This document shows, one piece after another, positions 1-44,245 of a stretch of DNA of 44,245 nucleotides (positions are counted from its first letter, which is position 1; each line of letters begins with the position of its first letter). This DNA is from a virus (taxonomy: Duplodnaviria; Caudoviricetes). The notes below the pieces were generated by a model. That model made no database searches and was not told the origin of the DNA. It saw nothing but the letters and a program-made list of their open reading frames with translations. Position numbers and translations under genes: made by a program. Where the stretch lies: positions 1 through 44,245 of the IMG/VR virus record IMGVR_UViG_3300032103_000107; one strand, written 5' to 3'.

Positions 1-19
1 ATAAAAAATTGAACATAAA

Positions 20-2113
20 ATGCCAATTGATACAAAACCAAACCTTAATTTTGAGAAATTTGAACAGTTTACTGGTGATACATTAAATTTATCGGGTACT
101 ACTAGAGTATTTGGTAACATTGAATATGCTGGTTCTGCTCCATTAAATTTAAATAATAGATCGTTAGTTGATAGAGGATTTATTATTTCAGGAACCTCAA
201 CACCATTTAATCTTGATACTGATGCAACTATTCCCAATACTTTTGCATATAAATCAAATAATACATTTAAAGGGCCGGGTAGAGTTATATTAACAAATGG
301 TTCTTCGTTAGTGTCAGGCGTATCTACAAATTTTTTAAATGATACTAATCCAACTGGATTGTCTTTTTGGTTTACTTTTTGGGTTAAAGATACAGCTAAT
401 AACTGGTATCGAGTTGATTTAGGTACAATAACTAATAATACAAGTGCAACAATATTTAGAGTACATAGTAGATCATTAATTAGACAGGGTAGTTTAGCAA
501 CACGACAAGCAAATGCTTCAGTACCAAATATGCCAACAGTGCCAAGTGTTTTTACTGGTATAACAGGTACATATGATTATTTTATTGGTTTTAAAAATTG
601 GAGTGATGGTAATTTTTCAATAGTATTAGGTAATTCATCGTATGCTGATAACTATTCATGTGCTTTTGGTGGTTCTTCTGCGGCTGCTGGTTTTGCATCA
701 AATGTAATTGGTTTTGCATCTTTTGCTAGTGGTCAATATTCATATGCTTTTGGTGATACAGCAAGAGCAACAAATAGTTGGTCATATGCAATCGGAAGAA
801 GAGTACAATCTAGTGGTCAACATAGTTTAGCTATGGGCGTTTCAACACAAGCAACTAATGATACATCAGTATCTATAGGTAGAGGTCATGATGTTAGTGG
901 AACTGGTAGTGATAGATATTTGTTATCTTCTGGTATTGCAGCATTTAATTTATCTGAAAATACTGCAACTCAAACATCTGGACATGGTGCAAGAGCAAGA
1001 GCAAGTGGTATATTTGCAGGTCAAAATGCTGATGTACCTGCAAACTCAGATAGATCAGTAGTTATTGGAGGATTAAATATTAAAGCAACATCAGCAACAA
1101 CAGATACTGTTTTTATGCCAAGAGTTAGAATTGGTTTAGGTACTGGTGGTTCTTTAACAACTGACAATGCGAATAATAATATATTGGTAAGAAATGCAAC
1201 TACTGGTGAATTGCAGATAAGAACTGCTGCGTCATTAACTGGTGCATCTGTAATAACAGCAAGTAATGGTATCAGAAGAGTTGGAAATGATATTAGATTA
1301 GGTGGTAACATAACTGGTGCAACAACGATTGGTTTAGGCAATGTTAATTTAACAATAACAGCAACAACAGGAACGTTAAGATACGGTAGTAATTATTCGG
1401 CAAATTATGACGCAAGATCAATACCTGATGTGGGCTATGTGACTGGATTAACTTCACAAAGATTATTGATTTCTTCTTTTAATAGTTATTCAGCTTCAAC
1501 TCTAACAAATATTAATTCTCGTTTATTAAGAACGACTTTTAATTCATATACTGCAAGTACAATAAATATAACGTCAGGTAGTAATGGTTTAACAAAAGTT
1601 GGTAATGATATTAGATTAGGTGGTAACATAACTGGTGTAACAACAATTGGTTTAGGAGCAAATAATTTAACATTCAGTGCAACAACTGGAACGTTAAGAT
1701 ATAGTGGTGATTATTCGGCAAATTATGATGCAAGATCAATACCTGATGTTGATTTTGTAACTGGATTAACGAAAAACTACTTAACAATGGGAGTAAGTTC
1801 TAACGCAACAATAAACACTGGTCAAAAGGGAACATATACTATATCTTATGATGGTATTTTAACAGGATGGAGATTAGTTGCAGATACTTTAACTGACTTA
1901 ACATTAGATGTTTGGAGAGCAAATAATTCAATACCAACTAATTCAAACAGCATATTTTCTGGTAATAATCCAACATTAATAAATCAAATATTGAATAGTG
2001 CATCTGATTTAAACATTACAGTTTCAAATGGAGATGTATTTATATTAGAAGTTGAAGATAATACAGCATCTAAATATATAAGAATAGAATTTGAAATAAC
2101 ACCAACAATATAA
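20..2113 (+). CDS. Putative tail fibre/virion structural protein with adhesin-like repeats (697 aa)
   Basis: T/S/G/N-rich. Has YadA-head-like repeats (ASGQYSYAFG, SSGQHSLAMG) and two copies of the module NG(I/L)xxVGNDIRLGGNITGxTTI...YSANYDARSIPDV, also found in the genes at 5097 and 11161. Confidence 0.65.
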   Translation: MPIDTKPNLNFEKFEQFTGDTLNLSGTTRVFGNIEYAGSAPLNLNNRSLVDRGFIISGTSTPFNLDTDATIPNTFAYKSNNTFKGPGRVILTNGSSLVSGVSTNFLNDTNPTGLSFWFTFWVKDTANNWYRVDLGTITNNTSATIFRVHSRSLIRQGSLATRQANASVPNMPTVPSVFTGITGTYDYFIGFKNWSDGNFSIVLGNSSYADNYSCAFGGSSAAAGFASNVIGFASFASGQYSYAFGDTARATNSWSYAIGRRVQSSGQHSLAMGVSTQATNDTSVSIGRGHDVSGTGSDRYLLSSGIAAFNLSENTATQTSGHGARARASGIFAGQNADVPANSDRSVVIGGLNIKATSATTDTVFMPRVRIGLGTGGSLTTDNANNNILVRNATTGELQIRTAASLTGASVITASNGIRRVGNDIRLGGNITGATTIGLGNVNLTITATTGTLRYGSNYSANYDARSIPDVGYVTGLTSQRLLISSFNSYSASTLTNINSRLLRTTFNSYTASTINITSGSNGLTKVGNDIRLGGNITGVTTIGLGANNLTFSATTGTLRYSGDYSANYDARSIPDVDFVTGLTKNYLTMGVSSNATINTGQKGTYTISYDGILTGWRLVADTLTDLTLDVWRANNSIPTNSNSIFSGNNPTLINQILNSASDLNITVSNGDVFILEVEDNTASKYIRIEFEITPTI

Positions 2114-2130
2114 TATAAATCGTAAAATTT

Positions 2131-4251
2131 ATGTCAAAAAAAGCAGTAGAACATATATTTGTAGGGAATACTAGCCCGATAACTAGTTATAATCAAAATA
2201 ATACTAATTTAGGTGAATTAATTAAGCAATATACAGGATTAACTTCATTAGATAGATATGTTGGCCCATCACGAATAGGTATTGCAAGACCGATGGAAGC
2301 ATCTACTGCAATAGTATCTTTTTTTCCTCACGTAATCGACATATCTTCATCAATATCATGGGTTTTTTTAGCAGATAATACAGCAGCAGCACCAACAAGA
2401 AGAATTGTTTTATATGAATATGATAAAAATACGTCCAATTTTACATGGAGAGGATTTATAACATTAACATATCCAACAGCTACTGTCCATACTATTCGTG
2501 GCATGAGAATGTTAAGAGAATTATATACTACTGGAACTGTTGGTGTTACTGGTACAACAGTAACTGGTGCTGGAACTTTATTTACTGATTCAAGATTATG
2601 TGTTGGCTCAAGAATTGGTTTTGGTTCTACAAACCCAAATAATATAACTACATGGTATCAAATTTCTGCAATTGGAAGTAACACATCAATAACATTAACT
2701 ACTTCTGCACCGACATTAACTAGTGGTACTCCATATGTAATTGAGGATTTAAGATGTATTACAACAACAACAAATGCGACTGCTACTAATGGTGGTTTAT
2801 TTTTAACAAAAGGATTAAGAATTGAAGATTTTACTATTAGTGGTACTGTAATACCAGCAGCAACAACTGTAGACAATATAAAAGCAGTTTATTGGTTAGC
2901 TGATGCAGGTACAGTCTTAAATACAGCAGCTTGTGGTTCTGCTATTGGTAATTTAACATCTTTTACTGATCAAAGAGTTTATGTTTTAGATGTGAATACT
3001 GTTAGAGTATATGTTTATAATATTCGTGCAGCATTAGCTGGCCTAACTGCTGGTAGATCAACATCGGCATTTGTTTTTAGAACTGGTAACCAAGCAGTTG
3101 TTGGTACAATATCACTAAATAATAATGGTATAATTGCAACTGCATCACATGGCCCCGGAAGTGGAGTTGAATCATTATATTTTGTAACGAATAATCGGAT
3201 ATATCGATCTGCAATTAGTTCAATTACTGATGGATCAACAACATGGCAATCAGATTTAATGCTTGAAGTACCACCGGGTAGTACAACAACTATTATTGCA
3301 AGTGGTGGTTTGTCAATAATTAATTATGAATCATCTTTTGATAGATTTATTTTAATAACATCTGGTGTTGGTGGTAGTAGAAGTTATGTCACTAGATATA
3401 ATACTATTTCTGATCCAATGGACAATGTTTTCTTAATTGAATCAAAAGTATTAAATCAATCAATATCTGATATTGGTGCTTCAATACATCCATCAATTCA
3501 TACATTAGCATTTTCAATTTGTTCGGAAGGTGGTATTTTATATTTAATAAGAAATTCTGCCTTTTCATCCGGTAATCAATTATATTCTTTACCATTAGCA
3601 GCACATTTAAATTATGGAGAAACAACAAATAATGTGTTGATAAGTCCAAGAATTTTAACACCAAACGCTAATAGATATTATAGAATATATGTAAATAATG
3701 TTAGACAAATAGGTAGTGATACGTTAGGTACGCCTCCAGAATCTTTTAAAGTATACTATAGAACATCAGGTATTTCTGATAATAGTGGATCATGGACATT
3801 ATTGGGTGATGATGGTGATTTAACATCAGTTTCACCATCAACAGCAATACAATTTAGATTTTTATTTAATGTTATTGGTTCATATTGTATACCATCAAGA
3901 TTATTGGGATTTACTGTTGTATTTGAGGATGACTCAGGTGATTCACACTATGAACCATCAAGAGATTTTTCAGATATATCAACAAATAGATTTGCGTATC
4001 GACAAGCAACATTATGGGGTGGTAACATACCAAATCTTAGAATTAGATTGTATAATGTATCAACAAATACATTAGTTTTAGATGATAATGTTATTTCATC
4101 ATCACTTGGAACTTTCGAATATTCAAATAATAATGGAAGTACTTGGAATGCATGGAGTAACACACAAGATGTTGTCGGTAATTATATTAGATACACCGCA
4201 ACAACATTACCCGCCGGAATAAGAGTGAGAGTATCATTAACACAAGCATAA
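2131..4251 (+). CDS. Putative virion structural protein (706 aa), beta-rich
   Basis: Long T/S/G-rich ORF. YTTGTVGVTGTTVTGAGTLF resembles tail-fibre segments, and it lies between fibre-like genes. Confidence 0.55.
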   Translation: MSKKAVEHIFVGNTSPITSYNQNNTNLGELIKQYTGLTSLDRYVGPSRIGIARPMEASTAIVSFFPHVIDISSSISWVFLADNTAAAPTRRIVLYEYDKNTSNFTWRGFITLTYPTATVHTIRGMRMLRELYTTGTVGVTGTTVTGAGTLFTDSRLCVGSRIGFGSTNPNNITTWYQISAIGSNTSITLTTSAPTLTSGTPYVIEDLRCITTTTNATATNGGLFLTKGLRIEDFTISGTVIPAATTVDNIKAVYWLADAGTVLNTAACGSAIGNLTSFTDQRVYVLDVNTVRVYVYNIRAALAGLTAGRSTSAFVFRTGNQAVVGTISLNNNGIIATASHGPGSGVESLYFVTNNRIYRSAISSITDGSTTWQSDLMLEVPPGSTTTIIASGGLSIINYESSFDRFILITSGVGGSRSYVTRYNTISDPMDNVFLIESKVLNQSISDIGASIHPSIHTLAFSICSEGGILYLIRNSAFSSGNQLYSLPLAAHLNYGETTNNVLISPRILTPNANRYYRIYVNNVRQIGSDTLGTPPESFKVYYRTSGISDNSGSWTLLGDDGDLTSVSPSTAIQFRFLFNVIGSYCIPSRLLGFTVVFEDDSGDSHYEPSRDFSDISTNRFAYRQATLWGGNIPNLRIRLYNVSTNTLVLDDNVISSSLGTFEYSNNNGSTWNAWSNTQDVVGNYIRYTATTLPAGIRVRVSLTQA

Positions 4252-4253
4252 AT

Positions 4254-4439
4254 ATGATACATTTATACAAACATTTTCCTTTATTAACAAACGATAAACT
4301 ATTAGTTTTTAAAGAAGGAGATTATAATGAAACTGATTTAGTATTAGTTTGTAGTGTTGATGATGTTGATAATCCACATTGTTCATATCAAGCATATTTT
4401 ATAAAGTATGGTACTACATATGAAAATCTAAACGAGTAA
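4254..4439 (+). CDS. Hypothetical protein (61 aa)
   Basis: ATG lies 2 nt after the upstream stop, consistent with operon packing. Confidence 0.6.
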   Translation: MIHLYKHFPLLTNDKLLVFKEGDYNETDLVLVCSVDDVDNPHCSYQAYFIKYGTTYENLNE

Positions 4440-4444
4440 TTTTT

Positions 4445-4576
4445 ATGATATTAGATATACTTTTTCAGTCTGAAAGTTTTATTGTTGACATACCTCAAGT
4501 TGTTGGTGGTGTTATATCATCATATAGTTTAGATGGTAGTGGTGTTTATGATTATAATGTTGAAATTTTTATATAA
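4445..4576 (+). CDS. Small hypothetical protein (43 aa, MILDILFQSESFIVDIPQVVGG...), not in the ORF track
   Basis: ATG at 4445 lies 5 nt after the previous stop, and the frame is open to TAA at 4574-4576. Confidence 0.45.
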   Translation: MILDILFQSESFIVDIPQVVGGVISSYSLDGSGVYDYNVEIFI

Positions 4577-4731
4577 TGTAATGGTATTTTGTAAAAAACA
4601 TTAAAATAGAAAACATTTAATACATAATCTAAAATGTGGTTTTTTAAAAGGAATTCAAAACAATTCCTTTTTTCATTTTTATTAAAACCTATAAATAAGG
4701 TTATATAAATGGTATTCTTATTAAGTAAAAA

Positions 4732-4740
4732 GTATTTATA
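4732..4740 (+). promoter_or_regulatory. GTATTTATA putative phage (late) promoter
   Basis: Recurrent intergenic motif, 16 nt upstream of ATG 4757. Confidence 0.6.
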
Positions 4741-4756
4741 AAAAAACTCAAATTTT

Positions 4757-5086
4757 ATGGCAAAAAAAGCTGATGGTAGAAATAGTGGAACTAAGTACAG
4801 ACCTATAGGTACCAATACTAATCCCATTAAATTTGATACTGAGGGTACTGATGCTCATGGTCGTGAAATTAATCTTGTTAGAGATGAATCACCTACTAGA
4901 ATAGATGAAGTAAGTGATACGTTATATTATTTAGGATGGGCAGAATATGGTTCAGACGAAAGTGATCCTATATGGAAAATTAAAAGAATTGAACAAGTTG
5001 GTACAGTATGGGAGCAAAAATTTGCTGGTGGAGAACAATTCTACAGATATAGATGGATTGATAGAGATATTTTAACATATTTATAA
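4757..5086 (+). CDS. Small protein, probably virion/fibre-associated (109 aa)
   Basis: W/Y-rich C-terminal domain (YLGWAEYG...PIWKIKRI...YRWIDR). Follows a GTATTTATA motif and precedes a fibre gene. Confidence 0.65.
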   Translation: MAKKADGRNSGTKYRPIGTNTNPIKFDTEGTDAHGREINLVRDESPTRIDEVSDTLYYLGWAEYGSDESDPIWKIKRIEQVGTVWEQKFAGGEQFYRYRWIDRDILTYL

Positions 5087-5096
5087 ATTTTTTAGT

Positions 5097-8000
5097 ATGA
5101 GCAGATCAACAATAGACATTAGTTATATTCAAGTTAGTGGTACTAATTTAGGTGGTGGCACACAAATATTTAAAGTAATTGACAATAATACACTTAAATT
5201 TAAAACATTAGTTGCTGGTTCTGGTATAGGGTTTTCAGCAACAACAGATACTGTTATTATTACAGGTTCATCTTCTGGCGATTTTGTAACAAATACAAAA
5301 TTTAATGGATATACTGGTACTACTGCACCAGCTACATATCAGAGTAGAACTAGTATTAATACATTAACAGGTACAACACTACCAGCTACATATCAGAGTA
5401 GAACTAGTATTAATACATTAACAGGTACAACACTACCAGCTACATATCAGAGTAGAACTAGTATTAATGTTTATACTGGTACAACAGCACCAAATCAATT
5501 CGCTTCTAAATCTGCTTTTTTAATTTATACTGGTACAACAGCACCATTTATTTATTTAAATAAATCAAATTTTAATAGTTATACTGGTACAACACAACCT
5601 ATTATAGATAGTGCAGTTACTGGTGGTACTTCATTAGGTTCTGGAGAGCAAATTTTTTTAAATAAAACAGGTAGAAACTTAAGATTTAAGTCTTTAGTTG
5701 CTGGTGCAGGTATTAGTTTATCAGCAACAACAAATACAATAACGATTAGATCGTTTAGTACTGGTAGTACTGCAGCAGCAGGTTTAAATAGACAAGTACA
5801 GTATAATACTGGTGGTGTTTTAAATGCTAATTCAAACTTAATTTTTGATCCATCTACAGGGTTAACTACTAATATATTAAGAATATTATCTACACCAACT
5901 TTAGGAACATTAAATGATAATATTTTATCAAGAAATATTTCAACTGGTGTTGTTGAAAGAATTACAACATCATCCATTATCAATTTATTAACATCGAATA
6001 ATGGTATAACTAGATCAGGAAATAACTTTAGATTAGGTGGAACTCTTACTGGCACAACAACAATAACCTCTCCTGCTACTGGTAGTAGATTAACATTTGC
6101 AGCATTTCCTGTTCAATATTTAACGGATGTGTCTGCTAACTATAATAATAGATCATTAGTTGATAGAGGTTTTGTTACTGGATTAACAGTATCAACAGCA
6201 AATAACGGTTTAACCAGAACAGGAAGTAATGTTAGATTAGGTGGAGCATTAACTGGTAATACGACAATTAGTGGCGTAGGATTTAATTTAACATTTAGTA
6301 ATAACGCATGGACATTTGGTGGTAGAGGTGTTGGTACTGTTGGTAATCAATCTATAACTTCAGGTAATTTAAATATTGCATCTGGTGATACAACATCCTC
6401 AATTGGTGGTGTTGGCAATCATGCAGGTGGACAATACGCATCAACATTAGGTGGTAGCTCAAATAAAGCATTAGGAACATTTTCGACAGTAATCGGTGGT
6501 AGCAGTAATAGAGCAATAGCAAATGGTGCAACAGCAATTGGTGGGTTATTTAATAGAGCTAATGGGTTTTATTCATTTGCTACTGGAACATATGCTACCT
6601 CAAGTGGGGATAATAGTTTTGTTGCTGGTCAAGGAGATTCAATATTTAATTTATTAGCATCAGGTAATGTATCATTTAATTTTTCACAAAATACTGGTAC
6701 ACAAACATTTGGTCATGGTGCATTAGCATCAAACTCAGTAATTCTTGGTGGACAAAATCATAATATTGAAGTTGGTAATACTGGTGCAGTAATTGTCGGT
6801 AGAAATGGCACTACAGGTATAAAATTAACTGGTAGCACATATATTGATAATACAGTAGTCAATAATTTAGCAATATGGAATACGCCTACAGTAGATAATA
6901 TAAATGATTTATTAGTATGGAATCCATCGACAAGAAAAATTGGTAGAACAACAAGAGCAAGTTTAGTTGGCGGTAGTACCCCACCTGCTGGTTCAAATAC
7001 TCAAATACAATTTAATAATACTGGTTCATTTGGTGCATCATCAAATTTTACATTTAATAGTGGTACTGGAGTATTAACAACACCATCATTAACATTATCT
7101 TCAGCACCATCACTTGGTTCGTTATCAGATAGTGTATTAATTAGAAATACTAGTTCTGGTGTAATACAAGCAATACCAACGTTAAGTATTGGTACTGCTA
7201 ACAACGGTATAAGTAAAGTTGGAAATAATTATAGATTAGGTGGAGCATTAACGGGTAATACAACTATTGGTGGTTTATTTAATTTGGTGTTAGATAATAA
7301 TTCATGGTCATTAGGAACTAGAATTGGAAGTGTTGGGTTAAATTCATTAGTTGTTGGAAATAATAATACTTCTAGTGGGTTTGCATCAACAGCAATTGGT
7401 GTAAATTGTATAGCAAGTAATACTGGATCAATTGCTGTTGGTAGTTCAGCAACAGCAAGTGGAGGTGTATCATCAGCTTTTGGTATTTCAATTTTATCAT
7501 CAGGTCAAGCATCATTTGCTGGTGGTGAAGGTCAATCATCAAGACCAGTTTTATCGTCAGGTGGTTGGTCATTTAATTATTCGTATAATGATGGATTACA
7601 AACAATTGGTCATGGGGCACTTGCAAATAGATCAGCAATTCTTGGTGGACAAAATCATAATATTGAAGCAGGTAATATTGGTGCTGCTATTATTGGTGGT
7701 AGTGGTATTAAATTAACAGGTAGTACGTATATTAATACGACAGCAGTACAAAGATTAGCAATTTTTGATAGTCCTGTAGTTAACAATATAAATGATTTAT
7801 TAGTATGGAATCCATCAACTAGAATAATTGAAAGAACAACAAGAGCAAGTTTAGTTGGCGGTAGTACCCCACCTGCTGGTTCAAATACTCAAATACAATT
7901 TAATAATACTGGTTCATTTGGTGCATCATCAAATTTAACTTTTAGCACTGGCACTAATACATTGTCAACATCAAATTTACTTGTTTCTAATAATTTGATA

Positions 8001-9164
8001 TTATCAACATTACCAACATTAGCAAATAGTGATCATTCAATTTTATCAAGAAATCCAACTACTGGTATAATTACACAATCCAATTTTTCATATACAAATA
8101 TAGTCTACGTTTCAAAAAATGGCGATAATACTACTGGTCAACTTAATAATCCTAGAAGACCATATTTAACAATTGACTTTGCATCTTCAATAATCGCATT
8201 ATCTTCAACACCAACAGATAGAGGATTAGTTTTTGTATTTTCAGGAACATATTTTGAACAAGTAATTATAAGAAATTATGTTGATATTCAATTAAATAAT
8301 GCAATTATACGTAATAGTTCTCCTTCTGGTGTTGGTGCATATGCTCTTAGATTAACAACAGGTATAAATGAAGCTAAAATATTTGGATGTGGTGAAATAA
8401 TTAGTAATAATGATTCAGCAATCGGTATTTTTGCAAATGGTACGGTAACCATTAATGTCGATAAAATTTTAGGAAGAGGAAGTGGTTTTGGTGGTGGAGT
8501 TATTTCTGTTAACACAATTTTACCAAATTTACATATTAATACTAATGAAATAAATGTAATTGGAGGAAATATAAATGAAATTGCAGTTTCTACACTAACA
8601 AATGGTAAAGTAATAATTAATTCAAATAGAATATTAGGTAGTGTTTTAATAGCGAATTCGACATCATCTGGTTCAGACACACATATTGATTCCAAAATTA
8701 TTGAAGGATCATTAATATTAGGTGTTGGTGGTGGTAATTTATATTTTAAAACAAATCATTTAAAATCTATTATATCACCCATAAGACCTGCAATTGAAGT
8801 TACACCATCTACTCTTGGTGTCTATAGATACATATTGGATATCGGATATGTTGAATCATCATTTACTGATGGTGCAATAAGAATTGTTGGTGATGCTACT
8901 TCAGCTAGCAGACTTACATTTAAAAATTTGATTGCAAGATCAACTAATTCTGCAAATTCTGTCATAACAATTCAGAGCGATATAAATATCAATTTTATTG
9001 GTGAAACTACATTAATTGGTGGGTTGAGCACTACAATAAGAGGTTTAATTTTACCAAGAACAATAAAAAGTACTGGAATTATTTATGGTCATAATCCAAA
9101 TACATTGACAACTGTACAAATTGGAAGTTATGTAAATAACGCAGATGTGTTTAATATGTTATAA
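5097..9164 (+). CDS. Large tail fibre/adhesin-like protein (1355 aa)
   Basis: Contains FNxYTGTTAP repeats, three NNG(I/L)xxxGxNxRLGGxLTGxTTI modules and YadA-head-like repeats. The C-terminal region starts with VYVSKNGDNTTG...PYLTI, typical of beta-helix domains. Confidence 0.7.
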   Translation: MSRSTIDISYIQVSGTNLGGGTQIFKVIDNNTLKFKTLVAGSGIGFSATTDTVIITGSSSGDFVTNTKFNGYTGTTAPATYQSRTSINTLTGTTLPATYQSRTSINTLTGTTLPATYQSRTSINVYTGTTAPNQFASKSAFLIYTGTTAPFIYLNKSNFNSYTGTTQPIIDSAVTGGTSLGSGEQIFLNKTGRNLRFKSLVAGAGISLSATTNTITIRSFSTGSTAAAGLNRQVQYNTGGVLNANSNLIFDPSTGLTTNILRILSTPTLGTLNDNILSRNISTGVVERITTSSIINLLTSNNGITRSGNNFRLGGTLTGTTTITSPATGSRLTFAAFPVQYLTDVSANYNNRSLVDRGFVTGLTVSTANNGLTRTGSNVRLGGALTGNTTISGVGFNLTFSNNAWTFGGRGVGTVGNQSITSGNLNIASGDTTSSIGGVGNHAGGQYASTLGGSSNKALGTFSTVIGGSSNRAIANGATAIGGLFNRANGFYSFATGTYATSSGDNSFVAGQGDSIFNLLASGNVSFNFSQNTGTQTFGHGALASNSVILGGQNHNIEVGNTGAVIVGRNGTTGIKLTGSTYIDNTVVNNLAIWNTPTVDNINDLLVWNPSTRKIGRTTRASLVGGSTPPAGSNTQIQFNNTGSFGASSNFTFNSGTGVLTTPSLTLSSAPSLGSLSDSVLIRNTSSGVIQAIPTLSIGTANNGISKVGNNYRLGGALTGNTTIGGLFNLVLDNNSWSLGTRIGSVGLNSLVVGNNNTSSGFASTAIGVNCIASNTGSIAVGSSATASGGVSSAFGISILSSGQASFAGGEGQSSRPVLSSGGWSFNYSYNDGLQTIGHGALANRSAILGGQNHNIEAGNIGAAIIGGSGIKLTGSTYINTTAVQRLAIFDSPVVNNINDLLVWNPSTRIIERTTRASLVGGSTPPAGSNTQIQFNNTGSFGASSNLTFSTGTNTLSTSNLLVSNNLILSTLPTLANSDHSILSRNPTTGIITQSNFSYTNIVYVSKNGDNTTGQLNNPRRPYLTIDFASSIIALSSTPTDRGLVFVFSGTYFEQVIIRNYVDIQLNNAIIRNSSPSGVGAYALRLTTGINEAKIFGCGEIISNNDSAIGIFANGTVTINVDKILGRGSGFGGGVISVNTILPNLHINTNEINVIGGNINEIAVSTLTNGKVIINSNRILGSVLIANSTSSGSDTHIDSKIIEGSLILGVGGGNLYFKTNHLKSIISPIRPAIEVTPSTLGVYRYILDIGYVESSFTDGAIRIVGDATSASRLTFKNLIARSTNSANSVITIQSDININFIGETTLIGGLSTTIRGLILPRTIKSTGIIYGHNPNTLTTVQIGSYVNNADVFNML
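5328..5468 (+). repeat. 54-bp perfect tandem repeat, ~2.6 copies (PATYQSRTSINTLTGTTL)
   Basis: Units start at 5328, 5382 and 5436 (partial). Confidence 0.95.
6945..7936 (+). repeat. 104-bp perfect direct repeat (6945-7048 and 7833-7936) within a larger diverged duplication
   Basis: Identical DNA encoding RTTRASLVGGSTPPAGSNTQIQFNNTGSFGASSN; offset 888 nt, in frame. Confidence 0.9.
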
Positions 9165-9166
9165 TA

Positions 9167-9174
9167 TATATTTG
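9167..9174 (+). promoter_or_regulatory. TAnnTTTG Bacteroidota-type -7 promoter element
   Basis: TATATTTG in the intergenic gap upstream of ATG 9218; no clear -33 TTTG. Confidence 0.4.
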
Positions 9175-9217
9175 TGTTTACGTAAAATTTAGAGCATTAT
9201 ATTTTAAATTAAAAAAT

Positions 9218-9508
9218 ATGAAAAAAAAGAAAAAAGAAAACAAAAGAGGTTTAATTATATCAGGTGGTGGTGCATTCGGAGCCTATGGTGTAGGCACACT
9301 TGCAGCATTTGATAAAGAATACGATATTGTAGCTGGTATATCAACTGGTGCACTCATGGGTGGTTTAGTCTCATTAAGAAAATGGGATGTACTTAAAGAA
9401 GCGTATACAAGCGTTACTAACGAATCAATATTTGATAAAAAATGGTATAGACCACATGTTTTTAATAAAAAAAGAAAGCTGCATTATATGTTGAATATGG
9501 TAAAGTAG
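9218..9508 (+). pseudogene. Patatin-like phospholipase, N-terminal fragment only
   Basis: Has the GLIISGGGAFGAY glycine loop and the GISTG nucleophile elbow. The sequence switches to an unrelated gene at ~9470, and the catalytic-Asp (DGG) region is absent. Confidence 0.8.
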
Positions 9509-10011
9509 TATCATTTTGTTGGGGAAAATTTGATTCAGATTTATCTTCAATTTTTGGTTCAATATCTGATTATGATGAAATAGATTTATTAAATCGTGTT
9601 TCTGATTTTCTTGAAAAACTTAATAAAAAATATCCTGATACTATTTTATGTGGCCATAATATAAAAGAATTTGATATACCATTTTTGATTAAGAGAATGA
9701 TTTATTACAAAATAAAAATTCCTGTAATATTAAAAAATTATTTAGCTGCAAAAGCGTGGGAACAAAAAGCTACTGATACTTTGTATGATTGGAGAATGGC
9801 TGGTAGTAGGTTTATGAGTCTCGATTCAATTGCCGAATTTTTAAAAATTGAATCATCAAAACATGGTGATGTAGACGGAAGTAATCTGAGTCAATATTAT
9901 TGGTTTGGTGAAACAGATCAAGAGAAACGTAGAACTACAATTGATACTTACTGCAAAGCAGATGTGCGTGTGGTGATGGAATTAGCTAAAAGATTTAATG
10001 ATGTCTTATAA
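9469..10011 (+). pseudogene. PolB-like 3'-5' exonuclease (DNA_pol_B_exo2-like), 5'-truncated
   Basis: Frame is open from 9469 (KAALYVEYGKVVSFCWG...LCGHNIKEFDIPFL...DVDGS...YCKADV). ExoII and ExoIII motifs are present; the start codon and ExoI DxE motif are missing. The track ORF at 9685 is only the tail. Confidence 0.75.
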
Positions 10012-10012
10012 T

Positions 10013-10040
10013 AAAAAAACCCCATTTATGGGGTTTTTTT
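10013..10040 (+). terminator. Intrinsic terminator
   Basis: AAAAAAACCCCA-TTTA-TGGGGTTTTTTT hairpin with a U-tract directly after the stop at 10011. Confidence 0.85.
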
Positions 10041-10054
10041 ATGTCTTTTTTGAG

Positions 10055-10063
10055 GTATTTATT
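10055..10063 (+). promoter_or_regulatory. GTATTTAT motif
   Basis: Lies between the terminator and ATG 10078. Confidence 0.55.
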
Positions 10064-10077
10064 TGTAAATAAAACTT

Positions 10078-10308
10078 ATGAAAAAAATACTTAACACCAT
10101 AATTGATCCCAAAAAAGGAATTGTTTTAGGATTAGTTTTTTTTGTTGTTGCTTTTATTAATTCATTAATAGTAGATGCAAGATCAATGAGTGATTTATCT
10201 TGGTGGGGTAAGATTGCAACTATTGGCATGATGATAATTTTGGGAATTATTTTTATCAGATTCTTTATTGTGCCAATTGGTTATTGGATAATAAAATTAT
10301 TTAAGTAA
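10078..10308 (+). CDS. Small membrane protein with 2 predicted TM helices (76 aa)
   Basis: Two hydrophobic stretches: GIVLGLVFFVVAFINSLIV and IATIGMMIILGIIFIRFFIVPIGYWII. Confidence 0.7.
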   Translation: MKKILNTIIDPKKGIVLGLVFFVVAFINSLIVDARSMSDLSWWGKIATIGMMIILGIIFIRFFIVPIGYWIIKLFK

Positions 10309-10310
10309 TA

Positions 10311-10809
10311 ATGAAGAAATTCAAAATAAAAAAAAACAAACCATTATTCTTGGGGATTATACCGTTTTGGTATTACTTTCAGAAATAAAATTTCTTTTAG
10401 AGCAAATTTTGATAAATCATGTCTTTATGATTTAAAAAATAGTCATAATTACGACATAAATAAACTATTTGGTTTTTCTACAACCCTTTTTCATCATAAT
10501 CAATCAGCAAGAATTGGATGGAGAAGACATGATGATTTTTCAATAGAAGTCCTTACATATTCATATAATAATAGTAAAAGACTTGATGAAACAATACTTG
10601 GAATTGTAAAACCAAATCAAGTTTTTACATGTACTATAGAAGACACTGAAACACATTACAAATACACTTTTTATACGAAGAATGATTTTAATATTGTTTT
10701 AGATAAAAAGAAAAAGGATAAAGTGCTGTTTAAATATTTACTTTGGCCTTATTTTGGTGGTAATCAAACAGCACCTCATGATATGATAATCTATATTGAA
10801 AGAATTTAA
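10311..10809 (+). pseudogene. Hypothetical protein (~165 aa) with a +1 frameshift near an A9 run; not in the ORF track
   Basis: ATG 10311 reads MKKFKIKK, then the frame from 10342 is open: HYSWGLYRFG...DINKLFGFS...SARIGWR...LWPYFGGNQTAPHDM...ERI*. From memory it resembles a Bacteroidota hypothetical family. Confidence 0.7.
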
Positions 10810-11030
10810 CTTACTATATATTTCTGATCAATTATAACCCTAACATCACCTATTGCTTTTAATTTATCTTCTCCAAAAGTGTTTTTCATAATACTATATA
10901 CATAGTCGGTTTTGAAATAGTCTTGTAATTCCATCAATGTGATTGGTACTGTTAAAATTATATCGTTGGTCGATTCTCTCACAAATTTTACGTCAATTCT
11001 TATTGACTCTTTAGTGTATCTTACAGCCAT
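10806..11030 (-). CDS. Hypothetical protein (74 aa)
   Basis: A-rich leader; converges on and overlaps the stop of the 10311 gene by 4 nt. Confidence 0.7.
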   Translation of the reverse strand: MAVRYTKESIRIDVKFVRESTNDIILTVPITLMELQDYFKTDYVYSIMKNTFGEDKLKAIGDVRVIIDQKYIVS

Positions 11031-11036
11031 TTTTTA

Positions 11037-11171
11037 TTAGTTTAATATAAGTTTAGATATGTGTTTATTATCCTTTTCAATTTGAAGTAAATAATCTGGA
11101 TTAATTTCATGTGTTGGTTCTATAATAACTACTTTCTTATAGAATTTATTCGACAAATGAAGTAAGTCAAC
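11037..11171 (-). pseudogene. 3' remnant of a minus-strand gene (..DLLHLSNKFYKKVVIIEPTHEINPDYLLQIEKDNKHISKLILN*)
   Basis: Its stop lies 6 nt before the ATG of the 10806-11030 gene. Its 5' part is replaced by plus-strand fibre sequence. Confidence 0.5.
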
Positions 11172-11937
11172 AAACTTTAATGCTTTCACTGGCACAACTG
11201 CACCAGCTACTTATTTAACAAAGACTGCATTCAACACATATACAGGTTCAAGTAGTCCAATGAGTACAGCTAATAACGGTTTAACAAGATCAGGTACTAA
11301 TGTAAGACTTGGTGGAACATTAACTGGTAATACTACAATTACAACAGCAACTGGTAGTAGATTAAATATTGCTGGTTGGCCTATGCAATATGCTAGTGAT
11401 TTATCTGCAAATTTTGGTACACGTTCATTAGTAGACAGAGGATATGTTACTGGAATTACTACCACACTCATACCAAAAGTACCTGCTGCAACAAATAACA
11501 ATTTAGCCGTTTGGACTACTGGTGGTGTTTTAAGAGATTCTGGTGTTCCTCTATTATCAATTACTGGTGGTACTGGATTTTATTTTTATACTGATAGAAC
11601 TGCGACAGATAATAATACGACCACAACAGATGTAACATATATTTCTGGTGTTTCAAGTACATTGGACAGTGGAACTTGGTCTATTGATTTTAATGCAATT
11701 GGTGGAAATACATCATCAAATAGAAGTGTTATTATCGGTTTTTACATAGATAATGTACTTCAAGGTGTTGAATGTCAGCTTCAATTAAATGCATCAACAA
11801 ACGCAGTACCATTTACATTAACAAAAGATTTAACACTTACAACAGGTGTACATACATTTCAAATAAGATTTAGACAATCTGGTGGTGGTACAGCCTTTTT
11901 AAGTTATGGATCAATTAGAGCAAGACAAGTAAGATAA
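11161..11937 (+). CDS. C-terminal part of a fibre-family protein, apparently 5'-truncated
   Basis: The frame is open upstream of ATG 11260 and encodes NFNAFTGTTAPATYLTKTAFNTYTG, the internal repeat of the 5097 gene. It also has the ANNGLTRSGTNVRLGGTLTG module. Confidence 0.7.
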   Translation, partial: SKSTNFNAFTGTTAPATYLTKTAFNTYTGSSSPMSTANNGLTRSGTNVRLGGTLTGNTTITTATGSRLNIAGWPMQYASDLSANFGTRSLVDRGYVTGITTTLIPKVPAATNNNLAVWTTGGVLRDSGVPLLSITGGTGFYFYTDRTATDNNTTTTDVTYISGVSSTLDSGTWSIDFNAIGGNTSSNRSVIIGFYIDNVLQGVECQLQLNASTNAVPFTLTKDLTLTTGVHTFQIRFRQSGGGTAFLSYGSIRARQVR

Positions 11938-11944
11938 AATTTAT

Positions 11945-12866
11945 ATGAAACTATTAGGATACATATTGAATGGAAATGTGTTAGGTACTCAAGTAACAAC
12001 TTGGACTAACGATCAACTTAATGGTAATAGACCATTTTTAAGTATAGAAGATAATGATATAATACCAAACCAATACAGTGATATATCTTCAATTACAACA
12101 TGGGGTTCTTTAGGACAAAATGTTGAATCGTGGTATAATGTTAGATCAGAAATACAAAAATTGTTACCTAGTTCATTAACAGGTTTAACTGAAACTGAAT
12201 TGGCAATAGTGTCAGAATACAAATTAGATTTATATTATAGAATATACGATAATATAACTTTTGATGATCAAGTAAATCCTCAGAATCCACCATTTAACTT
12301 AGATTATGATATTATTGGAATGCATAAAAAGAGACATTTCAATAAAGGTGAATTAGGTAAAGTAGAATATTATTCTAATTATAATCCGTCAACAAGTGAA
12401 TATTCAGGATTGTGTGTAGTGGAAGATAGAACATATTATAGATATAATCGAATGTTAAATAGACGTGAGATGGATATTACTTGGTATTATAATGATGGAA
12501 CTAGTGGTGAAACTAAACATACAATAAAATATTATACTACAGAAGAAGCAATACAAGCAGGTGAAGTAAGAAGAAGAAATGTCATATCAACACTAAAAAC
12601 AAATACTGTTGGGCTAATTATGATGACATCTGGTATAACTCAAACACAAGCAGAGAGTTATAGGACTTTTATTTTTAGAACAATATAATAATGCAATATT
12701 TAAATATATTGAAGGTGTAGAATCAGTACTAAAAAATATTATATTAACTGATGTTAATCATAGTTGGTTAAATAATGTTATTCCTAATACTGGTGGATTA
12801 ACTATTAGATTGTATTTATATGATGGAATAAATATTGATTACACAATTAATAACATTGATTTATAA
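11945..12866 (+). CDS. Hypothetical protein (~306 aa if a +1 frameshift at ~12655 is corrected)
   Basis: The track ORF ends at 12688. The +1 frame continues VIGLLFLEQYNNAIFKYIEG...DYTINNIDL* to 12866, 1 nt before the next ATG. Confidence 0.65.
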
Positions 12867-12867
12867 T

Positions 12868-13272
12868 ATGTATCAGAGTAGACAAATATTTTTCATAAAA
12901 AAGGATAGTACACTTCCTAAATTAAAATTTCCTTTAACACAAGCAATCATGGAATATTATGATATTACAGAAGATATGCTTGAAAATTGTGCTGTAACTT
13001 TTTCAATGACTGATGCTGATACTGGTATATATAGAATTGCAAATTCTCCAGCTAATTTAGAGATAAAAGAGGACAGAGCATCAAATCCTGATGAGGTAAA
13101 ATATACCCTAACTTACTGCTTTTCTTTAAAAGATACAAGAAAAGAAGGACATTTTAAAGGTCAATTCCAGATTGACTTTCTTGGCGAAAATTGTGGAAAA
13201 ATAGGGTTTCCAAGTACCCAAATGATAGATATTTACATACAAGATTCAATAACTGTTACCACAGTAGTCTAA
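12868..13272 (+). CDS. Possible BppU-N/Ig-like structural protein (134 aa)
   Basis: ATG 12868 is preferred over the track start at 12835. FFIKKDSTLPKL...VTFSM...DTRKEGHFKGQFQIDF resembles the BppU N-terminal domain. Confidence 0.55.
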   Translation: MYQSRQIFFIKKDSTLPKLKFPLTQAIMEYYDITEDMLENCAVTFSMTDADTGIYRIANSPANLEIKEDRASNPDEVKYTLTYCFSLKDTRKEGHFKGQFQIDFLGENCGKIGFPSTQMIDIYIQDSITVTTVV

Positions 13273-13279
13273 AATTTAG

Positions 13280-13287
13280 TATATTTG
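13280..13287 (+). promoter_or_regulatory. TAnnTTTG Bacteroidota-type -7 promoter element
   Basis: TATATTTG(C) 21 nt upstream of the helicase ATG, at the head of the replication genes. Confidence 0.5.
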
Positions 13288-13308
13288 CTATACCCAAAAT
13301 AACCTAAA

Positions 13309-16300
13309 ATGAGTTTGGATAGTAAATTTATTGTTTTTTGCGAGAAAATACCCGATGCTGACAAATATTACGTCAGATTTCCCTATAATAAGGAACTTGT
13401 AGAGAAAATAAAGGGATTACCACCTAAACAAAGGTCATGGAATCCATCTCAAAAGGTATGGGAAGTTAGCCCTGCAGGATTATTTACCGTTATTTTAGCC
13501 TACCGTAAGTCTGAGCTAATCTTTTTTGATTTCATGGGTGATGATAACAAAAAAGAATTCATCGCTCTAACCCAAAAAGAAGATGAAAAAGCGAAGAAGA
13601 AGGTTTCTGATCTAAAGAAACAGCTTGAAAAGAACGATTTAGCCATTAAGTTTAAAAAGCAGTATGAAGAAAATCCACAGCAATATGCTGATAGGGTTTT
13701 AAAAAATCTCAAAGAGGGCGTTCAGTTATTTAATCATCAAATAGTTGGTGCATTATTTACCGAATATGTTGGTAGTGCATTACTTTCACTTGAGATGGGG
13801 CTTGGTAAAGCCGAGAATGTTAATTCAAAATTATTAACACCCAATGGATGGATAAGAATGGGTGATGTAAAAATTGGCGATCAAGTTATTGGTTCTAATG
13901 GTAAACCATCTAATGTAGTTGGTGTTTATCCACAAGGAGAAAAAGATATATATAGAGTTTGGTTTAATGATGGTTCATTTGTTGAATGTTGTGATGAACA
14001 TCTATGGGCAGTAAATTCTCCAATGAGAATTTGGAGAAGTAAAACTGGTAATAAAAATTTTCCTTACAGAATATTAACGCTTCGCCAGATAATGGATGAG
14101 GGATTGACAATGAAAAATGGTAATAGAAAACACTATATACCAATTGTTGAACCAATTGAATTTAATGAAAAAAAACTTATAATTCATCCATATTTATTAG
14201 GGTCATTGTTAGGTGATGGATCAATAACAACAAAAAACAATGTTATATTTTCTACTGGTGATTATGAAAGTATTGAATTAATAAAGGAAATTTTATATAG
14301 TGGTAATACCATTCAAAGAAATACATCACGCATATATGATTATAATATAACAAGTAAAACAAATAGAAATGAAATAAATCGTGAGTTAAAAAGATTAAAT
14401 TTAAAGGGTTGTAATTCATACACAAAATTTATACCTAATGACTATAAATTTGCTTCAATAGAACAAAGATTGGAATTATTAAGGGGTTTACTTGACACTG
14501 ATGGTCATATTTATAAAGATGGATCACACATTGAAATAACATTAGCATCTAAACAATTAATTGAAGACTTGCAATTTATTGTTCAATCTTTAGGTGGAAT
14601 CGGTAGAATTAAAGAGAAATGGGTCACATATAAAGGTGAACGAAAAATGTATTATAGAATGGGCGTTAAATTACCCCCACAATTTATACCATTTAAATTA
14701 TCTCGTAAGATAGAGAGATATAAGCCTGTAACTAAATACTTACCATCAAGAGCAATTTCAAAAATTGAATATGTTGGTAGGGAAGAAGCTCAATGTATTG
14801 CAGTTGATGCACCAGATCATTTATATGTTACTGATCATTGTATAGTAACGCATAATACGCTTATCTCTATATCTTTTGTAGAGATGAAAGATTTTGATAA
14901 GGTATTCGTTATTACACCCAATAGCTTAAAATTTAATTACTTTAATGAAGTAAAGAAATTTACAAATTCAAAAGCACATATAATAGGTAATAAAAACAAT
15001 GAATATGATATTAAAGAATCAAAGTATATTATCTTCAATTATGAATTTTTCAATAAAAGTAATAGTGATGCTATCGAAAGTAAATTAAAAAAATTAGGGT
15101 TGGATTTTTTACCTAAATGTATAGTAGCAGATGAATGTTTTACATATGACACATTAATAGATACTGATAATGGTAAATTAAAAATTGGTGATATTGTTGA
15201 AAATAAATTGAATGTTAAAATATTATCCTATAATCATAAGTTAAAAAAAATTGAAAGAAAATCAATTAGTCGGTATTTATGTAATGGATATAAAGATATT
15301 GTTAGAGTTAAATTTAATAATGGTGATACTATTGAATGTACTTCTGACCATAAATTTTATTCTTTAACTGAAAATAAATATAAACCAATAAAAGAATTTA
15401 CTTATGGTGAAAAACTATATAGAAAGAAAGAAAAAAATACAAACGAAAGAAATAGATTGTTTGAATTGCAAGAAAATCCTCAAACAAAAAAGAAGCAACC
15501 AAAAGTTTTGCTCAAAAAAATGCTCTGTGAATTATACTTCAAAAGAAAATGTGATCAAATCATTAATTACGAGGAAATTAAACGGAAATTTAGTGGAAAA
15601 GATAAAAAGAAATTGTTTTGTTTGTGGGATAGAATTTTTAATAAGAAGAACGATGAAAAAAAGATTTTGTTCACACAGTTGTTCAGCAATATGGAGAATG
15701 TCTCAGAAACAAATCAAAGAAAAAGTTCACAACAAAGAAACATACAAGAAAATATCGAAAAGTCGAACATTAGCTTTACAGAAGAATCCAGAGTTAAGAG
15801 AAGCAATTTCATTAAGAATGAAAAAACACAATCCAATGTTCAAAATGCAAAATATAGAAAAAATGAGAGAAAAAATTATTGGTCGAACATTTTTATCAAG
15901 AGGTGGAAATGGTCAATTAACAAAACAACAATTAAAACTTTTCTCATCAATATCAGGAATAACATATATGAAAATGGAATATTCAATACCAGTAATACAA
16001 CAATTGAAAGAAATGAATATAAAAATAGACTCACCACCAACACATTACAAAGTGGACATTGGAATTCCATCTCTGAAATTAGCAATAGAGATAGATGGGA
16101 ATACACACAAAACAAAAAAATGGAAGTATTTAGATTATCGAAAAACAGAGATATTGAAATTGTTTGGTTGGAAAGTATTGAGGTTTTGGAATCAGGAAAT
16201 AGACGAAAACTTGGAGAAAGTGGTGGAGAAAATAAAAAAGTTTATGATTTAGAAATTAATGATAATCATAATTATTTCGCTAATAATATTTTAGTGAGTA

Positions 16301-17307
16301 ATTGTCATAAATTAAAAAATACTAAAGCAAACACCTACAAAAACTTTAAGAAGTTATTTAAAAAAGTTGAGCATAAGGTATTCTTATCAGGTACACCAGC
16401 ACCTAATAGAATATACGAATTATACACCACACTAAATCAGATATCACCAATAGAATTTGCAACAAAGAAACATTTTCTTGAGTATTATTGTGGAATGGTT
16501 TTTAATAATGAGATGATGACTTGGGAAACACATAACATGCCTAAGTTAGATGAACTTTATAATAAGCTATCTGCATATACATATAGAAGAAGAAAAGAGG
16601 ATGTTCTTGATTTACCAAAAAAAATGTATCAGAAAATATGCATTGAGATGGATGATAATCAAATAGATGAGTATAGAGAGATTGAAGAAGGTGTGGTTGA
16701 AGAAATTATGTTTGGTAATGTTCATCAAACACAATTAAATCCGTTAACTGTTTTAATTAGGTTAAGACAATTCACTGCCAAACAAAAAATAAAAATGGTA
16801 GCCGAATTGATTGAGAGATTAATAGAAGAAGATGAGAAAGTTGTTGTTGTGGATATGTTTAAACAGAACTTATATGACTTACATAAATTATTTCCAAACA
16901 TTTCAGCAGTACATACTGGTGATCAAACCGTAGAAGAAAGGAATATTATTGTCAGTAAATTTCAAGACTCAAATAGTGATTTAAAACTATTTTTAGGTTC
17001 TGTGCAAACATGTAGTTACGGATTGACCTTGACAGTATCAAATAAAATGTTTATTATTACACTTCCATTTAGTGTTGGAGAATATGATCAGGTAAGCGAT
17101 AGGATTCATCGCATAGGGCAAAATAGCCATGTTACCATATTTATACCCCAATTAATGGGTACAATTGATGAAAAGGTATATGATTTGATTGATAGTAAAA
17201 GAAAAGAAATCTCAAAAGCAATAGATAATGTTGACTTTCAATCTAAGGTTTCTGAGTCAATTTTAAATGATTTAATTGGAAGTTTAAAAAAGAAATATGT
17301 TCGTTAA
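13309..17307 (+). CDS. SNF2-family helicase with N-terminal HARP-like domain and two inteins (1332-aa precursor, ~594 aa spliced)
   Basis: Motif I EMGLGK|T, motif II DE|CH, motif III LSGTP, motif VI QVSDRIHRIGQ; N-terminal RFPYNKELVEKIK...WNPSQKVW. Confidence 0.93.
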   Translation: MSLDSKFIVFCEKIPDADKYYVRFPYNKELVEKIKGLPPKQRSWNPSQKVWEVSPAGLFTVILAYRKSELIFFDFMGDDNKKEFIALTQKEDEKAKKKVSDLKKQLEKNDLAIKFKKQYEENPQQYADRVLKNLKEGVQLFNHQIVGALFTEYVGSALLSLEMGLGKAENVNSKLLTPNGWIRMGDVKIGDQVIGSNGKPSNVVGVYPQGEKDIYRVWFNDGSFVECCDEHLWAVNSPMRIWRSKTGNKNFPYRILTLRQIMDEGLTMKNGNRKHYIPIVEPIEFNEKKLIIHPYLLGSLLGDGSITTKNNVIFSTGDYESIELIKEILYSGNTIQRNTSRIYDYNITSKTNRNEINRELKRLNLKGCNSYTKFIPNDYKFASIEQRLELLRGLLDTDGHIYKDGSHIEITLASKQLIEDLQFIVQSLGGIGRIKEKWVTYKGERKMYYRMGVKLPPQFIPFKLSRKIERYKPVTKYLPSRAISKIEYVGREEAQCIAVDAPDHLYVTDHCIVTHNTLISISFVEMKDFDKVFVITPNSLKFNYFNEVKKFTNSKAHIIGNKNNEYDIKESKYIIFNYEFFNKSNSDAIESKLKKLGLDFLPKCIVADECFTYDTLIDTDNGKLKIGDIVENKLNVKILSYNHKLKKIERKSISRYLCNGYKDIVRVKFNNGDTIECTSDHKFYSLTENKYKPIKEFTYGEKLYRKKEKNTNERNRLFELQENPQTKKKQPKVLLKKMLCELYFKRKCDQIINYEEIKRKFSGKDKKKLFCLWDRIFNKKNDEKKILFTQLFSNMENVSETNQRKSSQQRNIQENIEKSNISFTEESRVKRSNFIKNEKTQSNVQNAKYRKNERKNYWSNIFIKRWKWSINKTTIKTFLINIRNNIYENGIFNTSNTTIERNEYKNRLTTNTLQSGHWNSISEISNRDRWEYTQNKKMEVFRLSKNRDIEIVWLESIEVLESGNRRKLGESGGENKKVYDLEINDNHNYFANNILVSNCHKLKNTKANTYKNFKKLFKKVEHKVFLSGTPAPNRIYELYTTLNQISPIEFATKKHFLEYYCGMVFNNEMMTWETHNMPKLDELYNKLSAYTYRRRKEDVLDLPKKMYQKICIEMDDNQIDEYREIEEGVVEEIMFGNVHQTQLNPLTVLIRLRQFTAKQKIKMVAELIERLIEEDEKVVVVDMFKQNLYDLHKLFPNISAVHTGDQTVEERNIIVSKFQDSNSDLKLFLGSVQTCSYGLTLTVSNKMFIITLPFSVGEYDQVSDRIHRIGQNSHVTIFIPQLMGTIDEKVYDLIDSKRKEISKAIDNVDFQSKVSESILNDLIGSLKKKYVR
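13810..14856 (+). mobile_element. Intein 1 (349 aa, class 3 type) with LAGLIDADG homing endonuclease, in Walker A
   Basis: Starts AENVNSKLLTPNGW and ends IVTHN|T. WCT triplet present (EHLW, AQCIAV, VTHN). LAGLIDADG motifs LLGSLLGDG and LLRGLLDTDG. Confidence 0.92.
15136..16302 (+). mobile_element. Intein 2 (389 aa, class 1) in Walker B, with an out-of-frame endonuclease
   Basis: Starts CFTYDTLIDT; block B IECTSDHKF; block F VYDLEINDNHNYFA; ends LVSN|C. Removing it restores DECH. Confidence 0.92.
15404..16252 (+). CDS. Zn-finger plus Vsr/DUF559-like endonuclease (282 aa), nested in the +1 frame of intein 2
   Basis: Two CxxC...FCSxxC fingers. C-terminal YKVDIGIPSLKLAIEIDGNTH...D..K...LKLFGWKVLRFWNQEI. 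Confidence 0.88.
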   Translation: MVKNYIERKKKIQTKEIDCLNCKKILKQKRSNQKFCSKKCSVNYTSKENVIKSLITRKLNGNLVEKIKRNCFVCGIEFLIRRTMKKRFCSHSCSAIWRMSQKQIKEKVHNKETYKKISKSRTLALQKNPELREAISLRMKKHNPMFKMQNIEKMREKIIGRTFLSRGGNGQLTKQQLKLFSSISGITYMKMEYSIPVIQQLKEMNIKIDSPPTHYKVDIGIPSLKLAIEIDGNTHKTKKWKYLDYRKTEILKLFGWKVLRFWNQEIDENLEKVVEKIKKFMI

Positions 17308-17650
17308 ATCAAAAAAATTTAATAGTATAAGGGATATTTATGCAAATTATTTATTTCATGAATTAAGAAATCTAGTTATACAGGAACAAATATTAATTGA
17401 TTGTTATAATTTTTTAATTGATAAAATTAGAAGAGAAGAAGATTATTTACTCTTTAATATTGATATGAAATATGATAAAAGAGGTGATTGTCTAACATTA
17501 AAAGGTAACAATTTAATATCGTGTTTATGGTTAATAGGTGTTTATCCAAAAAATTCAAATGAATTAAAAGATAGATTAACATATAATTATCAAAATATTG
17601 ATTATATTTATAATCCAAAGAATAAGAAGTTAACTATTGTAAACAAATAG
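17297..17650 (+). CDS. Hypothetical protein (117 aa)
   Basis: Overlaps the helicase stop and ends 5 nt before the polymerase ATG. Confidence 0.75.
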   Translation: MFVKSKKFNSIRDIYANYLFHELRNLVIQEQILIDCYNFLIDKIRREEDYLLFNIDMKYDKRGDCLTLKGNNLISCLWLIGVYPKNSNELKDRLTYNYQNIDYIYNPKNKKLTIVNK

Positions 17651-17655
17651 ATGAT

Positions 17656-20600
17656 ATGTCTGTAAATAACACAATTCAGGTTATTAAAGAAATTCAACAA
17701 TTTCTTGAAGGAAGAAATGATAAAATAACTACCAGTGATGGTAATGAACATGACATGCGATATCTTGTAAATATTGAAGGTAATCCTGATAATAACAAGA
17801 TGGCGTGTATATTTCATAGACCAGATATAAAACCAGTTTTAGAATATATCGAATATAGGCCATTCATCTATATAAAAGATTTAAAATCCTTTCCAGTTGA
17901 ATTATACGGTGGTAGCGTGGATTTATTCAACATAAATAAATCAAGAAATGGTATTGAAATAATACCATTAAAAACAGGTAATCATAAAAGGTTAAAAGAG
18001 GGTTATCCGTTTATGGTTACCAGTAGCATATCATTAAATGCTATTTATAAATTTTTTAATGATGGTGGTTTAAATCTTAAAGAGAAAATAAATGATGGCA
18101 GTTTTTCTTTAAGACACAAAGATTTATTTTTTGCTGTAAAACCTGAAGAACAATTTTTAATACATCACTCAGTTAGATTATTTAAAGGTATTGATAGTTA
18201 TAGTGATGTACATAGAATGACTGTAGATATTGAAACAACAACATTACGATTTAAAACAGGTAGAATTATTCAAATAGGTATTCGTAATAATAGAGGATTT
18301 GAAACAATTCTTGAAGTAAAGAAAAGAAATGATGATGAGGAAGAAGCTAAGATAATTATTGACTTTTTCAATACAATACAAATATTAAAACCAGCAGTAA
18401 TTGTTGGTCATAATATTGAAGGTTTTGATATGGAATATATAATTGGTAGAGCACATGAATTAAAGTTAAATTTGGATAGGCTTAATACGTGTTATAAAGC
18501 TGATAAGAAAATTTATCGTAGAGAAAATGCAAGTGTTAAAATTGGTAATGGCGGTGAAAGATATACTGCAACAGTTGCATGGGGGTATACATATATCGAT
18601 ACATTACATGCGGTTAAAAGAACTGCTGCAGTTAATAGTGAGATTAAAAGTACCAAACTTAAATATATTGCTAAATTTGAAAAGATAGCAAAACCAGACC
18701 GGATGTACATCAATGGTTTTGATGGTATGATTGGTAAAATGTGGGCAGAAAATAAGATACATGTTTTAAATCCAAAAAATAATAATTATGAAATAATACC
18801 TGATCAATGGCAGAATTTATCTGCAAAACTTTATCTTCTTCAAATAAAGAAAAAGGAAATGTTAGAAGATGAATTTAAAGGATTAAGAAATGAAATACTA
18901 TTACCAGAAAAGGAGTTTGTTACATACTTAAGAAGTAAAAAAGAAACTCATGGAGATTATATATTTATTACGGGAAAAAAAATAGTAAGAAGATATTTGT
19001 TAGATGATTTATGGGAAACCGAACAAGTTGATAATTTATATAATCAAAGTTCATTTCTTCTTGCAAAGATAGTTCCTACAACATATCAGAGAACCGCAAC
19101 TATGGGTAATGCTTCTGTTTGGAACATCTTAATGACTGCATGGAGTTATGAAAACGGATTAGCAATTCCTCACTATGATAAATCAGAAGAAAAATTTTCA
19201 GGTGGTCTTGTTCGTTGTTATAAGAAAGGTTATAATAGAAATACAGTAAAACTCGATTTTGCTTCATTGTATCCTATGATACAATTAAGTGAAAATGTAT
19301 TTCCTATGTTTGATATTACTAACGTAATTAAAAAGATGTTAACGTATATGACAACAACACGTAACATCTATAAAAAACTAGCAAAAAATAAAGAATTAAA
19401 AGAGGAAGAAATTGAATTATTACAAACACTTGATGAAAAAGTTTATAATAAACTAAAATCAGGTGATAAATTTACTGATAAAGAGATGAATCTTTTTAAT
19501 GTAAAACAGTTACCTATTAAGATTATAAACAATTCGCTATTTGGTGCATTAGGATCAGGTGTTGCATTTAATTGGTCTGATAGTGTATGTGCTGCTCGTA
19601 TTACATGTACTGGTAGATTACATTTAAGACATATGGTTAGTTGGTTTAAAAAATATGGCTGTGTACCATTACTTGCGGTAACTGATGGTGTTAATTTTTC
19701 ATTTGATGAAATAACAAACATTGATATTAATGGAAATCAATTACCAGAACCAAAATCAATTGATGAAGTATGGGTATATGGTAAAAATAAAGGTATATCA
19801 GCATTAATTGATAAATTTAATGCTGAAGAAATGAAACCCCCATTTATGAGTGTTGACAATGATGGTGTGTGGAAATCGTCATTAAATATCTCAAGAATTA
19901 ATTATGCTAATATGAAACCTAATGGTGATATCAAATTAACTGGTAATACCATTAAGTCTAAAGTTATGCCTGAATATATTGAAGAATTTGTTGATAAAGG
20001 TTTAAGATTAATTCTTGAAGGAAAGGGTGCTGAATTTATTGAATATTATTATGATTATCTTACTGATATCTATTATAAGAGAATTCCATTAAAGAAAATT
20101 GCGACAAAGAAAAAATATAAGGAAACAATAAAAGAATATTTAAATCGTGGAACTGATAAAAATGGTAGATTAAAAGCTAAGAAAGCTCATATGGAATTGA
20201 TTCTTGCTGATAGAAATAAAATGCATAATCAAAAGTTTAAAGAAGTATATTTGGATAAATATAAAATAGAACCACCATATGATGATATTAGTAAAATTGT
20301 TATTAATAATATGGATTTGAGACAAATCAGAAAATTTCTTGAAGATAAAATGGAGGATCATGAAGTTATTTTATTTAATGATAGAGTTAATAACGAAGAA
20401 TTATTCAAAGTTCAGTTTATAATGGAATTATCAAAAGAATATCTTCAACCAGAACCAGAATTAGATAGTTTAATTTATCTTGTTAATATTGGTAAAACAC
20501 AGTCACATGGTGATAGCGCAGTTATTCATGATAAAAATACGGGTGAATCATATATCGCATCAAGATTGATTACAGCTAAAGCATTAGAAGATAATCCTGA

Positions 20601-21273
20601 TATGATTGGTGATTATAATGTGGCAAAATATATTAGTTCATTTAATAAACGAGTTGAAACATTACTTGAAGGTTTTTCAGAAGAAGTTAAAAATAATCTT
20701 ATTGTAAAGACACCTGAAAAAAGAAATCACTTTACTACTGAACAATCTAAATTACGCAATTATGATCACGATGATTTTGATGAATCAATGTATTTAGAAA
20801 GTGCTGAAATTAAATTTTGGAACAAGACTGGTTATGATCCATATGAAATATGGAATGGATTTAAAGTTCCAGAAAGTGCAGTTATGACTCTTCCATTCTA
20901 TAAAAATGCTATTAAACAAATGGAGGAAATGTTTTTTAAACAAAAAGGTAAGCATGTACCAGTGATGAGCGTTAATGATAAATTAAAGGATGGTGATGCT
21001 ATTCTTATAAAGAATCATGAGATGTATTCATTAGGTAAATTTAATGGACAATACATTGAAATTGTGAAAGATGAGGTAAAATTACTATTAAGTGATATTG
21101 AAATTAAATTGAAAGAAGAAAGAATTAAAGAAGAAAGAATTAAAGAAGAAACAATAATTAGAGAAGCCAAGAAAAGGGGTGCAGTTAAAAAGGCTGATAA
21201 TACTGAAGATGATGATGAAATTGAATCAGAATATGCTGAATATGAGGATTATGTCGATGAATATATAGATTAG
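17656..21273 (+). CDS. polB: Family B DNA polymerase with 3'-5' exonuclease (1205 aa)
   Basis: ExoI DIETT, ExoII GHNIEGFD, ExoIII YLLDD, motif A DFASLYP, motif B KIINNSLFG, variant motif C AVTDG; acidic tail. Confidence 0.93.
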   Translation: MSVNNTIQVIKEIQQFLEGRNDKITTSDGNEHDMRYLVNIEGNPDNNKMACIFHRPDIKPVLEYIEYRPFIYIKDLKSFPVELYGGSVDLFNINKSRNGIEIIPLKTGNHKRLKEGYPFMVTSSISLNAIYKFFNDGGLNLKEKINDGSFSLRHKDLFFAVKPEEQFLIHHSVRLFKGIDSYSDVHRMTVDIETTTLRFKTGRIIQIGIRNNRGFETILEVKKRNDDEEEAKIIIDFFNTIQILKPAVIVGHNIEGFDMEYIIGRAHELKLNLDRLNTCYKADKKIYRRENASVKIGNGGERYTATVAWGYTYIDTLHAVKRTAAVNSEIKSTKLKYIAKFEKIAKPDRMYINGFDGMIGKMWAENKIHVLNPKNNNYEIIPDQWQNLSAKLYLLQIKKKEMLEDEFKGLRNEILLPEKEFVTYLRSKKETHGDYIFITGKKIVRRYLLDDLWETEQVDNLYNQSSFLLAKIVPTTYQRTATMGNASVWNILMTAWSYENGLAIPHYDKSEEKFSGGLVRCYKKGYNRNTVKLDFASLYPMIQLSENVFPMFDITNVIKKMLTYMTTTRNIYKKLAKNKELKEEEIELLQTLDEKVYNKLKSGDKFTDKEMNLFNVKQLPIKIINNSLFGALGSGVAFNWSDSVCAARITCTGRLHLRHMVSWFKKYGCVPLLAVTDGVNFSFDEITNIDINGNQLPEPKSIDEVWVYGKNKGISALIDKFNAEEMKPPFMSVDNDGVWKSSLNISRINYANMKPNGDIKLTGNTIKSKVMPEYIEEFVDKGLRLILEGKGAEFIEYYYDYLTDIYYKRIPLKKIATKKKYKETIKEYLNRGTDKNGRLKAKKAHMELILADRNKMHNQKFKEVYLDKYKIEPPYDDISKIVINNMDLRQIRKFLEDKMEDHEVILFNDRVNNEELFKVQFIMELSKEYLQPEPELDSLIYLVNIGKTQSHGDSAVIHDKNTGESYIASRLITAKALEDNPDMIGDYNVAKYISSFNKRVETLLEGFSEEVKNNLIVKTPEKRNHFTTEQSKLRNYDHDDFDESMYLESAEIKFWNKTGYDPYEIWNGFKVPESAVMTLPFYKNAIKQMEEMFFKQKGKHVPVMSVNDKLKDGDAILIKNHEMYSLGKFNGQYIEIVKDEVKLLLSDIEIKLKEERIKEERIKEETIIREAKKRGAVKKADNTEDDDEIESEYAEYEDYVDEYID

Positions 21274-21299
21274 ACTAATAAAAAACAATAAAAAATATG

Positions 21300-21330
21300 A
21301 GAAAACTTTGGATTTAATCCAAAGTTTTCT
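21300..21330 (+). terminator. Inverted repeat/terminator after the polymerase
   Basis: AGAAAACTTTGGAT-TTA-ATCCAAAGTTTTCT, a perfect 14-bp stem. Confidence 0.75.
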
Positions 21331-21360
21331 TTATTTATAGGGCTATCTCTGAGTGGTAAA

Positions 21361-21369
21361 GTATTTATA
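21361..21369 (+). promoter_or_regulatory. GTATTTATA motif
   Basis: 17 nt upstream of ATG 21387. Confidence 0.6.
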
Positions 21370-21386
21370 AAAAACTGTATAATGTC

Positions 21387-21989
21387 ATGAAAATCAAAAA
21401 AAAACAGATTGAAGAAATTTTAGATAAGGATGGTAATATTATAGGTAATAATTCTGTACCTGAATTCGATTTAAACACGAATAGTGGTGCTCATGGTACA
21501 ACAGATCAGAATGCTGGTATGCTTGCTCAAAACTTTAAAAATGACTTTTTGGGTAGATTTGGGTTTTACTACTATGAGGATTCAAAACAAGAAACTCCTG
21601 AAGTAGTCAAAGATATAGCTAAAGCAGCATATAAAAAATTTGGTAAAATTTTGAATCATTATAAGAATGATTATAAAAAACTTAGAGCAGATTTAGAAAA
21701 ATTTAATTCAGATAGTAGTAAGCCAGAGAAATCAGATATTGAGTTTGCATATGAAATTATGTCTGTTATAAAACCACATATGGAAAAAGCATTTGATTCT
21801 GAGAATAAAAAATTAAATGAAGGTGAAATTGTGGAAGATAAGATCACTGAGAAAAAAATCGATAAATCGGTTTTTGAAAAGAAAGAGGAAAATGATTTAA
21901 AATTGAAACAGGTTGCTGATCTTTTAAATAAATTGCCTAAAAATGAATTAGATAAATTAATGAATTTACTTGAATACAAAAAGAAGTAA
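21387..21989 (+). CDS. Hypothetical protein (200 aa)
   Basis: Motif upstream; TAATG coupling to the next gene. Confidence 0.8.
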   Translation: MKIKKKQIEEILDKDGNIIGNNSVPEFDLNTNSGAHGTTDQNAGMLAQNFKNDFLGRFGFYYYEDSKQETPEVVKDIAKAAYKKFGKILNHYKNDYKKLRADLEKFNSDSSKPEKSDIEFAYEIMSVIKPHMEKAFDSENKKLNEGEIVEDKITEKKIDKSVFEKKEENDLKLKQVADLLNKLPKNELDKLMNLLEYKKK

Positions 21990-22819
21990 TGAACTCTCAA
22001 TTATACGATAAAAAATATAAAGTACCCGAACCTATTATTAATAGATTAAATGCATTGATTTATAGTGCAGATGCTAATTCTGATGGTGTTAAAAGAGCTA
22101 AATTCTTAGTTAAGAATGGTTATTGTACTTATCAAATGTTAAAAGGTCTTAAGAATTTTTTTGATCATTATAATGTAGAAAAAAATACATCAGAGCAATA
22201 TGAACTATCTGGTGGAGATCAGATGAAAATATGGGTTGATACAATTTTAGGTCGTGAAAGGAAAAGAACCGATATTTCATCAAAAAATAGACAAGGACTT
22301 GATGCTAAAACTACAACAGGAACGCATACATTAGGTGCTCAATCTGGTTCAGTTAATATGAGTATTAAAATGACTGAAGGATATGAGTCTGAAGATGATC
22401 CTATAATTGATGGTGTAAATGATGGCGTAAAACATAATTCTCTAGCGGTAATTTATAATAAAGATGGTAATATTTTATTGGTTAAAAGATCACAAGAAGA
22501 ACAATGGATGCCAGATAAATGGGCATTAGTTGGTGGTGGTGTTGAAATCGGTGAAGAACCAGAAGAGGCGGTTAAAAGAGAGGTATTAGAAGAAACTGGT
22601 CTTGAATTAGATAATTTTAATAGAGCTTTTGGAGTGGATTTGCCTAATTCAAAATTACATGTATTTACAGCATACTATGACGGTGATCTATATGACATAC
22701 AATTAAACAATGAACATACATCATATGGTTGGTACTCATTGCCAGAAATGGATTATATTGATTCAGTACCAAATTTGGGATTATATGTTAGTAATGCATT
22801 AACAGAAGTAAATGCATAG
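21989..22819 (+). CDS. Nudix hydrolase with an N-terminal domain of unknown function (276 aa)
   Basis: Canonical Nudix box GGVEIGEEPEEAVKREVLEETGL in the C-terminal half. Confidence 0.9.
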   Translation: MNSQLYDKKYKVPEPIINRLNALIYSADANSDGVKRAKFLVKNGYCTYQMLKGLKNFFDHYNVEKNTSEQYELSGGDQMKIWVDTILGRERKRTDISSKNRQGLDAKTTTGTHTLGAQSGSVNMSIKMTEGYESEDDPIIDGVNDGVKHNSLAVIYNKDGNILLVKRSQEEQWMPDKWALVGGGVEIGEEPEEAVKREVLEETGLELDNFNRAFGVDLPNSKLHVFTAYYDGDLYDIQLNNEHTSYGWYSLPEMDYIDSVPNLGLYVSNALTEVNA

Positions 22820-22827
22820 TATTTATA
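22819..22827 (+). promoter_or_regulatory. GTATTTATA motif
   Basis: Overlaps the Nudix stop codon; upstream of ATG 22860. Confidence 0.55.
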
Positions 22828-22859
22828 TGAAATAATTCTTAATTAAAAAAAATAAAAAA

Positions 22860-23099
22860 ATGAGTAGATTAGAAACAATAAGCAAAGAATTTAGAGAAAA
22901 AACTCTTGCAAAAAATTCATATTCTAATAATGATGATTATGGTGTATCACACCCAAATGCATTATCTGATGGAGATAATAAAGGTAAGGGGGAAAATAAT
23001 GGTAGTATTGGTTCTGCAACAGATATTCAATCTAGAGAAAAATTATTAGTAAAAAATAAGTTTTCACCAAACAAACCATATGATAGTGCATCTGCGTAA
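22860..23099 (+). CDS. Hypothetical protein (79 aa)
   Basis: A-rich leader; TAATG coupling to the next gene. Confidence 0.8.
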   Translation: MSRLETISKEFREKTLAKNSYSNNDDYGVSHPNALSDGDNKGKGENNGSIGSATDIQSREKLLVKNKFSPNKPYDSASA

Positions 23100-23908
23100 T
23101 GATTAAAGAACTTAATATCCTTATTGAGAACATAAAGAAGTTTAGACTATTTCCTATTAATGAGGCAGTAGATAAGACTCCTATTATTAAAGCTGTTAAG
23201 GATAGAGAAGTTTTATATATTTATTATGCTGGAGATAAAACAATTCATAAAGGATGGAGAACTATTGAACCATTTGCAGTTGGTGTTTCTACAGCAGGTA
23301 ATCCAGTAGTAAGAGCATGGCAACAACATGGTGTATCGGATTCGTATGAAGGATTGAGAGGTAAACCAACAGAGAAACCGGGATGGAGATTATTTAGACT
23401 TGATGGTGTTTCATCAATAATTAATACTTCAAAATCGTTTCGTGGTTTAAAACCAAATTATAATCCTAATGACTCACAAATGGTGACTATCTATGCTGCT
23501 GTTAGTAATAATGACGTTGATAGTGGTATGGAAGGAATGTCTTCAGTTGAAGAACCAAATACAGCTAATATTAATAAATCAGCATTCAGTACACAAGCTA
23601 ATAAATTTAAGTCATTTTATAACGCAGAGGAAGATAATACTAATTTACATGACTTTATTGTTAGTCGTTATAATATATTGAAACATAGTCATAAAAAAAG
23701 CCCTAAGAACTATTTTGTTGGTAAAAAAGGTCAAAGTTATTTTGTGGGTGAAATTAAGGATAAAGAAAAATATGGTAACTTCCAAGAGCTTGGTAACTTC
23801 CAAGAGCTTTTTCAAAAAGAAACACAACAAAAGACTGATATAGAAAGAAAATCATTTTTTGATAAACAGAAAAAAAAATTTAGAACTAAAATTAATCAAC
23901 AAAATTAA
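23099..23908 (+). CDS. WYL-like domain protein (269 aa)
   Basis: IYY...RTIEPFAVG...VRAWQ...WRLFRLDGV pattern of WYL domains; no HTH is evident. Confidence 0.65.
   Translation: MIKELNILIENIKKFRLFPINEAVDKTPIIKAVKDREVLYIYYAGDKTIHKGWRTIEPFAVGVSTAGNPVVRAWQQHGVSDSYEGLRGKPTEKPGWRLFRLDGVSSIINTSKSFRGLKPNYNPNDSQMVTIYAAVSNNDVDSGMEGMSSVEEPNTANINKSAFSTQANKFKSFYNAEEDNTNLHDFIVSRYNILKHSHKKSPKNYFVGKKGQSYFVGEIKDKEKYGNFQELGNFQELFQKETQQKTDIERKSFFDKQKKKFRTKINQQN
23773..23808 (+). repeat. 18-bp perfect tandem duplication (GNFQEL x2)
   Basis: TGGTAACTTCCAAGAGCT occurs twice. Confidence 0.9.
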
Positions 23909-23926
23909 CTTTTTAACTATTATGTA

Positions 23927-23935
23927 GTATTTATA
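23927..23935 (+). promoter_or_regulatory. GTATTTATA motif
   Basis: Upstream of ATG 23960. Confidence 0.6.
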
Positions 23936-23959
23936 AAAAATAGTAAAAATTTATAAACA

Positions 23960-24694
23960 ATGAGTAAAGGATTTGATGTAAAAAAAATACGTGAAGAAAT
24001 TGATCGAAAGAAAAATCAATCACAAGTAATTAATGCTGGTGGATCACAAATTGCTGTTCCAAGAACAGGAGATGCTTTTTTAAGAGATTTAGTGACATCA
24101 CTTAATACTGGTAGAGCAACAGATGCTGTTAAAAAAATGCAAATAGTTGAACAAATCGCAGAAGAGAAAAAACCATCAGGAATTAAGGGTAAAAAAGTTG
24201 CAACAGGTTTTTCTTCTGAAAATATACATTCACTAATCAATAGTGAAGTAAAAAATGATAGATATGAATCAAATAGTGTATCGGAACCAATCTATGAAGA
24301 TAGAGAAGAATTAATGGTAAGAAAAATAGAGGAACAAAATAATGGTTTAGTTAATAAATATAAAAATGGTACTTTAGATGTTAATCACTTAGTTGAGCAA
24401 TATTATGGTAAACAATCAGAAAAACAATTAGTTACAGGTCATAAACAATCAGTTATAGGACAAATAAGTACTAATTATATTGATGAGGAAGTTGATAGAA
24501 GATTTAACGTTTATATTAATGAAAATATGGGTGCTATTCTTGAAGGTGCTATAAAAAATACAATAATTGAAATGTATTCAAAAGAAAGGGTTAAATCGGT
24601 ATTACAGGAATTAGATATTGATGGTATGATTAAAAAAGGAGTAATAAGAACAATTAAAGAATTACAGGAAAGAAAAAAACAAAAAGTTAATTAA
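23960..24694 (+). CDS. Hypothetical protein (244 aa)
   Basis: Clean ORF with the motif upstream. Confidence 0.8.
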   Translation: MSKGFDVKKIREEIDRKKNQSQVINAGGSQIAVPRTGDAFLRDLVTSLNTGRATDAVKKMQIVEQIAEEKKPSGIKGKKVATGFSSENIHSLINSEVKNDRYESNSVSEPIYEDREELMVRKIEEQNNGLVNKYKNGTLDVNHLVEQYYGKQSEKQLVTGHKQSVIGQISTNYIDEEVDRRFNVYINENMGAILEGAIKNTIIEMYSKERVKSVLQELDIDGMIKKGVIRTIKELQERKKQKVN

Positions 24695-24717
24695 ATTTAG
24701 TATTTATTTATAGCAGT

Positions 24718-24753
24718 AAAAGCTCATAGTTTAGTGCTGTGGGCTTTTTTTTT
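24718..24753 (+). terminator. Intrinsic terminator-like hairpin
   Basis: AAAAGCTCATAGT-TTAGT-GCTGTGGGCTTTT stem (three G.U pairs), ending in a T9 run. Confidence 0.6.
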
Positions 24754-24766
24754 AATAAAAAACGAT

Positions 24767-27700
24767 ATGTTAGATAATTCAGAATTTAATAGTCCAGTTT
24801 CACCTAATGATGAATTACGTGATTTAAATAGAGAAGATGAACTTCAAAATATTCAGCCCCCATTTGATGATCATTATTTGTGGGCAATTGAGCCAGAAAA
24901 AGTGTCTGAAAATATAAACAATAAAAAAATCAGTGATAAACTAAAAAGAACGGTTCAATTTATTGAAAAGGTATCGGATTATAGTGAGTTTAATAAAGAG
25001 ATATTGTATAGATACTACAATGATGTAAAATATAACATAAAAAAAGCAATTAGTATGGTTAATAATGAGCCAATGTTTTACGAAAAATTAATGCAATTAA
25101 AAAATTATTTAAATACATTAGATATTAATGAAGATGGTACATCATTATATATGGCTACTGACGGTGTTGTTGAAAATGAACTAACAAGTACATTTAATGT
25201 TGAAGATTTAAAAAATATAAAATCATATAAGGGTAGAATTTTTTATTTAAAAAATAAACTACAATTATTAGGTCAGGGTAGCAGTAGAATAGTTTTTAAA
25301 ATAGATAATCAAAAAGTAATTAAAGTTGCTAAAAATAGTAAAGGTATTGGTCAAAATTTTTTAGAAGCCGAGATTGGTCAAGATAATTTTTTTATTGAAG
25401 TAGTTGCTAAAGTCTATGATTATGATCTTGATTTTGTATGGATTATATCTGAATATGCATCTAAATTTAGTGAGGCTGAATTTAAGAAAATTGAAGGTTA
25501 CGATTTTAAAACATTTGGTCTATATTTAACTAGTGAAAAATATGGACATAATTGGGAACAACAAGTTACTCCTGAAGAGCATGATGCTTTTATTTATCCA
25601 AAATCACCAAATTCATTTGCTACAAATATTAAACAATTAATGAGAGATTATAACATGCCAGTTGGTGATTTGGTTGTTAAATCATCATATGGTATTTCAA
25701 CTAAAAATAGAGAATGTGCTGTTATATTAATTGATTATGGTATAGATGAAGATGTATATAAATCTTATTACTCTAAAATTAAAGAACAAATTCTTAGAGA
25801 AATGATGATGTATCTTAAAGATGAACAACCAATTGATGAAAGAAAATTATCGTATATGCCAAACAGTTCTTCAGTTGAAGTTAAACAGAATTGTCGTTTA
25901 GCTGGTAAATCAGATAGAACAAGTGATGCATGTAATCAAGGTGATATTAAGAATTTAAATTTAAGACCTATTAGAGAAAATTCAGATGCTGATTATAAAA
26001 AATGGAAGAGAGATAATGTAACATATAGAGGTATATCAGAAGATTCTGTTGATGGCGAAAATGGTGGAATGGCTATGCTTGGTCAAGGGTTATATAGTGT
26101 GCCAGCATCAAATAAAGCTATGGCAAGAAAATATGGTAAATTGGTTATGTTGGTTAACGCTAAACCTAAAAATCCTAAAATTTTTAATACATTAAATGAT
26201 TGGGAAATATGGTTTCAATATAATGTTGTATTTCCAATATCAAAAGCAAAAGGTAAAGATTATCCAGATGGTAGAGATGTAAATTCTATATCAGAAGAAA
26301 TGATGAAACGTGGATATGATGGTGTTGTAATTAAAGGTCGTGAAATTGTAAATTATAAACCTGAAGATGTTAGATATTATTATAATGAAAGACAATTGGA
26401 AATGCATTATGATTTTTATGTAGCACCTAATAAAAATAATATTAATGAAGCTAATGGTGATGGAAACAAAATGAAAAAAACGGTATTAACTAATTTTTTA
26501 AATAAATTAGAAGCATACCAATCAAATTATTATGATAATATTGATAAAAATGATTTAGTTAATGCATGGAGAATTTTGCATCTAAAAGCTAAAGAATATA
26601 TTAAACCAAATCCAAAAGAATTAAATAATTTATATAGAGGTGCTGATGAGGTTTTGTCAAAAAAAGCTGTATCATTTACATCAAATAAAAACTACGCTAA
26701 ATTATCTGGTACATACGTATTACCTTTTAGTGAACTTCAATCATATGAAGGATTAATATCAAAAAAAAGGGTTAATAAATTAATTGACGGATTTAAAATA
26801 GATTTTAGTATTAGTGATCATGAAGGTGAAGTAATTGTTTTAAATCCTGTATGGAAAAAATTTGATATTGAAAAATATAGAGTATCAGAACTGGTGGAAG
26901 ATTTATCATACATGCACGTGGATAATGCTGCACCAGAACAAGACAAATACATGATGGGATTAGAAGAATCAATGACTAATCGTATAATAAAAAATGTTAT
27001 TGGATATCATGGTACTGACAGTGAATTTGATATTAATAAGGTGGGTGAAAATACTGGTAATTATGGTCATTATGGTTATGGTATTTATTTTAGTGATGAT
27101 GAAAGAGAAGCAAAAACATATGGTAATATTGTTAAAAAATATAATTTAACTATAACTAATCCTTTTACTGGCACTGATGATGAATATCTAAAATTAAAAG
27201 ATATGGGTTGGAATGTTGGTGATTATGGTAAAACCAATATTAAATTTACTGAATTAATTAATGATACTAAGGATCAAGAAGTAAAGTATTTTATGGTATG
27301 TTTACTTAAATATAAAAATAATGCTTGGGAAGAATTTTGGAAAAAATATCCAAACAATAAAAATGATTATTTGAACGACTTATATAATTTATATGAAATG
27401 TCAGATGCAAGTGGACATGACGATGGTGTAAATGAGACTGCCATTCAAATGATTTTAGATAATTTAAATTCTGTTGGTATAAAACTCAATCCAGAATATA
27501 ATTTTGGATTTTTATATAAAACACCACTTCATTATATTACTAATACAGGGGAATATGGAAAACAATTAACAAATGATCTTAAAAAATTGGGGTATGATAG
27601 TGTGATATATGGATCGGAAATAGTTATTTTTGATCCCAAAAATATTAAATTTATTAATTACGTAACACCTATACAAGACAAATACATGATGGAATTGAAA

Positions 27701-29416
27701 GAAGGCGATAATAGAAATGAGATGGTCTATTGGCATGGTGGTAATTTAGATGATTATAGTGAAACAATCGCTCAAAGAAATGGTAGATATGAATTTGGTG
27801 CTGGATTATATATGACAACAAGTTATGAGGTTGTTAAAAAATACACTAAAGGAAGTAGAAAATTATATAAGATTACTGTAGAGAGGGGTGTTGATATAAA
27901 TGATGCATTTATTGATTTAGAAAAAGCATTAAATTTTATTAACACATATGTTTTAACTGCTAAAAGAAAATCTATAATAGAATATCTTAGCAAATATATT
28001 GAAGATGGAAAAGTACCTGCTAATATCTTTAATAATTTAATATTAAATCATAAGGCGATACCGTCTACAAAAACTAAAGAATTAAGAAATTTTCTTATAA
28101 TTAATGGTATTGATTATGAGATTGTAGATAATGCATTTGGTTTTGGTGAAAAAATGATGGTTCTTTACAACATGAAAAAAATAAAAGATGTAAAGAGAAT
28201 AACATCAAAAGATAAAATTGATAATTATAATTTATTAGATGAAAGCATATCTGATATAGTGAATTTGTCATTTAAACAAGAGATTGAAAATATTGGTGGT
28301 AAATTATATTCTGTAGGTGGTGCTGTAAGAGATAAATTCTTGGGTAAAGAATCTAAAGACCTTGATGTATTAATTACAGGAGTATCATTTGATCAACTTG
28401 AAAAACTTTTATCTAAGTATGGTAGAGTTGATGCTGTTGGTAAATCATTTGGTATTTTGAAATTTAAACCACAAGGATCATCAGAAGAAATTGATATTGC
28501 AATTCCGAGGACAGAAAAAGCTACTGGTGAAGGTGGACATAAAGGATTTGAAGTCACTTCTGATCATGCATTACCAATTGAAAAGGATTTGGAGAGAAGA
28601 GATTTTACTATAAATGCAATAGCTAAAGATGCTGCAGGTAATGTAATTGATCCTTATGGTGGTCAAGAAGACTTAAAGAATAAAATAATTAGAATTGTTA
28701 ATCCTCAAGCATTTTCAGATGATCCATTAAGAATGCTTAGAGCAGTGCAATTTGCAGCACGTTTTGATTTTACGATAGAACCTAAAACAGAACAATTAAT
28801 AAAAAGTAATTCATCAAGAATTAAAGAAATTCCAGCAGAAAGAATCTTAACTGAATTAGATAAAATAGTTAAAAAGGGAGATGTACTATATGGTGCTGAT
28901 TTATTAAGGGAAACAGGACTTTATGTACAAATATTTGGTTCTAAGTCACCAGTTGGTTTTGAGGATCATTGGGATTTAGATGCATGGAATAATGTAAAGA
29001 CTATGGGTGAATATATTTATTTACTAGCTTTTCCTGTACAGGAAAATCCTGCTGAATTCTATAAGAAAGCATTGAAGGGTGATATACCAACATATAAGGA
29101 AATTCTTGCATTACATACAGGATTTAAAAATGTTAGTGAAAACCCTATAAAAAATAGAGTTGTAGCCCATAATATGTATACCATATATCCAGAATCACTT
29201 AACAGTAAGATATTACCAAAACCGTTATTAATTGCTGCAAACGAGTTAAATTCTGGTAAATATCCAAAAGGATTTAAAGAATTAGCTGTTACAGGAAATG
29301 ATTTAATTAATAAAGGTTTATTTGGTAAAGAGTTGGGAGATAAATTGAAAAAAATGCTATTATCTGTTTATTCTGATGCCGCAAAAAATTATAGAAATGA
29401 ATTATTAAATTTCTGA
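24767..29416 (+). CDS. Polyvalent protein: kinase-like domain, four ART-like domains and a CCA-adding/poly(A) polymerase-type nucleotidyltransferase (~1549 aa)
   Basis: Kinase: LGQGSSRIVF, VIKVAK, IDYG. ART-like starts: TYRG, LYRG, GYHGT, YWHGG, with GxGLY/IY and GYDGV-type motifs. NTase: VGGAVRD, DLDV, DLERRDFTINA, DPLRMLR. ATG 24767 is preferred because the track GTG at 24734 lies inside the hairpin. Confidence 0.85.
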   Translation: MLDNSEFNSPVSPNDELRDLNREDELQNIQPPFDDHYLWAIEPEKVSENINNKKISDKLKRTVQFIEKVSDYSEFNKEILYRYYNDVKYNIKKAISMVNNEPMFYEKLMQLKNYLNTLDINEDGTSLYMATDGVVENELTSTFNVEDLKNIKSYKGRIFYLKNKLQLLGQGSSRIVFKIDNQKVIKVAKNSKGIGQNFLEAEIGQDNFFIEVVAKVYDYDLDFVWIISEYASKFSEAEFKKIEGYDFKTFGLYLTSEKYGHNWEQQVTPEEHDAFIYPKSPNSFATNIKQLMRDYNMPVGDLVVKSSYGISTKNRECAVILIDYGIDEDVYKSYYSKIKEQILREMMMYLKDEQPIDERKLSYMPNSSSVEVKQNCRLAGKSDRTSDACNQGDIKNLNLRPIRENSDADYKKWKRDNVTYRGISEDSVDGENGGMAMLGQGLYSVPASNKAMARKYGKLVMLVNAKPKNPKIFNTLNDWEIWFQYNVVFPISKAKGKDYPDGRDVNSISEEMMKRGYDGVVIKGREIVNYKPEDVRYYYNERQLEMHYDFYVAPNKNNINEANGDGNKMKKTVLTNFLNKLEAYQSNYYDNIDKNDLVNAWRILHLKAKEYIKPNPKELNNLYRGADEVLSKKAVSFTSNKNYAKLSGTYVLPFSELQSYEGLISKKRVNKLIDGFKIDFSISDHEGEVIVLNPVWKKFDIEKYRVSELVEDLSYMHVDNAAPEQDKYMMGLEESMTNRIIKNVIGYHGTDSEFDINKVGENTGNYGHYGYGIYFSDDEREAKTYGNIVKKYNLTITNPFTGTDDEYLKLKDMGWNVGDYGKTNIKFTELINDTKDQEVKYFMVCLLKYKNNAWEEFWKKYPNNKNDYLNDLYNLYEMSDASGHDDGVNETAIQMILDNLNSVGIKLNPEYNFGFLYKTPLHYITNTGEYGKQLTNDLKKLGYDSVIYGSEIVIFDPKNIKFINYVTPIQDKYMMELKEGDNRNEMVYWHGGNLDDYSETIAQRNGRYEFGAGLYMTTSYEVVKKYTKGSRKLYKITVERGVDINDAFIDLEKALNFINTYVLTAKRKSIIEYLSKYIEDGKVPANIFNNLILNHKAIPSTKTKELRNFLIINGIDYEIVDNAFGFGEKMMVLYNMKKIKDVKRITSKDKIDNYNLLDESISDIVNLSFKQEIENIGGKLYSVGGAVRDKFLGKESKDLDVLITGVSFDQLEKLLSKYGRVDAVGKSFGILKFKPQGSSEEIDIAIPRTEKATGEGGHKGFEVTSDHALPIEKDLERRDFTINAIAKDAAGNVIDPYGGQEDLKNKIIRIVNPQAFSDDPLRMLRAVQFAARFDFTIEPKTEQLIKSNSSRIKEIPAERILTELDKIVKKGDVLYGADLLRETGLYVQIFGSKSPVGFEDHWDLDAWNNVKTMGEYIYLLAFPVQENPAEFYKKALKGDIPTYKEILALHTGFKNVSENPIKNRVVAHNMYTIYPESLNSKILPKPLLIAANELNSGKYPKGFKELAVTGNDLINKGLFGKELGDKLKKMLLSVYSDAAKNYRNELLNF
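26938..27692 (+). repeat. 20-bp direct repeat flanking the third ART-like domain (26938-26957 and 27673-27692)
   Basis: ACAAGACAAATACATGATGG occurs twice, 735 nt apart and in frame (QDKYMM). Confidence 0.9.
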
Positions 29417-29434
29417 TGAATCAATAGAAATTAG

Positions 29435-29443
29435 GTATTTATA
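29435..29443 (+). promoter_or_regulatory. GTATTTATA motif
   Basis: 16 nt upstream of ATG 29460. Confidence 0.6.
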
Positions 29444-29459
29444 TGAAAAGTAATGTAAA

Positions 29460-29777
29460 ATGGCAAATTCATCAAAAAATAATGATAGTAGTTTTGAGGG
29501 TACGTTAGTTAATAAAATAAGTAATTTAAAGACGATAATTGGCTTTGTTCTTTTTATTGCTGTTGGAGTTGGCAACTACATGATTACAGAACTCAAAGTT
29601 AGAGAACACGATAAAAAAATTGAACATCTTGAAGAACAGATTAAATTAAGAGGTAATGATGCTTTAATAATGAAGCAATTAGATGATATACAAAAGACAA
29701 ATAGTGAATTGTCTGCTAAAATTGAAAAAACAAATGAAAGAGTTGACAAAGTACTTGAGATACTTCTTCGTAAGTAA
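29460..29777 (+). CDS. Single-TM coiled-coil protein (105 aa)
   Basis: TM segment TIIGFVLFIAVGVGNYMI followed by a heptad-like C-terminus. Confidence 0.75.
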   Translation: MANSSKNNDSSFEGTLVNKISNLKTIIGFVLFIAVGVGNYMITELKVREHDKKIEHLEEQIKLRGNDALIMKQLDDIQKTNSELSAKIEKTNERVDKVLEILLRK

Positions 29778-30399
29778 TCTAATATTATTAGGATGCACCG
29801 CAGATAGTGCTATAGAAGAAAAACCTATTGAATCATCAACTACTCTAGTAATGACTAGAGAGGATTCTATACTTAGATTAGCTGAGGAATTAAATATTAC
29901 AATTGATAAAAATAATGATAATGTTCATGCTATTTTAGATAAAATTATTTTACAAAAAACTAAATTATTGTCTCGTTTAGATTCTCTAAATGAAAGAGCT
30001 AATGATATGGAAAGAATGGCTTATGAGTATAAAAAAAAAGAAGATGATGAAATAAAAGCCAAGTTACTTGCAGAAATTAATGATATTAAAATTGAACTTG
30101 AAAAAATAAAAAAATTTGCTAAAGACAATGAAATTAAAGATAGGGATAAATTAAGAATTCCTGAAAAACCTATAATTGATACAAAATCTTTTGAGGATTT
30201 GCAACCCGGAAATTATGTTTTTAGATTAGATCGTACCCGCATATTACGTGTTTACATAACACCAGAAAAAGAAGTAATTATTAGTAAACCTATAATGGAC
30301 TCAACTACTGTGTTTAAAAACAGTGGTACACAATTAAGTCCAAGAATGCAAAAAGAATTACAGCAAATTAAAGATAGAGTAAAAAATCAAAATAACTAA
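29734..30399 (+). CDS. Predicted lipoprotein with coiled coil (221 aa)
   Basis: ATG 29734 gives MKELTKYLRYFFVSNLILLGC, a lipobox-like LLGC. Overlaps the upstream gene by 44 nt. Confidence 0.65.
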   Translation: MKELTKYLRYFFVSNLILLGCTADSAIEEKPIESSTTLVMTREDSILRLAEELNITIDKNNDNVHAILDKIILQKTKLLSRLDSLNERANDMERMAYEYKKKEDDEIKAKLLAEINDIKIELEKIKKFAKDNEIKDRDKLRIPEKPIIDTKSFEDLQPGNYVFRLDRTRILRVYITPEKEVIISKPIMDSTTVFKNSGTQLSPRMQKELQQIKDRVKNQNN

Positions 30400-31496
30400 T
30401 GAAAAAAATTTTATTAATTATATTGTTGATATTGTCTATATTGCCATTATTTGGGCAATTACAATTACCTGAGTTAAAATCGATTTATAAGAAAGGTGAT
30501 AGTATTATATGGAATAAATTATTACCAGTTTATATTCATATAAGTACTGGTCAAGATGAGCATATATTTAAAAAACCAATGTATCTTGATACTGAAGGTG
30601 CTAATTTTATTAGAACCAAATGGGAAATGGATTCACTAGGTAAATATATACAACCACAAAGAGAACAATTATGGATTATTTATGCTGACAGTAAAGCACC
30701 CATAACTAAAGTAAAATTTGTATCTAAAGAAAAATATATTTTTAAAGGTAAAACATACTATAGTGATGATGTAAAAGCTAAACTTGAATCATATGATGAA
30801 CTATCAGGTGTAAAAAACATCTATTATTCAATAGATAGTTCAGAATTTGTAAAATACAATGATTTAATTAAATTTGAAGGTAAAAAAAATATAAATTTTA
30901 AATTTTATTCAGTTGATAATGTTGGAAATATAGAAAATATTAGTCAAATTACTTATTTTTCAGATAAAAATAACTTATCTTTAGGTATTGATGACGTTGC
31001 ACCAATTTCAATTATTAATAAAAATGATTCTATTTTATCACTGAAAGATGTGATTGCTTTAAATTCTAGTGATGATGGTGTTGGAGTAAGTGTTATATAT
31101 TATAGTATAAATGGTGGAGGATTTAAACCATATGAAAATCCATTAACATTGACAGGCATTAAAGATGGGTATCATGTGATAGAATATTATGCTCTTGATT
31201 GGATTAATAATCAAGAAGAAATAAAAAAATATAAATTTTACCTAGATGTAAATGCCCCTGAAATAAAAATAGAAGAATCTATTATGGAATTAAACAGTAA
31301 AAGAGCGATAAAGATAAATGCAATAGATAATAAATCTGGTGTAAAAAAAATATTGATACAATTAAAAGAAACTGATAAATTTTTTGAATATAAAGAACCA
31401 TTACTAGTAGATATTACACACCAAAAATTGAAAATTGTTGCAATTGATAACATAGGTAATACAAGTATTAGAACTATTACATATGGTAAAAATTAA
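30399..31496 (+). CDS. Secreted protein with repeated OmpL47-type/Ig-like domains (365 aa)
   Basis: Signal peptide MKKILLIILLILSILPLFG; three DxxAP...D..(S/V)GV..I...(DN.GN/DWINN) repeats. Confidence 0.7.
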   Translation: MKKILLIILLILSILPLFGQLQLPELKSIYKKGDSIIWNKLLPVYIHISTGQDEHIFKKPMYLDTEGANFIRTKWEMDSLGKYIQPQREQLWIIYADSKAPITKVKFVSKEKYIFKGKTYYSDDVKAKLESYDELSGVKNIYYSIDSSEFVKYNDLIKFEGKKNINFKFYSVDNVGNIENISQITYFSDKNNLSLGIDDVAPISIINKNDSILSLKDVIALNSSDDGVGVSVIYYSINGGGFKPYENPLTLTGIKDGYHVIEYYALDWINNQEEIKKYKFYLDVNAPEIKIEESIMELNSKRAIKINAIDNKSGVKKILIQLKETDKFFEYKEPLLVDITHQKLKIVAIDNIGNTSIRTITYGKN

Positions 31497-31499
31497 TCT

Positions 31500-31886
31500 A
31501 TGGAAAAAGTATTATATAGTGCAGTAGTTCTTGATGATGATTCACATACTATGTTGGTAAATGCTTTTAAAACATTTATACCTAAAGATTTTAAAATCTA
31601 CGCACATCATATGACAATTAACATGGGTGAGCTTAGAGAAGAATATAAAAAGTATTTAGGCATGACTGTAATGTTAAAGGTTGTTGGATTAGGTATTGAT
31701 GAAAAGGCTATAGCTGTAAAGGTCGAAGGATTTCCAACAGTAAATAAAATACCTCATGTCACTCTTGCTGTTGATGTAAATAATGGTGGTAAACCAGTTA
31801 TGAGTAATAATATTACTAAATGGCAACCAATAAAAAATATGATGTTTATGTTAAAGGGTGTTGTACAAGAAATTAAATCAAAATAA
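31500..31886 (+). CDS. 2H phosphoesterase (tRNA-ligase CPD-like 2',3'-cyclic phosphodiesterase)
   Basis: Two HxT motifs: HHMTI and PHVTL. Confidence 0.8.
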   Translation: MEKVLYSAVVLDDDSHTMLVNAFKTFIPKDFKIYAHHMTINMGELREEYKKYLGMTVMLKVVGLGIDEKAIAVKVEGFPTVNKIPHVTLAVDVNNGGKPVMSNNITKWQPIKNMMFMLKGVVQEIKSK

Positions 31887-32452
31887 TGAATCATATAAAA
31901 AAAATAGTCTTTATAGATCACGATGGTTCATTAATGAATGTTCCAATGCCCGATACTGGAAGAATTTTGTGGAAAGAAAAAACTGGTACTGAATACCCAC
32001 ATAAGGGATGGTGGGGTCAACCAGATAGTTTAAATACTAATGTATTTGATATAGAACCATTTCAAAGTGTTGAAAATATATTAAAAAAGGAAAATGCTAA
32101 TCCTTCATCATATACTGTTTTATTAACTAATAGAATACCAAAATTTGAATCAATAATTAAGAATCTTCTAAATTCTATGGGATTACATTTTGACTTGTAT
32201 TCATTTAAATCCGATAATAGGGATAAAAAGGAAAGGATATTAGAAATATCAAGTAAATTTCCTTCATTAGAGGAAATTAAGGTATTTGATGACCAAAATG
32301 ATCAAATTGAAATATTAAAAACATTAAAATATGATGTTGATGAAACAATTAAAGTTGAGGTCTACCAAGCCAATAATGGTCAATTAAATCTTGTTGAAAA
32401 ACATCAAAGAATTAAGTTTTTAATAAAAAAGGGTATTAAAAAGTATTTATAA
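31886..32452 (+). CDS. HAD-family phosphatase, Swiss-Army-Knife RNA-repair type
   Basis: FIDHDGSL, WW, LLTNR, K and VFDD HAD motifs; TAATG-coupled to the 2H gene. Confidence 0.75.
   Translation: MNHIKKIVFIDHDGSLMNVPMPDTGRILWKEKTGTEYPHKGWWGQPDSLNTNVFDIEPFQSVENILKKENANPSSYTVLLTNRIPKFESIIKNLLNSMGLHFDLYSFKSDNRDKKERILEISSKFPSLEEIKVFDDQNDQIEILKTLKYDVDETIKVEVYQANNGQLNLVEKHQRIKFLIKKGIKKYL
32443..32451 (+). promoter_or_regulatory. GTATTTATA motif
   Basis: Lies in the last codons of the HAD gene, 14 nt before ATG 32466. Confidence 0.55.
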
Positions 32453-32465
32453 GAAATACTTTCAA

Positions 32466-33269
32466 ATGATAGACATGAGATATAAACCAAATCATTTACC
32501 ACAAATAAATGCTCCATTCCTTTATGTTGTGGATCAATTGGACAATGAAAAGGTTAAATATAAGATTTTAAAACCTACACCAAACGAATTGAAGCCCACA
32601 CAGGGCTTAGTTGATTTATGTAAGGTATCATCAATATTTAGAAGTGGTAAAATTAACCAACCTATATGGTTATCAAGAGATAATGAAATATTGGATGGAC
32701 ATCACAGATATGCAGCTTCAATTAATAAAAATGAGCCATTAAAAGCGATTCAAATTGATTTACCCTTACATGATGCCGCTAGAATTTTAAATAAAATTGT
32801 CGATATTTTTCATTATAAAAGACAACGAGCACTTGATGAAGTGATATCACAAAATGTTATTAATGATGATAAAAATTCTGATTTATTGAATCAATTGTTG
32901 CGTGGAATACCTAAAAAAGATAAAAAAATAAATAAAGAGGTATTTATTGGTTATAGAGAAGATGAGCCGAAGCCAAATTCTAAAGTGGGAAATTTCTTTT
33001 CTCTTAACCCAAACAAAGAGATGAAAAAATTTGAAATTGAATTCGATAACTTACTTGATACTAATAAAATGGATATAACATTTACTAATGATGCAGTACC
33101 AACAGTAGGATTAGCTAAAATATGGTTTCCTGATGTTGATTTGAATGAAATTGCAAATGATATTGATTCTAAAATAGAAAATTTATGTAATAGGCTTGTA
33201 GCTGAAAAAGCAAAAAAAATGGGGTATGATGGAATTAAGTATGGATCAATTATGCTTCAAGTACTATAA
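32466..33269 (+). CDS. ParB/Srx-like N-terminal domain plus a possible ART-like C-terminal domain (267 aa)
   Basis: LKPTQ...PIWLS...ILDGHHR; C-terminal GYR...GNFFS...GYDGIKY. Confidence 0.65.
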   Translation: MIDMRYKPNHLPQINAPFLYVVDQLDNEKVKYKILKPTPNELKPTQGLVDLCKVSSIFRSGKINQPIWLSRDNEILDGHHRYAASINKNEPLKAIQIDLPLHDAARILNKIVDIFHYKRQRALDEVISQNVINDDKNSDLLNQLLRGIPKKDKKINKEVFIGYREDEPKPNSKVGNFFSLNPNKEMKKFEIEFDNLLDTNKMDITFTNDAVPTVGLAKIWFPDVDLNEIANDIDSKIENLCNRLVAEKAKKMGYDGIKYGSIMLQVL

Positions 33270-33296
33270 TAATAATTAAAGATAAATATAAAAAAT

Positions 33297-33653
33297 ATGG
33301 CATATTTTATAATTAAAAATATAACTAACAAACTAGATAAAAGACACCCAAATGTAAACCAATCATTGGATATTGAATATTTTAGTCAATTTGAAAAAAA
33401 ATATCATAATTTAGCATCAGGCAGAGAAATGGTTATTAGTGCGGATAATTTACCATTAGGGGTGCATATTCTTAAAGCAAAAAATCTAATTTATGTAAAG
33501 AAAGTTAGTGACTCTGAATATGAAAAAATGCAACAATCTAAACAAATTAAAGAAAAAAAGCCTGAAGTAACCACCACCACACAAAATCAAGCTGAAGATA
33601 CTTCACAGAAAAAAGAGAAGAAAAAATTCAAAAAAACTGAAGATTTTGAATAA
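33297..33653 (+). CDS. Hypothetical protein (118 aa)
   Basis: A-rich leader; lysine-rich tail. Confidence 0.75.
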   Translation: MAYFIIKNITNKLDKRHPNVNQSLDIEYFSQFEKKYHNLASGREMVISADNLPLGVHILKAKNLIYVKKVSDSEYEKMQQSKQIKEKKPEVTTTTQNQAEDTSQKKEKKKFKKTEDFE

Positions 33654-33660
33654 AAATTGA

Positions 33661-33689
33661 AAAAAGAAGAAGAAATTCTTCTTTTTTTT
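33661..33689 (+). terminator. Intrinsic terminator-like hairpin
   Basis: AAAAAGAAGAA-GAAA-TTCTTCTTTTT followed by Ts. Confidence 0.65.
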
Positions 33690-33709
33690 GTCCTTTTTCA
33701 AAGCCCATT

Positions 33710-33742
33710 GTATTTATAATAAATTATAATTATTTATAAATA
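33710..33742 (+). promoter_or_regulatory. GTATTTATA motif plus a second, palindromic TATTTATAAATA
   Basis: At 33710-33718 and 33731-33742, upstream of ATG 33754. Confidence 0.55.
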
Positions 33743-33753
33743 CTAATGGTATA

Positions 33754-35154
33754 ATGAGCAGAAAACGTATTTTATTTTACAACCTTGACAGTGCAGGGGT
33801 TAATTATTACAGAACCCTTACTCCAGCAGTACAATTAGAAAGAGATCATTCAGATAAGTTTGAAGTAGAAATCAATTCATCAATTGATTTTAATGATTCT
33901 AATACTATTAATTATCTAAAGAGCTTTGATATAATTCATTATCATAGATATTTAATTCCATCAGTACCACAAATGCTTAGATTGGCTAATGAGTTAAAAA
34001 AGAGTGGGGTTGTTTTAGTTATGGACATAGATGATTATTGGATGTTGGATAAAACACATCCAATGTATCCAACATTTATGGATAAGAAGATTTACAACGA
34101 TATTGTGGATAACATTAAAATTGCGGATTATATAACAACAACTACTGAAATATTTGCAACTGAAATTAGAAAGCAAACTGGTAAGGATAATGTGTTTGTA
34201 CTACCTAACTCAGTTAATCCTGAATGGATGAAACAATTTAAAGATGAAAGACGACCTGATCCAAATGGATTAGTTAGAATTACATATATGGCTGGTTCAT
34301 CCCACATGAATGATGTTCAACAATTAAAAGGTGTGATTAATCGTTTAAATGCTGACCATGAAACTAAAGGTAAATTTAAAATTATTATTGCTGGTTGGGA
34401 CACTGAAGGTACTACAATTGATATAACATTTAATCAGGAATTTGGTCAGGAACTACAAAAGAAAGGTTTGTGGACTCCTGATATGGTTAAAGCAATTAAT
34501 AAATCAAGAGGTAATATTGATATGATTCCTAAATTACCATCAGTATTAATTGAAAAATATAGAAATAAAGTTTTTTTTGTGAATCAAAGACCAATTAAAT
34601 CAACTGAGTCAGTATATCTTAATTATGAGAAAATTTTGACTGATGATTATAGAATTATATCTGATCAGGAATATTTGAAATGGTTAGGTAATTACGAAAG
34701 AGGTAAATATGATAATGAAGGTGTATTTGCAAGAAGATGGACACAAAAAGCAAATATCTATGCTGAAGTTTTGAATGAAACAGATATTTCAATTGCACCT
34801 CTTGCAGATAATATCTTTAATAGAATGAAATCTAATTTGAAGCAAGTTGAATGTTGGACAAGAAGCATTCCTATTGTATGTACTGATATTCCACCATATA
34901 ATGTAGATGGGGTTAATGGAAGAAATTGTTTATTAATTCCTTATACTAAAAATTCAATGATAAACAAAAAAATTGATGCTGATTGGGCAAAAGCGTTGAA
35001 AAAACTTATTCTTAATCCAGAATATCGTCAGCAGATTGGTAATCAATTATTCGAAGATTTCAAAGAGAAATATAATTTGAAAAATGTTACCGATAAAAGA
35101 GCACAAATTTATGAATCAATTTGTGTTAATAAAGAACAATTACAAGAAGTATAA
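33754..35154 (+). CDS. GT-B glycosyltransferase (GT4-like, 466 aa)
   Basis: GVNYYR, MDIDDYW, VLPNSV, DISIAPL...FNRMKSNLKQVE...PIVCTD. Confidence 0.8.
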   Translation: MSRKRILFYNLDSAGVNYYRTLTPAVQLERDHSDKFEVEINSSIDFNDSNTINYLKSFDIIHYHRYLIPSVPQMLRLANELKKSGVVLVMDIDDYWMLDKTHPMYPTFMDKKIYNDIVDNIKIADYITTTTEIFATEIRKQTGKDNVFVLPNSVNPEWMKQFKDERRPDPNGLVRITYMAGSSHMNDVQQLKGVINRLNADHETKGKFKIIIAGWDTEGTTIDITFNQEFGQELQKKGLWTPDMVKAINKSRGNIDMIPKLPSVLIEKYRNKVFFVNQRPIKSTESVYLNYEKILTDDYRIISDQEYLKWLGNYERGKYDNEGVFARRWTQKANIYAEVLNETDISIAPLADNIFNRMKSNLKQVECWTRSIPIVCTDIPPYNVDGVNGRNCLLIPYTKNSMINKKIDADWAKALKKLILNPEYRQQIGNQLFEDFKEKYNLKNVTDKRAQIYESICVNKEQLQEV

Positions 35155-35165
35155 AATTATTAACT

Positions 35166-35801
35166 ATGATTAATGTATTAAAAATATATATATATATATA
35201 TATATATATAGCTATAATTAAATTATATCATAAATTTATAAGTAAACTTAAAAGTCACTATCGTTTTATTTCAGTAAATTTAATATTTGAGTATAGATTA
35301 AAAAAATTTAAAATTAATAATGATTCTGAAAAATATCTTAATTCTTTTAGACAGGATGTTAATGAAGAATTTAATAAAAGTAAGATTAATAGGGATTTAT
35401 TAGAAGATGACGATTATGATAATAAATTATTTGAAATTATGACTGATAGAATTAAAAATTATAGTGTTTACACTCTAAGATATGATAATCATATTATGAT
35501 AGATAATTATAAATTCACGTTATGGGATAAATTTATATGTTTATTCATAAAATTAAAATCTTATTTTATTGCTTTTAAATATGCATATAAAGAGGTGATT
35601 AGTGAACCATATGGTGCGTATATGCATAGAAAAAGATTTCAAAAAATCATGGATAAACATTTTAAAAGTTTTTTTGCATCTAATTTAACATCCTCATTAT
35701 ATAAGGGATATAATGTAATTCATAAGAATGATGTATATAAGAGATTTTCAAACTCAATGTACAATTCGATTTTACTACATAATAATATGAAAAAAAAATA
35801 A
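35166..35801 (+). CDS. Hypothetical protein (211 aa) with a 5' (TA)13 tract
   Basis: ORF fits tightly between its neighbours; the N-terminus reads KIYIYIYIYIA. Confidence 0.6.
   Translation: MINVLKIYIYIYIYIAIIKLYHKFISKLKSHYRFISVNLIFEYRLKKFKINNDSEKYLNSFRQDVNEEFNKSKINRDLLEDDDYDNKLFEIMTDRIKNYSVYTLRYDNHIMIDNYKFTLWDKFICLFIKLKSYFIAFKYAYKEVISEPYGAYMHRKRFQKIMDKHFKSFFASNLTSSLYKGYNVIHKNDVYKRFSNSMYNSILLHNNMKKK
35185..35210. repeat. (TA)13 dinucleotide microsatellite
   Basis: Read directly from the sequence. Confidence 0.95.
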
Positions 35802-35805
35802 AATT

Positions 35806-36231
35806 ATGGAAAATTTAGAACAAGAGTTTGATAAGAAAAGAGAAGCATTTTTAAATGATAAGAATAAATTAGCACATATTAAAGCTGTTTATGATTTATC
35901 TATAGTAAAAAAACCTAAAGCAACAAATCAAACTAATACAGATAAATCACTAAAAGATTTGATCGATGATGAATCAAGTATTATTGATGAAGAATTATCA
36001 GGATTAATCGATCAAATGAGTGGTGTTAAGGTAGATACTAAATATGTAGATCAACTTAATCAATCAACTGATATTGGAATAAAAATGGAAGAAGTTGAAG
36101 ATTTAATTGTAAAATTTAACAAAAGAATTAAAGAATTTGATGAAAAAATTGCTCCATTAAATGAACAAAAAAAAGAATATGAGTTGGCAAATAAATATTT
36201 AAAAGATTATATTATTAAACTTGCTTTATAA
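35806..36231 (+). CDS. Hypothetical coiled-coil protein (141 aa)
   Basis: Operon packing; heptad-like C-terminus. Confidence 0.75.
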   Translation: MENLEQEFDKKREAFLNDKNKLAHIKAVYDLSIVKKPKATNQTNTDKSLKDLIDDESSIIDEELSGLIDQMSGVKVDTKYVDQLNQSTDIGIKMEEVEDLIVKFNKRIKEFDEKIAPLNEQKKEYELANKYLKDYIIKLAL

Positions 36232-36237
36232 TTATCT

Positions 36238-37104
36238 GTGAAAATATTATCTTATATAAAGGGATTTTTTTATTCTATTTTTATTAAAATAGGTATTGCA
36301 TTTAGTAATGTTGCTGAAGAATTTAAGACTGATAGTTTTGAATTAGACCCTAATAAAAAAATTGTAATTAGAAAAAAAAATCAAAATCAATTATTGAACA
36401 AATTTCAAGTTGGTGAAACCGATGAAAAATATACTAAAGATTATTATGAGGTCTTAAAGAAAGCTGATAAATTTTTAAAACATGTCACATCTGAACAAAT
36501 TCAAATGGCTGCAGATAGAAATGGTATGAGTTATGGTAAAAAAGATAGATGGGGGAGAAGATTTGAACATTATGGTTTTTATGATCCTAAAAGTAAGCAT
36601 TATGGTAAAACTATTGCTGAAGCAATAATAGATCAGGTTGAAGAAAGAAAAACCAAAGATGATGACTATCCTATTGTTTATATGATTAATAATTCAAAAC
36701 CATTAGATGGTTTTACTACTATGAAAGATGTCGTTGAAAAAGATAATTCTTATGAATTAAAAAATGAATTAGAAAGAGTTATAGAAAAAAGATTTAAAAT
36801 TAATATAATTAGAGATAGACAGAGCATAAATAAAATTGAACAATTAACCGAATTTTTACATATCAAACAAATATCATCAGTACATAGACAGTATGAGTTT
36901 TTTATTAATAAAAAATACGGACTACATAAATTTGATGAAAATAGTGATGTTTTTAAAGAGATAATTGATATACAGCAAATATGGTTTAAAGATGAATGGG
37001 GACAAACACATTTTTTTACTGTTGATAGATTTACTAAAAGACTATACTTTGATGATAAATTTGAGGTATTAAAATTTATTGGTAAAATTGTTGAGAAACT
37101 ATAA
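36238..37104 (+). CDS. Hypothetical protein (288 aa)
   Basis: GTG start 6 nt after the upstream stop; followed by a terminator. Confidence 0.75.
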   Translation: MKILSYIKGFFYSIFIKIGIAFSNVAEEFKTDSFELDPNKKIVIRKKNQNQLLNKFQVGETDEKYTKDYYEVLKKADKFLKHVTSEQIQMAADRNGMSYGKKDRWGRRFEHYGFYDPKSKHYGKTIAEAIIDQVEERKTKDDDYPIVYMINNSKPLDGFTTMKDVVEKDNSYELKNELERVIEKRFKINIIRDRQSINKIEQLTEFLHIKQISSVHRQYEFFINKKYGLHKFDENSDVFKEIIDIQQIWFKDEWGQTHFFTVDRFTKRLYFDDKFEVLKFIGKIVEKL

Positions 37105-37128
37105 AATTTTATAGTTTATTGATATTAC

Positions 37129-37155
37129 AAAATCCGCTTAATGCGGATTTTTTTT
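37129..37155 (+). terminator. Intrinsic terminator
   Basis: AAAATCCGC-TTAAT-GCGGATTTT followed by a T run. Confidence 0.85.
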
Positions 37156-37161
37156 GAAATT

Positions 37162-37170
37162 GTATTTATA
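37162..37170 (+). promoter_or_regulatory. GTATTTATA motif heading the baseplate operon
   Basis: Lies between the terminator and ATG 37183. Confidence 0.65.
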
Positions 37171-37182
37171 AAAAAGTGAATA

Positions 37183-37581
37183 ATGAGATCAATTAATATA
37201 AAATTTCCTCTTGAAGATGATAAAGTAAAAAATAATCTATTCAAAATGAATTGTGTGACTAAATCAGCTTTAACATCTAATCTTTTATTACTTCTTTTAA
37301 CTGAAAAGGGTGAAAGATACTATATGCCAAATTACGGCACAAATTTAAAAAGGTTCATTTTTGAACCAAATGATAGTGTTACTATTGGTGATGTGGAAGA
37401 AGAAGTTAGAAATACAGTTAAAGAATTTATACCCGAATTAACAATAACATCAATAGATATTTATACCACAACAGATGAAGATGGAAATCTAATGAGTGAG
37501 CATGAGATTAGATTGTTGGTTAATTTTTCATATGATGAGGGTGTTTTTAATGAAACTGGTGTGGTAGAAATAACATTCTAA
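37183..37581 (+). CDS. Baseplate wedge protein, gp25/GPW family
   Basis: LLLTEKGERYYMPNYGTNLKRFIFEPND signature. Confidence 0.88.
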   Translation: MRSINIKFPLEDDKVKNNLFKMNCVTKSALTSNLLLLLLTEKGERYYMPNYGTNLKRFIFEPNDSVTIGDVEEEVRNTVKEFIPELTITSIDIYTTTDEDGNLMSEHEIRLLVNFSYDEGVFNETGVVEITF

Positions 37582-37598
37582 ATAAACAATAATTCAAA

Positions 37599-39449
37599 AT
37601 GGCAGATAAAACAATACCATATAATAAAAGAACCTTTACTGAGATAAAGGATGAACTTGTGACATTAGTTCAAGAATATTATCCTGAAGTATTCGGTGAT
37701 TTTACTGATTCTAACATTGGTTCTATGATGATAGATTTAAATGCTGGTGTAGCTAATAATTTATCAGTGAATACAGATAGAGCATTTCAGGAAACTCAAC
37801 TTGAATATGCACAGCAAATAGCATCGATACTTAATATTGCTAAAAATTTAGGTTTTAACATACCAAATAAAAGACCATCTGTTACCGTTGTTGATTTTAC
37901 TGTCCAAGTACCAGTAAAGGGTGATAAACCTGATGCATCGTATTATCCTGTATTGTTTCCACAATCACAAGTAGTAGGTGGTGGTAAGGTGTTTGAAACT
38001 GAAGATGTAATTGATTTTGCATCTCCTGTTAGTAATTTAGGATATCCTAATAGAAGTCAAATACCTGTGTTAGATTCTAATGGTATTATTACATCATATT
38101 TAATTACAAAAAGAGAAATAGTAATTAATGGTAGCACTAAAATATTTCGTAGAGTTATTAGAGATGAAGACACCATACCATTTTATGAAATTACTTTACC
38201 AGATAATAATGTTATATCTATTGACAGTATTATTTTAGTTCAAAATCAAAATGCTGGTTCAAATCCACCAGATGAATTATTTTATGATCAGGATATTCGC
38301 TATTATGAAGTTGATTATTTAGCACAACAAAGAATTTTTATGGAAGATATTGATTCAGGTAATAGTAATTCAACAACAGGCAATACAGGAATTAAAGCAG
38401 CTAAATGGATGGACGTTACAAGAAAGTTTATTAGAGAATATACTGCAAATGGATTATGTGTTATAACTTTTGGTAGTGGTAATTCTGATTTTGATCTTCT
38501 TAAAGAAGGATTTGCTAAAGTTGGTATAAGTAACGATATATTTTTACAGAATTTCTTAGAAAATACATCGTTAGGTGAAAAACTTAGAAGAGGTACTCTC
38601 TATATTAGATATAGAGTTGGTGGTGGTAGTGATTCTAATTTAGGAAGTAATGTGCTTACTCAAATGGGTCAATTTAGAATGTCAGTAAATGGTGCTCGTC
38701 AGGATTTAAATAATAATGTACAAAGAAGTCTTAGAGTGACAAATCCAATACCTGCTATTGGTGGAAATGATGGATTATCTATTGAAGAAATTAGAAATTT
38801 AATATCATATAACTATTCTGGACAATACAGAGCAGTAACAATTAATGATTATTTAACAATGGTAAATAGAATGCCGGGACGTTATGGATCACCATTTAGA
38901 TCAAATGCATTTAAAGAAAATAATAAAGTAGTTATTGTAATGTTAGGTATTGACTCGAGTGGCAAATTAACTAACACAAGCAATACATTATTAAAAAATA
39001 ATGTTACTGAATGGCTAAGTGAATTTAGAATGGTAAATGATTATGTTGAAGTAAGAGATGGTAGAATATTCAATATTGCAATAGATGTTGATGTCTACGT
39101 TGAAAAAAGAAATGATAGTCAAATTGCTAATAATATAATAAGTACTGTTACCGATTTTTTTAGCATTAATAACAAACAAATGAACGAAGATATGTTTTTA
39201 GCAACATTACAAAATTCAATTAATGATATTAATGGTGTTATAAATATTGTTTCTTTGAAAATCTACAATAAGGTTGGTAGTACTTATTCGTTAAATCCTG
39301 TTGAACAAGAATTTGCAAATGAAATTACTGGTGAAATTAAATTGATAAATAACACAATTTATAGCACTCCAGATTCTATGTTTGAAATAAAATTCCCTGA
39401 GAGAGATATTAAAGTTTTTTTAAGAAAAAGAACTGATTTAAGAGTATAA
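37599..39449 (+). CDS. Baseplate wedge subunit, T4 gp6/baseplate-J-like (616 aa)
   Basis: N-terminal F.EIKDEL...YYPE...DF; ITFGSG; YRVGGG; NPIPAIGG; RAVTINDY. Adjacent to the gp25-like gene. Confidence 0.85.
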   Translation: MADKTIPYNKRTFTEIKDELVTLVQEYYPEVFGDFTDSNIGSMMIDLNAGVANNLSVNTDRAFQETQLEYAQQIASILNIAKNLGFNIPNKRPSVTVVDFTVQVPVKGDKPDASYYPVLFPQSQVVGGGKVFETEDVIDFASPVSNLGYPNRSQIPVLDSNGIITSYLITKREIVINGSTKIFRRVIRDEDTIPFYEITLPDNNVISIDSIILVQNQNAGSNPPDELFYDQDIRYYEVDYLAQQRIFMEDIDSGNSNSTTGNTGIKAAKWMDVTRKFIREYTANGLCVITFGSGNSDFDLLKEGFAKVGISNDIFLQNFLENTSLGEKLRRGTLYIRYRVGGGSDSNLGSNVLTQMGQFRMSVNGARQDLNNNVQRSLRVTNPIPAIGGNDGLSIEEIRNLISYNYSGQYRAVTINDYLTMVNRMPGRYGSPFRSNAFKENNKVVIVMLGIDSSGKLTNTSNTLLKNNVTEWLSEFRMVNDYVEVRDGRIFNIAIDVDVYVEKRNDSQIANNIISTVTDFFSINNKQMNEDMFLATLQNSINDINGVINIVSLKIYNKVGSTYSLNPVEQEFANEITGEIKLINNTIYSTPDSMFEIKFPERDIKVFLRKRTDLRV

Positions 39450-39455
39450 TTAATA

Positions 39456-40085
39456 ATGGAGTTAATTAAGAAAACATTTGAGTTAGTAGAATCTGGTACG
39501 ACAGGAATTCCTGCGTACTCTGCATATACTATGAATATTTTTTTAACTTCAAACTCTAAAGATTGGGGATTTTTTGATGTATATACTGGTTTATCAGAAA
39601 CAACAATAGATAATGTTTCTTATTTAGTTACTGGTGGTTGTACTAGTAGATTATTTGAATTAAAAAAATATACATTAAATAATTCATATTCAGTAAAATA
39701 TAAACAGTCAAATAATTCATCCGTAGATGGACTTGATTTGACTCAATCTATTACTGGATCAACAACTGGTGTTACTTTGGTTTATTACATTGGTGGTATT
39801 ACATATTATGATGTTATACCATCAGATACAGGTATCACACCCTATAGTATATTTAAATTTACTGGTGTTGGCTATAATTCACCTAATTATGATAATTATG
39901 CTATCTATAAGGATGAAACGTTGTTGGAAATAAAGGAACAACCAACAATTGATCCTGACGTATTTATTGAAAGACAAAGTTTGTCTGTATTTGAAAATAA
40001 CTATAGGTTAAAAGAACTTAATAAACTTTTTGATGTACTTAGCTATGCTGGTGGTAGTTATTTTAATATAATTGATAATGTGTAA
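39456..40085 (+). CDS. Hypothetical, probably structural protein (209 aa)
   Basis: Lies within the baseplate operon. Confidence 0.7.
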   Translation: MELIKKTFELVESGTTGIPAYSAYTMNIFLTSNSKDWGFFDVYTGLSETTIDNVSYLVTGGCTSRLFELKKYTLNNSYSVKYKQSNNSSVDGLDLTQSITGSTTGVTLVYYIGGITYYDVIPSDTGITPYSIFKFTGVGYNSPNYDNYAIYKDETLLEIKEQPTIDPDVFIERQSLSVFENNYRLKELNKLFDVLSYAGGSYFNIIDNV

Positions 40086-40095
40086 ATAAAAATAT

Positions 40096-41007
40096 ATGGC
40101 AACAGGAATTTATGGAGGCATACGCCCATCAGACATTAACATCAACGATCTTGATGTATTCTATACATTTACCTCAACAAGAGAATTACAAGCAACTCAG
40201 GTTTTTAGATTAAACCCAACAGACATATTAACTGAATTATCTCTTCCAGAGGATGATCAAGTTAATTTAGAGCAAAATCTACTTGAAGGTATGTATAACC
40301 TTAAATTACCTGCTAATATTTTTAATAGCACTGGTGTTTATACAATTTATATTAGACCTAAAGTATTAAGACTGACTATTGTTGATTGTGGTGTTTTATC
40401 AGCACTTCCAACAGTAAAGGGTATAATTATAGATGGCAATGAATTAGATGATTTTGATGCTTCTTTATTGGCAAATAATGCATTACAGGGTTATAGAATC
40501 GAATATATTAATTCGGATGGGACAAAGCTAAGAAATACGGTTAGATACGTTGTATCGTCAAATAAAGTGGTTCCAGTGACCGAAAACGTAGGTAATACAA
40601 GTCAAACTGCTATTCGCTATAGATTTGATGATAATGGTACATTATTGTTCTTACAGGTTACACCTAGTTCAGCATCTAGTGTTAAACCTAATGTTACTCC
40701 ATTTATTGGTAATCCAGATCAAACAATTCTAATGTCAAATACTAATGTTAATCCTTTAGCAATTGAGATTGAATTTGTGGAAAATACATTAGATACATTG
40801 GTAAGTATGGTAGCTGGTGAACAAATTAAGGATGTAGATAATGGCATACTTACATTATATGATGAAAATAGAAATATCTTAAGACAATTTGATTTGTATG
40901 AGATTAAGGAAGACATTGAATCAACTTCATTGTATGAGGTTAAGCAAAGAAGAACTAATTTAGATTTATCACAAGATTTTGATGACATAACATCAGAAGT
41001 ATCTTAA
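40096..41007 (+). CDS. Hypothetical, probably structural protein (303 aa)
   Basis: Lies within the baseplate operon. Confidence 0.75.
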   Translation: MATGIYGGIRPSDININDLDVFYTFTSTRELQATQVFRLNPTDILTELSLPEDDQVNLEQNLLEGMYNLKLPANIFNSTGVYTIYIRPKVLRLTIVDCGVLSALPTVKGIIIDGNELDDFDASLLANNALQGYRIEYINSDGTKLRNTVRYVVSSNKVVPVTENVGNTSQTAIRYRFDDNGTLLFLQVTPSSASSVKPNVTPFIGNPDQTILMSNTNVNPLAIEIEFVENTLDTLVSMVAGEQIKDVDNGILTLYDENRNILRQFDLYEIKEDIESTSLYEVKQRRTNLDLSQDFDDITSEVS

Positions 41008-41018
41008 TTTTATAAAAA

Positions 41019-44000
41019 ATGGCAAAAGTTCGTGTTATTAATAAAGGTCAAAATGCTGATTTAATTGGTGGTAATTTTACCAATGATGCGTCACAAACAA
41101 TCTTTAGTCTTGGCGCATTTTCTATTCAGTCTAATTTTACTGGTAGAAAAGTAACCAAATATGAAAATAAGATAACATCTTTTGTTACACCAATAACACT
41201 TGAAAATCTTGAATTAACTCAAACTGAATCTGAAAGTATTGTATTATTAACATCTAATGTAGTTTTAAATCTTGATAGATCAGATTTAAAATCTTATGCT
41301 AAATTTGGTTCTGCTAAAGAAATATTGAGAGTTTCTATTCAGGAAATTATAAAGAAATTTCCTGCAAGTTTACACGCATATAAGAATATAGCTGTGAATG
41401 GTAATTTTACAGTAGGTAATTTTGTTTATGATCCATTAACAAATATATCAACATTTCAAGTACCAAAACAATTTGTAGATAACAAGTTTGGTATTGTAAC
41501 ATCAAGAAATAATTTTGCAACACCAGATAACTCAGAATTACGTAATCTTAATTTATCATATCAAAATTATGTTATTTGGAAAGGTACTGATCCAGATAAT
41601 AATACTCATTATATTCTTGGATATACTGGCAATACACCACAATATCAATTCTTATCATTTAAAGTTCAGGGTAATCCATTTCCAGAAATTAGTGCTAATA
41701 CTGCTATTACTGCTAGTATCAATTACCATATTAAACCAGACCCAAGACAGTACAATTTATTTTATTCATCATTAGAGCCATTACAAAAACATTTATTAGC
41801 TAAAAGAACCGATGATAATACTGGATTTATAACGGAATTAAAAGAACCAGTATTATTAGATAATGGTGAAACTATTTTTATTGATAGAATATTTAAATGG
41901 GAAACATTTGATAATTATAATGTTGATATTGATAGTCCTCAATACTCGCTGTATTTAATTAATTTAATGAATTTAGGTGAACTATATGATGGCTTCAAAA
42001 CTGATTTGGTATATAGAATGCTAACAACATCATCTATTAAAGCATATGACCAAACAGATGAAATGAAAATGTCTAAGTTACTTAGAATCTATGGTAGAGA
42101 ATTTGATAATATTAGACAATATATTGATGCAATAGCATATGCTAATACTGTTACATATAATAAAAAGAATAACTTATCTGATACCCTTGTTAAGAATTTA
42201 GCTAAAACATTAGGTTGGAATACAGTTAATTTAGTTTCAGATGAACAATTAGCTGATGCATTTTTTTCACAGGTAGAAACCGAAGAAAATCAAGTAAAGT
42301 TACCATTTGAAATAGATATTGAATTGTGGAGAAGAATTATTATAAACACAAATTATTATTGGAAATCAAAAGGCACTAAAGCATCATTAAAATCAATGCT
42401 ACGTCTTATTGGTATTCCAGAACCATTTGTTGATATAACAGAATATGTATATACTGTCGATGGTAAAATAAATCCTAATACAGTAAATTTAACATTAGAA
42501 GATATTGGTACACCATCATTTCCATATAATAGTAAAGGATACCCTATTGCACCTAAAGAAAATAATGATTTCTTTTTTCAAATTAGTGGTGACACTGATG
42601 GTGGTCAGGAATATATTAATGTATTTAGAAGAGTAGGATTTTCAGTTAATAGAATAGTTGATAATAAAAAATCTTGGGAAGAAGCTGGATTTGTTCAAAG
42701 ACAACATTATTCATCACCAGCATACTTTCAACGTGATAGTAAATTAATTATTAATACAAAAGAAATTGATGCAACTCTTGATACTGCAAGAGGTATTGAA
42801 TTTGATGTTTATGAATATAATAAATTAACTAACTATCCTATAAGTACTACTGGTGTTACTAAACCATATTTATATATCAACATACCATTCACATATGGCG
42901 CAAATACTAACACTTTTACAATTATTAGTGGTGACATCGCATTAGGAAATATACAAGTTAATTTTAATGGTATTACTTTAGAAAAAGACGTTGATTATAT
43001 TCAATTAAATAGTACTACGGTTCAACTTACAAGTGAGATAGCTAAAATATATAGTAATGGTTCTAAAGATGTAATTACATTAACATATATGCATGACAGA
43101 TATAATGGATTGTCAGGTGATTATTCTGCAATACAATATATTGTGCTATCTATAGTTGCATTACCGAGTGGTATTGAAATCCCTTTACCGCCTAATTATA
43201 CTATTAGTAATAGTAGTGATATTCAATTAACAGTTAACGGTATTTCATTAACAAAAAGTACATCATTATTTACTGGTGATTATATTATTGCTCCCACCAA
43301 AGATAAAATTATTGTTCAGAACTCAACATTAATGAGTTATTTACAATCAAATCCAACAGTAGTAATATCATATATACAACAATTTAATGACGAAAATTTA
43401 CAGAAAAAATTTGAGGTACATAGAGTAGATTCCTTTTCATCAATTAAATTATCATTTAATGCAGGTATTAATAAATTCATATATAGTATGGATTATGAAG
43501 CCATTGCAATAGATGCTATTAAGGTCACTGTTAATGGTATAACACTTCAAAATGGAACTGATTTTACTCTTAATTCTGGAAATAAATATCAAATATTTTT
43601 ACCACCAGCATTAAATTTTGGTGATATAATTGGTGTATATTACGTTGTTGGTTCTGGTATTACATCATCGTTCTTACCACCTAATTTAATATTCCCTAAT
43701 GTTAGTGAATTAAGTTTTTTAGAATACCTTGAATTAATAACTAGAAAATTAATTAATGCCAAAACAAGAAAAGTAATTACTGATCATAATGGTGGGTTTT
43801 ATCCAACTGTATTAAAAATATATGAAGAATACTTAAGAGTAAGTTTTTTACCTAAAGATAATTTTTATCATAGTAATGGGTATACATTTAGTAATGTGTT
43901 TCCATTTATAGCTAAATTCAGTACTTTCTTTGAAAGATTTATTATTGATTTACTACCAGCAACTGTTATACTAAAGAAAGGTGGTACATTAATTAGAAAT

Positions 44001-44245
44001 ACGTCATTTACAAGACAAAAATTTGTATATAAAAGAGGTGTAAATTTTACTCCATCTTTAGGATGGCTAGGTGATGATGGTAGTGAGTTTAAAATTAAAC
44101 AATCAGAAAAAATATTTAGCTGGACAGATGCAAGTGTTTGTATTATCGAAGAGGTATTTATATTACCAACTACTACTACAACCACAACTACTGATGCACC
44201 TACAACTACCACTACTACTACAACAACTACCACTACTACAACAAC
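41019..44245 (+). CDS. Large baseplate wedge/tail protein (>1075 aa), runs off the window; not in the ORF track
   Basis: ATG 41019 reads MAKVRVINKG. Contains WRRIIIN..YYWKSKGT (gp7/gpI-like) and three V..NGI(T/S)L...D(Y/F) repeats. No stop was found, and it ends in poly-Thr. Confidence 0.8.
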   Translation, partial: MAKVRVINKGQNADLIGGNFTNDASQTIFSLGAFSIQSNFTGRKVTKYENKITSFVTPITLENLELTQTESESIVLLTSNVVLNLDRSDLKSYAKFGSAKEILRVSIQEIIKKFPASLHAYKNIAVNGNFTVGNFVYDPLTNISTFQVPKQFVDNKFGIVTSRNNFATPDNSELRNLNLSYQNYVIWKGTDPDNNTHYILGYTGNTPQYQFLSFKVQGNPFPEISANTAITASINYHIKPDPRQYNLFYSSLEPLQKHLLAKRTDDNTGFITELKEPVLLDNGETIFIDRIFKWETFDNYNVDIDSPQYSLYLINLMNLGELYDGFKTDLVYRMLTTSSIKAYDQTDEMKMSKLLRIYGREFDNIRQYIDAIAYANTVTYNKKNNLSDTLVKNLAKTLGWNTVNLVSDEQLADAFFSQVETEENQVKLPFEIDIELWRRIIINTNYYWKSKGTKASLKSMLRLIGIPEPFVDITEYVYTVDGKINPNTVNLTLEDIGTPSFPYNSKGYPIAPKENNDFFFQISGDTDGGQEYINVFRRVGFSVNRIVDNKKSWEEAGFVQRQHYSSPAYFQRDSKLIINTKEIDATLDTARGIEFDVYEYNKLTNYPISTTGVTKPYLYINIPFTYGANTNTFTIISGDIALGNIQVNFNGITLEKDVDYIQLNSTTVQLTSEIAKIYSNGSKDVITLTYMHDRYNGLSGDYSAIQYIVLSIVALPSGIEIPLPPNYTISNSSDIQLTVNGISLTKSTSLFTGDYIIAPTKDKIIVQNSTLMSYLQSNPTVVISYIQQFNDENLQKKFEVHRVDSFSSIKLSFNAGINKFIYSMDYEAIAIDAIKVTVNGITLQNGTDFTLNSGNKYQIFLPPALNFGDIIGVYYVVGSGITSSFLPPNLIFPNVSELSFLEYLELITRKLINAKTRKVITDHNGGFYPTVLKIYEEYLRVSFLPKDNFYHSNGYTFSNVFPFIAKFSTFFERFIIDLLPATVILKKGGTLIRNTSFTRQKFVYKRGVNFTPSLGWLGDDGSEFKIKQSEKIFSWTDASVCIIEEVFILPTTTTTTTTDAPTTTTTTTTTTTTTT
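44169..44245 (+). repeat. ACN trinucleotide repeat encoding poly-threonine
   Basis: Mixed ACT/ACA/ACC codons run to the end of the window, interrupted once by DAP. Confidence 0.9.

Follow-up and report, generated by a model that had tools for sequence, protein, structure and literature searches.

Inteins whose nuclease lies outside the intein reading frame are already in print (Gosselin, Arsenault, Gogarten, bioRxiv 10.1101/2025.01.02.630785; Phillips, DeSimone, Gogarten, bioRxiv 10.64898/2026.09.14.751524), so the layout described below, which an initial annotation of the sequence had thought might be undescribed, has precedents. Both preprints cite Gorbalenya 1998 and call such nucleases rare. 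In the cyanobacterial dnaX intein of Phillips et al., as in the present family, the nuclease is a sense overlapping ORF (their "+2 ORF", read here as the same one-base shift), the nuclease frame is under purifying selection, and full, mini and empty alleles coexist; its disordered filler in the intein frame and its putative Shine-Dalgarno sequence can be likened to those of the family studied here. However, the dnaX nuclease is a LAGLIDADG enzyme known from one host gene in one phylum, whereas the present family joins a Vsr/DUF559 nuclease to zinc fingers and resides in SNF2, ResIII/DEAD and UvrD helicases and in non-cyanobacterial DnaX. The dnaX layout is itself called rare, and no doubly constrained 3' overlap is reported for it (10.64898/2026.09.14.751524). 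The 30 loci retained from 151 cyanobacterial genomes held no full dnaX intein but included DnaX mini-inteins, which occupy the same DE/CH site (slashes mark intein borders).

The non-canonical actinobacteriophage inteins (10.1101/2025.01.02.630785) likewise carry the nuclease, Vsr-like ones included, in a separate ORF, with evidence of continued transfer and the same model of origin. Their Vsr-like nucleases are antisense, the sense out-of-frame type is an endonuclease VII in frame 3, and the inteins interrupt genes for DNA polymerase, minor capsid, terminase and thymidylate synthase; same-strand ORFs are expected there to be able to enter the intein frame through indels, whereas none has done so in the present family. 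The EDxHD homing endonuclease I-Bth0305I (Taylor et al., 2011, PMC3239194) shares the C-terminal Vsr fold, the invariant E, D, E, H, D residues and N-terminal DNA-binding modules, but it resides in a group I intron and not over an intein, has NUMOD repeats where zinc fingers are recognised here, and is 20-25% identical, the His of our nuclease being one residue nearer the Gly. In the fractured genes of Dassa et al. (2009, PMC2677866), split intein halves flank a free-standing Vsr-like nuclease whose 3' end overlaps the C-half, exactly as in three of our relatives (L133, L137, L153); the present intein is contiguous, and fracture after dual coding is not part of the model set out in section 16 of that paper. 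The ShiLan insert of phage methylases (Arsenault et al., 2025, PMC11855218) also hides a nuclease in another frame of a stop-free host frame, but this is an HNH enzyme and no splicing domain accompanies it. Our literature search, which covered few subscription papers, found no helicase intein with a Vsr/DUF559 nuclease in the sense +1 frame; such cases may be listed in the supplements of the two preprints.

The host helicase and its two inteins

The window is the whole stretch of viral DNA analysed (44,245 nucleotides), and all features described lie on its plus strand. The host gene (13309..17307) encodes a 1332-aa open precursor of a SNF2-family helicase (Pfam SNF2-rel_dom and Helicase_C; PHROG 62, DNA helicase) with two inteins. 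Intein 1, in the Walker A motif (GLGK/A...HN/T; 13810..14856; 349 aa), begins with Ala and has an ordinary layout, with an in-frame LAGLIDADG nuclease (Pfam LAGLIDADG_3, E 8e-14) and its other two frames closed by 31 and 58 stops; it is missing from the relatives L251 and L252.

Intein 2 (15136..16302; 389 aa, Cys610-Asn998) interrupts Walker B, or motif II (ADE/C...SN/CH). It splits the helicase DE/CH motif with normal splicing blocks and holds no nuclease in its own stop-free frame, as the initial annotation had stated: Cys1, TSDH in block B, VYDLE in block F, a Ser-Asn end and Cys at +1 are present, Pfam Intein_splicing matches above cut-off (E 1.1e-11), and excision in silico rejoins the conserved motif. 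The hallmarks of a class 1 intein (C610...N998/C, TxxH in block B, Asp in block F) were all found, with Ser-Asn in place of the penultimate His. This His is usual but not obligatory in class 1 inteins. The intein is uninterrupted, the stop after the N-half and new C-half start of the Dassa 2009 layout being absent, and its three reverse frames hold 13-35 stops. The N-terminal splicing region (15136..15403), in which stops close the +1 frame as far as a TAA at 15389, is 61-75% identical to seven orthologues, compared with 49-61% for their exteins.

A nuclease gene overprinted on intein 2

Translation confirmed a 282-aa ORF in the +1 frame of intein 2 (15404..16252), which runs, as had been proposed, from an ATG within FTYGEKLY (in TAT GGT) to a TAG within VYDLE (in GAT TTA GAA). 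The two predicted zinc fingers (CxxC...FCSxxC twice; Cys pairs C19/C22, C36/C40, C71/C74, C89/C93) were recovered, followed by a helical linker, in which NPM and RGGNG motifs occur, and by the Vsr/DUF559 nuclease domain (Pfam DUF559 at aa 200-280, E 6.8e-16). At Pfam E 0.1 no NUMOD family matched and treble-clef/FCS-like zinc fingers appeared instead. The structure model (pLDDT 91) matches the folds of 3HRL, 3R3P and 1CW0. The best match overall is 3HRL, an uncharacterised Neisseria protein (Z 12.3), and the closest characterised fold is I-Bth0305I (3R3P; Z 11.2, rmsd 2.6 A, 91 residues aligned), which is also the top Foldseek row (E 1.1e-3) and a profile match (E 0.008); 1CW0 scored Z 10.4. 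Both the C-terminal Vsr-like fold and the composite active-site motif (E, D, H, D) of EDxHD enzymes are present. Residues E192, D218, E229, H235 and D244 (15977..16135) are invariant in 50/50 aligned homologues, and their putative catalytic role is taken by analogy from I-Bth0305I and Vsr, with the His one column off relative to 3R3P. Of the structural check proposed for both frames, only the nuclease half was informative: single-sequence AlphaFold gave pLDDT 34 everywhere in the intein frame, splicing domain included, and so says nothing on the "shadow" peptide (15464..16164), which is stop-free and weakly conserved (33-46% identity to orthologues). The ORF does occupy the usual endonuclease slot, but not exactly, since its last ~29 codons (16165..16252) overlap the C-terminal splicing part, with nuclease GWKVLRFWN...KFMI and its stop written over intein WLESIEVLE...VYDL.

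Double openness of this length is not due to chance. When the nuclease was recoded with the codon usage of the window, 32.3 +/- 3.7 stops arose in the intein frame, where none is observed, and the reverse recoding gave 11.1 +/- 2.3 stops in +1; neither was ever stop-free in 20,000 trials. The longest open stretch in an alternative frame was 100 codons in seven other long genes of the window and 39 in intein 1. Codons of the nuclease ORF that precede AA, AG or GA never end in T (0/108, against 55/173 of the other codons).

A family with constant frame

The annotation had asked whether homologues also sit out of frame in doubly open inteins, and they do: of 224 strong nuclease matches, 196 are in the +1 frame of an intein that is complete and free of stops, with none in frame and none in +2, as classified with intein profiles that were seeded from these same loci. 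The 196 loci form 164 clusters at 90% nucleotide identity, viral and bacterial, with GC contents of 26-64%. Pooled over the clusters, at-risk codons ending in T number 0/9,287 against 5,475/21,864 elsewhere, and in free or split copies (n=11) they number 168/654. Insertion is at Walker B/DExH of helicases and DnaX, and the hosts belong to SNF2, ResIII/DEAD, UvrD and DnaX (Intein_splicing in 13/13 host-frame proteins checked with Pfam, three under the curated cut-off). Cys1 and the terminal Asn occur in 164/164 clusters, and the intein end is Ser-Asn in 59/164 and His-Asn in 101/164; the nuclease keeps ExxGxxH in 163/164. No intein was present at 11 strong and 20 weak nuclease matches, and relatives occur in empty, mini, split and free-standing forms, besides one +1 LAGLIDADG. 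A search for in-frame fusions among proteins of 495-2000 aa gave one candidate in 196 (P0107), itself a frame-switch product, and this blank is weak evidence. A block-F shadow-tail regex for proteins was dropped as insensitive (45/106 database proteins, only 55/164 known nested copies).

Selection and the shared 3' end

Nuclease identity exceeded shadow identity in 109/109 close pairs (a comparison of identities, not dN/dS), and substitutions cluster at the third codon position of the nuclease frame. Both patterns support purifying selection on the +1 frame, apparently stronger than on the intein frame. At the 3' end the last nuclease strand (GWxVLRF) is encoded by the same bases as the intein strand VESIEV, a strand of this type being kept even in the mini-intein L004. 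Counted with related loci treated as independent, the Leu of GWxVLRF is TTR in 146/154 (other Leu, 897/1,805), at GC >= 50% in 51/52 (other Leu, 171/564) and in copies with no intein in 4/18, the Val has a purine third base in 149/159 (against 346/598) and the Gly is GGG in 143/161 (against 271/1,028). Codon choice is constrained here from both frames, and the frame is therefore likely to be locked. Homing was proposed to be uncoupled from splicing; full uncoupling is not supported, since both genes share these doubly constrained bases, which are also a possible reason why the nuclease never entered the intein frame.

The intein DNA encodes two proteins in two open frames, and we consider it probable that the +1 product is a homing nuclease whose translation begins at an internal ATG of its own. 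The helicase precursor would splice out the intein together with the filler peptide, the zinc fingers would bind DNA, the nuclease would cut intein-free Walker B/DExH coding DNA, and repair after cleavage would copy the whole cassette. The frame is probably not correctable because the final strand and helix of the nuclease share bases with the C-terminal splicing part.

Start codon and expression

Independent translation, as first suggested, finds support across the family and weak support at this locus. The likely start ATG (15404..15406), made by the Tyr-Gly codons of the intein, is without a Shine-Dalgarno sequence (-0.9 kcal/mol), although a strong one was also found in 0/25 other genes of the window, and it reaches only the 81st percentile of other ATGs in a start-context profile built from these 25 genes. 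An ATG within this six-codon stretch is kept in 8/8 orthologues; in five, a second ATG that follows after five codons (here ATA or otherwise lost) is used or is present as well. A sigma-70 scan gave 10 sites against 12.2 +/- 3.1 in shuffles and no terminator was detected; no hairpin over the start is shared across the eight orthologues. Family-wide, an ATG precedes the first CxxC in 153/164 clusters, ATG density per codon is 0.06 just before the zinc finger and 0.01-0.03 after it, and a strong anti-SD match accompanies 33.6% of 232 candidate ATGs; the share is 14.3% among 1,108 internal Met and 13.7% among 1,112 ATGs in the +1 frame of exteins (p ~3e-5).

The weak context here, the 11/164 clusters with no ATG ahead of the first CxxC, an A7 run at 15431-15437 that could allow slippage, and A6+ runs in 15/162 leaders against 4/162 controls would also suit +1 ribosomal frameshifting, or slippage during transcription, where the N-terminal splicing region ends. 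The product would then be a fusion of extein, InteinN and nuclease that terminates in block F. We regard this as unlikely, although it is the best of the alternatives, because a shared slippery motif is absent (A7+ in 5/162, CTTAGG in 0/162), ATG density peaks before the zinc finger together with the SD enrichment, the mini-intein L004 lost its ATG along with the nuclease, and the nuclease also exists free-standing.

Alleles and mobility

The proposed mobility finds support at the level of alleles. Empty alleles were found at 10/11 loci of C-extein relatives where these could be read, including L251 (85-88% nucleotide identity); L252, L255, L257, L259-L261 and others are empty as well. Phage phi673 is filled and phi674 empty, with exteins 98-99% identical; the two differ at 7 positions over the 100 nt that follow the site on its 3' side and at 0-3 per 100 nt elsewhere. 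Among Vibrio phages with exteins 89-94% identical, K391 has a full allele, K459 a mini-intein and 1.024.O an empty site. Position +1 is Ser in L251 and Val in phi674, the closest empty alleles, which may therefore be resistant, not targets.

The nuclease might instead be a parasite of the intein, targeting mini-intein DNA or another site and moving apart from the splicing domain, as secondary invasion of a mini-intein has been proposed for dnaX (Phillips et al., 10.64898/2026.09.14.751524). The tree of the nuclease is only modestly congruent with that of the splicing domain (rho 0.26, the best of 200 permutations reaching 0.07; 91/164 have the same nearest neighbour in both), and inteins may therefore exchange nucleases; a LAGLIDADG_2 ORF occupies the same +1 slot at the helicase DE/CH site of L272, and free-standing copies stand at several places in the nuclease tree. 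Yet the 3' end of the nuclease is written on the splicing domain and cannot move alone without it, the escaped copy L176 still carries a block F remnant, and full and empty alleles occur in near-identical exteins; such a parasite is accordingly rather improbable. We give still less weight to a +1 protein that is expressed but has no part in homing, whether it serves phage recombination or exclusion or is a relic in slow decay. Few DUF559 proteins have an assigned function and the closest empty alleles do differ at +1, but the catalytic residues are kept, the distribution is patchy, splicing parts are more alike among orthologues than exteins, and unrelated P-loop hosts are hit at one motif. 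Finally, displacement of an in-frame nuclease by sequencing or assembly frameshifts, suggested by three single-record database proteins (P0039, P0074, P0107) that fuse nuclease with intein or extein across a frame switch, has a negligible chance and is refuted for this locus, as the annotation had argued, by ~280 codons open in both frames, gap-free contigs from three studies (X1, an exact match over 14900-16600 but possibly the source sample and so not independent; X2, 15372-15597 and 15936-16085; X3, 15460-15671) and a frame common to 196 loci and cultured phages. The three proteins include no complete in-frame intein, and in L269, a near twin of P0039, both frames are intact.

Wider implications

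At least 164 distinct sense Vsr-type elements in viruses and bacteria stand against the rarity stated in both preprints. As had been anticipated, standard annotation misses the nuclease: only the helicase is listed in 6/6 GenBank records of cultured phages examined. Inteins taken for "decayed" or "long mini" ones may therefore in many cases be active in homing. A more general reading, which we put forward tentatively and with slightly more doubt than conviction, is that dual coding is obligate in a large intein lineage, a cassette targeting the Walker B/DExH codons of many P-loop ATPases, with an out-of-frame nuclease as the rule, hundreds still hidden in annotated genomes, Vsr and LAGLIDADG enzymes exchanged in one slot, and the lineage as a source of split-intein fractured genes and free-standing DUF559 genes. 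In that reading the nuclease would be kept out of the intein frame by the dependence of both proteins on shared 3' bases.

The elements offer a natural example of ~250 doubly coding codons with a clear selection pattern in each frame, the nucleases would make up a sizeable set of EDxHD-like enzymes targeted through zinc fingers, and phi673 and phi674 are a cultured pair, growing in a harmless host, in which expression and homing are directly testable. The split relatives bear on the origin of split inteins. L133, L137 and L153, with intein halves around the nuclease gene, a stop after the N-half and a new C-half start, group in a single clade. Its sister (99/94) is contiguous, so fracture probably came after dual coding. 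The nuclease tree is poorly resolved in its deep branches (65 rows chosen from 177, 17/62 starred, bootstrap not settled), and we claim neither a root nor an order of site switching from it. DUF559 also includes many proteins outside mobile elements.

The overprinted intein of the SNF2 helicase

The SNF2 helicase gene of the window (13309-17307) carries two inteins. Intein 1 (13810-14856), situated in Walker A with Ala as first residue, has an in-frame LAGLIDADG endonuclease and the ordinary layout; its site is filled in the related locus L003 and empty in L251 and L252. Intein 2 (15136-16302) extends from Cys to Asn, divides the DE|CH motif and contains in its +1 frame a 282-aa ORF (15404-16252) that encodes a DUF559 domain (E 6.8e-16) and a pair of CxxC...FCSxxC fingers. 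One gene therefore houses both a canonical intein and a dual-frame one. The initial annotation had argued that sequencing frameshifts could not produce the double open frame, and this was borne out. Chance is excluded, since none of 20,000 synonymously recoded nuclease sequences was free of stops in the intein frame (32.3 +/- 3.7 stops expected), and no indel was present in the contigs of three studies, X1 being possibly the source sample and X2 and X3 giving partial cover. A frame switch or single stop within the element occurs in single records of the family (P0039, P0074, P0107, L011, L101); these irregularities are assembly errors or decay. The dual-frame element in the window is real and selected, and its sequence suggests that it works like a homing intein whose EDxHD-like nuclease, of predicted activity, would be translated separately.

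The identification of the ORF as a Vsr/DUF559-type nuclease was also supported by structure prediction. An AlphaFold model based on a 50-sequence alignment reached a mean pLDDT of 91 with a pTM of 0.50, so that the relative placement of the domains is not fixed. Residues 167-282 of the model matched 3HRL (Z 12.3), the catalytic domain of I-Bth0305I (3R3P; Z 11.2, rmsd 2.6 over 91) and Vsr (1CW0; Z 10.4). Five residues, E192, D218, E229, H235 and D244, are invariant in 50/50 sequences and fit the E, D, H, D motif of the EDxHD family as described in the accessible part of PMC3239194, although the His of the window nuclease lies one column earlier; a DUF559 gene is placed under EDxHD in the accessible part of PMC9403480. 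We infer nuclease activity for the 282-aa protein.

Family size, insertion sites and hosts

Relatives were searched with the nuclease alone as query, three wide scans giving the best 80 of 365, 452 and 155 relatives, respectively. Strong matches, with at least 75 bits to the nuclease profile, made up 224 of the 245 sequences listed, window included. The initial annotation had asked whether homologues also lie out of frame in inteins with both frames open; this is so for 196 of these 224, in which the nuclease is in +1 within a complete stop-free intein. Only the C-part (11) or N-part (1) of the intein was present in others, likewise in +1 and mostly at contig ends, and the remainder had stops in the intein frame (4), a frameshift (1) or no intein (11); none of the 224 strong matches listed had the nuclease in frame or in +2. 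The 21 weak matches listed comprise 20 intein-free DUF559 genes and the mini-intein L004. The intein profiles were seeded from the same loci, yet applied to all six frames, and the splicing domain was confirmed by Pfam in a sample of loci.

After removal of four loci with fewer than six upstream residues, 192 listed loci formed 171, 164 and 158 clusters at 99, 90 and 80% nucleotide identity, respectively. The 164 clusters (69 viral, 49 metagenome and 45 genome loci, and the window) span 26-64% GC and are inserted at DE|C (113), DE|S (17), DExx| (17), DExxx| (15) or variants of the same motif (2). In 35/164 clusters, scattered over the nuclease tree, the site lies two or three codons further along DExH. 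The element is hosted by SNF2, ResIII/DEAD and UvrD helicases, by helicase-methylase fusions and by DnaX, among others. Among cultured phages 40 records matched (37 Vibrio, 2 Corynebacterium, 1 Pseudomonas), and the six examined all show two open frames, with annotation of the helicase alone, in agreement with the prediction that standard annotation would miss the nuclease.

Selection on the two frames and the 3' overlap

Comparison of selection per frame, as the initial annotation had proposed, showed the nuclease frame to be better conserved than the intein frame in 109/109 close pairs, in which the rate of change peaks at nuclease codon position 3; for 66 mid-range pairs conservation was 0.63 and 0.41, respectively. 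The intein frame is kept open, its middle being a filler under selection to lack stops, since 0 of 9,287 stop-risk codons end in T as against 25% elsewhere; in free or split copies 168/654 do so.

The nuclease ORF extends about 29 codons into the C-terminal part of the intein, where the same bases encode GWKVLRF of the nuclease and WLESIEV of the intein, and the nuclease stop falls on VYDL. The VESIEV strand is retained in the mini-intein L004. In counts not corrected for kinship, the Leu of GWxVLRF is TTR in 146/154 cases (other Leu, 897/1,805), and in 51/52 at a GC of at least 50% (other Leu, 171/564), compared with 4/18 in intein-free copies, the strong ones among them giving 4/6; likewise uncorrected, the third base of Val is a purine in 149/159 vs 346/598, and Gly is GGG in 143/161 vs 271/1,028. 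The 3' overlap is thus doubly constrained, positions that are free in the nuclease and fix an intein residue being strongly biased. A shift into frame would cost the nuclease its last strand and helix, or the intein a strand and block F, and such a frame lock, if it holds, would explain why in-frame members are absent among the 224 strong matches listed. A second search for in-frame members, among proteins, was also blank, which is weak as a negative.

Probable translation of the nuclease

For most of the N-terminal splicing region stops interrupt the +1 frame; it becomes open a little ahead of the first finger, whose median start is 23 codons past the block B His. In 153 of 164 clusters there is an ATG ahead of this finger; ATGs occur at 0.06 per codon over the 20 codons that lead up to the finger, compared with 0.01-0.03 over the 60 that follow. 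A strong anti-SD match accompanies 33.6% of candidate ATGs vs ~14% in two control sets, which is not wholly independent evidence since the SD is often furnished by the intein's own Gly-Asp/Glu codons. At the window's site, 8/8 orthologues have an ATG at one of two positions within a six-codon stretch, and the mini-intein has none. Other gene starts of the window showed strong SDs in 0/25 cases and have A-rich leaders, so SD sequences are not used by this phage. Absence of SD use is typical of Bacteroidota hosts. The nuclease might instead be reached by frameshifting or slippage from the intein frame, as the window ATG scores poorly on the start profile and is followed by an A7 run; however, no shared slippery site was found across the family, and, given expression, internal initiation is probably the better reading.

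Mobility and derived forms

Empty alleles of intein 2 do exist. Relatives found by the C-extein are mostly empty: among 11, one is filled (L253, identical to L002), nine were read as empty by script and L254 gave no row. L251, 85-88% identical, is without both inteins. Identity of the window to seven orthologues is 61-75% in the N-terminal and 55-82% in the C-terminal splicing part, and 49-61% in the exteins. According to the accessible part of PMC6132909, phage phi673 has the intein and phi674 lacks it; the flanks of the two are 98-99% identical, and the 100 nt directly 3' of the site differ at seven positions, against 0-3 elsewhere, a pattern such as a co-conversion tract would give. The empty alleles of L251 and phi674 may be resistant, because their +1 residue is Ser and Val, respectively. 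Vibrio phages hold full, mini and empty alleles with exteins 89-94% identical. The mini-intein of Vibrio phage K459 (L312:1801-3882) occupies the same site as the full intein of K391; its splicing domain looks different, and the exteins are 91-94% identical. Congruence between the nuclease tree and the splicing-domain tree is modest (rho 0.26). The predicted target is the Walker B codons, which seem similar in the different host classes.

Three helicase genes are fractured by a split intein (L133:414-2657, L137:1364-3598, L153:2-1702), each half of which overlaps the same nuclease in +1. A stop follows the intein N-half, the former filler frame contains 15-22 stops, and the ATG of the C-half lies within the nuclease 3' end. 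These loci form a clade (99/85) in an unrooted tree, and fracture after dual coding is favoured because their sister is the contiguous L139 (99/94). Free-standing copies occur at several places of the tree, and some of them (L124, L130, L164, L194) are supported sisters of nested copies. One in Polaromonas (L176:2375-3096) lies between transposase and toxin-antitoxin-like genes, and has retained part of block F and a filler frame that is almost open. Mini-intein L004 (79-612 and further 3') occupies the window's site and retains, in +1, short remains of the nuclease ends; another intein of the same gene, LAGLIDADG-like, lies close to the C-terminal helicase motif (QVSDR|C). In a related intein at helicase DE|CH, a 264-aa LAGLIDADG_2 ORF (L272:2472-3263; E 7.7e-25) lies in +1 behind a C2H2 finger, and the slot has no Vsr nuclease; L272 links the window's intein lineage to the cyanobacterial dnaX type.

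Relation to known systems

The suggestion that the layout might be undescribed did not stand, since out-of-frame intein nucleases are already reported in two preprints. Phillips et al. (10.64898/2026.09.14.751524, citing Gorbalenya 1998) describe a dnaX intein with a sense overlapping LAGLIDADG under frame-specific selection, whereas the window has a Vsr/DUF559 nuclease in sense +1. The accessible text of Gosselin et al. (bioRxiv 10.1101/2025.01.02.630785) reports actinophage inteins with antisense LAGLIDADG, antisense Vsr-like and frame-3 endonuclease VII genes; the Vsr-like type there is antisense, the window nuclease sense. From what is accessible of Dassa et al. (2009), Vsr-like nucleases with 3' overlaps lie between split inteins, a layout matched by L133, L137 and L153, whereas the window intein is contiguous; the hidden HNH of Arsenault et al. 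(2025), likewise in its accessible part, is without the splicing domain that is present here. In the literature searched we found no description of a helicase intein with a Vsr-type nuclease in sense +1, and we regard this type as a new variant of a known arrangement. Specialists may be surprised by its family size and host range, strict frame, 3' double constraint and split derivatives.

Genomic context of the window

The record is that of a virus, and the window probably belongs to a large phage, because contigs carrying relatives reach 325,854 bases and the window encodes a baseplate wedge protein and a family B polymerase. The last ~3.2 kb (41008-44245) contain two ORFs of at least 80 aa only, the window being otherwise gene-dense. 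A 1560-aa polyvalent-type protein (24734-29416) carries a poly(A) polymerase/CCA-adding domain and a weak, below cut-off match to ART-PolyVal (ADP-ribosyltransferase).
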